A DNA stretch of 64,000 bases from Podarcis cretensis (taxonomy: Eukaryota), in contig OX638154.1 of the NCBI GenBank assembly GCA_951804945.1, positions 52,266,001 through 52,330,000 of the forward strand, given 5' to 3'. Below, piece after piece: positions 1 to 64,000 of this stretch. The notes under the pieces were generated by a model. The model worked only from the letters and a program-made list of their open reading frames with translations. It did not search any database and was not told the DNA's origin. The position numbers were made by a program, and so were the translations under genes. Numbering within the stretch: the first letter of the stretch is position 1; each line of letters starts with the position of its first letter.

Positions 1-1387
1 TCATAAATCCACAGTTCCCATGATTCTTTGGAGAAAGTAATGTGCTTTAAATGTAAGCTGGATGTGCTTTAAATGTATCGTGTGGATCTGCCAATCATAC
101 CTAGTTTGGCCCTTGGCATCTTAATATTATGCTATTGCAATGTATATAGCAGAGGTATTAAAACCATGACCCATGGGCTACATATGTTCTTTGTAGGCCA
201 AGCCATACATTTGCATCATGTAAATGGATTCCACACAAAATTATTTCCTACAAATGCAGTGCTGGTGATGACAGGTGCAGCAGCAAAGGACTCAGGTGTG
301 AAATGTTATTTTGATAGCCCTCTGAACTCTCCACCCAGGTAATGGAATCAAACAAATTGGTTATTAATTAGTAGAGGGGATTAAATAATGACTGCTGCTG
401 TGAGTCACAAGAGAGTACACAGACACACAAGGAGTGTCATTCAGTAAACACACTTGGGGAAACCTAATGGTAATACACACGCATATACTTGAGTCATAGC
501 AGAATCACGATCGTTTACCTGGGGTGCAATATATGTGGAACTGGGAAAGAGACAAAGAGTATATGTTCCTTCCTCATTAGCACATGAGAGCATTATTTTG
601 GTTTCTCAGCCTCTGGTGCTATTCATCTTAAAGCATTATTTTGTTAATTACAAACGCTTCCCCAACATTATAGGCATGTCCAGCAAGTTTACCATTGTGT
701 GGTACTTCCCAAATATTTGAATTTGGACCCACCTATAGACATCATCTTCCCTCTGAGCCTTGCCCCCCACAACTTTTGGTAGGCAGCCATGTATTTAGTG
801 TGTGATCACACAAAATCTTCACAAACTAGTCACTGCTGCTGGGTGTAAGAATCTGATGACTGGGGCACTAAATCAATTCTGGCATTAGAAGGCAGCTAAA
901 ACAGACTTCCTCTTTAAGCCAGCCTCTGAAGGAGACAGAAGCGGGGAGGAGCTGCTGTGGCCAAATATATTTGGCCTGACATTGTGCAACTTCCATGATA
1001 ACAGGAATTTTATTGGCTGCTACCGTAAAGCTCTACTGCTGAGAAAGGAGAGCTTTGCCTGCTGCAGGCTCTTCTGCCTCCCTTGAGCTTCAAACCCATC
1101 CTGGAATGCACTCCTCGCAGTGTCCCATGCAACAGTCTGAGAATTATTTAAATGCTCTATATATGGGAGAGGAGCTTTATTTATTTAAATTTATACACTG
1201 CTCAATTGGGGGGAAAATCCTCAAAGCAGTTTAAAAAAGATAAAATGGTAGAATTAATAAAAAATGTACACCCTTACTTTAAAACATAAAAATACTAAAC
1301 GGATTAAAATTACCTTAGACTTTAGTCTAATTCCAGACACAGGCAAGATGCCTAAACCTAAAACATCCCCTACAGATGCTTACATAA

Positions 1388-1752
1388 AAAGGTAAAGGTA
1401 AAGGTACCCCTGCCCGTACGGGCCAGTCTTGACAGACTCTGGGGTTGTGCGCCCATCTCACTTAAGAGGCCAGGGGCCAGCGCTGTCCGGAGACACTTCC
1501 GGGTCACGTGGCCAGCGTGACATCGCTGCTCTGGCGAGCCAGAGCCGCACACGGAAACGCCGTTTACCTTCCCGCTGGTAAGCGGTCCTTATTTATCTAC
1601 TTGCACCCGGAGGTGCTTTCGAACTGCTAGGTTGGCAGGCGCTGGGACCGAGCAGCGGGAGCGCACCCCGCCGCAGGGATTTGAACCGCCGACCTTTCGA
1701 TCGGCAAGTCCTAGGCGCTGAGGCTTTAACCCACAGCACCACCTGCGTCCCT
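1388..1752 (-). mobile_element. Sauria SINE (lacertid type), full length
   Basis: On - strand: tRNA-like head with A box and B box (GGTTCAAATCC), (ACCTTT)n tail; 17-bp TSD TACAGATGCTTACATAA at 1371-1387 and 1753-1769. Confidence 0.93.
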
Positions 1753-4153
1753 TACAGATGCTTACATAAGTTTAACTTATTAAGATGATCCTATCTAAGC
1801 ATTCTTATGAAGAATAAATCGTACTGAAGTTAAGGAGAATTAGTCCACAGTTTATACTCAGGACTGAGATGTAAAACTGCTGCTATTATATGTTCTTACA
1901 TTGCCTTGGAAAACACTTATTCTCCACTTTTCCCCATTGTGGGTTCTTAGACTCCAGGGCTATATAGTGCTGTTGATACATTGCTTTACTGCACACAGCT
2001 GATGGAATTAAATGGGGCACTATATGGCATCTAATAGAGTACTATTTCCTTATAAAACCCAGCAATGTCAGTCCTAATGGGCAAGTTCCTTCTAAATGTG
2101 CACTTCGATATGTCCCACTACAGCAAAGTCTTGCTACTGCCTCTTTAATTAGTAGCTCCTCTATTTTCTCTTTCTTTTAATGTGGCTTCTGCCCCTTTAA
2201 TTAGCTATTTCCAGAGTACAGTGGAGTAGCTTTAATCACTGGATATCTTTTTGCAGTCAGAGCAATTGTTTGTTTGTTTGTTTGTTTTATTAGGCACATT
2301 TTTGCAATTTCACTCTTAAAAATAAAATGAATTAGAACAATTATGCATATCTGCAAAAAGGAAACCAGTCATTAATACACACACTCCATGGAGCAGGAGC
2401 TAACTAATTACAGCCAATCCAGGGATGCCATGGGGACAGAAGTGAAGGAACTAATTACAGGGGCACTAGCAGCTTTAAATGAAAGAGGCAAGGATGAAGC
2501 TAGCACAAATCATTTATGAAAAAAGGCAGAAAAACAAGAGAAAACATTAGAATGTGGTAGGCTGGATTCTCTGTAAAATGGTGAGTGAATGAATGCTGGA
2601 TTATTATGGGAAACACAGCTAATATGGAAGCAACGGCTGCACATGGCTCGGTTCAAGACTGCTATTTCACTTTTCTGCAGAAAGCCCCCAAATTAGCAGG
2701 GCCCAAAGATACATCCCAAATACATTTTTAAGGTTAAATTGTGAAAAGGCAATGCATTTTATAAATATGTGTTGTGGTTATTGTCGGTATCATTTCGTAT
2801 CTCCTAATAACAATAGTAATGCTATCAGAACAAAATAAACAAGGCATTCATTTTAGAAGCAAATAAGCTTGTGCTTTTGACATGCATACCTAGTTCTTAG
2901 GATTGTTTAATTGTTCAGAACAATAGTCAAGCAGTTGTACAGAGGCAGAAAGCTGGCCAGAGATATGAGTGCTCCCAAGGCATAATCGCTTGTGTGGTCG
3001 AGGGTGGGGGTTCCTCTCCTGCCTAAATGGTGTTCTTGTTTGGCTGGTTTGCTTGAGCGATTTGAAGTACATACAGGCGAAGGATGCCATTTCACTCATG
3101 GTGAGCCATTCCTAACTTATATTTGAGGTTGAAGAGGCTGGGTTTTGTTCATTCCAGCTGCAATGATTATATTATTCTTTGAAGTTGCAGACCTATCCCA
3201 CTTACCTAGGAGGAAGCCTCACTGAAATCAATGGAACTTGATTCTGAGTAGGCATGTATAGGAAGTTTTTTTAAAAAACACCAACCCCAACACATTCCCT
3301 TATTATTTTCCTCCTCAAGCAACATGCGTCCTTTTACCTTTTGCCATACATCACCCAGTCTGTGTGTGTTGCTGTCTTCTGAATTGTCTTCAGTTAGTAC
3401 CGTATGTCTTCTCTTCAAAATGTGCTGCAGCAGTAAAGGTCAAATTTATACAACACATCCTCACCTCTCCCAGTGCATATATTGCCCTATCCCAGCTGAG
3501 CTGGCCTTAAGCCTTTCTATTTATGCTTGCTGAGAACAAGCCCTGTTGGCAACAATTAAACTCGAATAAGTTACACCAGTGTAAAGGACAAAAAAAAAAA
3601 AAATAAAAATCCCCAGGGAATGTTATGGGCAGAGAATTGGCATGTTGGGGCTGGAAGGGATAGTGGGGCAAGAAAGTGAGTAGACAGAAGGTCCCCCCCC
3701 CCCGAGGAGTTTTCCCCACCCCAAACACACACATTGAGGACACCTAGCCCAAGAGACCCCCAGAACTTGGAGCCAGCACTACACTAATTTGAAACAAGCT
3801 GTTGAACTAGAATTTTATTCAGCAAGTCTGCGCTTGGGCTTTTATGATCGAGATGCAGCAGTAAGTCCCTGTTTGTTGGCGTTGCACTACTGATTCATAT
3901 TCAGAGTATAATTAGCCGCTCTGTCATACACACCCCTACACACACATAGTGTCTGGGACAGTTTTTGGCAAATGGACTCTGTTTTCCCTTCAAGGTCTGG
4001 CAAGTTCCCATTTAAAGAAGGAATGCAGAGTTCCTTTTCCCTCTGATATTTAAGCAGGAATTAATGCTGAGAGGAGAGGCGGACCTGGTAAGGGTGATAC
4101 TGTAGAGCAAATAGCTAGAATCAACATTTTGGCCCAATAAACAATAAGTCTAA

Positions 4154-4500
4154 GGCTGTGTACACACTATACCTCTAAAATACATTTGAAGCACATTTAT
4201 GCCTTCAATGAATTCTGGGCACTGTAGTTTGCTAAAGGGTGCTGGGAAACTGTAACTCTGTGAGTGGTAGACTACAGTGTACAGTGCCCATAATTATTTT
4301 GAAGAAAATAATGTGCTTTAAAGGCAGTGCTCTCCCCCCCAAAAAAATAATGTTTAGGGGTACTCTCATTTTCCTACTCATATTGAAATACTGCCCCTCA
4401 ATGAAGCCAAACTTAGATTCACAAAATGTTTAGGGGGTATGCGTACCCCTGCGTACCCCCAGAAAAAAGCACTGTTTAAAGGTATAATGTGAATACAACC
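4154..4500. mobile_element. Old PIF/Harbinger-like MITE interrupted by a hAT MITE
   Basis: Imperfect TIRs GGCTGTGTACACACTATACC / GGTATAATGTGAATACAACC flanked by TAA on both sides; a related right end is visible at about 1-92. Confidence 0.6.
4325..4474. mobile_element. Non-autonomous hAT element (150 bp)
   Basis: TIR CAGTGCT...AGCACTG; perfect 8-bp TSD TTTAAAGG at 4317-4324 and 4475-4482. Confidence 0.85.
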
Positions 4501-5597
4501 TAAAGCACATTGAGAAGGTTTAGATGCTGAACTGGTATATGGAGCCCACGGGAGAAATAATCCTGGGTGACTTGAGGAAAGGGGCTAATCAAGAGGGGAT
4601 AGCTGCCAACCTGTACTTCTACAGTACAGCTCAAAGTCACAGCCTCTCTGGAGGTCTATCTCAGGTGTAGGGGTTGTTTGTAACATATCACTTTTATTGA
4701 CCTAGGTAAAGGCAGCTCTGTTTCAAGAAGCAGGCAAGTGCACAGAGTGGACTTCAGCAGGAAGCTTCTAACTGTCTTTGTTTATTGATGCACACAGTGT
4801 ATTTATACTATAGACAGAGCCTGGGTTACTCCCAAATTGGAGAAGTTGTGTACAGGAGATGTGAGGGGTGGGGGCTTACCAAAGGGTATTGTGGAGGACA
4901 GAGAAAGGAGTTAAGGGTTGAAAACTAACAAAAACCACTGTGCAAAGGCAAAAAGGCTCCTGCATACACAGAAGTGACCCAGCTGGAGAGAGTGTCCCCT
5001 GGGAGCTTGCACTGAATTTGGATTGAAGATAAAAAGAGGCTTTCAAATAATCCAAAGTGTGACATTCTAAAATAGCTTCCCTAGCAAAGTTGTGAGAACA
5101 AAGGATCTAATTCATTTGAAAACTCAGCAGGGTGTATTTGAAAAATATTCCATGTGAGGTCTATCTGATGCTTCCACATTTTTTCCTGGTGCTTTCTTAT
5201 TTACTCCCTGAAGTTTTAAAATATACACCTCTGCCATACATGTCTGCGAATTGTAGAACTCACAACCAGCATAGCTGAAGCACCCAGCTTATGAACACTC
5301 AGCTTTTGGATGTGGTTTGACAGATCGCAGGATTTCTCCAAGTGGTGTTTAAAAATAAAAACCTGCAGGAGTAAAATGGACTAATTTGGACTATTAGTAA
5401 CATTATTATAGTTATTAATTTCATTTAAGAATTGCTTACTATGAGGCATTCTGAATCAATATAAAATAGAATAGCAGCCATATATAAAAAATTGTATATA
5501 TAAAAACCATTTAAATAAAACAATTATATATATACAAAACCAGTTTAAAACAACAAGAGAACATACATAAAATCAATTCAAATCCAAGACAGATACC

Positions 5598-5775
5598 CGG
5601 AGCTTTTTTTTCTGGGGGTACGCAGGGGTACGCATACCCCTAAACATTTTGTGAATCTTCATACTTTTGTCCATTTACTGTACTGTATTTATTTTTCCTG
5701 ATTTGAACTATAATGGTGATTTTCTTGAGTCAAAATGAGAGTACCCCTAAACATTTTTGTAGAAAAAAAGCACTT
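5598..5775. mobile_element. Non-autonomous hAT element related to 4325-4474, in inverted orientation
   Basis: Shares GGGGGTACGCAGGGGTACGCATACCCC and GAGAGTACCCCTAAACAT blocks with the reverse complement of the 4325 copy; 7/8 TSD CAGATACC / CAGATATC. Confidence 0.75.
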
Positions 5776-7123
5776 CAGATATCAATGGGGATGAATATTT
5801 TAGAAGGCTTGTTGAAGGAGGAATTTGAAGCTACATGTCACAGAAGCGCATCTCTCTCTGTTAAAAATAAGAGCACAGATAAAGACACTTCTCCCACCCC
5901 CTTCCCCACAGAGAGGGTAGCGCCAATGTATTTTGTGGGGGTGGGTGTTGGCTGGATTACACCTAGCATTAGTAAAACATGGATAGCAGGTGGGGGACCT
6001 CAGGCTTGGGGCTGAATGCAGGATTCTCCTTAAGCCAAAGCTCCTCCTCAGCCACACCTCCATTATCCAGGCCACATCCCTCATTGGTGCTGCTTTGCAA
6101 TCTCTTTTGAGGGTTTGCCTGGCTGGAATGTGCGTTCGAAGTCTCTTCATGCCTCTTACTTATCTGGATGGAGACTAGCGAGGGGTGTGTGTGTGTATAA
6201 AAACAAGCCTAGTGTACAAAGCTAAAAATTACATTAATTGCCCCACCCACTTTTGTCTGTCACCACATGGTCCCTGGAAGGTTGCCCAGAAGGGAATGAG
6301 GCCCTCAGGTGAACATGGTTTGCCACCCTGACTTAACACTAAGTATGCACTTTAAATTTGTTTTAATATATACAGTATACAGTTATGCTCCTTGGTTTAA
6401 GAGAACACCAGAAACTTATTAGCATGGCCGGAAAAGAAATGAAAGCATTGAGGCAGTAGTGGGTGTGGAAAGGAGAAGAGCAGAAATTGATGGTTGATCC
6501 TCCCACCCCAAAACACCAAAGCAAATTTTCTGTAAACCCCCGAGCGGAACAATTTGGAGCCCAATTTCCTCAACTTTTTGGATTATCTCCATATTGGACA
6601 AAGTCAAATTTACAGGGGAAAGCATAGATTTTTGTGTTATTTGACTGCACAAATTAAGCAACCACACAGTAAATTCTGTGTATACAAGCCCTTAGTCTCT
6701 CTGTGGAACACAATACTTACACATGCTACTGAGAGAGAAAGACAGGACAAATACATCCACTCTCCACCCCAACAATGAGATGTGATTGCATATGTGAATA
6801 CATTTTGGCAAAAGTTACGTCTGCTCAGCAAAGGATGCATCCCACAGCTCAGCATGTGAGAGTCTGTGTTCTGGCAGAGGGAATGTGATCACCAGCAATG
6901 GTTCTTTCTTGTGGTGAGTGCTGCTCTCTTCTGGTGAGGGTGCATATATGCACTGTCTGTCTCTATTTGCATAAAATTGTCCAGGAAGTTATTGTGATTT
7001 TTCTATCTCTGCAGTTTCTTTCTCCAGGCAGGAAGGAAAAGATTCTGCTAAAAGCTTACTGAGCATGTAACCTGACACAGAATGTTCCCTGGATAGTGTG
7101 GTACCTGCAATGAGCATGTGGGT

Positions 7124-7126
7124 CTT

Positions 7127-7162
<36 letters not shown>
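7124..7162 (+). repeat. (TCTG)n microsatellite
   Basis: Tandem TCTG units read directly. Confidence 0.9.
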
Positions 7163-7164
<2 letters not shown>

Positions 7165-8299
7165 CATCATGGGTACAGTGAAGAAGTATGAGCAAAGGGA
7201 AATAATTATTGTGCATCAGATTGGTTTTACTCATATGTACAACTAAATACCATTTGCGGTAAGCAAATGCTACTTTCAGTATTGATATCAACATATGGAA
7301 CCCACATTGATAGGGTAGCCATCATGGGAACCAACTCCTAGGGGTTGAGGTCTCTTCGTGCCCCCCTAAAATATTTCAGGGGCTCCCTGCCAAGTTGATG
7401 GGCATTGCCATTCAAATGGTGTGTGTGTCTCATGTCTTGTGATTGATTATGTGGGGAGGGGCTTACCCGGACCCCCCTATTTTATTCAAGTTGGCACTCC
7501 TGGTGGCTGTGTGTCCTATTTTACAGAGGATGCTCCTCTATTTCCCACCCTGCACTTTTATTTACACCTGGAAAAGAACTGGCAGTCAGTAAAGTTGGAA
7601 TAAAATCAGAGTGACATGATACGCCATTGAACTGACTCTCATAAAAAGCCTCATAACTTCAGTTTGAACCAGCTGCATTTTTGGGATGCTTTTTGAAAGG
7701 GATGTGTTACCCTGACTAGTTTTGCTTTTTCCAGAAATCAGTGCAACTGGCATGATAACAGCTGGGTAAAAGTAGTCCTGGCCACAACAGCCATTCAGTA
7801 ACCTAAAGCACTGGATCCAGGAGTGCCCAATTGCAGAAGTCGGCTGCAAATTACTGCATAGACTCTGTGAGGCGTCTGCCCTCCTCCCCTCTCTCAGTTA
7901 ACCACTGTCTCTTCAAATTATTGCATAGATTTTCCAGGGGGTCTGTCCTCCTCCCTTGGATTTTTCTCCTCCTTTGATGGACTACAGCTCTCATCACATC
8001 CTTTGCCTTTAACACAGATACTGGGGAATAAATTTTTTTGTCTGTTTAAATCAGACTGGATGTGTTTGATTTGTAGCTATTCTATGGAAATACCACTAAG
8101 ATCACTTGTGGGAATAAATATTGTACTAAAATTCCTAACTTTTTTAAAAAAGGAAAACCGTTATGGCGATCATCCAGTTTAAGAATTTATGCAGCGTGCC
8201 TTAAGGGGAGGACGGAAAACATGCTGTAAGATGTTACAGGCGCAGTAGCATTCCCTGCTTTTACCTATATTGTAAAATGTAGCTTCAACATACAGGCAG

Positions 8300-8950
8300 T
8301 CTTACTTTTTAGTAGCGATGCTCTGACATCGACTGAGGGGCGATGCCTCTGTTTGCAATGTTTGTATAGTGAAAATCGCATCAGAATTTGACGCAAACAA
8401 AGCAATCGCCATCTGCATTCTACTTTAGTGATATTAGTTTTACGGCTACTCTCCACCCTGTACTTTATCGTCAAAATTTTAGAAAGTTTTTTCCACTTCA
8501 AGCGGGGAAACGGAACCAGCAAGTTCGAACTCTTGACGCTAGCCGAGCCACAATTGGTGTTGCACGTTCGGACCCAAGTGGGAAACGATTCTCGGATAAA
8601 CGGGGACCGGAAGTACTGGGATTCCCGTATCGGCGCTGCACAACCGGTGTCCGCTGCTGCTGGTTTAGGGTTGGTAGCGCGTGAAAGGAAAGCGTGAGGT
8701 ACGGGGGAAGGGAAATGGGAATGTGCGTGGGGGATACGCTGGGAGTTGGGACTGAGTAAGAAACCGTGAAGAGCGGGAAACTTGAGGCGCGCGGAGTTGA
8801 TATATACGGTTTGGGGAGCCTGGGGACATTTGAGCGGGCTGCAGCGTATATGGAGGAGAGCTGGGGGATGTATCTTTCATTAGTATCCGGTGTCTTTTCC
8901 CTTGGGGCTCCGGAACTCCAGAGCTACCATTGGAAAAAGTCCACGCCAAA
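8300..8950 (+). promoter_or_regulatory. DMAP1: CpG-rich DMAP1 promoter / first non-coding exon region with ETS (GABPA-type) site
   Basis: Local CpG enrichment against a CpG-poor background about 2.3 kb upstream of the ATG exon; ACCGGAAGT at 8606-8614; candidate donors GAG|GTACGG (8698/8699) and TGA|GTAAGA (8755/8756). The ATG exon starts with an acceptor, so an upstream UTR exon is required. The TSS is not determined. Confidence 0.7.
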
Positions 8951-9145
8951 ACATCATGAAAAACATATATTTGTCGAAATGTAACGCTATCTCAATACTA
9001 TTCCAGAAATATTGTTCCATTCATAATGCAACAATTCAGGCCGAAGATTGAACTCCCGAATTCCAACTAAGGCTGCCGTCCCAGCCCCACATGCTTGGGA
9101 GTAAGCTCCATTGAGTTTAGGAGGACTTCTGTCTGGGTAGACATA

Positions 9146-9387
9146 CAGTGGTACCTCGGGTTACATACGCTTCAGGTTACATACACTTCAGGTTACAGAC
9201 TCCGCTAACCCAGAAATATTATCTCAGGTTAAGAACTTTGCTTCAGGATGAGAACAGAAATCGTGCTCCGGTGGCGCGGCAGCAGCAAGAGGCCCCATTA
9301 GCTAAAGTGGTGCTTCAGGTTAAGAACAGTTTCAGGTTAAGAACGGACCTCCGGAACGAATTAAGTACTTAACCCAAGGTACCACTG
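9146..9387. mobile_element. Tc1/mariner (Tigger/pogo-like) MITE in DMAP1 intron 1
   Basis: TIRs CAGTGGTACCTCGGGTTA / TAACCCAAGGTACCACTG, TA on both sides, internal CTTCAGGTTA repeats. Confidence 0.88.
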
Positions 9388-11020
9388 TAGTTAGGAATGC
9401 ACTTGACGTTCTTATCAGGGAGCAGCGGGGCAATCTAAACTGCAGCCAGGCAGTAGTGGGAGAGGGCAGATGGGCAGAGACACTGCCTCCTCTGCAGCCC
9501 CGTTGTTCACAGTGGCTTGGGCAGAAGACAAGAGGGCAGGCAGAAACCTGCTCTGGGAACTGCTATAGCTTTTAGGTCCAATATCATCAAGTGACTGCAG
9601 GAGTGGACAAAGCAGCAAATAAAGTCTGTGTTATTGTGTGGGATATCTTTAGGCCCGTTTTTAATAACGGGGATTAAGTTTGTGCACGTATATTTCAGTG
9701 GCCCACTTTGCACATCTCATTATACCATAGCTTACAACAAGTAATGGTTTAATGTGAATGAGCGGCATCCTGGTGCAAATGGACAAAAGTTCCCATAGCA
9801 CTCCTACCCCATTTCTACCAGTGCTGTGCTATGGATATGGCTCTACACAAAGCATAAGTGTACCTAAGAATTGTTGTGGTCACCCACTCATGTTTCGTTT
9901 GGAGAGGAACAAGCCACGAGCCCAGGTTTGGATCACATAACTAGCCAAACCCTGACTTGTTTTGTCTGCAGTGCAGCAGGAACAGAGTAGGAATGCTGTG
10001 AGAATGTTTGAGCACTTGTCATGGATGTAGCCAGGATTTTTGTGGTGGGGGGAGGCCTCAGCTATGTATTTTTACTGATTTAGAGGGGGCAGCTTACCCC
10101 CCTTGGTTACACCCTTGGCACTTGTTCACTTTAAACTATAGTTTGTTTTAAACTATAGTTTGTCACATTAAACCAATGTGACATGCAAACCAGGCCAGTA
10201 TCCCCTTCCTAATGCTTGTCTACCTCCATATTTTAGGATAGTTGTTTATATAAACAGAATTGTTTTGTTATGATTTCTTATTCAACTTCTTTTTCTATTT
10301 TATGTCGTGTCTGGGCCTGGATACCATTATATATTGGACCGTGGATGCAAAGGAGCTCTTTTATTTAACTCTTACTAATCAAGTTTGACATCAGGCATGT
10401 GTGTAATCTACTAAAATTTATAAATTTTGGTTTGGCTAGATTACATAGATGTGACTATGTTCCCCCCCCCCCTCAGAGATTCAGGTTTTCAAATAATTCG
10501 TCTGCTGCTTTTGACATAGACTGTTAGGAGGGAATGGCAAGAAGATTGATTTGTAGATAGACTTGTAGTGATAGAGATAGCGAGGAGCAACCATAGTAGA
10601 CACAGACACATAGCTGACACGAAACGTCCATCCCCTAGGGGAAGTCTAGAAACCATGTTCTAGGATTCTAAGTCTTTATCAGATGCTGCCTGTGCTTTTC
10701 ACATAATGCCAAATATCAGGTTCTGCAGTTTGGTGGAAAACACCTGGGTGCATGGAATAAATAAAGCTCTGGTCATTAGTCCCATGGGTATAGAAGTTTC
10801 ATGTGCCTGCCAAGACTGTTGCAGGTGCTTGTATTTTCTGTAAGTTAACTGTATGGAGAAGAGAAAATTAATTCCTAAGTAAGTAAGTAAGTAACAAGCA
10901 GTCTGTTGTATGTAGAGGGAATCAACAAATTTCGCAGCTAATTTTGTGAAGGCTAGTCTGTATCCTTTTGGTTTTCACTTAATTTTTAATTATGCCTTGC
11001 TTTTTATTTCAGGTGACAAA

Positions 11021-11122
11021 ATGACTACAGGAGCTGATGTCCGGGATATATTGGAACTGGGGGGCACAGAATCTGAGAACATAGGAACTATTAATAAAAA
11101 AGATATCATCAATTCTGATAAG
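11021..11122 (+). CDS. DMAP1: DNA methyltransferase 1-associated protein 1, coding exon 1 (MTTGADVRDILELGG...KKDIINSDK)
   Basis: Matches the vertebrate DMAP1 N-terminus; acceptor ttttatttcAG at 11011-11012, 8 nt of UTR, donor GT at 11123; 102 nt, phase 0. Confidence 0.96.
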
Positions 11123-12152
11123 GTACAAAAGGGATGAGGAAAGGGGATAGGAGGAGGAGAAGCTTTGTGCTTGTAATTCTAAGCTATATGCATGCAACAT
11201 GATCTTCTTCTTTTGGATCTTGCTAGCATGATTGCTGCATACTGCAATATTGTTTACCCTATTCTTGAACAAGTTGTGAGACTACATTCATCTTAAAAAA
11301 TAGAAATAAAAGACCAGATTCTTTTTCTTTTTTGAAATATAACACATTTTTTCAGCATCCTCATTCTGTGCTGTCCCTATAGATCTGCATTTGAGTGTCT
11401 AAAGAAATTAATATCTCTGTACCTGCTGGTGAAAGCAATGTGGTATCACTTATTTCAATTTTGTTTCATCTATATACAGCATAAAGCTGGGATGCATAAT
11501 TTGAATGTCCTTTTTGGGCATAAGAAAAATATCAATCCATTCTACTTTTGTTAATGATATTTACATTTTGAATAATATTCTTTACACTAGGATTTGCAGG
11601 GTCTCAGGAAACCTCTCAGGCTATATTCACTGAAGGGCTTCTCTCTTGCTTTTTGCTGCTTCCTGTTTATATTTGCAGCATTGTTTACATTGTTGAGTAT
11701 AAAAGAGAATCACAACTGCAGCAGAATGACAGAAATGTGGAGGGATGGGAGAATTAGGGAAAGTTGGTTTGTCTGCGGAACTTTGGGAGGTCTGGTTGGC
11801 ACTGCAGGTATTGTCTGTCATCAAATAGAAATTGTGCTATCCTCTTAATCCCCACCTCCAGAATGTTCCTGCATTTTGAGAACTATGAGTAAAGTAGGAA
11901 GTGAAGACTTTGCAGGGAAGCAAAATACAAACAACATCCTCTTGCTGCTCATGTGTTTTTGTACCGAGAGTTTAAGCTTGACTAAAGTTAGATCAATAAA
12001 GCTGGATTGTGATGTTTTGAGGCATTGCATAGGGGAGAACAGATGCAATCTGTCAGATGTAAAAATCAGAATAAACAGAGGCTGATGTTTATGCTCCCAC
12101 ATAATTTTGGTGTTAAGATTGCACAGCCTTTGATAAAAACCTTATTTTTCAG

Positions 12153-12244
12153 AAAAAATCCAAGAAGTCATCAGAGACCCTCACATTTAAGAGACCAGAA
12201 GGAATGCACCGGGAGGTCTATGCACTGCTGTACTCTGATAAAAA
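12153..12244 (+). CDS. DMAP1: DMAP1 coding exon 2 (KKSKKSSETLTFKRPEGMHREVYALLYSDK)
   Basis: AG at 12151-12152, GTAAGT at 12245; 92 nt; peptide matches DMAP1. Confidence 0.96.
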
Positions 12245-12698
12245 GTAAGTTTTGTTACCTGGATAGTTGGTGTTTTCCATAAACCAGCCTCTCGTCTCCT
12301 AGGTATTTGGCAGGTGAAAGCCTTGACAAGTCTGTTCTTGAAAATTTACTTTCTCCAGCTTTCGATAGTGTTTTTACCTTTAGCAAGCAGAGCTGCTACT
12401 AGCCAATGCACATCCAGGCTAAATAACGGGGGTGGGGGTGGGGACATTGCAGACTCTGTACCTCACTAGCCTATGTTCACGTAAGAGACTAATATAAATT
12501 ATGATCCTCTTTGGTCTGTGGAGCTTTGGGTTGTGTGCTGAGTATGTAGGATCAATCTACAGTATACAGAATTGCCCTGGCTTTACACTGATCTTTCCTC
12601 AGAGCATTCCTCAGAGATCATAGAAGGGGATTAAATATGCAAAATGAGCCTCATGCAGACAGTAGGTTCCATTAATTTGTACCCTGTCTTTGTTTCAG

Positions 12699-12894
12699 GG
12701 ATGCACCTCCCCTTCTTCCAAGTGACACAACGCAGGGCTACCGCACAGTTAAGGCAAAGCTGGGATCTAAGAAAGTGCGGCCTTGGAAGTGGATGCCTTT
12801 CACCAACCCTGCTAGGAAGGATGGGGCCATGTTTTACCACTGGAGGAGGGCAGCAGAAGAGGGCAAGGATTACCCTTTCGCCAGATTCAACAAA
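12699..12894 (+). CDS. DMAP1: DMAP1 coding exon 3 (DAPPLLPSD...WKWMPFTNPARKDG...YPFARFNK)
   Basis: AG at 12697-12698, GT at 12895; 196 nt, which restores the frame with the preceding 92-nt exon. Confidence 0.96.
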
Positions 12895-14079
12895 GTATGG
12901 AGGCTTGATCAGAGCTTGTATTAAGTATGAAGGCTTGAACAGGGCTTGTGAAATGGGAGTGGGTGGATAAATTTGTGCCAAAGTATCTCAAAGGATATCT
13001 CCAAATACCCTCTTTCTTTCACTTGCTATCTCTAGGGTTAATTCCCATATCAACTTCAGAAGTGTAAGACTGATTCTGGTATCACAGGACATTAAACTCT
13101 GCAGTATTCTTTAAATTTTTTAAATACTTGAGTCCTGTGGGGCATGTGCACTGTTGCTACTTATCAGTGTCCACACTGAAAGTCCTGATTTGGAAGGCAT
13201 CTAAGTAACATTGGGTTGTGCCTCAAAGCCACAAGTTAAAGCTAGCATGGAAAAGTCACGAAAAGTTAGCAACTTTTCACTTAGGAGTGTGCAGGTGTGA
13301 ACACACACACAAACACACAAAATTATGTGAGGTCAGATTGGACCAGGAGCATTGCAAACTTTATTATACTGTGACAACAGAAACTGAAATTCTTTTCAGT
13401 AGAGTTGGCACCCCCATGGTAGAGTTGAACATTTGTTGGATGCCTGAACAAGCTTTGCACGTCTGCTTTTTATACTTCTGATGTAGTGCCCCGAGTGGAG
13501 GTTGTGTTAGGAGAGAGGCACATTCCTCAGATGTGATAATCACGTGTACATCTTCCCCCTGTGTTATGTTGAAAGCAGAAAAAGTAGATTATCAACAGGG
13601 AACACATCTGTGGCAGTTCATATCTTTAGTCTAAGGAGATAGCATTGAGTAAAGGTGCAGTTGCCCCAAAGATTGAGGGGGCCCGCCATGTGTGACATCA
13701 CACACGTAATGCATGTGCAATGTTGCATCGTCTGGAGGAGGCCGAGTGCTCTGAAGGAACCGGCCACTAAAGCTGTGCCACATTCGGCTGTGTGCTCAGC
13801 CTCCTCTGCCCCTTAAACATTGGGGGCCCAGGATTGAGTAACAGATAAAACTAATGGATGGAACTAGCGGCCCCCACTGTATCATTTGGGTGGCAGCGAA
13901 GATGGGATGTGGGAAATAAAGTTTACATTTTGAAGATACTTGTGATTGGGGCAACTGGATTTCTTTCCTGTGAAATCATGGGTTTGTTTTACCTCAAAGT
14001 AATCTTGCTAGATGAAACAATCCTGCATGACGGGGAGCATGTTGTGTGAGCAGTCTCAGTCTGTGCTTTCCTTCTGCAG

Positions 14080-14238
14080 ACAGTGCAAATTCCAATTTAC
14101 TCAGAACAGGAGTATCAGATGTACCTTCATGATGATGCTTGGACCAAAGCTGAAACAGACCACCTCTTTGACTTATCCAGACGGTTTGATCTTCGCTTTG
14201 TGGTCATTCATGACCGTTATGACCACCAGCAGTTCAAA
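14080..14238 (+). CDS. DMAP1: DMAP1 coding exon 4, SANT/Myb-like domain (TVQIPIYSEQEY...WTKAETDHLFDLSRRFDLRF...QQFK)
   Basis: ctgcAG at 14078-14079, GTAAGT at 14239; 159 nt. Confidence 0.97.
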
Positions 14239-14649
14239 GTAAGTGCCTGTCAGCTAATACAGTCTACAGTGAAGTTGCCATGGTGCAGTTTGTTGAATGA
14301 AACTTATTTCCAGTTTAAGGATCTGCAGACATGGACTATGCAGTGTGCTGGTTAAAATAATACATGCCTGTTAAAGGTTCCTGAATTCTCTTCCTGAAGT
14401 TTTGTGTGAAACATTATAAGCACCAGCTGTGTTGGGTAAGAGACTTACAAAAGCAAGGGAAAGCTGGGTTGTTAAGCTCTGAGGGGCATCTCAACAGTGT
14501 GTATTTGAAGGTGGGATGGCTAGGACAGAATAGGGATTCTGTTGGTGTACTACCCACCCTGTCACTCAACAGTCTCATTTCTAGCAGGGGTGTTGGACTC
14601 CTCTCAGCTTGTTGTGCTGGAGAACTTCAACATTTGTGCTGATGCCTTG

Positions 14650-15540
14650 TCAGAACTGGCTCAGGTTCTCATGGCTGCCATGACAACCATGAGTCTGTCC
14701 TAAGTAATCTGGCCCTACCCATGCTGCAGGGCACATTCTGGACTTGGTTTTCTGTGTTGGATCGGATTATGTTGATCTTAGCGTGGAGGAACTTTCTGTT
14801 AGTTCCACTGTCATGGACTCGCTGGAGCTCATAACTTTAGTGGGTGTGTGGATGTGATTAAGATGGTCCACCCTAGGAGGCAAGGTATCTGGAGTGTGTG
14901 TTGGCATCTTAGATCATGTATGAGACAGATTATCTAGATCTATTTCAATCTGGTTTCAGGCCTGGTTATGGGAGAGAGATGGCTTTGGTTGCCTTGGTGG
15001 ATGACATGCCAGGAGTTGGACAGGGGGAGTGTGTCCCTTTTGGTTCTGCTGGACTTTTCAGTGGCTTTCAATACCAACCTGGGATGCCTTGTTGGAATGC
15101 AGCTTGGAGCCACTGTTTTACAATGGCTTTGTTTCTTCTTGGAGGGGTGAATCTAGAAGGTGATGCTGGAGGACTCCTGTTTGACACATTGGCTGTTGAC
15201 CTTTGGGGACTCTCAAGGTTGTGTTCTGTCCCCCATGCTCTTTAACATTTACATGAAACTGCTGGGAGAGGTTGTCTGGAACGTTGAAGTTCAGTGTCAC
15301 CAGTATGCTGTTGACGCCCTGCTCTATTTCTCCTTTCCACCTAAATTCAAGGAAGCTGTCTTGATTCTAAACCAGTGTCTGTCATCAGTGATGGACTGGA
15401 TGAGAGTGAACAAATAGAAACTTAATCCACACAAAACAGAGATGCTCCTGGTCAGTCAAAAGGCTGTGCTGGATGGAGTTGTACTCTCCCTGTAGACACG
15501 TTTGCAGTTTGGGTGTGCTCCTTTATTCAGCCCTGGGCCC
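14650..15540 (+). mobile_element. Degenerate L2/CR1-clade LINE fragment (endonuclease remnant fused to RT)
   Basis: Frameshifted motifs DYLDLFQSGFRPGYG, LVLLDFSVAF, SQGCVLSPMLFNIYM, QYAVDALLY (degenerate YADD), WMRVNK. Confidence 0.85.
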
Positions 15541-16150
15541 TCTGGTTGGGAGCCTCTCTTACTCCAGCAAATGAACAATCAGCAACCCCCTTTAAGCTCC
15601 CAGTAGCTCCTTTGAATCCTCACCCTTACTTGCCCAACACCTGATGTCATGTGCAAGGAGAAGAACTAAGTTGATTAAGCTAGAAAAATAATTGTAGGGT
15701 TTCTACTGCTGGGTAACTGATTAAGTGAGATGGAGAGTGTTAGTGAAGATGTTGCCATGGAATCAGGGGATATGGAACAGAGGATTTTGGAGAATGGCTA
15801 TATTTTTAATAAAATTGTATTGGTGAGGGAAGATCCCAGAATATGCAGTCCTGTCTTGATTTGTGATTATTGAATGAAGAGCAACAAAGCCTTGTTTGTA
15901 GCATGGGACCACCGTCTTGTGATACCTAGGCCTGGATACTACTGCCCAGAAAGCAATAAAGTTATTGGATGCTGTGCAGATACTGGAAATAAATATAACT
16001 ATTTCCTGTGATAGAGTTCACTCATTGGCACTGATTACAATCATTTTCCTAACATTTCTCTGATGCTTTGTTCATGTCGCATAACTTTAAGCTATTTTTT
16101 CATGGTGTTAGATTTCCTTAAGCTTGGTTGTATCCTTGTTTTCTCCTTAG

Positions 16151-16318
16151 AAGCGGTCGGTGGAAGATTTAAAGGAGCGCTACTATCACATCTGTGCCAA
16201 GCTGGCCAACATCCGTGCTACCCCAGGCACTGACTTGAAAATCCCTGTTTTTGATGCTGGCCATGAAAGGCGCCGGAAAGAACAGCTAGAGAGGCTATAT
16301 AATCGGACACCAGAGCAG
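16151..16318 (+). CDS. DMAP1: DMAP1 coding exon 5 (KRSVEDLKERYY...RLYNRTPEQ)
   Basis: ccttAG at 16149-16150, GTAATG at 16319; 168 nt. Confidence 0.97.
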
Positions 16319-17457
16319 GTAATGTCAGGAAACGTTGCAAGGCAGCCTGGCCTCACATTATCTTACACTGGATCTGTAGCAATAGCTTGTCATTTCTGGG
16401 TACTCCCCAGTGCCCTTCAGGGCTGCTAATGTGACTCCTGTTGGAGGTAGTAGTAGGTGCACCTGCCATCCTTAAAGCGTGATTTATCAAGTAATGGGCA
16501 TACACGTATTAAGTGATCAATGTGAATAATGGAATAACTACTAGAAAACAAAGTGTGTTAAAATACGTTTTATTTGATTTTTGTCTGAGAAGGATAGAAG
16601 CGTAGTGCTTGTCAAGTTCTATCTCTGGATTTCAGACAATGCATTTAGCATATTTTTCTTTTCAGTAATGCAGTGGTGTCCACACTTTTTTCAAAGAGGG
16701 CCAGATTTGATGAAGTGAAGGGCTGTGAGGGATTGAAGTTGTTGAGCTTTTTTAGGCGGACCGGATTAGGTCCCCGAAATGGATTTTGGACATGTTTGCA
16801 CTTCTGTATGGGTACTTGCATTACCTGGAGAAAAACAGTTGCTTTCATGAAACACCCTGGACACACCATCATTTTGTAGCTTGTAGTTTGTATTTTGTAG
16901 CTCGTAGTTTGGTGGTGAAGGTGCTGGCAGCAACTGCCTGATCTGGTATTGGCTGAGAATGTTAATAAACATTCATATTTCTGAGGAAATGAAACAAAGT
17001 GAGCAGGAGTATCTGTGAGGGTATAACTAGGGCAGCCTGTGTGTTGAAAATGGGGGAAGGGGTCAAGAAAGGAAAGGAAGGGACTTGTAAATTATGTGTG
17101 GTGGAAGAAAGTGAGACTGTGAAGAGCCCTTATATAGGCAGGAGATACGAAAAGAGAGACAATGAGATAGTGACATTAACAACGTAGAATCTATATACTA
17201 TAGCCTGCTATATACATAGTGAGAGCTTTGGAATCTGATTGGCTATGGAATCTAGTGTTTCACGGCTTCATGAGCCTTTAAAAATTGCTTGGGTGAGAAC
17301 ATTGTACTATTTGTTGCTGCTTTTGTCTCTCTAGTAGTATATTACTTGGCTCCCAGAAGACCACAGGGCAGGTGAAACCCAGGCCAGAAGCACATCTGTT
17401 GCCATTAAGTGGTCCCTTTGGATTGCTTTTCCAGTCATGTTTCCGTTTCACCTGTAG

Positions 17458-17643
17458 GTGGCAGAGGAGGAATATCTAATCCAGGAGCTGCGGAAAATCG
17501 AAGCCAGGAAGAAAGAGAGGGAGAAGCGAACACAAGACTTGCAGAAACTCATCACCGCCGCTGACACCACCACTGAACAAAGACGTGCAGAGCGCAAGGC
17601 ACCCAAGAAGAAGCTGCCACAGAAGAAAGAGACGGAGAAGCCT
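17458..17643 (+). CDS. DMAP1: DMAP1 coding exon 6, coiled coil (VAEEEYLIQELRKIE...KKETEKP)
   Basis: AG at 17456-17457, GTAAAT at 17644; 186 nt. Confidence 0.96.
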
Positions 17644-20600
17644 GTAAATATCTTGTGCCTGCCCTCTTTGTTAGGGCTCTACCTTGCCATTTGTCTGCCA
17701 CGGCTTGGGGCAGGGAGTGAGGGGTGGTTTGCCGGTCCTTGCCATATAAGCATTGTTTCTGTGTTTTTGTTTGTTTCTTTTTAGACCCTCATATCTCTTG
17801 GGGTGTGGAGACAAGTTGGGTTTCAATCATATTGCAAGCTGCAGAGGGATTTTGGTTAAGCTGGAAGGACTTGAAAGTGCTGCACTAGGAAGGAGAGAAA
17901 CTGGACTCATGCAAAGCCCTCTCAGAGACCAAGCAGTTCAGTGGTTAGTGAATACACAGCAAGGAACTTGCTCTTCTTTGTGCCATGCAGCATAGCAACA
18001 CAAGGGGAGATTAGGGAAATTTGAAAGAAGCACATTTTTCAGCTGGTTTCTTCTAAAAAATTACAATTACAGGATGAGGTAGTGGTCAGACTCCCTTCTC
18101 GGGTTTCCCAGAGTTTCTGGGACTGGCATAATTGACAGGCTTGCAGAGGAATTGAAGCTCTTCCAATCTAGGGTTAAGCCAATATTTTTGAAATGTTAAA
18201 AGAGAATGATCTTTAGTTGATGTTCCTGCTCTATCCTAGAACAAGTGTTTTTATGCCTTCCTAAAACCTCAAGATGGTAGGTGTAAATGGATAACATAAG
18301 GAGCAGCATTGACATTCATTTATTTATAAAGCAAAAATTATATACAACCACACACAGAACACCAAGGTGGTGTACAAAAAATACCAATGTAAATGCAATG
18401 CCTCTTTGCTTCTACCTTTCCTATGTTCAGTTGTGAACTTCTCACTCATTCTATGAAATATTAGACCACAATATGATTTACATGTTGTGAGTGGTGGAAC
18501 AACGGAATATCTTAATAATATATGAAATGTCTAGCACTGTGTTTTATTTAGAATACACTGTGGAATTACCGCACTGACTCCATGCAGTTTCTGGGGAGAG
18601 GACTCTGCCTTTCAGATGGCTGTAAGGAGTGAGATGAGTAGGAAGAAGCCACTACACATTTAAAAAAGAAAAGGAAAAAAAGTTTGCACCACTTTGTGTC
18701 ACTACAGGCTTACTGCTTGTTAGGACTGCTCTGCTGACTTGGGTTGGGCTGCCCTGAAAGTTTGTGGTTTCAGTTTCCCTTTGCCTCTTCGTCAGCCAGA
18801 TTGTTCCATGCCATGCAGCATGTGGAATCAAATAGCCACTCAAAATGCTTGAGGCATGTTTGGCTGTCTCCCCCAGTATTGCCTGGGGCCCTTGTGCCTG
18901 CCTATAGGTAAGCACCTCAGGGCTCCTGAAGGCAGCTTCTGTTGTTGCACTAGTGGTGTTTCAACCATGACAGAGTCCATTAGGAGTCAATTACCAACTG
19001 TAGCAGGGAAACGTGTGTGTGTGTGTTTTTGAAAAAAAAAAAGCATTTTAACTAAGAATTTGAATTGAGGGCTGTATCAGCATCATCTCAACAAAGGGAA
19101 GTCATTTACCAAAGAGTCAATTGAGGTTGAAGCATTTACAGCTCATGCTGGCGTGTGAGGGATAGCAACCTGTTTAATTGCTCTGATGTGAGGTGAAGAC
19201 AGACTGTGCAGTGTGGGAGGGAGTTAGTGTGTCCCTCATTTTCATTAGGGTTTAGGCAGATAATTGTCAAGGTAAGATGGCAGGGGCATGCACAAAACTG
19301 CTCCAGGATTCTCTTGAACAGAATAACATGGAGAAGTTTGGTTGCATCAGTGCCTTTAGTATGGAGCGGAGTCTGCAGGTCCCAGGATGCATTGCTGCTG
19401 ATCCAGTCGGTGTAGAGTTTATCTGTACCCCCTCCTGCTGCCATCACGGTAGTCCATCTTTCTTGCTTTGGCTTCAGGTCACCCTAGGCACTAGGTTAAA
19501 TTTATTAACTAGGGACTGCAATAAAGTGTTCTTTAATACTGTGTGTGTCAGGCTAAAGAGCCCCCACAACAGATTTTGACTCTTTGGTGAAGGGCCAAAT
19601 GATAAAGGGAATTTGTCATATTATCTTCCCTCCAGTGTCCCAAAGGGATAGAATAACTAATTTGTTGTAATCAACACAGTTTCCTGGGCTGTGAATGGGG
19701 GCTTTCCTTTGTTTGCAACGTGGGAAATCAAATAGCATAGCTTCAACAGGTTAGGTCTTGGCCAAACACAAGTAAGAAAGTTTGCTGCTAAATGATGGGA
19801 GATAATTCCCTTCTCAGCAAATTATCTCAGTGATTATTGTACTAGTCATCAGTATTTCCTTGGGTTCACAGAATATATCAGTTGTCTCATGGATGATCCA
19901 TGGTATATCTCTTTACAATATTGAAATTTCTGGGTGGAAAGGCTTTTTTTTTTTTAATGAATGTTCAATAGAATGATGTGTTGGACTGGTGACAATTTTT
20001 CTTTTGAGAAGCATATATGTATCCAAACATATATGTATCCAACTCAGCCCCTGTCTTCTGACTTCCAGTCAGCTTTAACAGCTTCCTAGGATTACTATAG
20101 CTCCCTTTTAATTAAGCAAGATCCACGTTATTTGGAGGCAAAGATAAAGGGATCTGCAATAGAGCTTATTATGTTGGGTTTCTTTCTTCCTCTGCTGAGG
20201 ATATGCACACACGCTTTTAAAATTATAGCTTAATTGTCCAAGAATTTATTGTATTGAAGCATTTGTGAATCTGCAGTGTTTAAACAGCGGATAAATTACA
20301 TGCTTAGCTTGTAATGGGAAAATATTTGGCTAGAAGAGAAAGACATTATTCCTGGTGAAAAATGCAAGGCACTATGAGATGGGTATATTTCCCCACAGCA
20401 TGAAGTTCATGCAGGAAACAAATAGCTAGAACAAGAATAGTAAAGTTGTTTAGTACAAATGGTACAGAGGTTAAATAGTTAATGGAAAGTGATACTAATC
20501 CTGGTTTATTGGCCGTAAACATGGAACAGAAAACATGCAATGATCAGGTGGGGAAAGTTTAAAGATATTCTTAAAGAATTCTTAGATTTGTTTTGCATTT

Positions 20601-21754
20601 CAGAGTTGCACTCCAAAATATATCCACGCTTGGGACCACGCAGGGTTTTAAAACCTGCTTTATATCCAGGTTTGTAGTTATACTAGCGTGTTGTGAGTTC
20701 TACAGGTCAAGACTATAAGGTTGCATCCAGTGTAGTGTTAAGGTGAATGTTCTGTCAGTTCAAGGGTTTCCTTTGCTCAACTGAATGTTCTTTTCTCTCC
20801 TGATGCGTCCAAAATTCTGTTCTGGGGGGTTCCCCCAACCCTCTGGATCAGATTTGGTTCACAGGGAAGAGGAAGGAAGAAATCCCATTGTGCTAGAGCT
20901 AATCCTTGCACTTGTGCAAGAATTTAATTGACTATTGCTATAATGCTTTAGGGCTGGGGGCCAGAAGGCATACCCTCCAATATTCCGCATGAAAATAGGG
21001 ACATTCTATGCTTTAGAAATGTCCCTATCTTCAGACTGTTCAGGTAGCAATGGGCATTCTACTTTATGCAGCATAGTAAAAAGATTGAGGCTAAAATAAT
21101 TCAGAATGGATCAAAGCAAACAGATTTTAAACCAGTGAGCAAATCAGTGTGGTGGTTGACTAACTTTGTGTAAAATGATTCATGAAAGTAATTTTATCTA
21201 TTGGAGTCTGTTTTCAGGAATTGGGCAAAACAAAGATGTAGAAGTTAATTGAGGTTTTGGAGACCTAGGAGACCTGAATAGCATTCTTACAGTCCTGGCT
21301 AGTGTGAGGCCCTGTAGATTTTAGCCTAGTAGAATCTTTGTGGTTCATCCAGAAGAGACTGCTGTTAGGGTAGTGCTGCTTTTAAGGACAGTGTCACATG
21401 TTATGTCAGTATAGTTTGTGCTATTTTGTTTCGCCTAGCGCTATGAAACCCTTTCCATGTCCCACTGGTTGTTTTAGATGCAATTTGCCTCCATAATTTT
21501 TAGTACGTTCCTAGTACGGCTAGATTTGTACCAGCAGAAATTGTTGATATCTTAACATATCAAAGCCACCTTTGGCAATTCAAAAGGCATTAAAATTAAT
21601 GGGTGCAGTTCTCAAAATCCATAGTTTCCCCCAGTCTTGCTTAGCAGGGCCTTCTTAGTGCAGACATTGACAGCTGCCTCTCTGTCAGAGAGTGGTCTTT
21701 GTACATCCTTTTGCATTTCCTTTTCTCAACATATGCTGTCTCTTTCTCTTTTAG

Positions 21755-21826
21755 GCTGTTCCAGAGACTGCTGGCATCAAGTTTCCCGACTTCAAGTCTG
21801 CAGGTGTCACACTGCGGAGTCAGAGG
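21755..21826 (+). CDS. DMAP1: DMAP1 coding exon 7 (AVPETAGIKFPDFKSAGVTLRSQR)
   Basis: Polypyrimidine tract and AG at 21753-21754, GTAGGC at 21827; 72 nt; not captured in frame by the ORF track. Confidence 0.96.
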
Positions 21827-22464
21827 GTAGGCTACCATGTTGGTCATTGTTGCCCTGTGTGGATGCTTGATTGCTTTCATTTCCTATTTATTCTCCTTTT
21901 AAAGCTGTTAAAGGTCCATTGGAGTCTGGGCTGTAATATCAATGTGGGTTCTGGCTGGTCTCAGAAATAATAGCTGTGTGTTTGCACTAGAGGCCCACTA
22001 GAGGTGCCAGTTGTGCATGGCTGAACTTGCTTCTTTGCTCCTTAAGCCTCAACTGTTCTGACTATGTCTCTGCGCTCTTATGCTTCCATCTGAGGTCAGG
22101 TTATCATGCCTGATAATGGGACCCCAGCAGAATATGTAGCCAGGAGAAGAGTCCTGGGAAAATCATTGGGAAATGGATCACAAGCTAGCTCTGTCTTCTG
22201 CAAACTGCACTTTTCCCACAAGTAGTTTTAAAATAAAAATTAGACATATGGATTTTGCAGCATTCTTCATGAGAAGAAGCAGTTGGGACATGGAACTAAC
22301 TTTCTGCCTCTTTTGAAGTTAATCAGAGGGCATTTTTAATATTACAATGTTAACTCGTCAAATAACTTTCTGTTTCCCCATTCTGTTGATTCATTCCCCC
22401 CCCCCCTATTTACATAATGGCTCTTTTTCATAAAAGATAAATGAGGCAAAGGTGTTAGGTGCAG

Positions 22465-23620
22465 CTTAGGCCCACTCACTGCCCAGCAGTCTCCCAGCCT
22501 GAGCTGACAGAGCTGGTCTCAAAGATTTTGTTGAGGACTCCCAGACTGCTAGTTTTGAGGGACTTCAACATCCATGCTGAAGTAACTGGCTTTGAGGTGG
22601 CTCAGGGCTTCATGGCCACCATGACAGCCCTGGGGCTGTCCCAACATGTCATTGGCCCAATGCATGAAAGTGGGGGATATTGACACAAGTCCCTTGTTGT
22701 GGTCAGATCCCTGTTAAGATTTAGACTTTCAGCACCTTTTCCCCTGTGCAGAGGCAGGGGATCTATTAGGATGGTCCACCCTCAGAGGCTGATGGATCCA
22801 ATGGGTTTCCAGTCAGCGCTGGGGTATTTTCCAGCTGATATGACTGGTGCTCTTGTCAAAGCCTCAGCCAGCCTCTGGAACATCTGAATGGCTCGGGCTA
22901 TTGACATGATTGTACCTGCTTTGTGGAGCTTGCTTGGCTCCCTGTTATACTCCAGAGCTTAGGGTAAGGAAACAAGATGGGAGATAGCTTGAATGTGAGT
23001 GGAGGAAAACTCCAGTTGAATGCAGCTTAACACTGGTGAGGGCTCATCATTGAGCCTACACAGTGGCAGTGAAGGCAGAAAAGAAGGCATACTTTGCTAT
23101 CTCCATTGTATCCCTGTTGAACCGTCAGGCAGAGCTTCTTGCATTCTGGCCTGAAGGAGGTGATAGAACCAATGGTAGCTTACTGTGACTTGCTTGCAAA
23201 GCATTTTGAGGACAAAATCACCTGCATCCGCTGGTAGGATCTTTAGTTCACGAGTACAACATATGAATTTCAAAGGGTATCCTGAGCACTGTCTAGACCT
23301 GTTGTGTTGGATGAGTTTTAATTTGGAAGGCTTGATGTGGACAAGGTGCTTGGATTGATCAGGGTGACCATTTGCGCTATGGACTCTTGCTCCCCTTGGC
23401 TGATAAAAACTAACAGGGAGGGGACGGCTGGCTGGGCCAGGCAGGTGATTACTGCCTCCTTGCAAGATGAGGTGGTCCCTGCCTTCTTGAAGGAGGCAGT
23501 GGTGAAATCATTCCTCAAGAAACCCTCCCTGGATTCGGAAAATCTAAGTAACTACCAGCCAGTTGTCAAGCTCCCCTCCTTGGACAAGGTTCTTGAGCAA
23601 GTGGTTGCAAATCAGATCCC
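22465..23620 (+). mobile_element. Degenerate L2/CR1-clade LINE ORF2 fragment (APE endonuclease to pre-RT)
   Basis: LLVLRDFNIH (GDFN-like), DSCSPWLIK, LKEAVVKSFLKKPSLD...NYQPV...KVLEQVV. Confidence 0.85.
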
Positions 23621-26600
23621 TTACTGAGCAAGCTAGTGACTGATGGCGTTGTCAGGGTTGTGGCTTTGCTGTATGACATGCCTCAGAACTCCTAATACAG
23701 TAGGAAGAGCGAATTGGCTACAGTGCATATATGAGAAATCTGTTGTTGACAGTAGGTTAATTGGTGTAACTTTGGGATATGCCTTGGAATGCTACTTGCA
23801 GCAGCAGCAGGGAGGTGAGTGGCTATTGCTTGGTTCAGCCTTAATAACAAACCATGGTTTGTTTGCTTTGAGCATGAGCCTTGGGTTTACATGGTCTTCC
23901 CACCTCTTTGCAAGTGAGGAGATGAGATTGAAAGCAATTTCTTGTTTTGTCCAAACCTGAGGAAACTGTAGTTTCTTCCCTTTAAAAAAAAACCCAAGGG
24001 AAAAAAAGGAAAGATGGGAGAGTGCATGAGACTTTCATTTGAAACAACTGTCTCAATCAGGCCAAAGCATTGAAGTGAAATGTTCTGGCAAGGTCACCAG
24101 GTTTTCCACAGTCTTCATCATACTCCAGCATGGACGGCGACTTTGGCTTATTAGGGAGGCCTGGGTTTAGTTTTGCAGAGATCCTAGACTATTAATTATT
24201 TGAGTCCCTCCTTCTGAACTCAAACCTGTACCATCTTTATCAGCTTCATTTTATGCTCAACATAGTAAGCAAGATTTTATATTTTTGGTTATTTTCATGC
24301 AACTATAAAACTAAAGATTAAAAAACCCATCCACCAGCAAGGGTTTTTCATGTTCTATATTATTAGAAGTACTTCATTAGCAGAGTTTGTCTTTTGCCCA
24401 GGACCATTTCCCCTCCCTTCAAAGATCTTGAGATGCCTAAAATTTAAGACCATAGTCATATGCCAAGACTGGTCATTGGTAAATCTACCTCCATTACTGA
24501 GATATGTTGTTATTAAATATCAACATTGTTTTGGCTAGGGAATCACTGGGTGAAAAGATATTGGGTGATGAGAATTGACCTTTGACCACTCATTTAACCT
24601 TGTCTGAGGTCCCAGTTCACGCATTAGGAGTGTAGCACGGCTGCCATTGCTTTGTAATTGGATCCTTTGCTTCGCTGGCAAGATTCACAGGGCAGAACTG
24701 CAAAGAATGGAGGAATAAAATGCTAAGTTAACATCAGTTCACTAGTGCCCAGCCGTTCCTGCAGCCATGCTATATCCATAATCTCTTAATTGGGCCTCTG
24801 TTTTCAAGGGTTAATAGTTTTCTCTACGTTGCTGGCACTCATGGAGCCTGGAGGCTTTACCAATATTTGTGTGGCATTTCCAAAGCTTCTGCAAGTGATT
24901 GTGATTCTAAGTGTTGGCCTGGATTGGAAAAAACTGGCTTTATTGGGCTGTTATTTCTGCCAGTATGTGCTTTGGTGCCAGCACTCCCACCTCTGTTTTT
25001 GATTGACAAGGTTTGGAAATGGTGTGCAGTGTGACATACGCAAAGGTGAGCAGACATGGAAGCCCTGGGGAGCAATCGGGAGAGGATTTGTTAACTGCCT
25101 GGATTAAGTCCTCTTTCTAAACAGCTTGTTCAGATTTTCTTCTGCAGTTTGTTGCAATGGACAAGCAAGGGGCAGCTTTGTATTTAAGATCAACGTGATG
25201 TTTTCTGCATAATAGTGAGGGAAATTATTTGCTTGAATATCATAAAAAACCAGTGCTCCCCCAGTTCTGGCTTAATGAAGATCTTACAAATTAACAGATT
25301 TGTTTGGAAATGCCCTGATAATGTCCTGTATTCTTTCCTACTCCTGATAATTTCCTTAATTCGATAATAGTCTTTTAAAGCTTGCAGAGTAACCAAGTGC
25401 TGGCAATCAGGAGTTTAGAGAAATTTGAAGGGGGGGAAAGCAGTTATCACTACAAGTTCTATACAGATCTTTTGCTTCTACAATTAATTATCAGAAATTA
25501 ACAGCTGAATTTGGTTTTCAAAAGACCAAACCTGATCATTGTAGTCCTTAAAGAATTGAACTAAAGCAATCTTCCCTTCCTCAATCTAGACCTCTTGGGA
25601 AGAGTGGGGTGTAGTAGTCACTTTGAAAAAGGGGCAGTTTTGTATGATTCAAATATATTGTGTGCCAGTGAATTTGAAATGTGTGCACAAATTTCATATC
25701 TCCCCTCACTTTTTGGGGGGAGAAATTAATTTATTCCTGTAGACTTTCATGCTGCCAGCCTAGAATAGAATGAAGGCTTTAAATCTGTGTTCTCTCTGAA
25801 TGTGGACTTCTTTCATATTTAACCTTAATATTCCCTCTGTGTTAATATACATTTTGTCAGGCAATTTTGTTGATACGTTTTCTTGCTACCCTATCCCCCT
25901 TGCTAAAGAGAACATTGGCAAAGAATAGGTGTGTGTTTGGGTTCTGCTTTGGGGCTCTTGCCCTGAGTCTATGGGATGAGGCAAGAGGTCTGGACTCTAG
26001 ACTGCTAAGTCTTTGATAATGAGGCAAAAACAGTAGGATAAAAGAAAGTTCTTAGCAGCCTCAGAGCCAGGGAGCGCACTGGGAGATGCTGTGGCGCAAT
26101 TGTTTAGTTCACAGCTGGACACCTTCCACCAAGAAAGGCTTCCAGCCGGCAGTTTTACTTGTTACCTGCTAACTAGGATCTTGTAGACAAATTGGTGGTC
26201 AGACCAATTAAAAAGAAATAGGGGGAGAGGGAGCTTTCATTCCCATTGATTCACACATCCACCCTCACTGGCTTTTAAATATTTACTAGCCAACTGAGCA
26301 CTTTTTTAGCACTGATTAATGAGGTACAATCTACTGTGGTGCTTGCTTTTTCGGAGCACGGGGCTGGGGTGGGGGCTAGGATTGTACTACACATTCAAGA
26401 TAAACGAGTATTTTGGTCAAAGCTTGGCACGAGGGAGGGGGGCGGCTTAGGTATGTGTATATATTAAATGCATGTTCTCAATATTTGATTTGCTGTGAAG
26501 CGGTTGTGTGCGCTGCCTGTTTACTCTTCACCAGAGGCCCTTGGCCATGCGCCTTCTCTCTGACATTAATGCAGAGCCAGACCTCATCAGCTGCTAACGG

Positions 26601-27419
26601 GGGAAACATCTGTCTTTCTTCGCTTGATCAATACTGTCCCTTCAGAGGCCGAGCCTTGAAAGCAGTTACATAAAATACCAGTAATATTTATTTGGATTTG
26701 ATAAATTTAATTACTTGGAACAATTAATAATTTATCTCTTTAGTATTGACTGTGCTGCAAGGCATTTTGGTGAGATAAGCTGATGGTAATCAGCACCTTC
26801 TTATTAGCCGGAAATTGTATGTTGCCACGATGGGAAAAGACTTCCAATGGTTAGAAAGATGAAGTGTTCTTGTTGCTTTTACTGACACATTCATGTAGTA
26901 ACAGCGTGCAGAGCTAGACTCCACTACACAAATGTGTGAGATAATAGCTTGGGACATGGAGCACGTGGCAAGATGGGCAGAAAGTGTGATTTGAATGTCA
27001 TCTCTGTTTTACTAACAGATATTGAGCACTGAAGCAATACAACTCAGAAGTATTCTTCTAACCCTTCATCAGTATGTCCAGTACTGCAGTGGTTCTCAGA
27101 TCTTTTACTTATGGGAGACTGGTTGTAAAAAATGTGGGGCTTGTGTAATACTGTCATGCCAGTGGATAGGATTTCCTCTCCTCCCCATCTGCTCCAAAGG
27201 GTCTCCCAGCTCTCTGGAGGGAATTTGGGGAGATTGCGGAAGGAGGAAAGGAAGGGTAAGCAGAAGTTTTTGTCATGCCAGTGTGATGCCACAAATGGCT
27301 GTCACCCTTGATTAATTGAAAGATGAGATTTCATAAGCTAAAGCACCTGATCACAAATGCACCAAATGGGCAATGAAGGTTTCGTATGAATGTGCAAGTG
27401 TGTGTGCACCCACTTACCC

Positions 27420-27830
27420 CCTGCATTTGGGACCAAATTTAAAGTGCTGGCTTTAGCGATTGAAGTCTTAAGTCCAGGTTATGTGAAAGACTGCCTGTAC
27501 CTGCATCAGGCTGCCTGAGCTTTATGATAAGTTATGGACACTATATTTTCTGAACTGTAGATTAGAGGCTAATGGGTATCAAGAAAAGGGCCTTTTCAGT
27601 GGTGATCCCACAGTTACAGAATATGACCCCCACCCCCTGCCCATGAAGTGACTTTTACTTGCTTTCAGAAAAGGATCCTTAAGATGTTCTAATTTTAATC
27701 ATCTTTTTAAATTCTTTTTTAAAAAAATAGTTGTCTTTTACTGCTAACTTTAAATGAATTACTTATATGATTGAATGCATATGTTCTATTACTGCTTTTA
27801 TATGCTGCCTTGGGAGGACAATTGTCCTGC
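27420..27830 (+). mobile_element. L2-like LINE 3' fragment
   Basis: AGGGCCTTTTCAGTGGTG-type 3' motif followed by a T-rich tail; highly decayed. Confidence 0.45.
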
Positions 27831-27840
27831 CAAGTGGAAT

Positions 27841-28207
27841 AAAGGTAAAGGTAAAGGTACCCCTGCCCGTACGGGCCAGTCTTGACAGACTCTGGGGTTG
27901 TGCGCCCATCTCACTTAAGAGGCCAGGGGCCAGCGCTGTCCGGAGACACTTCCGGGTCACGTGGCCAGCGTGACATCGCTGCTCTGGCGAGCCAGAGCCG
28001 CACACGGAAACGCCGTTTACCTTCCCGCTGGTAAGCGGTCCCTATTTATCTACTTGCACCCGGAGGTGCTTTCGAACTGCTAGGTTGGCAGGCGCTGGGA
28101 CCGAGCAGCGGGAGCGCACCCCGCCGCAGGGATTCGAACCGCCGACCTTTCGATCGGCAAGCCCTAGGCGCTGAGGCTTTAACCCACAGCGCCACCTGCG
28201 TCCCTGC
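27841..28207 (-). mobile_element. Sauria SINE, full length
   Basis: Nearly identical to the 1388 copy; B box GGTTCGAATCC; TSD GCCAAGTGGAAT at 27829-27840 and 28208-28219. Confidence 0.93.
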
Positions 28208-28884
28208 GCCAAGTGGAATGTAAATCCTTAAATAAAAAAATACCTGATACCTGAATTACTAGTTTTGCTAATAATATTTGCATATATTGGTTTATTAATT
28301 CTGCCTATAGTGCACTTCTGAGATTTAGCTCTAGGCAGAAGGTTGGACATTGAAAGGCTTCTGGTCCTTTCAGAATATTGGGTTTGGGGCATGTACCCAT
28401 GTAGTAAGGTGTTAAGTTTTGTTAGAGCCCATTATTTGCCAGAATTACTTCTAGGCATGTGCCAGATTGCTTAACATGGCCTGGAAGTAATTTTTGCAGT
28501 GTAATCTTAGAAGAATTTGGTCCCCAATCAGAGTCAACCTTCCTGTGATTTGCGTATAGTAAAATGCAGCTGTGAGTGAAAGAATTTCCTTAAAAGTGAG
28601 CTGTCATTACAAAAATAACCTAGAATCCACATAAAGGAAAGAACAGCTGAAAAGCGTAAATACTTTGCATAGCTGTGAACAATCAAATACTAAAGGAAGA
28701 ACTCCACTCAACCTGCAGCTGTGACTGAAAAATGCCAAGAGGATGTTGGGTCACATAAAGGAAGGGAAACCCATATGGAAAATATCCTAATGCTCCTGGA
28801 CAATTTGATGGTTCCCTCTTATCTGGGTAATGTCTGCATCGCTGCTCACTTTATCCTTCAAAGGAAATTACTCCGTCGGAGCTT

Positions 28885-29060
28885 GAGAAGGTGATTTCAC
28901 AACCTCCTTGGGCAGCCTGTTCCATCGCTGTAGTGATCTGACAGTTAGGAAAACCTTTCCTAATAGATGACTTAAATCTAAATGCTTTTAATTGAAATCC
29001 TTTGGTCTGTGTCTTATTCCTAAAAGACATGGTGAAGAAAAGTTCTCTCCATCTTGGGAG
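28885..29060 (-). mobile_element. CR1 LINE 3' fragment
   Basis: ACAACCTCCTTGGGCAGCCTGTTCCA...ACAGTTAGGAAA is the reverse complement of the conserved CR1 ORF2 end. Confidence 0.6.
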
Positions 29061-32000
29061 TTGAGGATGGAGGTGGAAACCCACCAGGAATGCCTTTCTG
29101 GGCAACCCTCACTGAAATGAGTTGAAGTTGCATAGCAGTACAGTATTTGTGTGTAATGCCCATTGATTCCAGAGCTGCTGGCTCAGAACCCAAAGTGGAT
29201 CATGCTCTGCATGTGAATCTTTAGATATGGTTACAGGAAATCTAGGACAGGATAAAAATGGCTGATGGTATGCATTTAGTAGATTATTGTTTTACAATAA
29301 ACCTTGAAGAGTGGCAGACAAAAATCTGCCCTTTGATCAGATTTAAATACAACAGAGGATGAGCTCACTTCTCTAGGGTGACCATAGCGTGGAATTTAAA
29401 GCCAGTTTGGACATTTCTGTGAGTGAAAAAGAAAGCAATTCAGGGCTTGAGCAATTAACAGGAAATAAAAAAACTAGTTCCAGGGATGTTTCTAGTGCCT
29501 GATTGGAAGCTGTAGAAAAAAGAAGACAGATTTTTCTGATACTTGTTGCTGCAAGAGTCTGGCACTTTTGTTTGAATGCTTTGCAATTGGACCATGGACT
29601 TCAGTTGAGCCCAGATGTGGTGGCACTCTCCTTGCAGAATTTTATGCGACCTAAATGTATCTCAATCAGTGTTCTGAGCAGGCTTAAGGAAAATGGTAAT
29701 GGTTTAAATAATACGCTCATAATAGCCCTTACACACATGCTTACACATATTCTTACAGTGTCTGGTAGGATCCTTGATCATTGTGGCATAGAATGTAAGC
29801 ACAAGTTCTTCAGTAGCAAAACCCATGAAGAAATGTACTAGCTGTGCAGGACAAGTCAGAGCCTTCTTTGTGGTGGCACCCTATTTGTGGAGTTTTCACT
29901 TATTAACAGCAGATGTGGCAAACCTTCTTAAAGACAAAGGGTTGCATTCCCATCTGTGAAAGCTTCTTGAGGGCCACATGCCAGTGGCAAATGAGGCTAG
30001 AGGCAAATGTGGGCCAAGCAACAAATGTAAATGTTGTCTTTATACCATAAACTAGTTTCTACACACACTGACACACCCACCCTGCTATTCTCTGTCAAGA
30101 CAAGCAAGAGGCATTCTCAGAGTTCAAGGACACATTCCAGCCAGGCAAAGGGTATGAAGCAGGGCCTGTGATGGGTGTTGCCTGGGGAGAGTACTGAGGT
30201 TCAGCCAGAGAAGTCTATAGGGTTTCATTTGGCCCCAGGCCTGAGGTTCCCCACCCACAGCTATGTTAGGCACCTACAGTGTGACCATGTGAACAGCAAG
30301 TGAGGTGTACCTGTTTACTCAAACTTTTTAGGTTTTAAACAACTGACTGATTTAGCTCTCTTCTCCTTTTTAGTTGTCTTTGTTGGTGTAAGAACATATT
30401 TTTTGTTTTACTGCTTTTTAAAAATAAAAGAGGGCTTGGAAGTGTGCCAGGCGTGAATATTCTTGCCTGTATTGGTTCATTGTCTTACTCTGGCAACCAG
30501 GAGGTTGTTTACTAGTCTGCTCCCTGCCAGTCTCATTGGTGGTTCAGGGAGAAAGTCCCACCTACTTGCCCCTCTGCAAACTTGCTCTCTTCTTCCAGTC
30601 ACGTGGCCTTGATTCATATATTGGTGTGTTGCCCTTTTATTTATTTTTCTCTTTCTGCACAGTTCATGCATTTACTGGTTGTTTATAGCGAGGACAAAGG
30701 CTCAGAGTCCCTAAATCAAAAGTGATGCTGGCATAATTATAAGCACAAGCTGGCGTTGCAAAGAGGGCTGCAGGGAGAGGTTGTCAGAAGACGGGAGAAT
30801 CCAAGATATATTAACCTCAAAAATTCCAGCTAATCACTTCTTCAATGTGAGCAATCCATTTTTTGAGATATGATTATTTGGGGACTTTAGTAATAATAAA
30901 TAATTCTAATAGATTACAAAGAGGGAGGGCCTGACACTACATGCTTTTCAAGAATCCTTCCATTGCACTTGCTTAACAACGAACTTTCTCCGGTGTTGCA
31001 GTGGGGTGCTAAGGGAAGCACTTTATTGCCTAGTGGAAAATAGCAGGTTGTGATTGGCCACCTTTTATCTAATGTGGCTCCCGAAGGCTTTCAATCTGCC
31101 ATAAATCCCAGCATGCAGTGTTGCCATTTTGAGCTGAGATGTGTTGCAAGATACAGAATGGTCGTTTCAGATATGTAGCCTGCAGATTCCATCTATGGCC
31201 ACCAGCATTTTTCGGAAGCATCTTTGTCAAACTGATTCAGCCCTGTGCCTCATCCAAGTGTTTTGTTTCCAGCACTATCCAGTCAAACAGCAATGCTAAA
31301 CAGCTGGATTATTGCATTAATCTGCCCCCATTAAAGATCCATGCAAGACTTGTCTGGGAAGGAAATGGAGAAGTGTGCGTAGGAACAAAACTGCTGCTAA
31401 TATCAACTTCATACTCGGTTTTACATCAGCCTTCAGTACATGTACCAACATGTGACTATTGACATCCCCAGTTTTGCTCATAAATTGATACAAGCATCCT
31501 TTTGAAGCAGAAAGGGTTAATTGACAGAGTTGGGAATGAAGCTGTATCTCTTCTTATCGAGTGTAGTGGGATCTCTGCTGAAGGGCTGATGTGGAATGTG
31601 GACTCTTAATGCAGGGAAACGTCCTTCCTGCACATTATTAGGGCAATAACTTGGGACTCCTAGATTAGAGGAACTTTAGTGAGCTCTGTCACAGGCACTG
31701 TCGTGTCAGAAAGGCACTTCTATTACAGGCGTTGGGTTACCCAGATCTCTTTGCGGGCAAATAGTGCTGAATCTCACTTCTGAACCTAGATAGGTCTCTG
31801 AAGGAAGCAGAAAAGAGCATAGAACATCAACAGTTTTAGTCACAGGTCCTGCTTGAGGGAAACACGACACATAGCCAGGGGAATAGGTCCTCGTGGTAGC
31901 CAAAACCAGCACCGTTTATCAGAGTCCTGCATTTTGTAGCCTTAGAGTTCTGTCAAACTTGATTGCACAAAAAATCTTGCAAGATTTGAGAATGCCTGCT

Positions 32001-33010
32001 CTTCTTAGCTGCCTGTGCTTTTGGCTGCCGAGGTGAGTGGAGCATTGGGCCTTCCTGTTGCCGTTGAGACAGCCAGGCTAACGGAGCCTACCTAACAGAT
32101 TATCAGCGCCCTGTGAGTAATAGACTCCTCATTTACTTTTAATACATTTTGCATAGAGAGCAATCAACCTTCATCAGTCTTAAAGATGAATTGGCTTAGC
32201 CAGCTAAATTTTAAAGATATTAGTTCGACAGCAGCCGCATAAATCATAACGTTTTCTTAATGACGGTAAAATTAAAATATACTCTTGCTTGAAGAAGCCA
32301 ATGGAGCTTTCATGTTCACAGGCCAAATCCTCCCCCAAAATTAAAGGAAAGCTTAATTGATGTTCTCTAAAGCCGAGTAAACTCAAAACAGTCCCGCTTC
32401 TCCTGAGTTGGCCTCGTATTTCTTCTGCGGTCTATTGGTAGATCTAAATCCATCCAGACTGCTTCTGTCCCTTTCTATTCTTGAAGCTGCCAATATATCA
32501 GGCCAAAACATAGCAAGGCAATAATCCTGGCTGTTTAAAGACTCTGGGTCCAGCTGTCAGCCCTTCCTCGCTTGTCATTGATGGAGCTCTGATTGACACA
32601 TGAAGGAGATCCTCCTTATTTCCTTCTGCTAGTATATAGAAGACAGCATATCTGGAGCTGCGATTAGCAGGGAGGAGTGAGCTAGAAACCTAACAAAGCT
32701 CTTTCAGATAGGAAAGGTGCTTATTCTGAATGGAAAGCATCACATGGCTTCCCCCCAGATCTCAGCCATACAAGTGTTGTTCTACTGGCTAGAAAACCTA
32801 TATAGTGAGATGGTAGATTTTCTAAGGATACATGAAGAGCCTCAAAACAGGATGTGATGAAATAGTGTTGCCTTGTGAGGAGATGCTGTTCTCTTAAGCA
32901 GGGTACCATGTGTTAAGAATCTAATCTTCCATGTTTTATTGTTGACCCTTGTTGGCATCTTCAGAATCCCATTAGACATCTCATTCTGGCTACTTCCACA
33001 TACTCTAAGG

Positions 33011-33146
33011 CAGGGTTTCTCAAACTTGGGTCTCCAGCTGTTGTTGGACTACAACTCCCATCATCCCTAGCTAGCAGGACCAGTGGTCAGGGGTGATGGG
33101 AATTGTAGTCCAAAAGCAGCTTGAGGCCCAAGTTTAGGAAACCCTG
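33011..33146. mobile_element. Palindromic non-autonomous hAT MITE (136 bp)
   Basis: TIR CAGGGTTTC...GAAACCCTG; perfect TSD CTCTAAGG at 33003-33010 and 33147-33154. Confidence 0.88.
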
Positions 33147-34719
33147 CTCTAAGGGAACCTCTGCCTGCCCTTTGCGGATTTGGGAATTCTTCACAATCCC
33201 CATTTCTGGCCTGAAGTTCTGAGAACCTACTGCAAAGGGATGGGCACTATGGAGGGTAGTAATGACTAAGAGAAGGCAAAAATTATTGTTGCCTCATGAG
33301 AATTCTGATAGTGCCTACCTGAAACCAGGCCTCTGATTGGCTTACCTTGGCAGCCAGTAGAAATCTGTTTCCCTCTCACCACTGCAGTTGATCCCTTCAC
33401 TTGTAGGTGAGGCTGATTTATGTGAGTATCTGTGCTGCGTCTTTCCTGATTTTAGGCTGATTGTTTTTCACAAGATGGTTATAACCATGCTGTGATTGTC
33501 CATGAGGTTGGCAGCCTTGGTGGTGTGTCCCAGCAGTATTTGTCAATGCAGAGAGACGCTTTACATGATATAATCCTCCTGCGAGTTGGTAATGCGAATC
33601 TGCTCTAAATTATTTAACTGGTCAGAGGCTGGAAGCAACTGGGAAGTTTTTCCAGTTTCCGGCTCCCAGTATCTTCATGACTTGGAAGTGGCCCTTTGAG
33701 AGAGGCTAATATCTATATTTCCTATTGAAAAATCAAGGAGCACTGACCTGATACTGGAAACTGAGCAGTGGTGCAAGGATCAACTTTCTGCTTGTGTAAG
33801 AAAAGGGCAAAAGGCAGGAATGGAAAGAGGCAGGTATCCAAACTTGATGCCCTTCCAGGTAGTCCTTGTTATACTTGGGTTTTTGGAAGCCCAAAGGTAT
33901 GTTTGAAGGCCATTAGCTTGGCTAGTTTTCCCTGCATGCTCAAGTCCCCTTTTCCCACTTGAAATTGTGCTTGAGTTCTTTGTACTTTTCCTTAGCTGCT
34001 TGTTCTGAGTTGCTCCTGCCTGTAGGGTTGTAGTGAGGGTGGTTTGGGTTTTTTTTTTTGAGCTAAGCGTGATCTCATGCCCAGCTTGGGTTCCCTGCCC
34101 CTGCCTAATACTTCCCTGCTCCCCATACCCCCCTCAGCTCCACTGTGAATGTGTGTTCACACTTCTGCCAATTGAGTTAGTGTGTGTGCTCTTTGTGCCT
34201 CTTTGCGTCTTTTGTTAGAAAACTGGCTCTGTAAATGAATCCCACGGCTCTGGGCTCGGCAGGTAAAGGGAGAAGGAAGTCTGTTAGTGCACGAGTCTAA
34301 TCAGGCTGGCAAGAGCAAGTAAAGTAGGGCAGCATCGCACATTAGCTGCTGTGTAATTGAGCTCTTTGATGGGCAGGGCACTGCGGGAGAGGGTTCGAAG
34401 CGGAGCAGAACTTTTGTTGTTAATTCAGTTGCACATGGAAGCTGTAAAGCTGTGCATCTCCGCATCTTGGCACCGGGAGGAACTGAAAAGCCCTTGCGAC
34501 CAGGCTTTTCAGTCCCTGCCCTTGGCCCTCGTCTGCAAACTTTCAGGCCTTCTTTCTGCCTCCCTCTCCCAGCACTTGATTTCCCTTTTCTCTCTTTCTT
34601 TCTTTGGCTCGCTTTTTTCCCCGTGCACTATAAAAAGCAAAGCTCCCTTGCCGTTTGAACTAGGCGGCTGTGAGTGAGGGCTAGCTCAGAGCTGTGTGGC
34701 TGTTACCTTTGTATTCCAG

Positions 34720-34792
34720 ATGAAACTGCCGAGCTCCGTGGGACAGAAGAAGATTAAAGCCTTGGAGCAGATGCTGATGGAACTCGGAGTAG
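34720..34792 (+). CDS. DMAP1: DMAP1 coding exon 8 (MKLPSSVGQKKIKALEQMLMELGV)
   Basis: ttccAG at 34718-34719, GTGAGT at 34793; 73 nt. Confidence 0.96.
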
Positions 34793-35424
34793 GTGAGTAA
34801 AGAGGGCAGGTAGAGAGAGAGAGAGACCCATGGAGCAAAGCCTTTGTAGTCGAGAGGGGCTATTTTTCCCCCCAAGTAATACAGCCAGTTCCTTGAATAA
34901 CACTATGTGAATGGGTTTGAAAATAAGATCTTATGTGTTTTGTTAAAAAAAAGAAGCAGCAGCAGAGGGGTAAAAGCCAGAAGATGATGCACAAGAATAT
35001 CCCCCCTCAAAAAATTCCTCCCAGTCAAAAAGTATTTGAACAGAGTCTTTTGTCTCTTTCTCTCTTGTTTGGGTTCTTTAAGCCATCGAGAGTGACAGCC
35101 CAGTATTAAGGAGGCAAATCTCTTCGTGCAGGGAGAGGTACTGTGAAAGGGGTTAGTGGCCATTGTCTGTGAGACTCTGCCTGGCTTTTGTGCTTCCTTG
35201 TTGCTCCTCTTCTGGATGGGTCCCACGCGACCTGTGTGGGGATATGCCTGGCCTGCACTTTTTGGCTAAGGGGCAAAATACAACCCCCCCCCCCGCCTTT
35301 CCGGCGTAGGGGAGGCAGTGGACTCCCTGGATTCAGCGAGAACAGTAATGCTTGGCTTCAGTGGCTTGCTCAGGTTGTGTACTAACGGGGTTGCTCCTCC
35401 TTTGAAGAGGAGCTTCTTCTAGAC

Positions 35425-35555
35425 CATCCCAACCTTGGGTCTCCAGCTGTTTTGGGACTACAACACCCATCATCCCTAGCTAGCAAGACCAGTGGTCCGG
35501 GACGATGGGAACTGTAGTCCAAAAACAGCTGGAGACCCAAGATTGCAAAATACTG
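35425..35555. mobile_element. hAT MITE, same family as 33011-33146
   Basis: Same internal sequence; 7/8 TSD TTCTAGAC / ATCTAGAC; left TIR partly deleted. Confidence 0.82.
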
Positions 35556-35798
35556 ATCTAGACTGTCCTCACATCCCTGGCTTGACACAGCAGTGAAGGC
35601 TTGGCTGGCAGTGAGTCTGATGCAGGCAAAACTTCCCAGTTGTGCTACATCTGAGTTAATAAAGGACTTGACTTTTTAATGCTTTCTGCTTTAGCCAGTT
35701 TGGACTGAACCAAGACCTACAGAGGAGCATTGGAGCAGTCTGCAGCTGGCAAGGGACAGAGTTCCCTTGCTTAACTTTCTTCCTTTCGCCTCCTCCAG

Positions 35799-36082
35799 AC
35801 CTGAGTCCGATGCCAACAGAGGAGATTGTCCAGATGTTCAACGAGTTGCGCAGTGATCTGGTGCTGCTGTATGAGCTCAAGCAAGCATTTGCAAACTGTG
35901 AATATGAGCTGCAGATGTTGCGGCACCGCTATGAGGCATTGGCCAAAGCGGGTAGCACAGGGCCCAGCACAGATGGTGGCTCACATGCTGATGGACAGTC
36001 AGGCTTGTGCACTGAAGAGAGCAAGGGTGACGCAAAGGAGCAGATCATTGATGTGGTGGGGGCTCCCCTCACACCCAATTCG
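35799..36082 (+). CDS. DMAP1: DMAP1 coding exon 9 (DLSPMPTEEIVQMFNELRSDLVLLYELKQ...IIDVVGAPLTPNS)
   Basis: tcctccAG at 35797-35798, GTGAGT at 36083; 284 nt. Confidence 0.96.
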
Positions 36083-36154
36083 GTGAGTAGATATTGATGT
36101 TGGCATGCCCTTGCACCCCTTTAGGCCTGCTTGAAAAAATAACACTGCAAACCA

Positions 36155-36425
36155 AGAATCATAGAATTGTAGAGACCCAAGGGTCATCTAGTCCAACTCT
36201 CTGCAATGAAGGACTGAACTAAAGCATGCATAACCATCCAATCTCTGCTTTAGAACCTCAGAGAGTCCACCACATCTTGTGAGGGTCTGTTCCACGGTCA
36301 AACAGCTCTTACTGTCAGAAAGTTCTTCCTGATGCTTAGTCAGAATCTCCTTTCTTGTAACTTGAAGCCAGTGGTTCAAGTGCTACCCTTCAGAGCAGGA
36401 GAAAACAAGCTTGCTCCATCTCCTC
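36155..36425 (-). mobile_element. CR1 LINE 3' end
   Basis: Starts AGAATCATAGAAT (reverse complement of the CR1 (ATTCTRTG)n tail), then GGTCATCTAGTCCAAC and the ORF2 C-terminal remnant. Confidence 0.78.
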
Positions 36426-37574
36426 TCAGTAAGGGAGAGCCTCTCTCTTTCCGCTCCATGGTTCTATGCCCAAGAAAGTTTTTTCCAGTGGAGTAAATGG
36501 GATTAATGCAATGACTTGTGCTTAACATGGATATGATCAGGTCATTAGTCAGCTGGCCACCAAACCCTTCTTGCTTCCTTGCATAATGGCTGTCCCAGTA
36601 TGTTGGCACAGCAGTGTGTCAGGATGTTTTTTTAAAAAAAAAAATTACTTCTTTTTTTGATATTCAAGTAACTTTCTCTGTAAGCTCTAAAGGTGACATG
36701 GAGTTTTGAGTAACCACTCATTCTTAGAGGCTTCTCCTACTGAATGGGCTTCACCATACTATTGAGCCCCACATCTCTGTGTCATAAATTCTCACCTGCT
36801 TTGGGGGGCAGGGTCAGCAAGCCTCAGCAGCAGGCCAGTTCAGAATCCTTTTCTTCCTCTAGAGAGTTTTCACTGACTTGTGTCTGTTTGCAAAACATTG
36901 CACTTATGTTTCCCTAGTGCTGTTCTTTTCCAACTCCATGCTTGGAATAGGAACAAAAAGAATGAAGGCAGCACCAGGAGGGTTAATGTGACCTGGGCTC
37001 TGACATATTTGAAAGAAATATAATCAAGTTAATTCACTGCAAGGCAAATTTGGTACCTAAAGGGCCCCCCTGTTAAATACAGCTCTGACCTTTACCGGCT
37101 GGTTACACAAAGACGACACAATTAGATTAGTCCAAGACAAAAGGTCAAGCGCATTCACACTGTGACCACTTTATGCTGTCTTTGGAGGGGAAAGAAATTC
37201 CACCCAGCAGGAGGGGGGCATCTCAGGGAGGTTCACTGTTGCTGCCAAGATGGAGGGGAGGGGCATAAGTATGTGGGGGAGTGGTGTCATTGGGGTGTGT
37301 GTGGAATGACACTGCTGCCAATCAGAGAAGCTGCCCCACTTTCGATGGAGTGTGTGTCTCTCCCCCTGCCTTTCAGGGAGCTGATCCTGCTGCTGTGGGA
37401 GTTATTTGGGCATAGACCCATTCTGCTCCATGACTAAAGCATCCGGAGTATTTTTCCTACTGCCTGTCTCTATGTATATGACACCACCTGAGTGAACAAG
37501 TGGACATTGGCTTAAACAGGTGGTCAGTGAGCGATAATTTTCTGCAATTCTCACGTGGGAGCCATTGTTGTTGT

Positions 37575-37720
37575 TGTGGCTAGATTATTGGGGTTGAACA
37601 TGGGAAGCCTGGGTTCAAATCACTATTTGGCTATGAAGCTGAGTGACCTGTGCAAGGCAGCATTTCTCAGGCTGGTCTACCACATAGAATTGTTGCTAGG
37701 CTAAATTGTCATTCTGAGCT
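37575..37720 (+). mobile_element. Ancient tRNA-derived SINE remnant (MIR/CORE-like)
   Basis: B box GGTTCAAATC followed by a decayed GTGACC...GCAAG core-like sequence. Confidence 0.5.
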
Positions 37721-40365
37721 CCTGTGTGGGAAAGTGTAACAAATAAAATACTCTCTAAATGCTTGCAGCTCCAGTGGTGTGGCCTTTCCCCAATCCATGA
37801 TATGCAGAAAAGACAAGAGCACAGAACAAGCCCGGCACTGACACGCAGAATGAAGTCTATTAGACTTCACCATGGCAGCCAGGGTGATTCTGTAGACTAG
37901 AGAACACATAAAATATCATGCCTGTCTCCAACAGCTCTTGTTAAGTTGCCTGGCATGGAGCTACTATGTATGTGGAGAAACACATCTTGGCTTCATGTTT
38001 CACCATATTCTCTGCATATTAAAAAGTGTCTTCTTTGGTATTTTCCAAAAGTTCTAGCTTTCAGTTTTCTGCTCCCTCTCCTGACAGCACCTCCTTCCCA
38101 CTAATGAATTTGGAATCCTCCCCACTGTATCCTGCATTAGCAACAAGCCCACCCACCACATGCTCTCTCATCCCAAATAATATATACAGGCATTTGAACC
38201 ACCTGTGAATGGCAACCAAATTGCTGGTCATTGGTGTGGACCTGAAAGACTACACAGGAACCTTAGAGGAGCAATTGTTCCTTCCCCAAAGCTTCTTCAA
38301 TATTTCACTTGGGGTGCTAGCTCTGTTACAATGGAAAGTGGACTCTTTTTTGTAATTCTGTAGGAGAGATGGTCTAGTATTCAAGCATCTGCACGTGACA
38401 CCACTAGGCTTTTAGTGCTACATTTCCCTCTCACCGCAGGCTGGAAAAAAATAGAAGAGAATATCCACCTTCATAGGCTCAGCTTTTGGCCATTGGACTG
38501 CCAGCCCAGTGCACCCCAGCCTTGGTTAGTCTGCTGTGGGCATGTCATGATGCCCACTGCTGGCAGCCCACAGTGAAGGGAGCCTTCTCCCCACCCCCAC
38601 CCCAGAGCATTGCTCTGCTGACCCAGGAGGGACGCTACTCTGGGCCTTTGCAGGGTGAAAGGTGAGTATAACTTGGGAACAAATTAGTTCCAAGCAGAAG
38701 TGCAGCCAGTTACTCCAGATTAGAGCCTTTGATTTGTGCGACTCAGACTCCACTCGCCCATCCATAATGAGTTGACTCTCCTCAGAATTCCTCACATCAG
38801 CGCACTTTGTTCCTGGGCTCACAAGTCAGCCCATTAATGGGGAAAGGAAAGGACCTTGCCTCTAAGAAGTCTCAGGTTCAGAGTCAGAATCATTTGACTT
38901 TTAAGCTGCCTTTATCTGAACTCCTGCCGGCTCCTTGTTTTCTGAGCCTGCTTGAAAGTGAGAAGTTACATTGTTAACATCAAACATCCTTCCTTCCAGA
39001 TGGAGTTAGAAAGCTCGCTTGCGCGTCTATATAAATGTGTATCTGTATCATGATACGTGTGTGTTTTATAATATATATTTTCTCATTTTAAAATCATTCC
39101 TTTCCATTAACAGGGAGCCAGGTTCCCAGGCTCTTGTAAATTACAATGTAGAACATTTTTCCTAACCAGACACTTTCCGTTTTTGCCCACGGCGACGGGC
39201 AGAGCCAAGCTAGGGAAGGTGATTAATATGAATTTGTGACATATTTGAAAGATGGCTCTTTTGCCATATAAAGATTATCAAACACATGCGCTCATCCCCA
39301 TTAATTCGGCAGTCTCCCTGGGAAGCTCTCGGGCCCCCACTCCTTTGTTTCCAGGTTGGGCTGGCTGCTTTAAATGTACCTTTGCTCCTAATTTCCCAAA
39401 ATTCTGGGTATTGTTTTTCACAGGGTGCCAGTTAACAAAGTGGTGCGCTTTCCCCGCTAATCAAAGCCACTGAAGGCAGTTAGGCATGCATTTTCTGCCA
39501 TGGAGATAGTTGCATCCCCAAGAAGTGTGGGGGCTTCATTATTAATACAGGCTCTCAATCATTTATGCCTGAAACATTTAAAACAAGGAAAGGTGGTGGA
39601 TGGCAGCCTGTGGTTCCCAAGAGGGCTTATTTTAATTTCTTTCCTCCATTCACCGTGGACCTGGAAAAGGAAATGGTGGTGGGTGTGTTTGTTTGTTTGT
39701 TTAAATGCCTTTCACTTCCTGCATTGGCTTTAAACTGCCAATGTTGCTTGATAATTTCGGTGGATCATTTCTCTTTTCTCTGCATTGCACTCTCTCTCCC
39801 AGTTGATCTGTTGAGGAAACTTCAGGCACATTTAGTACAATTTGCAGACATCCCAACTCTTTGCTAAGTTTTCACTGTGTGCCCTTGGGAGGGGCCTGTG
39901 ACTGATTTAGGGGTCATGCATCAGCCAGTGGAATCTGCTAATCCCGTTAAATGCTAATTCACAAGATTCAGGCAGGCTTGTGGTTACCTCTACTCCTTCC
40001 CTTTATGTGTCAAACCTAGAAATACTGGCTCCGGAAAGGTCTGCACCATACCAGGGGGTTTGTATTGGAACTTTCATCCTCTTTCCATCCCTTCCTTAGT
40101 TTTGTCACTAGAGTCATTTATAAGACCATTTTATGGTGAAAAAACAAGCTTAATGTTGTGCCCCAAAGTTCCTCCAGAGCTTTTAAGTACCAGGCCTGGT
40201 CCAGAGTCTTCTCAGGTGTTGTGTGGTGGTTTTCTTCCTGAATTCCTTGTCTGGACACACCCGATACCTTGGGTTCTAGAAAAGGGTTTGTGTTGCATCT
40301 AGCACTGAACTGGATGGTCTGACCTCTTGTTAACACCTGTCTTTCATTTCTGCTTCTTGGAACAG

Positions 40366-40425
40366 AGAAAGCGCAGGGAATCTGCTTCCAGTTCATCGTC
40401 TGTCAAAAAAGTGAAAAAGCCATGA
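40366..40425 (+). CDS. DMAP1: DMAP1 last coding exon (RKRRESASSSSSVKKVKKP*)
   Basis: aacAG at 40364-40365; TGA at 40423-40425; matches the DMAP1 C-terminus. Summed CDS is 1392 nt = 463 aa + stop. Confidence 0.96.
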   Translation, partial: RKRRESASSSSSVKKVKKP

Positions 40426-41016
40426 ATAGCCTGGAGTTCCAGATCCTGGATGTTGGAGGATCAGGACACTGACTGCAGGGGCAAGATGGCTGCATTTGCC
40501 AGTATGTGTACATTATGCTATGGGATTCCTGCGGTGACATTGCCCTCTCTTGTTCCAGAAAAGGGTGTTGCTGCCCCAGGTAAATGGGTTGGACTTCCTT
40601 GCATTAACAGCCTCATACTGGTTGTTGCTGTGGTGATTGTGTTGTATTTCCTATGTCTGATTTTTGTAAACTTCCTTGTAAATACAGAATCCATTACCTC
40701 TTGTTCCGTAATCTGAATCTAATCCAGCACTTGTGGGTGGGCAGAAGCACCTGTATGGTGGTAGGAGTTGCTTTTGTCTAGATAGATCTTGAGCTGGAGT
40801 AGGCAGGTGCTGGATCATCAGCTAGATCTTATGGATTAGAATAGTTTTTATGACGCATGTGAGGCAGGAGGGGACAAACACACGCCTAAGACTCCCTAGT
40901 ATAATGCTACACATGATTAACTATCTCACAACTGCAAGGAAGACTAAGGTTGTGGTAGCAGAGACTGCAATGCAGAGCTACATGGATAAATTATTTTATT
41001 GAAAACTTATCTTTGC

Positions 41017-41022
41017 AATAAA
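41017..41022 (+). terminator. Candidate DMAP1 poly(A) signal AATAAA (alternative: AATACA at 40681-40686)
   Basis: First canonical hexamer I found after the stop; a variant hexamer preceded by TGTA motifs lies about 250 nt after the stop. Confidence 0.45.
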
Positions 41023-44000
41023 AGAGACATACCTCAGGCTGCTTTGAACACTGAAAGTCTTCCACCTTTTGCAGTGCCACCATTGAAGCATGGTCTTTTT
41101 ATGGTCCTAGTTGGGCACTAATTCTCACACCACCATCCCATTCCCACTGGAAGACATGCTTGCTTGTTTCTGTCTTATTCTTACAGAATGTTCTTCTGGA
41201 TGCCCACAAAGTTCCTATTTCCCTCAGTGTTTCATCTAATTATAGAACAGTTGCTTGACTCATGTGCCCTGCATATGAATTAAACAATAGAGTTGAGGAA
41301 AAGAACCCCATACTGTATCTTAGGTGATGCATTCATTCGTTGCAGGAGGTATTTCCTGCTCTGATGAGAGGGGGTCATGCCTCTGCCAAGATGTTGCCTG
41401 CTCTCCATGTATTTTTCTAAGTCCTTATAGTAAAAATAATTTAGATCTTCCGTTTGATTTAAGCAGTGGCACCTTTTTAGTTAAACAAATTTTCAATATC
41501 AATTTAGCGAGCCAATTTAATGCTGCATCCCTAGTTTTCTCATCTCTCTGGTAGGTGAGGTACCCTCCCATATCTGTTAAGAGTAGGCAGAATTATTCTG
41601 TGTTATATTGTGGACATACATACCCATACCGAGTGTCGCGGTGAGTTCTTTGTGCTAACATAAAAAAGTAGTTCTACAGACTCTTTTAACAGGACAATCC
41701 TGTGTGTGTTTACTTGGAAGGAAGTTCCATTTTGTTCAGTGTGTTCACGGTTGCCTTTTCCTGTTGTAGCCTGATGCACGCAGACCAATATCTCTTATAC
41801 CCTCCAGAGGCGACTTGGTGTGTGATAATTGTGTTGATTAGTGACCAATGGAGCAACCAGCTGTAAGCATGCTGGTTTTCCAAGAACCAAGAAGTATCCA
41901 TTTCTCATTGCTAGACTCAGCTTCAGCTGTGAAGGTTTGGTTTGGTAGTGTAGGGTTGAATATTCCAAGTCAGTATAATTAAGCCTGTGTATACAATTGC
42001 AGGAAAGGCTATGTTTTGCTATTAAATATAGAATTCAGCACCAAGAAGGAAGTTTCTAGCCCATAAGCTTTTACAAAGGTCACCTTGAAAGTGTGTGAGT
42101 ATCTCTGGTGAGATCTCTGAAGCCATAGGAGGGCTGAGTAGGACTTCTAGTGATCAGACCGTGGTGTTTTGCATAGCTCTTTACCCTTCCCTAGAGTAGC
42201 AAAATAAATTATGCAAAATGAGCAAATATGTGCACATTTGCATAATGCATACAGGCCATGGAATTCCAGTTTTAATTTTAATTTTGATGGGGTTTTTAGT
42301 GCAGAACACAAAGCCCTAGGTATAACCCTTGCCCTCAGCAGGAAGAAATTGACTGGCTACGTCTAAGACTTCAGTCGCATGTTCTCCAGTGTGTGGCAGG
42401 CAGTGAAGCCAGCGATACCCTCAAGAAGAGCTAACTGTAAGTAACTTTGGTTTCTCCAGTGTAAAAATATTGAGTGCTAGCCTATGAGGTAGCCCTCCAT
42501 TCTGGTCTGGAGTTTCTCCAGCTTACTGACTCTTTTAATGACTGAATTGTGCTCTTCTCCCCCCACCCCCGCCCAGCCCTTTCAGATATTCATCTTCCAT
42601 CAGAAACATGTTGGAAGAAGAGCTATGATACTTTTGGCCTGCTGCTGTCAGACCTAACTCATGCTCTACCTTCCCCTTCCCATTTCAAGTGCAACTGGGA
42701 ATCAATAGTGCATGACAACGCCCTTTGATTTACATTCTTGCTGGCAGAAAGAAAGGTCAAAGGCCAAGTTCTTCGTTTTCATAGAAAACTAATTAGACGA
42801 CTCCATCGACACTGAATCAATAAAACTGATCAGGTGATTACACAGAGGGAGCCATTAAAATCCCTATGACCTTTGATCTCAAGTCCCTAACCTGAGGTGG
42901 GAAAGGCTCAGTTATATTCTCTAGTGCTTGGAGGACAAACCTCTCAAAGTGTGATGGACTGGCCTACAAGGCTTCAGTGGGTGGTGGTGGACACAGGCTT
43001 TGCTGAGTCTGCTGGCTGTATCTAGTATGTTCTCATTTCAACCCCTACTGCATGAATGGTCATGTGGATGGAAAGGCATGGCAGACAGACAAAGGGTTGA
43101 TAAGGCAATTACTTCTGCAGTGGTGCCATAAAGAGAGAGGTGGCCCTAACTGGAACAGACCCCCAAACTTTTCACTGCTACAATGGGAGGGGAAAGAGCA
43201 GAGACCAACACTGAAAGGGGATAGTGATTTATTTGGGGCTTTGTCTGAAGCTACGGAGTCAATTAGTATGTTCTCCAAGCAGCTTGCTTTGTTTTCAATC
43301 TCCCATTTGTCATTGTTGTCTAAATCATAAAAGATTGTTCACACTGGTGCATAAGCCATCTTAGGTCATGTAGCACTAAACAAACATTTGGTAATTATTC
43401 ATTGGCCTTCTGTGTTCAAGTTTATTTGACTTCTATAAAATGAGTCATGATTTTTTTAACATGTAGCTCCAGGCTTTGCTCTGTTTTACATGGTATATTG
43501 TCGTAGCTAACGGAGAGAAAAGGATGGGAAACTATATAAACTTCAACAGGGGCCAGTATCTAGACCCGAGTATTGCCCTCTGTGAGCACCACTTCTACCT
43601 GCAGATTGGGGAGGCTGCATGAGCCAAAGTGTTCTCCTGTGGCCCAAGCAGCCTATGAACTTTGTGTGCTACGCATCCTTGATGGTGCAATGAGCTGAGG
43701 TGATAAGATGTAAATATTTGGCTTCTTCAGGATCCTCCTTTCATTGAGGGGCCCTTCAGTAATGTTAAACAGATGGTATGAAAACATTTTAATGGTGCCC
43801 ACTGATTGGCAGTGGGTGCAAATACCACTTTCAGCAAAACTCAGCTCTATTTGGGAGCTCCAAATCTAAAAGGTGTCAAATACAAGCTCCACTTGCTAAG
43901 GAAGAAGCAGGATTTCTTTAAGGTTCCTGCTTCTTCCTTTGCAGCTGTATTTTTGCCTTACATCACATTATGTCAGGTGTGAGGCAGGTGAGTGTGACTT

Positions 44001-45177
44001 GGACAAAATGGCCCCTGAGGCCTGATTAGGGCTGTGGGCTGGAGGTTTCCCACCCCTGGTGTAGAGCACAGGGCAGGAGGCTAACTATTGTGAAGGAAAG
44101 TATGACCTATTCTCAAGATACTTTCCTGGGGAAGAACTAATAAGGAAGCAGCTTTTGTTTTGGCTACAGATGGGAATATGTGGGTGATTTTCTCTCATGA
44201 AGGTACATGATACTTGTGTCACAAAACAATCCCAGAACGCAAATCCATTTAAGGATGGGAGAAACATCTGTGCAGTTACTGCCAGATTACATGGGCAGTT
44301 GAAGAGGTATTGGGAAAAGGAGTTTACTTAGCAGCATATTTCAGATAAAGCCTCCCCCCGGCCCCACTCCCTTACAGCATACAAGGAGCCAGGTTCCTTT
44401 CCCCCAAACTTTATTCATGTGGCACATTTACAGCAAGGATGGGAATAACGAGCCAATGAGGAGGTCAGGTTGGGTTCAGCTGGAACATCCACACACCATG
44501 CATTATTTACCGGTAAGGCCCAGTGCCTGTATCAGCTCACAGCCTGACTCTTGGTGTGGCTCCCAGGTAGGTGGCAGCTGGAGCCTATCCATCTGGGGAT
44601 CCATTCAGCAAAAGCTAGGGCAGAAGGTTTCAGGAAAATACTGAGCTGGGAGAGGGCGATTCATTCTTTATTTCCGTCTTCCCACACTGGACCAAGGTGA
44701 TGGGAATAGGATAGGAAGAATAGGCCACACCTCTCAAAGCAACAAGTCAGTTGCAGCTGTTGTAGGAGGAGGAGGAAGTCAGGTGAGCAAAGGAGCAGTA
44801 ACAGAGATGTCAGTCAATTTGCAGATCCCTGCTGGGTAATGGGAACACAGCCCCCTGCTGGGCTAGCAGTAATGGGCATGTCCACTGCCTGCAATGGACT
44901 GCATGCTCCATAGGGGGGCCATGCGCAAGTGCAGGGTGGATGCACAGTAGGGTTCCCCATGTTCTGAGGAGGCATGAGCAAGGGATCACAGGGTTCAAGA
45001 AATGCAGGACATGGCGATGAGCATCAGCCAGGATGCTCCTGCCTACGATAACCCCTGCTGAATGGAGCCCCAGGGAGATAGGTGGCTCTTGGTGGGCAGG
45101 GAATACAGGCACTTTACCTTGAACAGAAAGAGCCGAGCTTCCTCAGATCACATACAGAAGGAATCAGAGGGTTAGTG

Positions 45178-45183
45178 TTTATT
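45178..45183 (-). terminator. ERI3 poly(A) signal AATAAA (3' UTR about 45160-45732)
   Basis: TTTATT on +, about 550 nt downstream of the ERI3 stop, followed on the - strand by U/GU-rich sequence. Confidence 0.65.
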
Positions 45184-45732
45184 CAAAACAGAAGGGAAGG
45201 AGCGAAGAAGCCTGCCGAAGGGGGGGGGGCTGTCTGGATGCTGCTCAGTCAATATTTAGCTGACACGCAGGAGACACAGTAACAGATTCACACAGGAAAA
45301 GGGGAGGGGGGCTTGACCGCGGTTGTTGCGATATTGGACTCAAAGTAATAAGGGCGAGTGCCCCAAACATGGCGCCACGGTCTTGCTACAGGCGCAAATA
45401 TGAGCAGAGAGAGAGAGAGAAATGCCAATGGAAATCGGAAGCCAACAAAAGGGAAAACAATCTACGTCTCTAACCATGTGGAGCAAGCGCCCTAGGGGGC
45501 TGCAGGCTGGGCCAGGCCGGGCAGGCAGCCGGCCCCAGAGAGGGAGTCACGTCAGGCCTACACAGAGATTCCAGTTCCATATATACAGCCTCTACTGGCA
45601 GAACAGCAAAACTGACGGAGTCGTGGGGTTGCTCGTTCCTCTGTCCTCTTTCTGTCATTCGAATGCTCCAGCCCATCACGCCCAGGTAGCAGGAGCCGGC
45701 CGCATGCAGCCCTGTCTGGCCGGCCCCAGAGA

Positions 45733-45815
45733 TCAAAAGGGCTTGGAGGTTTGCTTGAAGATGAACCCTCTGTGAGCCAGTGTCTTCATGATGTTGGCAA
45801 TGTTCTTGCAGTCAT
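45733..45815 (-). CDS. ERI3: ERI1 exoribonuclease family member 3, last coding exon ((D)DCKNIANIMKTLAHRGFIFKQTSKPF*)
   Basis: Reverse complement gives a pyrimidine tract and ggcAG|AT GAC TGC AAG...CCC TTT TGA; peptide matches the ERI3 C-terminus; tail-to-tail DMAP1/ERI3 arrangement as I recall it in mammals. Confidence 0.93.
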
Positions 45816-46154
45816 CTGCCGGTCAGAGGAAGAAAGGGCGTGAGAACAGTCATGTTATTCTTATTCTTATTATTTATTTCATTTCTATACCATTTCATAT
45901 TTTAAAGAAAAATCTCAAAGCAGTTTACAGAATATTAAAACATAAATAAAACAATGTTGAATTGGACAGGTACGAAAATTCTTGGAAAAAAAGGATCACA
46001 CACATACCCCATACTTATAGGCAGTGCTTTGCTTCTAGAAAAAAAGCTGCCAGTGTGCCCATAAGCATGCATGCATGCAAACACCTCTATGATTCATGCA
46101 CACCCTAGATGTGCTGTGGTAGTACTGGCAGCATGGAATGTGCTTCTTGTCTCT

Positions 46155-46394
46155 GGGCTCGTCCACACTTCTGCTTGTCCCACCACTTTCCCCTGGGAAA
46201 ACCCGCTCTTTACCACTGAATCGGAGTAAATGCCAGTCAGGATTTTGGCATGTTGATGTTTGCTCTGATTTAGAGGTAAAGAGTGGGTTTTCCTGGGGAA
46301 AGAGGCAAGGCAAATGGAAAGCTGCTCAGAGCTGTGCCTAAAAAGCATGGAACAAGCAGAAAGCCTCTTGGAAAGCTGAAGTGTGGATGAGCCC
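46155..46394. mobile_element. Palindromic MITE, possibly nested in a decayed hAT element (about 46022-46614)
   Basis: TIRs GGGCTCGTCCACACTT / AAGTGTGGATGAGCCC and an inner inverted repeat GGAAAACCCGCTCTTTACC / GGTAAAGAGTGGGTTTTCC. Confidence 0.7.
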
Positions 46395-49300
46395 TTTGTC
46401 TCAGCCCTACTTAAGCTTCCTGACTGTGGCAAGTAGATCTTCACGGTGCATTCTGCCATTTCCAATAAAGTGGGGTATGGTTTAATTCAGTTTTACAGCC
46501 CTCCTCCACCTAGCCTAGACTGCATCCTTTTACTGCTTGGCTGTGCCCCCACCCACATGCATAAGCTCTGGGAGTTTCCAGTAGGTCCCAGCTTTTGAAA
46601 AATGGAAGACCACTGCTTTAGACCAAGGCTGCAATATACCAGCTACTCATTTTTGTATCAATTCAAGTGGAACAACTACTTCCTCTTCGAAACAGGAATA
46701 ATATGGCATGTGGTAATCCTGATATGATATAATTGAGGCTAGGTCTAGCCTCGATTTAGTATTTTAAGGAGATTTTTCATTTCATATCTCATAAAAATAC
46801 ATACAGATAATATGAGAACACAAAACATACATTGCTGGTTTGTATTCTTTAATTTGTTTTATAACATTAGAAATATAGTTAAATAGAAGTTTGGCATTTC
46901 TCACTTCAAAGAGAAATGAACAAGGAGCAGTTTTGTATGACCGTACAGCTTTGGGAGTTACATTGACCACTTGAAAATTGAAAAAAATTAGTTTTGTGAG
47001 CAGGGACACATCCTATTGGGGAAAAAAACACATTCTGTAACACCGGGTGGCCCTGCTGATTTCTAGCGTTGGAGCATGCATATCTTAGTTGCTAGTCTTA
47101 AATGCCAGGTTGACCACAAAAGAAAGAGAACAAACACCATACAATGGTTGCGCTCCACTATAATAACACTAAACCTGTGGAGGGATCTAATAACACTCAT
47201 TAGACGAGGGCCCGGTGGGCAAAATGTCCACATTTCAAATTCTGAGGAAGTGCTATGGGTGCCAGCCACAAAATGGCTGCCGTGGGAGCATGGCCTAACA
47301 CAAAACTAGAGCATAGTTATTGCTGCTTTCCCCCACCCCCAAGACAACCTCAGGTTTTCCATGGGAAGTGAGCTATGTCCTGCTAGCTCTGATATTGACC
47401 CCCTCTCTGTGATACTGTTGCTGTCTAATAACAATAGGGAGCATTCCCCAGTACCAGGAAAAATATACAGGGTGGCCACAACACACTCTTGCACACGCAT
47501 CACATGCACACATTCACCATACACGTACAGACATGCACACATCTCTCATTCACTACATCCACACTTCAAGCGCATCTTTCCCCATCTCTCAGCCCAAATG
47601 CATCTTTCCTTCTCTCCCTCACCACATTCATATATACTCCCATCTCCCCCACACATACACCTCTCCCCAACTGCACCTTTCTCAGTCACACACATGCTTG
47701 AGCAATCCACCCACCCACCCATTCAGAAAAGGCTATCCACAAGCAAAGGGAGTGCCTACCATTTCAATCCCCGCCCAACCTAAATAAAACAAATATTCAC
47801 GGGGGGTCACCAGCCCCACCACCCGCAGGCATCGGGCATTGGGGAAGGAGAAGGAAGGCTTTGTGAGTGCTGTGGGGCCCACAGGGGCCAGGTTGGCAGT
47901 CCCAGCATTAGAACGACTCCATGAATATAGTAAAGACGAAGAAAAGGGCTCAGCTCCATGGACTCAGCTGTGTTACTGTTCTACCAAGATATCTTGAATT
48001 AGGTGTGCAAAAGATTTTGATGATGATTTAAGCAAATTTCCCTGCAAAATGCCCTTTATTTATACAAAATGAAAAATTGCAAATCAACAGAATTTGTTTT
48101 TGGTTTTTTGACAAAACAAAGGGGGCAGGGGTTTGGAGACATGAAAGGAAGCTGTGAAGGGGAAATCCCCCCTCACATTCTCTAAATGTTTGAAATAGAA
48201 GATAAAACTCCTGGCAACACCACTCATCTATTTTTTCATCCTGAAGCATTAACAGAAACTGCTCGCATTTCTTTCTTTTCAAAAACCAACAATGAGGGAT
48301 AGAAACATGCTTTTAAAGTTGCATTTCAGATTTTCTAGATTCTAGATTCTGTATTGCACAACACACTAAATAAAAAGCCTTGATTAGGGCAACAGCTATA
48401 AATGTAGGTTTCCTGCACACTTTTGGTGTGGACTTTCATCACAGGCCCCCACTAGTTCCAGTCCAGCTCTTGCACCTTTCCTCATTTTTTATATTGGAAG
48501 GATGACAGAAGGATGGACCGGTAAGTGGAGCAAGCTCCATTCTCTTCTGAACTAACAGGGAAGCAGGGTTGGGCTGGCTCGCATTATTTACCTGGGACTA
48601 AATGCAAGCAGAGTTTGCTAAAATAGAAGCAAGCCTTAAATTGATTCCTGGTGTCTATATTTCATGTTGAAAATTGGCTTGTAAATCCATGTTTTGATCT
48701 ATGGTGGCCGTCTCCTTAAGAAAAAGCAAGAGTAAATGTGTAATTTCTCCCTTGACAGCACACGATGGCGAGGCGATCCTTCTTCCCGCTCCCCTCCGAC
48801 TCGGGACAGCTCCGCTGCCTCCCATCAGCACTCTTTCTTCCTCGCCCCACGCCTTGATGTCTCCATTTCATTAGTGTGCGCCCATTCATCACGCTGTTAC
48901 CGTAAGGGTGACTTTGCCCACTTGCATGTGGCAGGCAGGGCCTGGATGACATGGGGTGGCGCTGCCACTCTGACGGGGGGAGGGAAGCAGAACACCCACC
49001 CACACCCCTGCTAGTAAATGGATGTTGTGGCAGAAGGACAGCTGCATCATTACTGATGTGTAAATGATAAAGCAGCGCCTCCACACCCGTCTCTTAACTG
49101 TAAATCCAGGGAGTGCTTTATAATCAAGCGGCAGCGATAATAATGTGAAATTAGGTCTCTCTATCAAAGGGGGGAGGCCTTTTAATCACGGCTTAAAGGG
49201 TGCAAGCGCTGTTTATCATAATTGAACTGTATCTGGGCTAATTGTGGCCATATTTCACTGTCTAGGAGACAGGCACACCGACTGAGGAATGAACGCCAGG

Positions 49301-51229
49301 GGCCGAATGGAACAGGAAGCTGCCACCCAACCTGTCTTGGCCCCAAAGTGCAGGAGCTTGAGTATTTGGGGAGGGTGTCAACAGATACACGAAACAGCCC
49401 CCCATCTACCTTCCCCCTGCTTAACCTATTGAATGCTGGTAGCACAACTGGGGGGAAACAGATGGCATTCTACCGTTCAACTGCGTTGGGAGTTTACACA
49501 GCTAGGCTAACAAAACCAATAATTCTTTTATCAAAAGCAACTAGAAGATGAAAATTCTGTGTTTAAAAAAAAAAAAGGAAATCGGCATACACCAAGGTGC
49601 ATAAATTAGTCAGATTGGTAACAGCTGCAAAGAAGCAGCAGAATGACCACAGAAATGGGAGGGGGGCAAGGGATCTTATATAATGAGCAGAGCTTGCCCA
49701 TTTGCAATGCAACCCTTACCATGTCTACTCAGGAGTAAGTCCTGTTGAATTCAGTGAGGCTTACATCTATGTAAGTGGGGATAGGATTGCAGAAAAAAGT
49801 CAGAAGGGCTATGATACCCTTCTGTAAGAGTACCCTAGAGAGTAAGATAGATTGCAATGGAACATGTTATGTGGTGTGTAGCTGCAAGTAGTCAAATAGC
49901 CTACAGCTGAAGCTGTAGACTATTTTTGGCCTCCTCAACACTTAATTTGCTCTGTTTATGAGTTTGAGGCACACCCCAAAAAGAATTGGGTGGGGGAACA
50001 TCCATCAGCTTCACGTCTCACCCACACTCAGCCAGAACACATTCAAAACAGGGATTGGCCATATCTGCAACAAGTCACTACTAGTATCACTTTCACCAAA
50101 CTTACTGATCTTCAATCAGAAGGAAGGGCATAAAGGCATAAAGATAGAAGTTTGGCCATGTGCACACCTGAGCATTAGCTGCTTCCTAGTACAGCTATCT
50201 GGCAAAGTCTCAATGGCTGAAATACAAAGCAAATAGATCCACTTCTAGATGTACAAAATGTCTGATTATCTGCTGGACATTAGTCCCATAACTTCTCTGC
50301 CTTGTACAAAGTCTAATGGCTCGTCAAATCTGTGGTGATGTTCAACATTCTTGCAGTATGTTTTTCTACCTGAAGAGCTCTGATTCCTCTCTGCCCTTGA
50401 AAACATCTCATTGATTTCCAGCTAAAGAAACCTGTGTTTTCAGGAATTGCGGAGGGTATCTCTGAGGGGTTCATATTCTTGGAATCTATGGGGGAAAGCA
50501 GACCACCACCAATGGTCTCTCTTGATATGTGAAAAGATTTTTAAAGGGGCAAAAAACCTTAAACAATGGACCCTGGTAAAAACTTGGTTTACAATTATAG
50601 GCAAAACTGAGGACCCACTATGACTTAGTGGAACAGAAACATGGACCTGGTTCTGTAAACTCCGTATGTTCCATCTTCTCTTGAGAGATCTCCTTAGCTG
50701 ATTCGATAGAAACATCAAGAGTCTCAAGCCTATTGCTTGTCTACAGTGGGACTTCCTCTTTCATACACCCTCTGAAACCTGCTCTTTCATGCCCCTAGTG
50801 CCTGTTGAAGGGGATACTGCAGGCTATCTTTCCAGATGTTCTTTCCTTAACTTCTATAGTTGGCCTAAACTGACCTACACCTGCTCTGCCACTCGTAATT
50901 TCTTCAGTGGGTACACACAATGAAAACATCTGGGGAGGGGGATTCTTGCTTCCAAAGCTCACTGTTTTGGTTGCTCCCCTTTGGACCATCTTCAGTTTAT
51001 ATTGTCTTCTCTCTCTGTATGCCCCTTGACTGAATCCATACTGACCTTTCTACATCAAATGTTGAACTTTGATCCCCACCACCCGACCACTGTCCATACT
51101 GGGGGTTGTCATCCAATACCTGAGCACCCAAGGCAGGAGAAAACACCTGAGGATCCAAGGCAGAGAAAGTCTGCCTTAAGATTCTCTTATCTTAGCTGCA
51201 AACCCTCTTCTGCAATATGGTGATAACTA

Positions 51230-51607
51230 GTAAAGGTAAAGGTAAAGGTAAAGGTACCCCTGCCCGTACGGGCCAGTCTTGCCAGACTCTGGGGTTGTGC
51301 GCCCATCTCACTTAAGAGGCCAGGGGCCAGCGCTGTCCGGAGACACTTCCGGGTCACGTGGCCAGCGTGACATCGCTGCTCTGGCCAGAGCCAGAGCCAG
51401 AGCCGCACACGGAAACGCCGTTTACCTTCCCGCTAGTAAGCGGTCCCTATTTATCTACTTGCACCCAGGGGTGCTTTCGAACTGCTAGGTTGGCAGGCGC
51501 TGGGACCGAACGACGGGAGCGCACCCCGCCGCAGGGATTCGAACCGCCGACCTTTCGATCGGCAAGCCCTAGGCGCTGAGGCTTTTACCCACAGCGCCAC
51601 CTGCGTC
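51230..51607 (-). mobile_element. Sauria SINE, near full length
   Basis: Same family; TSD ATGGTGATAACTA at 51217-51229 and 51608-51620; local (CCAGAG)n expansion. Confidence 0.93.
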
Positions 51608-52937
51608 ATGGTGATAACTATACTGGTCTAATTCATAGGGCTGTTGTAAAGATTATTGAGATACTGTACAGGAAGAGTTCTAAACACCTGGAATACATTA
51701 CCCTATTTACTACAGTAATTATTATACATAGCATCCCAGTACAAGTGGCAGTCTGAATGAGATCACCAAAGATGAGCAATAGACAAATCTCCATACAGAT
51801 TATATTAGGTCTCCAGTAGCTAGAAGCGATCAACTGGAAGTACCCTAATGTGGGTAACGTTCTGCTAGGCATTTCTACTAAAAGATCCAGAATTAATCTG
51901 AATACTCACACATCAAGTTCTTTGATTTCTGACATCATATTGCAACTTGCATGTGTGAAACAGTCATCACAGATTGAATGCTACAGTCAGAGCTTTCGTA
52001 TTGCCCTACATTTCCCATGTAAAAAGTTTTCAATGTAGGCAATTCACAAATTTGCCTGGGAGCAACAGGTCAAGTGAAAAGCTACTACATAACACACATG
52101 TGAAATAAATTTCCATTGCAGGAAGATTCAGGATACTAAGCCAATCACATGACCCAGTGTGACTGTTCTCAATTTCTTGCCATCTGTGGGCTATTCTTTC
52201 TGGGCAAATTTACTCTGGCTATTACCACATCCTGTCCCATTTGGTTGTGTTAGTGCAAAGAAAGCCAAGCTGCCAGCCTTCCCACCCGGGACACTCTTTT
52301 GTGCCCCTCTATCTTAAACCAGACTATGCCAGGTGTGTTTCAGACACTTGGTACAGGTGGCTCCTAACAAGCCATTGCAAAACTCACTTGCCACAAGTCA
52401 TTTAGCAAGACTGACTTCAAATCAGCACGAAGGTAAACACGCTTATTACAATTATCCGTGTACAAAAAAATCAACAACAGCCGAACAACTTTCTAATATG
52501 CAATTACAGCCGCTTATTGATTTTACAATGTAATCCGCTCCGATTGATTTAATAACACAATTATAGGCTGGCTCCCGGGATATTAGTGCGGGAGATTTTC
52601 ATAAACTCCAAAGCAAAAAACTAAGCGGCTTTTAAAACAACACCGTCAGATGGCTGTTTAGGGAATTATTAGCCATATGAAATCTCCTAAATCTCCTCGT
52701 TGTTACCTTGAAAGAGTATTTTCTACAAAAATGGCAACTAAGAATAGGAGGCTTTGCTGACACTCAATCCATTTCAAGGGTAGACACAGATGCCAGGCTG
52801 TCCACATTTGGACCAGCTCTTCAATGCAGGGAAAGCCACACAATTTGACCCTCTTGTGTCTAGCTGTGCCATCCCTGCACTATAGCCAGACCTGGTTCAG
52901 TTTGCTCTTGCACGGTATATTGTCTCACCCCAATTTG

Positions 52938-54624
52938 TTTTTGTTTTTTTAAATGATATTTATTAAGATTTTCCAATTACAACAAAATAAAAACAAAACA
53001 AAACATCCAATTTTAAAATCTTTTTCCCAATAACATCTTTCCGGGACTTCCCCTCCCCTCCCCCTCCTGTATTCCAATTCTTACAAATAAACAAGAAAAT
53101 TCAACAAGTTCTTATCCCAAATTTAAACTTATTATCATTGACCCAATTTTAAAAATATTTTTCCATCCCCTAAAATCGACCTGTTCCCTTCCGCGAGTTC
53201 CCCCCTTTAATATGCAATACAGATTAAAATAGAAAAAAGTAAAAAAAATAATTTTACACCCTTTGGATTCCAAATTTCCCTCCCCCCTTTCCCAGTTGCG
53301 TTCCCAATGTTCCTCAACGTCTGATGTCTTCCTGGAGTTCCCACATCTCTCTAAGCCATAGTCCTTTCCCAGTCATCTTTAATTTCGAATGTCCAATCTT
53401 GGAAGGAATCTGTCTCAAAAAAGGCCCATTTCTTCCATCCAGATTTTTATATCTAGGAGTAAAAACTCCAATTTTATTTCTTTAAGCCTGTCAAATCTGG
53501 ATGTCCCAAATGTTCCCACTTCCAGCTTTGTCCCGTTCTTATTATTTTTGTTGTTCTTGTTGATCTCACTCCTTTTTTTTTTTTTCCTGCTCTCCTGCAC
53601 AAATGTTCTAATTCCAAAAGCTTCTAATTCCTCTGCAGAGGCTTGTTATTCAGGAACAAAACATTACGTCAAGTCCCTTTCATTCTTCAATAGATAAATC
53701 TATTGTCTCCTTTAGTGTGTAGACCTCTGTAGACAAAATAGTGTTCCATTTCTGCAGTTTCCCTGGAGATAGAAAGTTCTGGTCAAATTCCACGCCAACA
53801 ATACTTGTAATATCCCTCGGCTCCTCTAGGTGGTTTGCAATAACTGAATTCCCTTCCAGATCACGTCCACCAGTCAAAATAACTTGTTATTCCTTGTTTA
53901 AAACAATTTGTATCCAATTTGTAACAAATGTAACCGGCAAAGTCCTCGTAACAAAGTTCTCTATTTTATTCTTCCGCTTTGACAGCTCTTTGACAGCTGT
54001 CAAAACCTCTATTTCTCTTCTCCCGGCGCTCTCACAAATCGCTCCCAGGGTTCCGGGGGGGGGGGTTGCTTTTTAATTCAATTCAATTCCACTTTTCTCC
54101 TCCAGCTCAGTCTTATGATTTTCCCTCGCGAAGTTAATAACTTTGTCAAAGTAGGGTTGCACTCGATCTTAGTTGTCAAATCCTTTGCTTTAACTCTTCT
54201 ACAACGGGGGGGGGGCTGACTTCCTTTTTGCGCCTCCCCCGCTCGCTCCGATTTTTTTAAAAAAAATTATCCCCCTTTTTAGTCCAGGTTCCGATTACTC
54301 ACGGGTTATTCTTTTAAGTCCAGATTTTCAATAGAAGAAGTCAGCGCTCTCCGTCGAATGGCATGCGGCTTCGCTCGGCAGGGGAAGCGAAGGACTCAAA
54401 GCACCACCACCCCCGTCACCCGCTCCGCAGCCTTTAAAAAGGCTCCTTCGCGGGTCGGGGGGGCGCAAAAGGTGCCAGCCGAGTCACCATGTCCATGGGT
54501 TTCAGCGCCCATGGTTTTTGAGGGTCCCCGCGTCGCCGGCGCGGTAGGACCCAGCCCCTGCCGAGCCGGCTCCCTCCGGAGCTCGGAGGGAGTCCGCCAT
54601 TCGGCGATGGCGCCAACCCGGAAG
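52938..54624 (-). mobile_element. Non-autonomous L1-like (HAL1-like) retroelement, 1.69 kb, with intact 5' end
   Basis: 17-bp TSD TGTCTCACCCCAATTTG at 52921-52937 and 54625-54641; CpG-rich 5' end starting CTTCCGGGTTGGCGCC; A-rich sense strand; AATAAA (52964-52959) and A-rich tail; no RT motifs seen. Confidence 0.8.
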
Positions 54625-57600
54625 TGTCTCACCCCAATTTGAATGACTTTGTTGCTTGTGCTCATCCTTTGCATGGTGGGTTGAAGGGTTTCTGAACATT
54701 CCTCTTTCCTGTACTTTTAATACTTCCTTGCAAACAAATTAAAGACTTTGAGAAAGTTCTCCTAAAAAGATATCCTTTGCATGTCACAACTAAGTTGGAC
54801 CAGTGATGAATTCTTCCACTACCATCTAACACCCTGAGAGAGTCACACAGTGCCAGCTTGGAAAGAATATATCAGATTGCAGATTGCACAAAATGAAACC
54901 AAACCTCTGGACCCAAGCTACCTTGTCTTGATAGAAGTGAACAATTCGGAGCCATCTGATTGATACTGGAACTGCTCACCCTCAGCCAATATTGCTACCT
55001 TTTCTTCCACTGCAATGATTCCTTGCTGTATTTGCACCAGGTGGGTGAACCTGGTTGCTTTAAGCAGAAGGCAGGGAGAGGCCATCCTGGCACTACAACA
55101 GTCTTAGCTGAATCTGTGTAAGAGCCATAAAAAGAAGGGCCTGCCATGTGGGGAACATCCACAACCATAAAGACAGAGACCTACACAACTGAGCACCTTC
55201 ACTCCTAAATGTCCAACCATCCCACCTCCCCAGCTGAGAATGCCACACGTTTGTTCGGAACTGACAAATGCTCCCTTTGTAGGCCTGCCCACTGGCACAG
55301 AATGGCTCCCAAACACACAAAACACACATGCTTAGCTCTTTCCCCGCAATGTATTTGCCAGCTTTATGGGCCCATTTTTCTTGTCAAGCTGACAGCGCTG
55401 CTAAGTGGATTTCTCTCTGATATGCGGACAGATTATCACATTACCCCAATGTCCAACACAAACATATTACTTTATATTCAATAGCTCTAATGAATATAAA
55501 CTGCTTTTTCTCTTTTTGGGAGGGGAAGGAGGCTGGTGGGAGGGGGCAATCTATAGATTTTTAATGAGGGCTGCTATTTACTCCCTCCTCTTTAAAACAG
55601 GCTGAGGTGCAGCCTCTGACTGGAAAATCAATGTTGTTATTGTTGGAATATTGTATATTGATATTGTAATAATAAGATGCAATTGGTTTAGGGGTGCGTA
55701 TGGATGGGGTCAACCCAGGGTTACTCTGCCTAGAGTGTGGTGCTGTCTCTCAAAGTGGACCATTTGTTTTAGGCAACCCAATTCCCCATTTGAACGCAGT
55801 GAATCCTCCCATCTGCACCCCTCCAAAAAGAAAAATGTTTGCAAACGGTAGCATAGCACTGGTGGCAACCCCCAAAGAAGCACCAAAGCTCTGCTAAAGA
55901 AAAAACAAACAAAATCTGGTTAAGAGCTGATTAGGTCCCAGCCCCCAAGGAAAAGTAAGAGGGGGAAATGAGAGACACTCCTAGAATTTCAGAAAAGGTG
56001 GACCTCTGGGCTGTGTGTGAAAAACAAAAAGATGAGTTGGCCAAGCATGGGGACAGGGCAACAACTTTATATAGTTTACATGACCAAAAGGCTAAAGCCT
56101 GCCCTGCCCTTGTGTAAATGAGAGTTTAAATTCTGGCCCCAGCAGATGCAGACACAGACCCAAATGTGAAGTGTGTGCAACAGATGACCCTGCACAGTAG
56201 GGACAGCGAGGCTAGAGATGCTGAAACTGTCCCTCATGAAATCCCAATGAGATGCTGGAACTAACTGGTCTCTGCGCCCGGCCTTGGGAAATGTGCTCAT
56301 TTGGAGTGAAGCTGGCTGCACCTGCATTATAGCCACCAAGACGGATCACCCAGTGGCCTGCGCTGAGCAGGTCCATATTTAAGCTGTCCCCATGCTTTAT
56401 GGTCTGTACAGGAGCTGATGCAGAGGCAGCGAGAGGCCATTTGTCACTGCTGGAATGGCAGATTCCTGTTAATGAATAATATCGCTGCTCTCTTTGTACA
56501 ACAGCTCTCGGCACTGGGGGGGGGGGGGGAGAGGATGTTCATTGGGCTGCCTGCCTTGCTTCTGGCTTCCCTTTATTTGCCTTTGTTACCCAACGAAAGA
56601 GTCTGCTCAAACAACCTGTGCGCCGTCACCCACTGTCACAGTATCTCACAACTCTGCCAATGCAACTGGAAATAAGGATGTTTTCTGTCTTGCCATCATA
56701 CCTGTAAGTCCTAACCTTGCTGCCTGCCAGTTTGCTAACAACCAGCGCCAGACTGAAATCCATCACTCTGTGACCGATGAGCTGTCAGATGATGGCTGTA
56801 TTGTTGAGAGAGCACCAAGATGCCCCCCACTGTCCATGGGTGGCTTGCACCTGTGCCTCACTCACATTGGTCTCAGCCCCTTCACCCCTTCCATGGGCCA
56901 GCTTTCTCTCAGGTTTTTCTCAAGAGCATCCCTAATGTATCACAGGTCAGAGTGATACAACAGGAAAGACAGGTGCTTTCTGGATCTAGTTAAGCATTAT
57001 CTCCTGATATAAAGCCTTTTCAGCATCCACTGGCAACTGATCTGCAGACTTCCAGGGCAAAAATGAAAGGCAAGTTAGGGCAGAGTGCATTTTTCTTAGA
57101 CCAATGCCTCTTGTAGGCTGAGGCAGGTTCTTCAAGGTTCAGGAGCTTCTCCCCCCAAGATGGACCAATAAAAGACAGCATATGCCTCAGCTTCACCTAC
57201 ACTCATTTACTCAGAAGCAAGCACAGCTGATTTCTATTATTTCACTTCCTTGTAGAAAAAGAAACAGTAGTTAGGAGGTCTAAAACTGTCACGACTGCCC
57301 CGGCCCTTTATCACAGATAGACAGTCCTGGGATTCTTCACAACTGCATGAACACAAGCTTCCTTCAAGCCATATTAATGATGTTAGATATTATTTGGTTG
57401 TGTCTGATTTGGTTCCACTTTTTGACATCCTATACTGAATACAAAACAGAAAGCAACAAGAATAAAAATACAAGAACAAAAATGCAGGAGTACAAGAATA
57501 AAAATAGAAGTGTTTAAAGCAACATGTTTCTAGTCCTCATTATTCACAAAGCAACAAAATGCACCTGTGTCAATGGGGACACAGAGCTGCATGAAGTAAA

Positions 57601-58944
57601 GAAGACTGGTCTCATGGGAAACACTCGTCCCCTTCTCCCCACCCCAATATCCTCTCTGCTTTCTGATCCTTTATTATTAACCACAAATGCAGTAATTTTA
57701 GGCTGCTGTCCTGCATGCTAATATGACCCTCTGAAAAATAAAACAGGATGCATGAATGTGCAAATGTAAGGTACTAGTTTAAGCTTTAGCATGCATAATG
57801 TTTTTCAATACATATTGCTTCAGTTATTCTCAAAACGACCCTATCAGTTTTGCAAAAGGTGGGGAACTTAGGCAGGATCCACACTAACAGTTTTGCCACT
57901 TTTCATTTCAGAGAGGTTCCTCATTGTCCCAGGACACATATTTCTGTCTTTCCTGTAAATGCACACTCCTCACAGAATCGTACTTGGTTTTTAAATACAT
58001 TTTTCTTCGACAACATTGAATTTGTCACATTTCTGATAAGTTTGATGTATTGTGATTTAAAAGGCAGCCAGGGCAAGGGGAATGTTGAAGCAGGATATAG
58101 TTTGGATAATATCATCTCCTTGTGGTATTTTCCCTATAATTTTCTCTACTACTTTTTTAAAAATAGTATTTTGCAAAACCTGCAATCAGAATAAAATATA
58201 GCAGATTAAGAAACTCTATTCGAATTCTAATGTGTCATATTTGCATCATTTCTAACCAAGGGCACCCTACTGGTTCAAGTTCCAGGTCAGATGCAAAACT
58301 AACTCAAGTGAGCTCCCTTTGCTGTCTCAAGAAAAACCACGACATTGCTGCCTTTCCACAAATAAATTCTCAGCCTTTTAATCGCCTTGTCTTTAGTCAC
58401 AGGGGATCACAACAGTGCCAGTTTTTAATCCCAGTGCCCTTTCAAAATATAGGAAGCTGAGAAGGGGTTGTTGCCACCATAGGCTCAGAACCCCTTGAAG
58501 TCAGCCAGTTTATCTAGCCTGTTTGCCCTATTTGTGTCCAAGTTCTGTAAATTTTAAAAGGGGGGGGGGTTATTAAGGATGATGGGATAATGAGCATATG
58601 GAATAAGCTTGTTAGAACCAAATACTAATCTCAACATACTATAGTTTCAAGTACGATCCAAAGCAAATACTAAATTTCTCTATAGCTCTCATTGTTTCAC
58701 CCATACTTCACAATCCTTTGCACCCTCCTTTATTTCCTGTTTGGGAAATTTCACTGCTCAAATAGTTCAAGCCCACACTTGTTTCCATATAACTGCAAAG
58801 GTCAGTTTCTCATACTGGCGCATAAAGAATGAAGTCCTAATGCTGACTTCATCCGATCGCTGTGTACTCTGTGAGGAACATCTAACAGATAATGGAGTTA
58901 GCCTGAGCATAAACTGCTGATCAATTAATGTGTTTTTTGGGGGG

Positions 58945-59128
58945 ATGGAATCATGGCTCAGTGCTTAAGCACATGCTGAAGGGTTCAGTTCCTAGCATCT
59001 CTAGTTAAAGGGTTCACAGGTAAACTGGACTAGGAAAGGCCACTTCCTAAAACACAGGTAACTGTTGCTGCCAATTGGAGCAGGCAGCACTGGCCCAGGT
59101 GGATCAGTGCTCCGACTCAGTATAAAAA
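58945..59128 (+). mobile_element. Old squamate tRNA-derived SINE (Squam3-like)
   Basis: A-box-like TGGCTCAGTG, B-box-like GGTTCAGTTCC, 3' end GACTCAGTATAA. Confidence 0.55.
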
Positions 59129-61799
59129 ACACATAATATGGCCATAGAAACAGGCGAGGAACCTGAGTCATAAAACAGGGCATCTTAGAAGCCATTCCTG
59201 TGAAGCTGATTTTCACGTAGACCTGTCACTTTTAATCACAAACCTCTTTGAGGGAAATGAACTGCTTGCTACATGGAACAGCCACACTGTAGTACTTTTT
59301 AAATAGTCACTACTGTGTGTGACAGCTTTTTTGCATGAATCAGACCAAATTACACCACACTTAGCTCTCAAAGCCTCAGCCACCAACTAGATGCAGCCGC
59401 TGCATGTGTATTATCTATGCAAGTTCTTTATGTGTTTACACACACAACAGAAATCTGTGGCTATGAGTTCCACAGTAGAATAGCATGTTTAGTTGAAATA
59501 GCACTTGCTGAATTAAAAAGATGAAGTTAATTCCTTCCAAGCCCACAAGACAGTCGCAATGCCACCAGAATACAGAATGACAACAACGAACCAGAAGTGA
59601 GAATTAAATTGGGGTGTTCTCTCTCTCCTCCCTCATACCTTCAATATGGCCCCAGTGGGAAGGTCCCTGGGACTGCCGGCAGGTATCTCAGATAGTGCTG
59701 ACAGCAGATGGACAGAACATTAAGAATAACTTACCTCATTATCTGCAATTACATTACTGCCACACACCTCATTTCTTCGCAAAGAAAAGAAAATTAGTTT
59801 TATATTGACTTCATCCTAGCACTTTTCCCAACCGGCCACTGGATAAACCACTCATTGTTTGAAGGCGGGGATTTGGGACATAGAGTGGGGGGTGGGCTTT
59901 GATGCTTCAATGAATAACAATTTATCCTAACCTGTTGCCTAAAGGTGATACTCCCCTCATACACAGGAGTCCATGTTTTTGTGTGGAAGGATAGGTTTAG
60001 GAATGAGACACAAGTTACTAGGGCTTGATCTTGGATTATTAGCCCCTGAAATGAGAAACTTCAATTCACAAATCACCCGTATGGTAGTCAATGGCATTCA
60101 AAAGGCCCAGCTTGGAGGTGAGAAGTTCTCAGGCCATATAGGGATCTGTGTCTGCTATACACAACATGCTTCATTTCCATTTCCTGTCTGGCCCCTGCCA
60201 TGGGATGTCACCTTTCCAACTTACATAAAGACCCCAAACAATGGCCTGCCCCCAAGGGCCAGCATGCCTGAGAACCGAAATGGGGAAAGCGTGCAGGGAA
60301 GGGGCAGCAGGTTACAATGGAGACATTTCCCCCTGTGTCGGCATCCTGCAACCTCTCCATCCATTAGCCGTAATTGCTGGCAGCAGAATAACAGCATTTT
60401 TAAAAGCAGAGCTTTGCTCTGCTGGGCAGAAAGAAGGGGGAACATGCTCTCTGCTTCAAGGTGCAAATGCCAGGCTCCCATCTGTCAGGAGGAAGGGCAG
60501 ACGGAGCCACCCGAGGGCCCGTCACATATCCAATTTGCTCGAGAACATGGGATGGTCCTGCATGCAAAGGGAACACAAGGAATCCTTGAGCAGGTAGAAA
60601 TCATGCCCAGCTCTGAGCTAAACAAGTTGCCCCCTGCTGAGAGATGAAGAGGCTGACAGTGATTCACATCTTCATTTACAGCCTCAGAAAAAGGCTAGAC
60701 CATCCTAATGGCTCACCACTTTTATCCCTGCAAATATATACTATATCTGTATCTCGCCTGCATCCAACACAATGAGCCAAATTTAGGTTTTAAGGCACCA
60801 TCCAAGCCACTCTAAATACAGGTTAGTGGTGGCTTGCCAGAATCCTAATCTGTGCTGAATTCAGCCTGTGGTAGCATATGCTATACTACAGGCTTGGGAT
60901 GGATAGCAGTGTACAGTACAAAAGTTAGAAGTAGAAAGTCATTTCCAGTGGTTACTATGAGCTGAAATGTTTGGTGTAAATCATCCCTGAGGCTCAGTGA
61001 GGAAGACACTTGGCCTGCTAAATTTCTCACATATTGTGGGTGGTGCTGAACTCAGTTGTGGGTGGTGCCATCACTTTTCAATGTCTCCCTCCCCACTTTG
61101 TGGGTGTGGAGGGGGGCCTGGCCCTTGCCAGAGGTCTGACTTCATCACTTGTAAATTCCTTTGAATCTAGGCTGAGGGTTTCCCAACTGGCCTGTGCCAA
61201 CCATGCCAAAGGTCTCTTCACTGAGGACAAAGAAAGGCAACTTTTTTGGAGAATGGCCAAAGTATTGTTTGGATTGCCATTTAGTGGCCTCGGTTAACCT
61301 GGCATGCAATGAGGTGGAAGGCTGGTGAGGCTCATATCCAGTTGCCATTCAAAACAGATGTATAAATCCAGCCATCACATTGCCTGAATGATCTACTGTT
61401 CTATGTAGTTGTTTCATGTTTATCCTGCTGCTCAAGGAGCTCAGAAGCATTTTGGCCTCCTGAGGTAAACTGGGCTAAGAAAGGGATTTGCTACCATATC
61501 TACCATACTTTCAGGAAAATATTGTTCCCAGCTAGGAGTTCACAATCTTGTTCACCATTTTTGCCATACTGACATACAGTCAGGCTCTAGTAAAAAAGAG
61601 AAGCCCAAGTCTCTGCTGAAGGGAGAAGGAAGAGATATGTTGACTAGTCTCTGCCTTGCTAGGGATTCCAAGTACTGTATAGAGGCAAAACAAGTACAGA
61701 TGGTGACCATTTTAGGCACGATCACTGATGTGTGGGTCCTTTTGGACCTGGAAGAAGTCACAATGGGGCAAAACAAGGCACAAAATGGTTGTTGCCTGT

Positions 61800-62558
61800 T
61801 GTCAGGGACTCAGCGGGAGCGCAGGGAGGAGAGGAGATGGAAAGCGAGGGGGAGCAATCCGAGGGCAGCGTAGGAGAATATGACAGCAGCCCGATAGATT
61901 CCATGAGCCTCTCCAGCGAATCGGAAGATTCACAGAAGGGGGCGCCGATGGGCAGGGCAAGGGGCGACCCAAGGGGGACATCCCAGAAGCAAGGGGCCAG
62001 CGGGGACTCCCAGAGCAGCAGTTGCAAATCAGGACCAGCTTCCCCACCAGAGCGTAGTGGGGGGGAGGAGTCCCAGGTGTCAGAGCCCACATATGCACCA
62101 CCAGCGAGAGAAGATGAGTCAGGGTGGACCACGCCTCCATCGGAGAGCGAGTTAACGGTTAAGAGGAAAGTTGCAGGCTGGGCGCGCGCGCCAAGTTCAA
62201 AGGTACAGGCGAGCGGCACAGAAGGTAGCCCGGATAGGGAACCAGGTCCTAAAGCCCGCCGGAAGGAGGGGCAAGAATCGTCAGGGTCAGCGTCAGAGGA
62301 GTCCAGGAAGGATGAGACCCTAGCGGGCAGGAGGGCCCAGAGGAGAAAGGAATTTAGGAAGAGGTGGAGCAAAGCGAGAGTCTTAAACTGGTGTGGAGGG
62401 GGAGGAGACTCAGACAGGACTTCGCCGGTCTAAGGTCGGGACGTAGAGCTGCACGCTGCGGCTTTGAAATGGAGACTGAATCTCAATAAAGACTTTTGTA
62501 CATAACTACAGCCTAGCGTTGGTCCTCTGTGAGCTGGGACCTGGAGGCAGCTCTGACA
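61800..62558 (+). mobile_element. Solo LTR (759 bp) of an LTR retrotransposon/ERV
   Basis: TG...CA ends with inverted repeat TGTCAG / CTGACA; perfect 5-bp TSD CCTGT at 61795-61799 and 62559-62563; AATAAA at 62485-62490; GC/CpG-rich against the flanks. Confidence 0.88.
61837..62433 (+). CDS. Putative 198-aa Ser/Glu/Gly-rich protein with basic C-terminus, encoded inside the solo LTR
   Basis: Strong Kozak context GAGGAGATGG, uninterrupted frame to TAA, AATAAA about 50 nt downstream; no homology recognised and expression unknown. Confidence 0.4.
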   Translation: MESEGEQSEGSVGEYDSSPIDSMSLSSESEDSQKGAPMGRARGDPRGTSQKQGASGDSQSSSCKSGPASPPERSGGEESQVSEPTYAPPAREDESGWTTPPSESELTVKRKVAGWARAPSSKVQASGTEGSPDREPGPKARRKEGQESSGSASEESRKDETLAGRRAQRRKEFRKRWSKARVLNWCGGGGDSDRTSPV

Positions 62559-63579
62559 CCTGTAAACTCATTTCCACTTCCCTTGTCTAGCTCTGCGATG
62601 AAGCAGGGGCAGAGGGATGTAGAGGCACATGGGCTTGTTTGCACCTGCCATGCATTTTGAACACCCAGCAACTGCAGAGGCAAAGCAAGCCTTTTGTCAC
62701 CTCCAGTTCCAAGATGGAGAGGGCAGGAAGTTATTTTCACACTGTGCAAAATGTTCCACCACCACTCCAGCTCCGGACTTCCAGCTGGAGAAGGAAGCAG
62801 GGGAATGCTCTCGGATTTGTGCTATGTTTCAGGGGTCCAGTATGCGGTCAAGGACCAGGCCCCACCCGCTGAAGGATGATGATGATACTCTTGGCACCAA
62901 CAAATTTTGGGTTGGCCACCAAGGCAATAAATATTTACTGGCCTCTAATCCCAACTCTAGTACCTGAGATGCCAGAGATGGAAACTGATACCTTATACAT
63001 GCAAAAAGAATTGTCGCAAAGCAATGATTCCTCCCATGCTTCTCTTAATGACAATTATGATTATGTTATGAAAACAGTCACTGTTGGCTTGATCCCTAGG
63101 ATACACCTGTGCATAGATGAGTGTCCAACAGCCAAGGCATTTGTTTTCTCCAGCATTTCCTTCTTTCCTGGCCAGGCCTGCTATACCCTAGGAGCTGCAT
63201 TCCTCATCAGCCTCCTTTCTCCCTGGCCACCATCCAAATAAAAAAAAGAACATCCCATGACATCATAACCCCTTCCACTCGCTCAACATTTATATTTGTT
63301 AAACTTTTTAGCAAACTTTCAGATTTTTGTGTGCATTTGAAGTTCTCAGGATTTACTCAACATCTTGCACCCAGTAGTCCAATCAAGCTGGGCCTATTTA
63401 TTAATCACCTCCCAAGAAGCATCCCAAAATGACTGAACAATAAAAACACCAACAGCAAAAAAACATATAAAAACAAGTTATTTATTGCACTTTTAACCTG
63501 CTCTTCCATCAAAAAGGCTCCCAGAGCAGCTTACTTATCAAGAAGAAAGTCCCTGCCCTCAGGTTTATAATCTAAAGCA

Positions 63580-63852
63580 TAATAAGATCAGAAGAGACTG
63601 CTGGATTCAAGCCAGTGGCCCGTCTAGTCCAGCGTCCTGTTGTCACAGTGGTCAACCAAATGCCTATGGGAAGTGCGCAAGCAGGATCTGAGCACAACAG
63701 CATACTCTCCTCTTTTGATTCTGAGCAACTGGTATTCAGAAGTATAATGTCTCCAACAGTGGAGGCAGAACATAGCCATCATGACATGACTAGTAGTCAA
63801 TGACAGCCTTATTCTCCATTAATTTGTCTAATCCTCTTTTAAAGCCATCCCA
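63580..63852 (-). mobile_element. CR1-type LINE 3' end (squamate)
   Basis: AAGAGACTGCTGGAT...GGCCCGTCTAGTCCAGC...TTTGTCTAATCCTCTTTTAAAGCCATC is typical of a reversed reptile CR1 3' region. Confidence 0.65.
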
Positions 63853-64000
63853 GTTTCAGAAGCCAGTTCTGAAAGTTACAGTTCTTATGATGATCAGCTG
63901 TGATAGAAACAGTTCAGGTAGACTGACGGAAAGGCTGCTGCTAAGTGATGGTAGAGAAAGAACCAAAGGCTGCTGGTCTCTCGGCAGAACCAATAGAATA

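Follow-up and report, generated by a model that had tools for sequence, protein, structure and literature searches.

We find that the 198-aa open reading frame (ORF) in a solo long terminal repeat (LTR) of Podarcis cretensis is the end of a retrotransposon polyprotein. It corresponds to the last 198 of 210 LTR-encoded Pol residues, the C-terminal integrase tail of a young, self-priming Gypsy chromovirus. The LTR-coded frame is under purifying selection between subfamilies and between families. On balance, we consider it probable that this segment remains on the integrase as a disordered extension, aiding entry into the nucleus and steering insertion toward chromosome-end heterochromatin, with Gag-Pol made by a -1 frameshift. 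This explanation rests on the 1563-codon Pol frame, the purifying selection, the recurrence of the same design in three families and the biased distribution of copies.

The genome comprises 1.5 Gb, and the stretch of DNA analyzed (64,000 nucleotides, hereafter the window) is located in the middle part of chromosome C6. The solo LTR occupies positions 61800 to 62558 on the + strand, as do all features of the element given below (759 bp, TGTCAG...CTGACA), between 5-bp target-site duplications (TSDs) CCTGT at 61795 to 61799 and 62559 to 62563. From nucleotide 2 of the LTR onward, one frame is free of stops for 210 codons plus the stop (61801 to 62433); this stretch equals Pol residues 1354-1563 and spans the whole predicted U3. 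The ATG-initiated 198-aa ORF within it (61837 to 62433, TAA at 62431-62433) covers 79% of the LTR. Its ATG begins at LTR nucleotide 38 with G at both -3 and +4, and its Met is an internal Pol residue. Near its end lie an Arg/Lys/Trp cluster (62329-62379) and a hydrophobic-L-x-W motif, together a predicted nuclear-localization or nucleic-acid-binding segment (62329 to 62391). The AATAAA polyadenylation signal (62485 to 62490) is 51 nt beyond the ORF stop. A preliminary description of this DNA had reported the LTR boundaries and TSD, the ATG frame in strong Kozak context ending before AATAAA and the basic cluster, and all were reproduced exactly. It had also raised chance as a source of so long an ORF; an ATG ORF of at least 198 aa arose in only 15 of 3000 dinucleotide shuffles over six frames and in 3 of 3000 on the + strand. 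The ORF matched no Pfam family, and inspection by eye showed no PP1, HP1 or TRF docking motifs.

Other features share the window. An exon matching DMAP1 (PF05499, E 6e-23) lies at 35672-36097 (+), and the solo LTR is ~26 kb downstream on the same strand. A young repeat of ~330 bp that starts with AAAGGT repeats and resembles a Sauria SINE occurs at 1388-1687, 27841-28140 and 51238-51537 and has copies 99-100% identical genome-wide; it serves below as the SINE-like control. A perfect inverted repeat of ~50 bp (~4417-4468 and 5606-5657, arms 1.1 kb apart) is either the two termini of a non-autonomous DNA transposon or a short repeat present twice in opposite orientations.

We searched the genome with the window LTR, whose family is referred to as family 1 (the focal family). 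The DNA search gave at least 1334 candidates, of which 40 were scored and 30 fetched. These 30 copies are 99.7-100% identical to the window copy and comprise 8 solo LTRs with TSDs, 13 5' LTRs and 9 3' LTRs. The ORF is intact in all 30 young copies, which is no evidence on selection because the copies are so nearly identical. LTR pairs lie 5801 bp apart and delimit a 6560-bp element. Five of seven such full-length elements have identical LTRs, and the burst is therefore very recent. Element-containing units are amplified in tandem at C19 51.06-51.09 Mb and C1 141.207-141.220 Mb, and one solo LTR is nested within the pol of another copy (L114).

The full-length elements, which had been proposed as the means of classification, place the family among the Gypsy chromoviruses by reverse transcriptase (RT), integrase (IN), primer-binding site (PBS) and polypurine tract (PPT). 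Gag spans 377 codons from stop to stop and has Retrotrans_gag and Ty3_capsid domains and a CCHC knuckle. Pol, in the -1 frame relative to gag, contains protease (PR), RT, RNase H (RH), H2C2, rve and SH3_Tf2-1 in the order PR-RT-RH-IN-SH3. The PPT precedes the 3' LTR, and with the TG...CA LTRs and TSD completes a Ty3/Gypsy layout. Near the end of gag, a G-GGA-AAC heptamer is followed by a 10-bp stem (z -1.98), a combination that we take to be a putative -1 frameshift signal. We found no env in the full-length element, where Pol leaves no gap before the 3' LTR and continues into it. The Pol frame of 1563 codons continues past the integrase and through the PPT (as Gly/Glu), enters the 3' LTR for 210 codons and ends at the ORF stop; the 198-aa ORF is therefore the Pol/integrase tail. 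Among 150 scored ORF matches, 29 lie in a 1563-codon frame and 35 in frames of at least 1500 codons. Two Podarcis muralis UniRef proteins (P0001 and P0009) have the same C-terminal ending, and P0001 is 61% identical over the tail.

Two further families share this design, and in both Pol reads through the PPT. Family 3 has 86% core identity to family 1, a 784-bp LTR and 218 LTR codons. Family 2 is more distant (64% core identity), with a 404-435-bp LTR, 100-109 LTR codons and a Pol of 1351 codons; the dN/dS of its LTR-coded tail is 0.28-0.37. The basic cluster followed by hydrophobic-L-x-W is conserved across the tailed families and is the sole LTR-coded motif common to all of them. In a profile search, only P0124, P0125 and P0128 gave full-tail matches; P0128, an unnamed ENA protein, is a further member of the clade. 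The tailed proteins form one clade (SH-aLRT 100) in a quick tree of 32 proteins that included no named Sushi or Tf1 sequence; this clade joins Anolis and Naja elements (96) and then fish and tuatara elements (86). The tailed lizard Pols have 191-424 aa after the chromodomain Trp versus a median of 37 aa in 104 other chromovirus Pols, only 6 of which have at least 150 aa there. Family 2 (L106-L113) is young and dispersed, with an LTR of ~405 bp and two acidic FxGF motifs. Some Anolis Gypsy Pols (P0102, P0115, P0273 and P0275) are without a chromodomain and have a helix-acidic-FxGF stretch and an acidic tail.

The region between the integrase core and the LTR contains two further candidate interaction modules. 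The chromodomain of family 1 is degenerate, with a below-cut-off match to PF00385 in L072 (E=0.0014) and none in L031; that of family 2 matches PF00385 at E=4e-10. The predicted fold of the family 1 chromodomain nevertheless superimposes on HP1 with an rmsd of ~1 A over 47-48 residues and matches HP1/CDYL2 chromodomains at E 3e-3 to 4e-2, from a model built with chromodomain-bearing relatives. At what we take to be the HP1 positions, the aromatic cage residues are lost in families 1 and 3. A PDB sequence search with the chromodomain region and the FxGF stretches gave no match, and the ESM Atlas gave weak leads for the chromodomain (0.80-0.81). Behind the chromodomain, upstream of the PPT and outside the LTR, lies a predicted helix, an 8-9-residue acidic or Ser/Thr linker and FxGF. 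We found [FL]xGF after the GPY region in 18 of 120 proteins scanned; 17 of the 18 are from lizards and include Anolis elements without a chromodomain. According to the accessible parts of two reports, TND-interacting motifs (TIMs) consist of a helix, an 8-16-residue acidic or Ser/Thr linker and FxGF (PMC9987994, PMC8022399), and in one of them FxGF-type TIMs are described as binding H3K36me3 readers of active genes (PMC9987994). By its layout the lizard stretch is TIM-like and would resemble the LEDGF IBD-binding motif, placed just after the chromodomain and present twice in family 2. TIMs are known from host transcription proteins, and lentiviral integrases use the same pocket; here the putative motif is element-borne and the likeness is one of layout only. 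Since FxGF-type TIMs bind readers of active genes, the motif does not predict heterochromatin targeting.

We assessed where copies sit in the genome by counting clusters among the best-scoring matches listed. For the youngest variant, 19 of 108 listed clusters lie within 0.5 Mb of a contig end, versus 1.3% expected (14-fold enrichment). The corresponding count for mostly older copies is 19 of 79. As controls we used family 2, with 5 of 147 listed clusters near ends and 0 of 32 for those with long frames (young copies), and a young SINE-like repeat of ~300 bp, with 0 of 40 listed clusters near ends. The focal enrichment relative to the two controls has Fisher p values of 1.5e-4 and 0.002. About 80% of focal clusters, including the window copy, are far from chromosome ends. 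Among 20 near-end LTRs, 8 have a flank in an AT-rich satellite of ~490 bp. Ten of the 20 are solo LTRs, and each of these has a TSD of its own that differs from the others.

Of 38 chromosome-end samples, 10 contained the ~490-bp satellite, and no chromosome showed it at both of its ends. Over 14 chromosomes, 92 near-end clusters lie at the satellite end versus 26 at the other end, where the satellite end of C2 and C7 was assigned from the copies' own flanks and one of the underlying match lists spans C1-C6 only. Lacertid chromosomes are mostly acrocentric, and therefore the satellite end is likely the centromeric end. The satellite forms higher-order repeats at C1 141.14-141.37 Mb, C5 30-46 kb and C8 94.19-94.26 Mb and in the flanks of L122, and is a candidate pericentromeric repeat. 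A GC-rich tandem array with 46/92/138-bp periods lies closer to the telomere than the satellite on C13 and C1.

Family 3 has a different home. We obtained 728 LTR-end matches to this family. Many of its copies sit directly inside (TTAGGG)n, in either orientation, and the junction usually reads GTTAG or CTAAC. Among an initial 30 LTRs, 8 were in telomere arrays and 22 in ordinary DNA. Among 20 LTRs chosen from terminal and interstitial clusters, 16 were in telomere arrays and the flanks of the other 4 were unreadable. Family 3 stands beside telomere repeats at four of six extreme chromosome ends sampled. Examples (L191:66-5843, L180, L182, L190, L194-L201 and L228-L246) come from C1 28-73 kb, C1 141.60-141.63 Mb, C3 3-47 kb and C2 4.62-4.64 Mb. 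Family 3 looks like a telomere-preferring LTR retrotransposon in a vertebrate. An apparent family 1 signal at the extreme chromosome ends was rejected as mostly cross-matching family 3. Focal-type LTR ends that abut telomere repeats are rare (2 and 0 matches).

These observations suggest a working model for the tail. Transcription would start at the self-primer in the 5' LTR, so that U3 is present only at the 3' end of genomic RNA. Ribosomes would slip at G-GGA-AAC before the hairpin near the end of gag, giving Gag-Pol. The protease would then free an integrase composed of its chromodomain, the TIM-like motif, an acidic linker and the LTR-coded tail. The basic cluster may act as a nuclear localization signal (NLS), and the Ser/Thr-rich motifs may be phosphorylation-dependent docking sites for host proteins, as in the tails of Ty1 and Ty5 and the CR motif of plant CRM elements. 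By this analogy, the tail would direct insertion. Family 2 argues against such targeting, as its tail of 100-109 aa accompanies young copies that are not end-enriched; a tail alone therefore does not imply end targeting. The other main weakness of the model is that most focal copies, the window copy among them, are interstitial, and the family 3 LTRs found in ordinary DNA, the 50% tail identity between families 1 and 3 and the lack of a Pfam match also count against it. The chromodomain or the core could instead target, or weak selection in heterochromatin could retain copies.

The dispersal of family 2 favors the most credible alternative, which we nonetheless regard as unlikely. Here the tail would play no part in target choice and would be a terminal NLS or nucleic-acid-binding patch on a flexible linker, possibly cleaved, and the clustering at ends would be due to the degenerate chromodomain, or else to copies being retained and amplified locally where satellite and telomere DNA recombines little. 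Consistent with it, the tail is mostly low-complexity and has a dN/dS of 0.3-0.4 versus 0.03-0.25 in the enzyme domains, the chromodomain is strongly constrained (0.04-0.17) and differs between families, and some near-end copies are tandemly amplified (C1 and C19). However, the TSDs of the near-end solo LTRs described above all differ, enrichment at ends is already seen in copies 99% identical to the youngest variant but not in equally young controls, and families 1 and 3 share short tail motifs with each other and with the P. muralis proteins.

We examined the expression of the ORF through the priming of the element. Instead of matching a tRNA, the PBS is complementary to an 11-nt site in the element's own LTR. 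This site precedes the LTR end by 146-148 nt, or by 139 nt in one LTR with a deletion. Self-primer and PBS co-vary in four variant pairs, and 16 of 21 PBS sites match at 11 of 11 positions, the other 5 with one mismatch. In the window the self-primer is AGACAGGACTT (62412 to 62422). Self-priming from the mRNA 5' end is the mechanism given for Tf1/Sushi in the accessible parts of PMC4600332 and PMC6317226. The co-variation therefore predicts a transcription start, the U3/R border, at 62412, 22 nt before the ORF end. In families 2 and 3, the Pol stop likewise falls ~20 nt past their own self-primer (family 2: 22 nt after the primer start). A TATA-like TTAAA lies ~30 nt upstream of the predicted start within TCTTAAAC (62381 to 62388). 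It overlaps the V-L-N codons and appears to be a case of dual coding, and part of the L-x-W conservation may reflect TATA-box constraint. With the predicted start at its end, the ORF would belong to U3 and be translated only as the end of genomic RNA, and a solo LTR would not transcribe it. The earlier suggestion that each solo LTR leaves a ready ORF plus poly(A) cassette is thus contradicted by the predicted start, and the ORF of a solo LTR would be usable only by a host promoter reading in.

The preliminary description had also proposed a separate accessory protein of the nef or sag type. HIV nef and MMTV sag are separate U3 genes with their own start and spliced RNAs, in env-bearing retroviruses. 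The lizard ORF resembles them in being a coding sequence within U3, but the element is without env, its frame is fused to pol as the C-terminal 210 aa, and it has no conserved start of its own. A spliced or subgenomic RNA could still give such a protein besides Gag-Pol, with translation beginning at the LTR ATG or at a Met upstream of it, but we consider this very improbable. The strong Kozak context of the ATG speaks for it, as does a GTAAG that in families 1 and 3 comes right after the 5' LTR, together with a pyrimidine-rich tract that ends in CAG ~400 nt before the 3' LTR. Against it, no ATG is present at the aligned site in family 3, P0001 or P0002, where Met is replaced by Thr or Leu while the frame stays open. 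The GTAAG overlaps the PBS and is GCAAT at the same place in family 2, and the CAG is gone in 5 of 28 copies through changes with little or no effect on the protein. Unspliced sequence spans the donor-like site in contigs of runs X1 and X2, which are only guessed to be RNA. No joint of the LTR-end donor to the tail was among the 15 of 119 joints listed for contigs of runs X1-X3, again only guessed to be RNA and uninformative for the parts that they leave uncovered.

Selection on the Pol tail was evaluated in 20 further copies, chosen mostly for long open frames; most of them belong to a sister subfamily with 826-bp LTRs. The homologous stop is reached in 11 of the 20, and 9 are broken by private indels, stops or truncation. 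Within the frame, the subfamilies share indels of +3 and +63 nt, and a shared +1 falls immediately past the stop, in agreement with the frame preservation that the preliminary description had proposed as a check. Its second expectation, a dN/dS below 1 between subfamilies, also held. By the Nei-Gojobori method, the LTR-coded part has a dN/dS of 0.32-0.41 in 10 pairs of one focal copy with sister copies, which are not independent; all 95% intervals are below 1. The last 45 codons give 0.20-0.37. RT-RH gives 0.05-0.25 where enough codons aligned. The other two + frames of the LTR give 0.8-2.5. Between the tails of families 1 and 3, which are 50% identical, dN/dS is 0.30 (0.19-0.44) at a dS of 1.29. 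Between the two LTRs of single elements, pN/pS is 0.98 (7 synonymous and 23 non-synonymous changes, two elements with broken 5' frames dropped), as compared with the low values between subfamilies. The ORF of a solo LTR, a recombination remnant, is best explained as now drifting neutrally. Of the proposal for an LTR-encoded protein, the selected, low-complexity region with a basic cluster therefore stands and the separate gene does not. A further alternative, that purine-rich composition, U3 promoter or RNA constraint, or an antisense gene sharing wobble positions incidentally produced the open frame and the low dN/dS, is scarcely tenable and largely refuted already. In its favor, the LTR is 64% purine, 58 of 3000 shuffles contain a stop-free frame of at least 210 codons and the focal LTR has no stop in the antisense frame with shared third positions (dN/dS 0.35-0.6). 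Against it, changes at third codon positions are nearly twice as frequent as at first or second positions, the Pol frame persists at dS >1 and, of 9 LTRs picked for an open Pol frame, 6 have stops in the antisense frame.

We compared the element with known systems. The closest is the plant CRM group A, in which, according to the accessible part of PMC3059260, the CR motif is encoded where the polyprotein reaches into the 3' LTR. As far as the accessible parts of the CRM reports go (PMC3059260, PMC6317226), both are Gypsy chromoviruses with a polyprotein extending into the 3' LTR and a 5-bp TSD, both have an LTR-coded integrase end as the proposed targeting module and both have copies in satellite-rich chromatin. 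By the same sources, CRM group A has a tRNA-Met PBS and a single ORF, whereas the lizard element is self-priming with gag and pol in different frames; the CR motif replaces the chromodomain, whereas the lizard element keeps a chromodomain in the classical position with the LTR tail behind it. CRM elements live in plants, and the lizard element falls in a separate clade with a tail over all of the predicted U3 (100-230 aa). The likeness is probably convergence, and the lizard tail has no Pfam match. Our verdict is that the lizard element appears to work like CRM group A without being a member of it.

The lizard proteins depart from Tf1/Sushi chromoviruses in their long tail (191-424 aa) and in the cage residues presumably lost in families 1 and 3. 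They share with these elements the PR-RT-RH-IN-SH3-chromodomain order and a PBS complementary to their own LTR, as described in the accessible parts of PMC6317226 and PMC4600332. For the Ty1 and Ty5 tails, the accessible parts of PMC7459421 and PMC4700185 describe a Ty1 integrase-tail motif beside a basic NLS and a phosphorylation-dependent Ty5 motif aimed at telomeric heterochromatin. Such short motifs in a C-terminal tail serve as the working model for the lizard tail, although Ty1 and Ty5 are Copia elements whose tails are not LTR-coded, and the likeness is one of layout. A Ty5-like DSSP motif was considered and rejected, as it is not conserved in the sister families. In the literature that we searched, with Repbase and subscription papers outside its scope, we found no vertebrate precedent for Pol extending into the LTR; the plant CRM paper was the only relevant one. 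An Anolis chromodomain Gypsy element was reportedly the subject of a 2009 paper, which may describe a Pol-LTR overlap. The accessible portion of PMC3601003 does not refer to ORFs inside LTRs.

A design known from plant centromeric elements, with integrase running into the 3' LTR, has apparently re-arisen in a vertebrate and been extended, such that the whole predicted promoter region is coding and selected. Many solo LTRs mimic Kozak-started genes with poly(A) signals and may mislead annotation. The three young families, with their different tails and homes, offer a natural experiment on targeting versus survival of repeats at centromeres and telomeres, which the accessible part of PMC4600332 names as an open question. 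More speculatively, and with considerable doubt, lacertid self-priming chromoviruses might have turned the whole of U3 into a fast-evolving targeting tail that assigns family-specific homes (pericentromeric satellite, (TTAGGG)n or genome-wide), while a stretch imitating the host TND-interacting motif would act as a second tether. If true, vertebrates would have both an equivalent of the plant centromeric retrotransposons and an LTR element that seeks telomeres.
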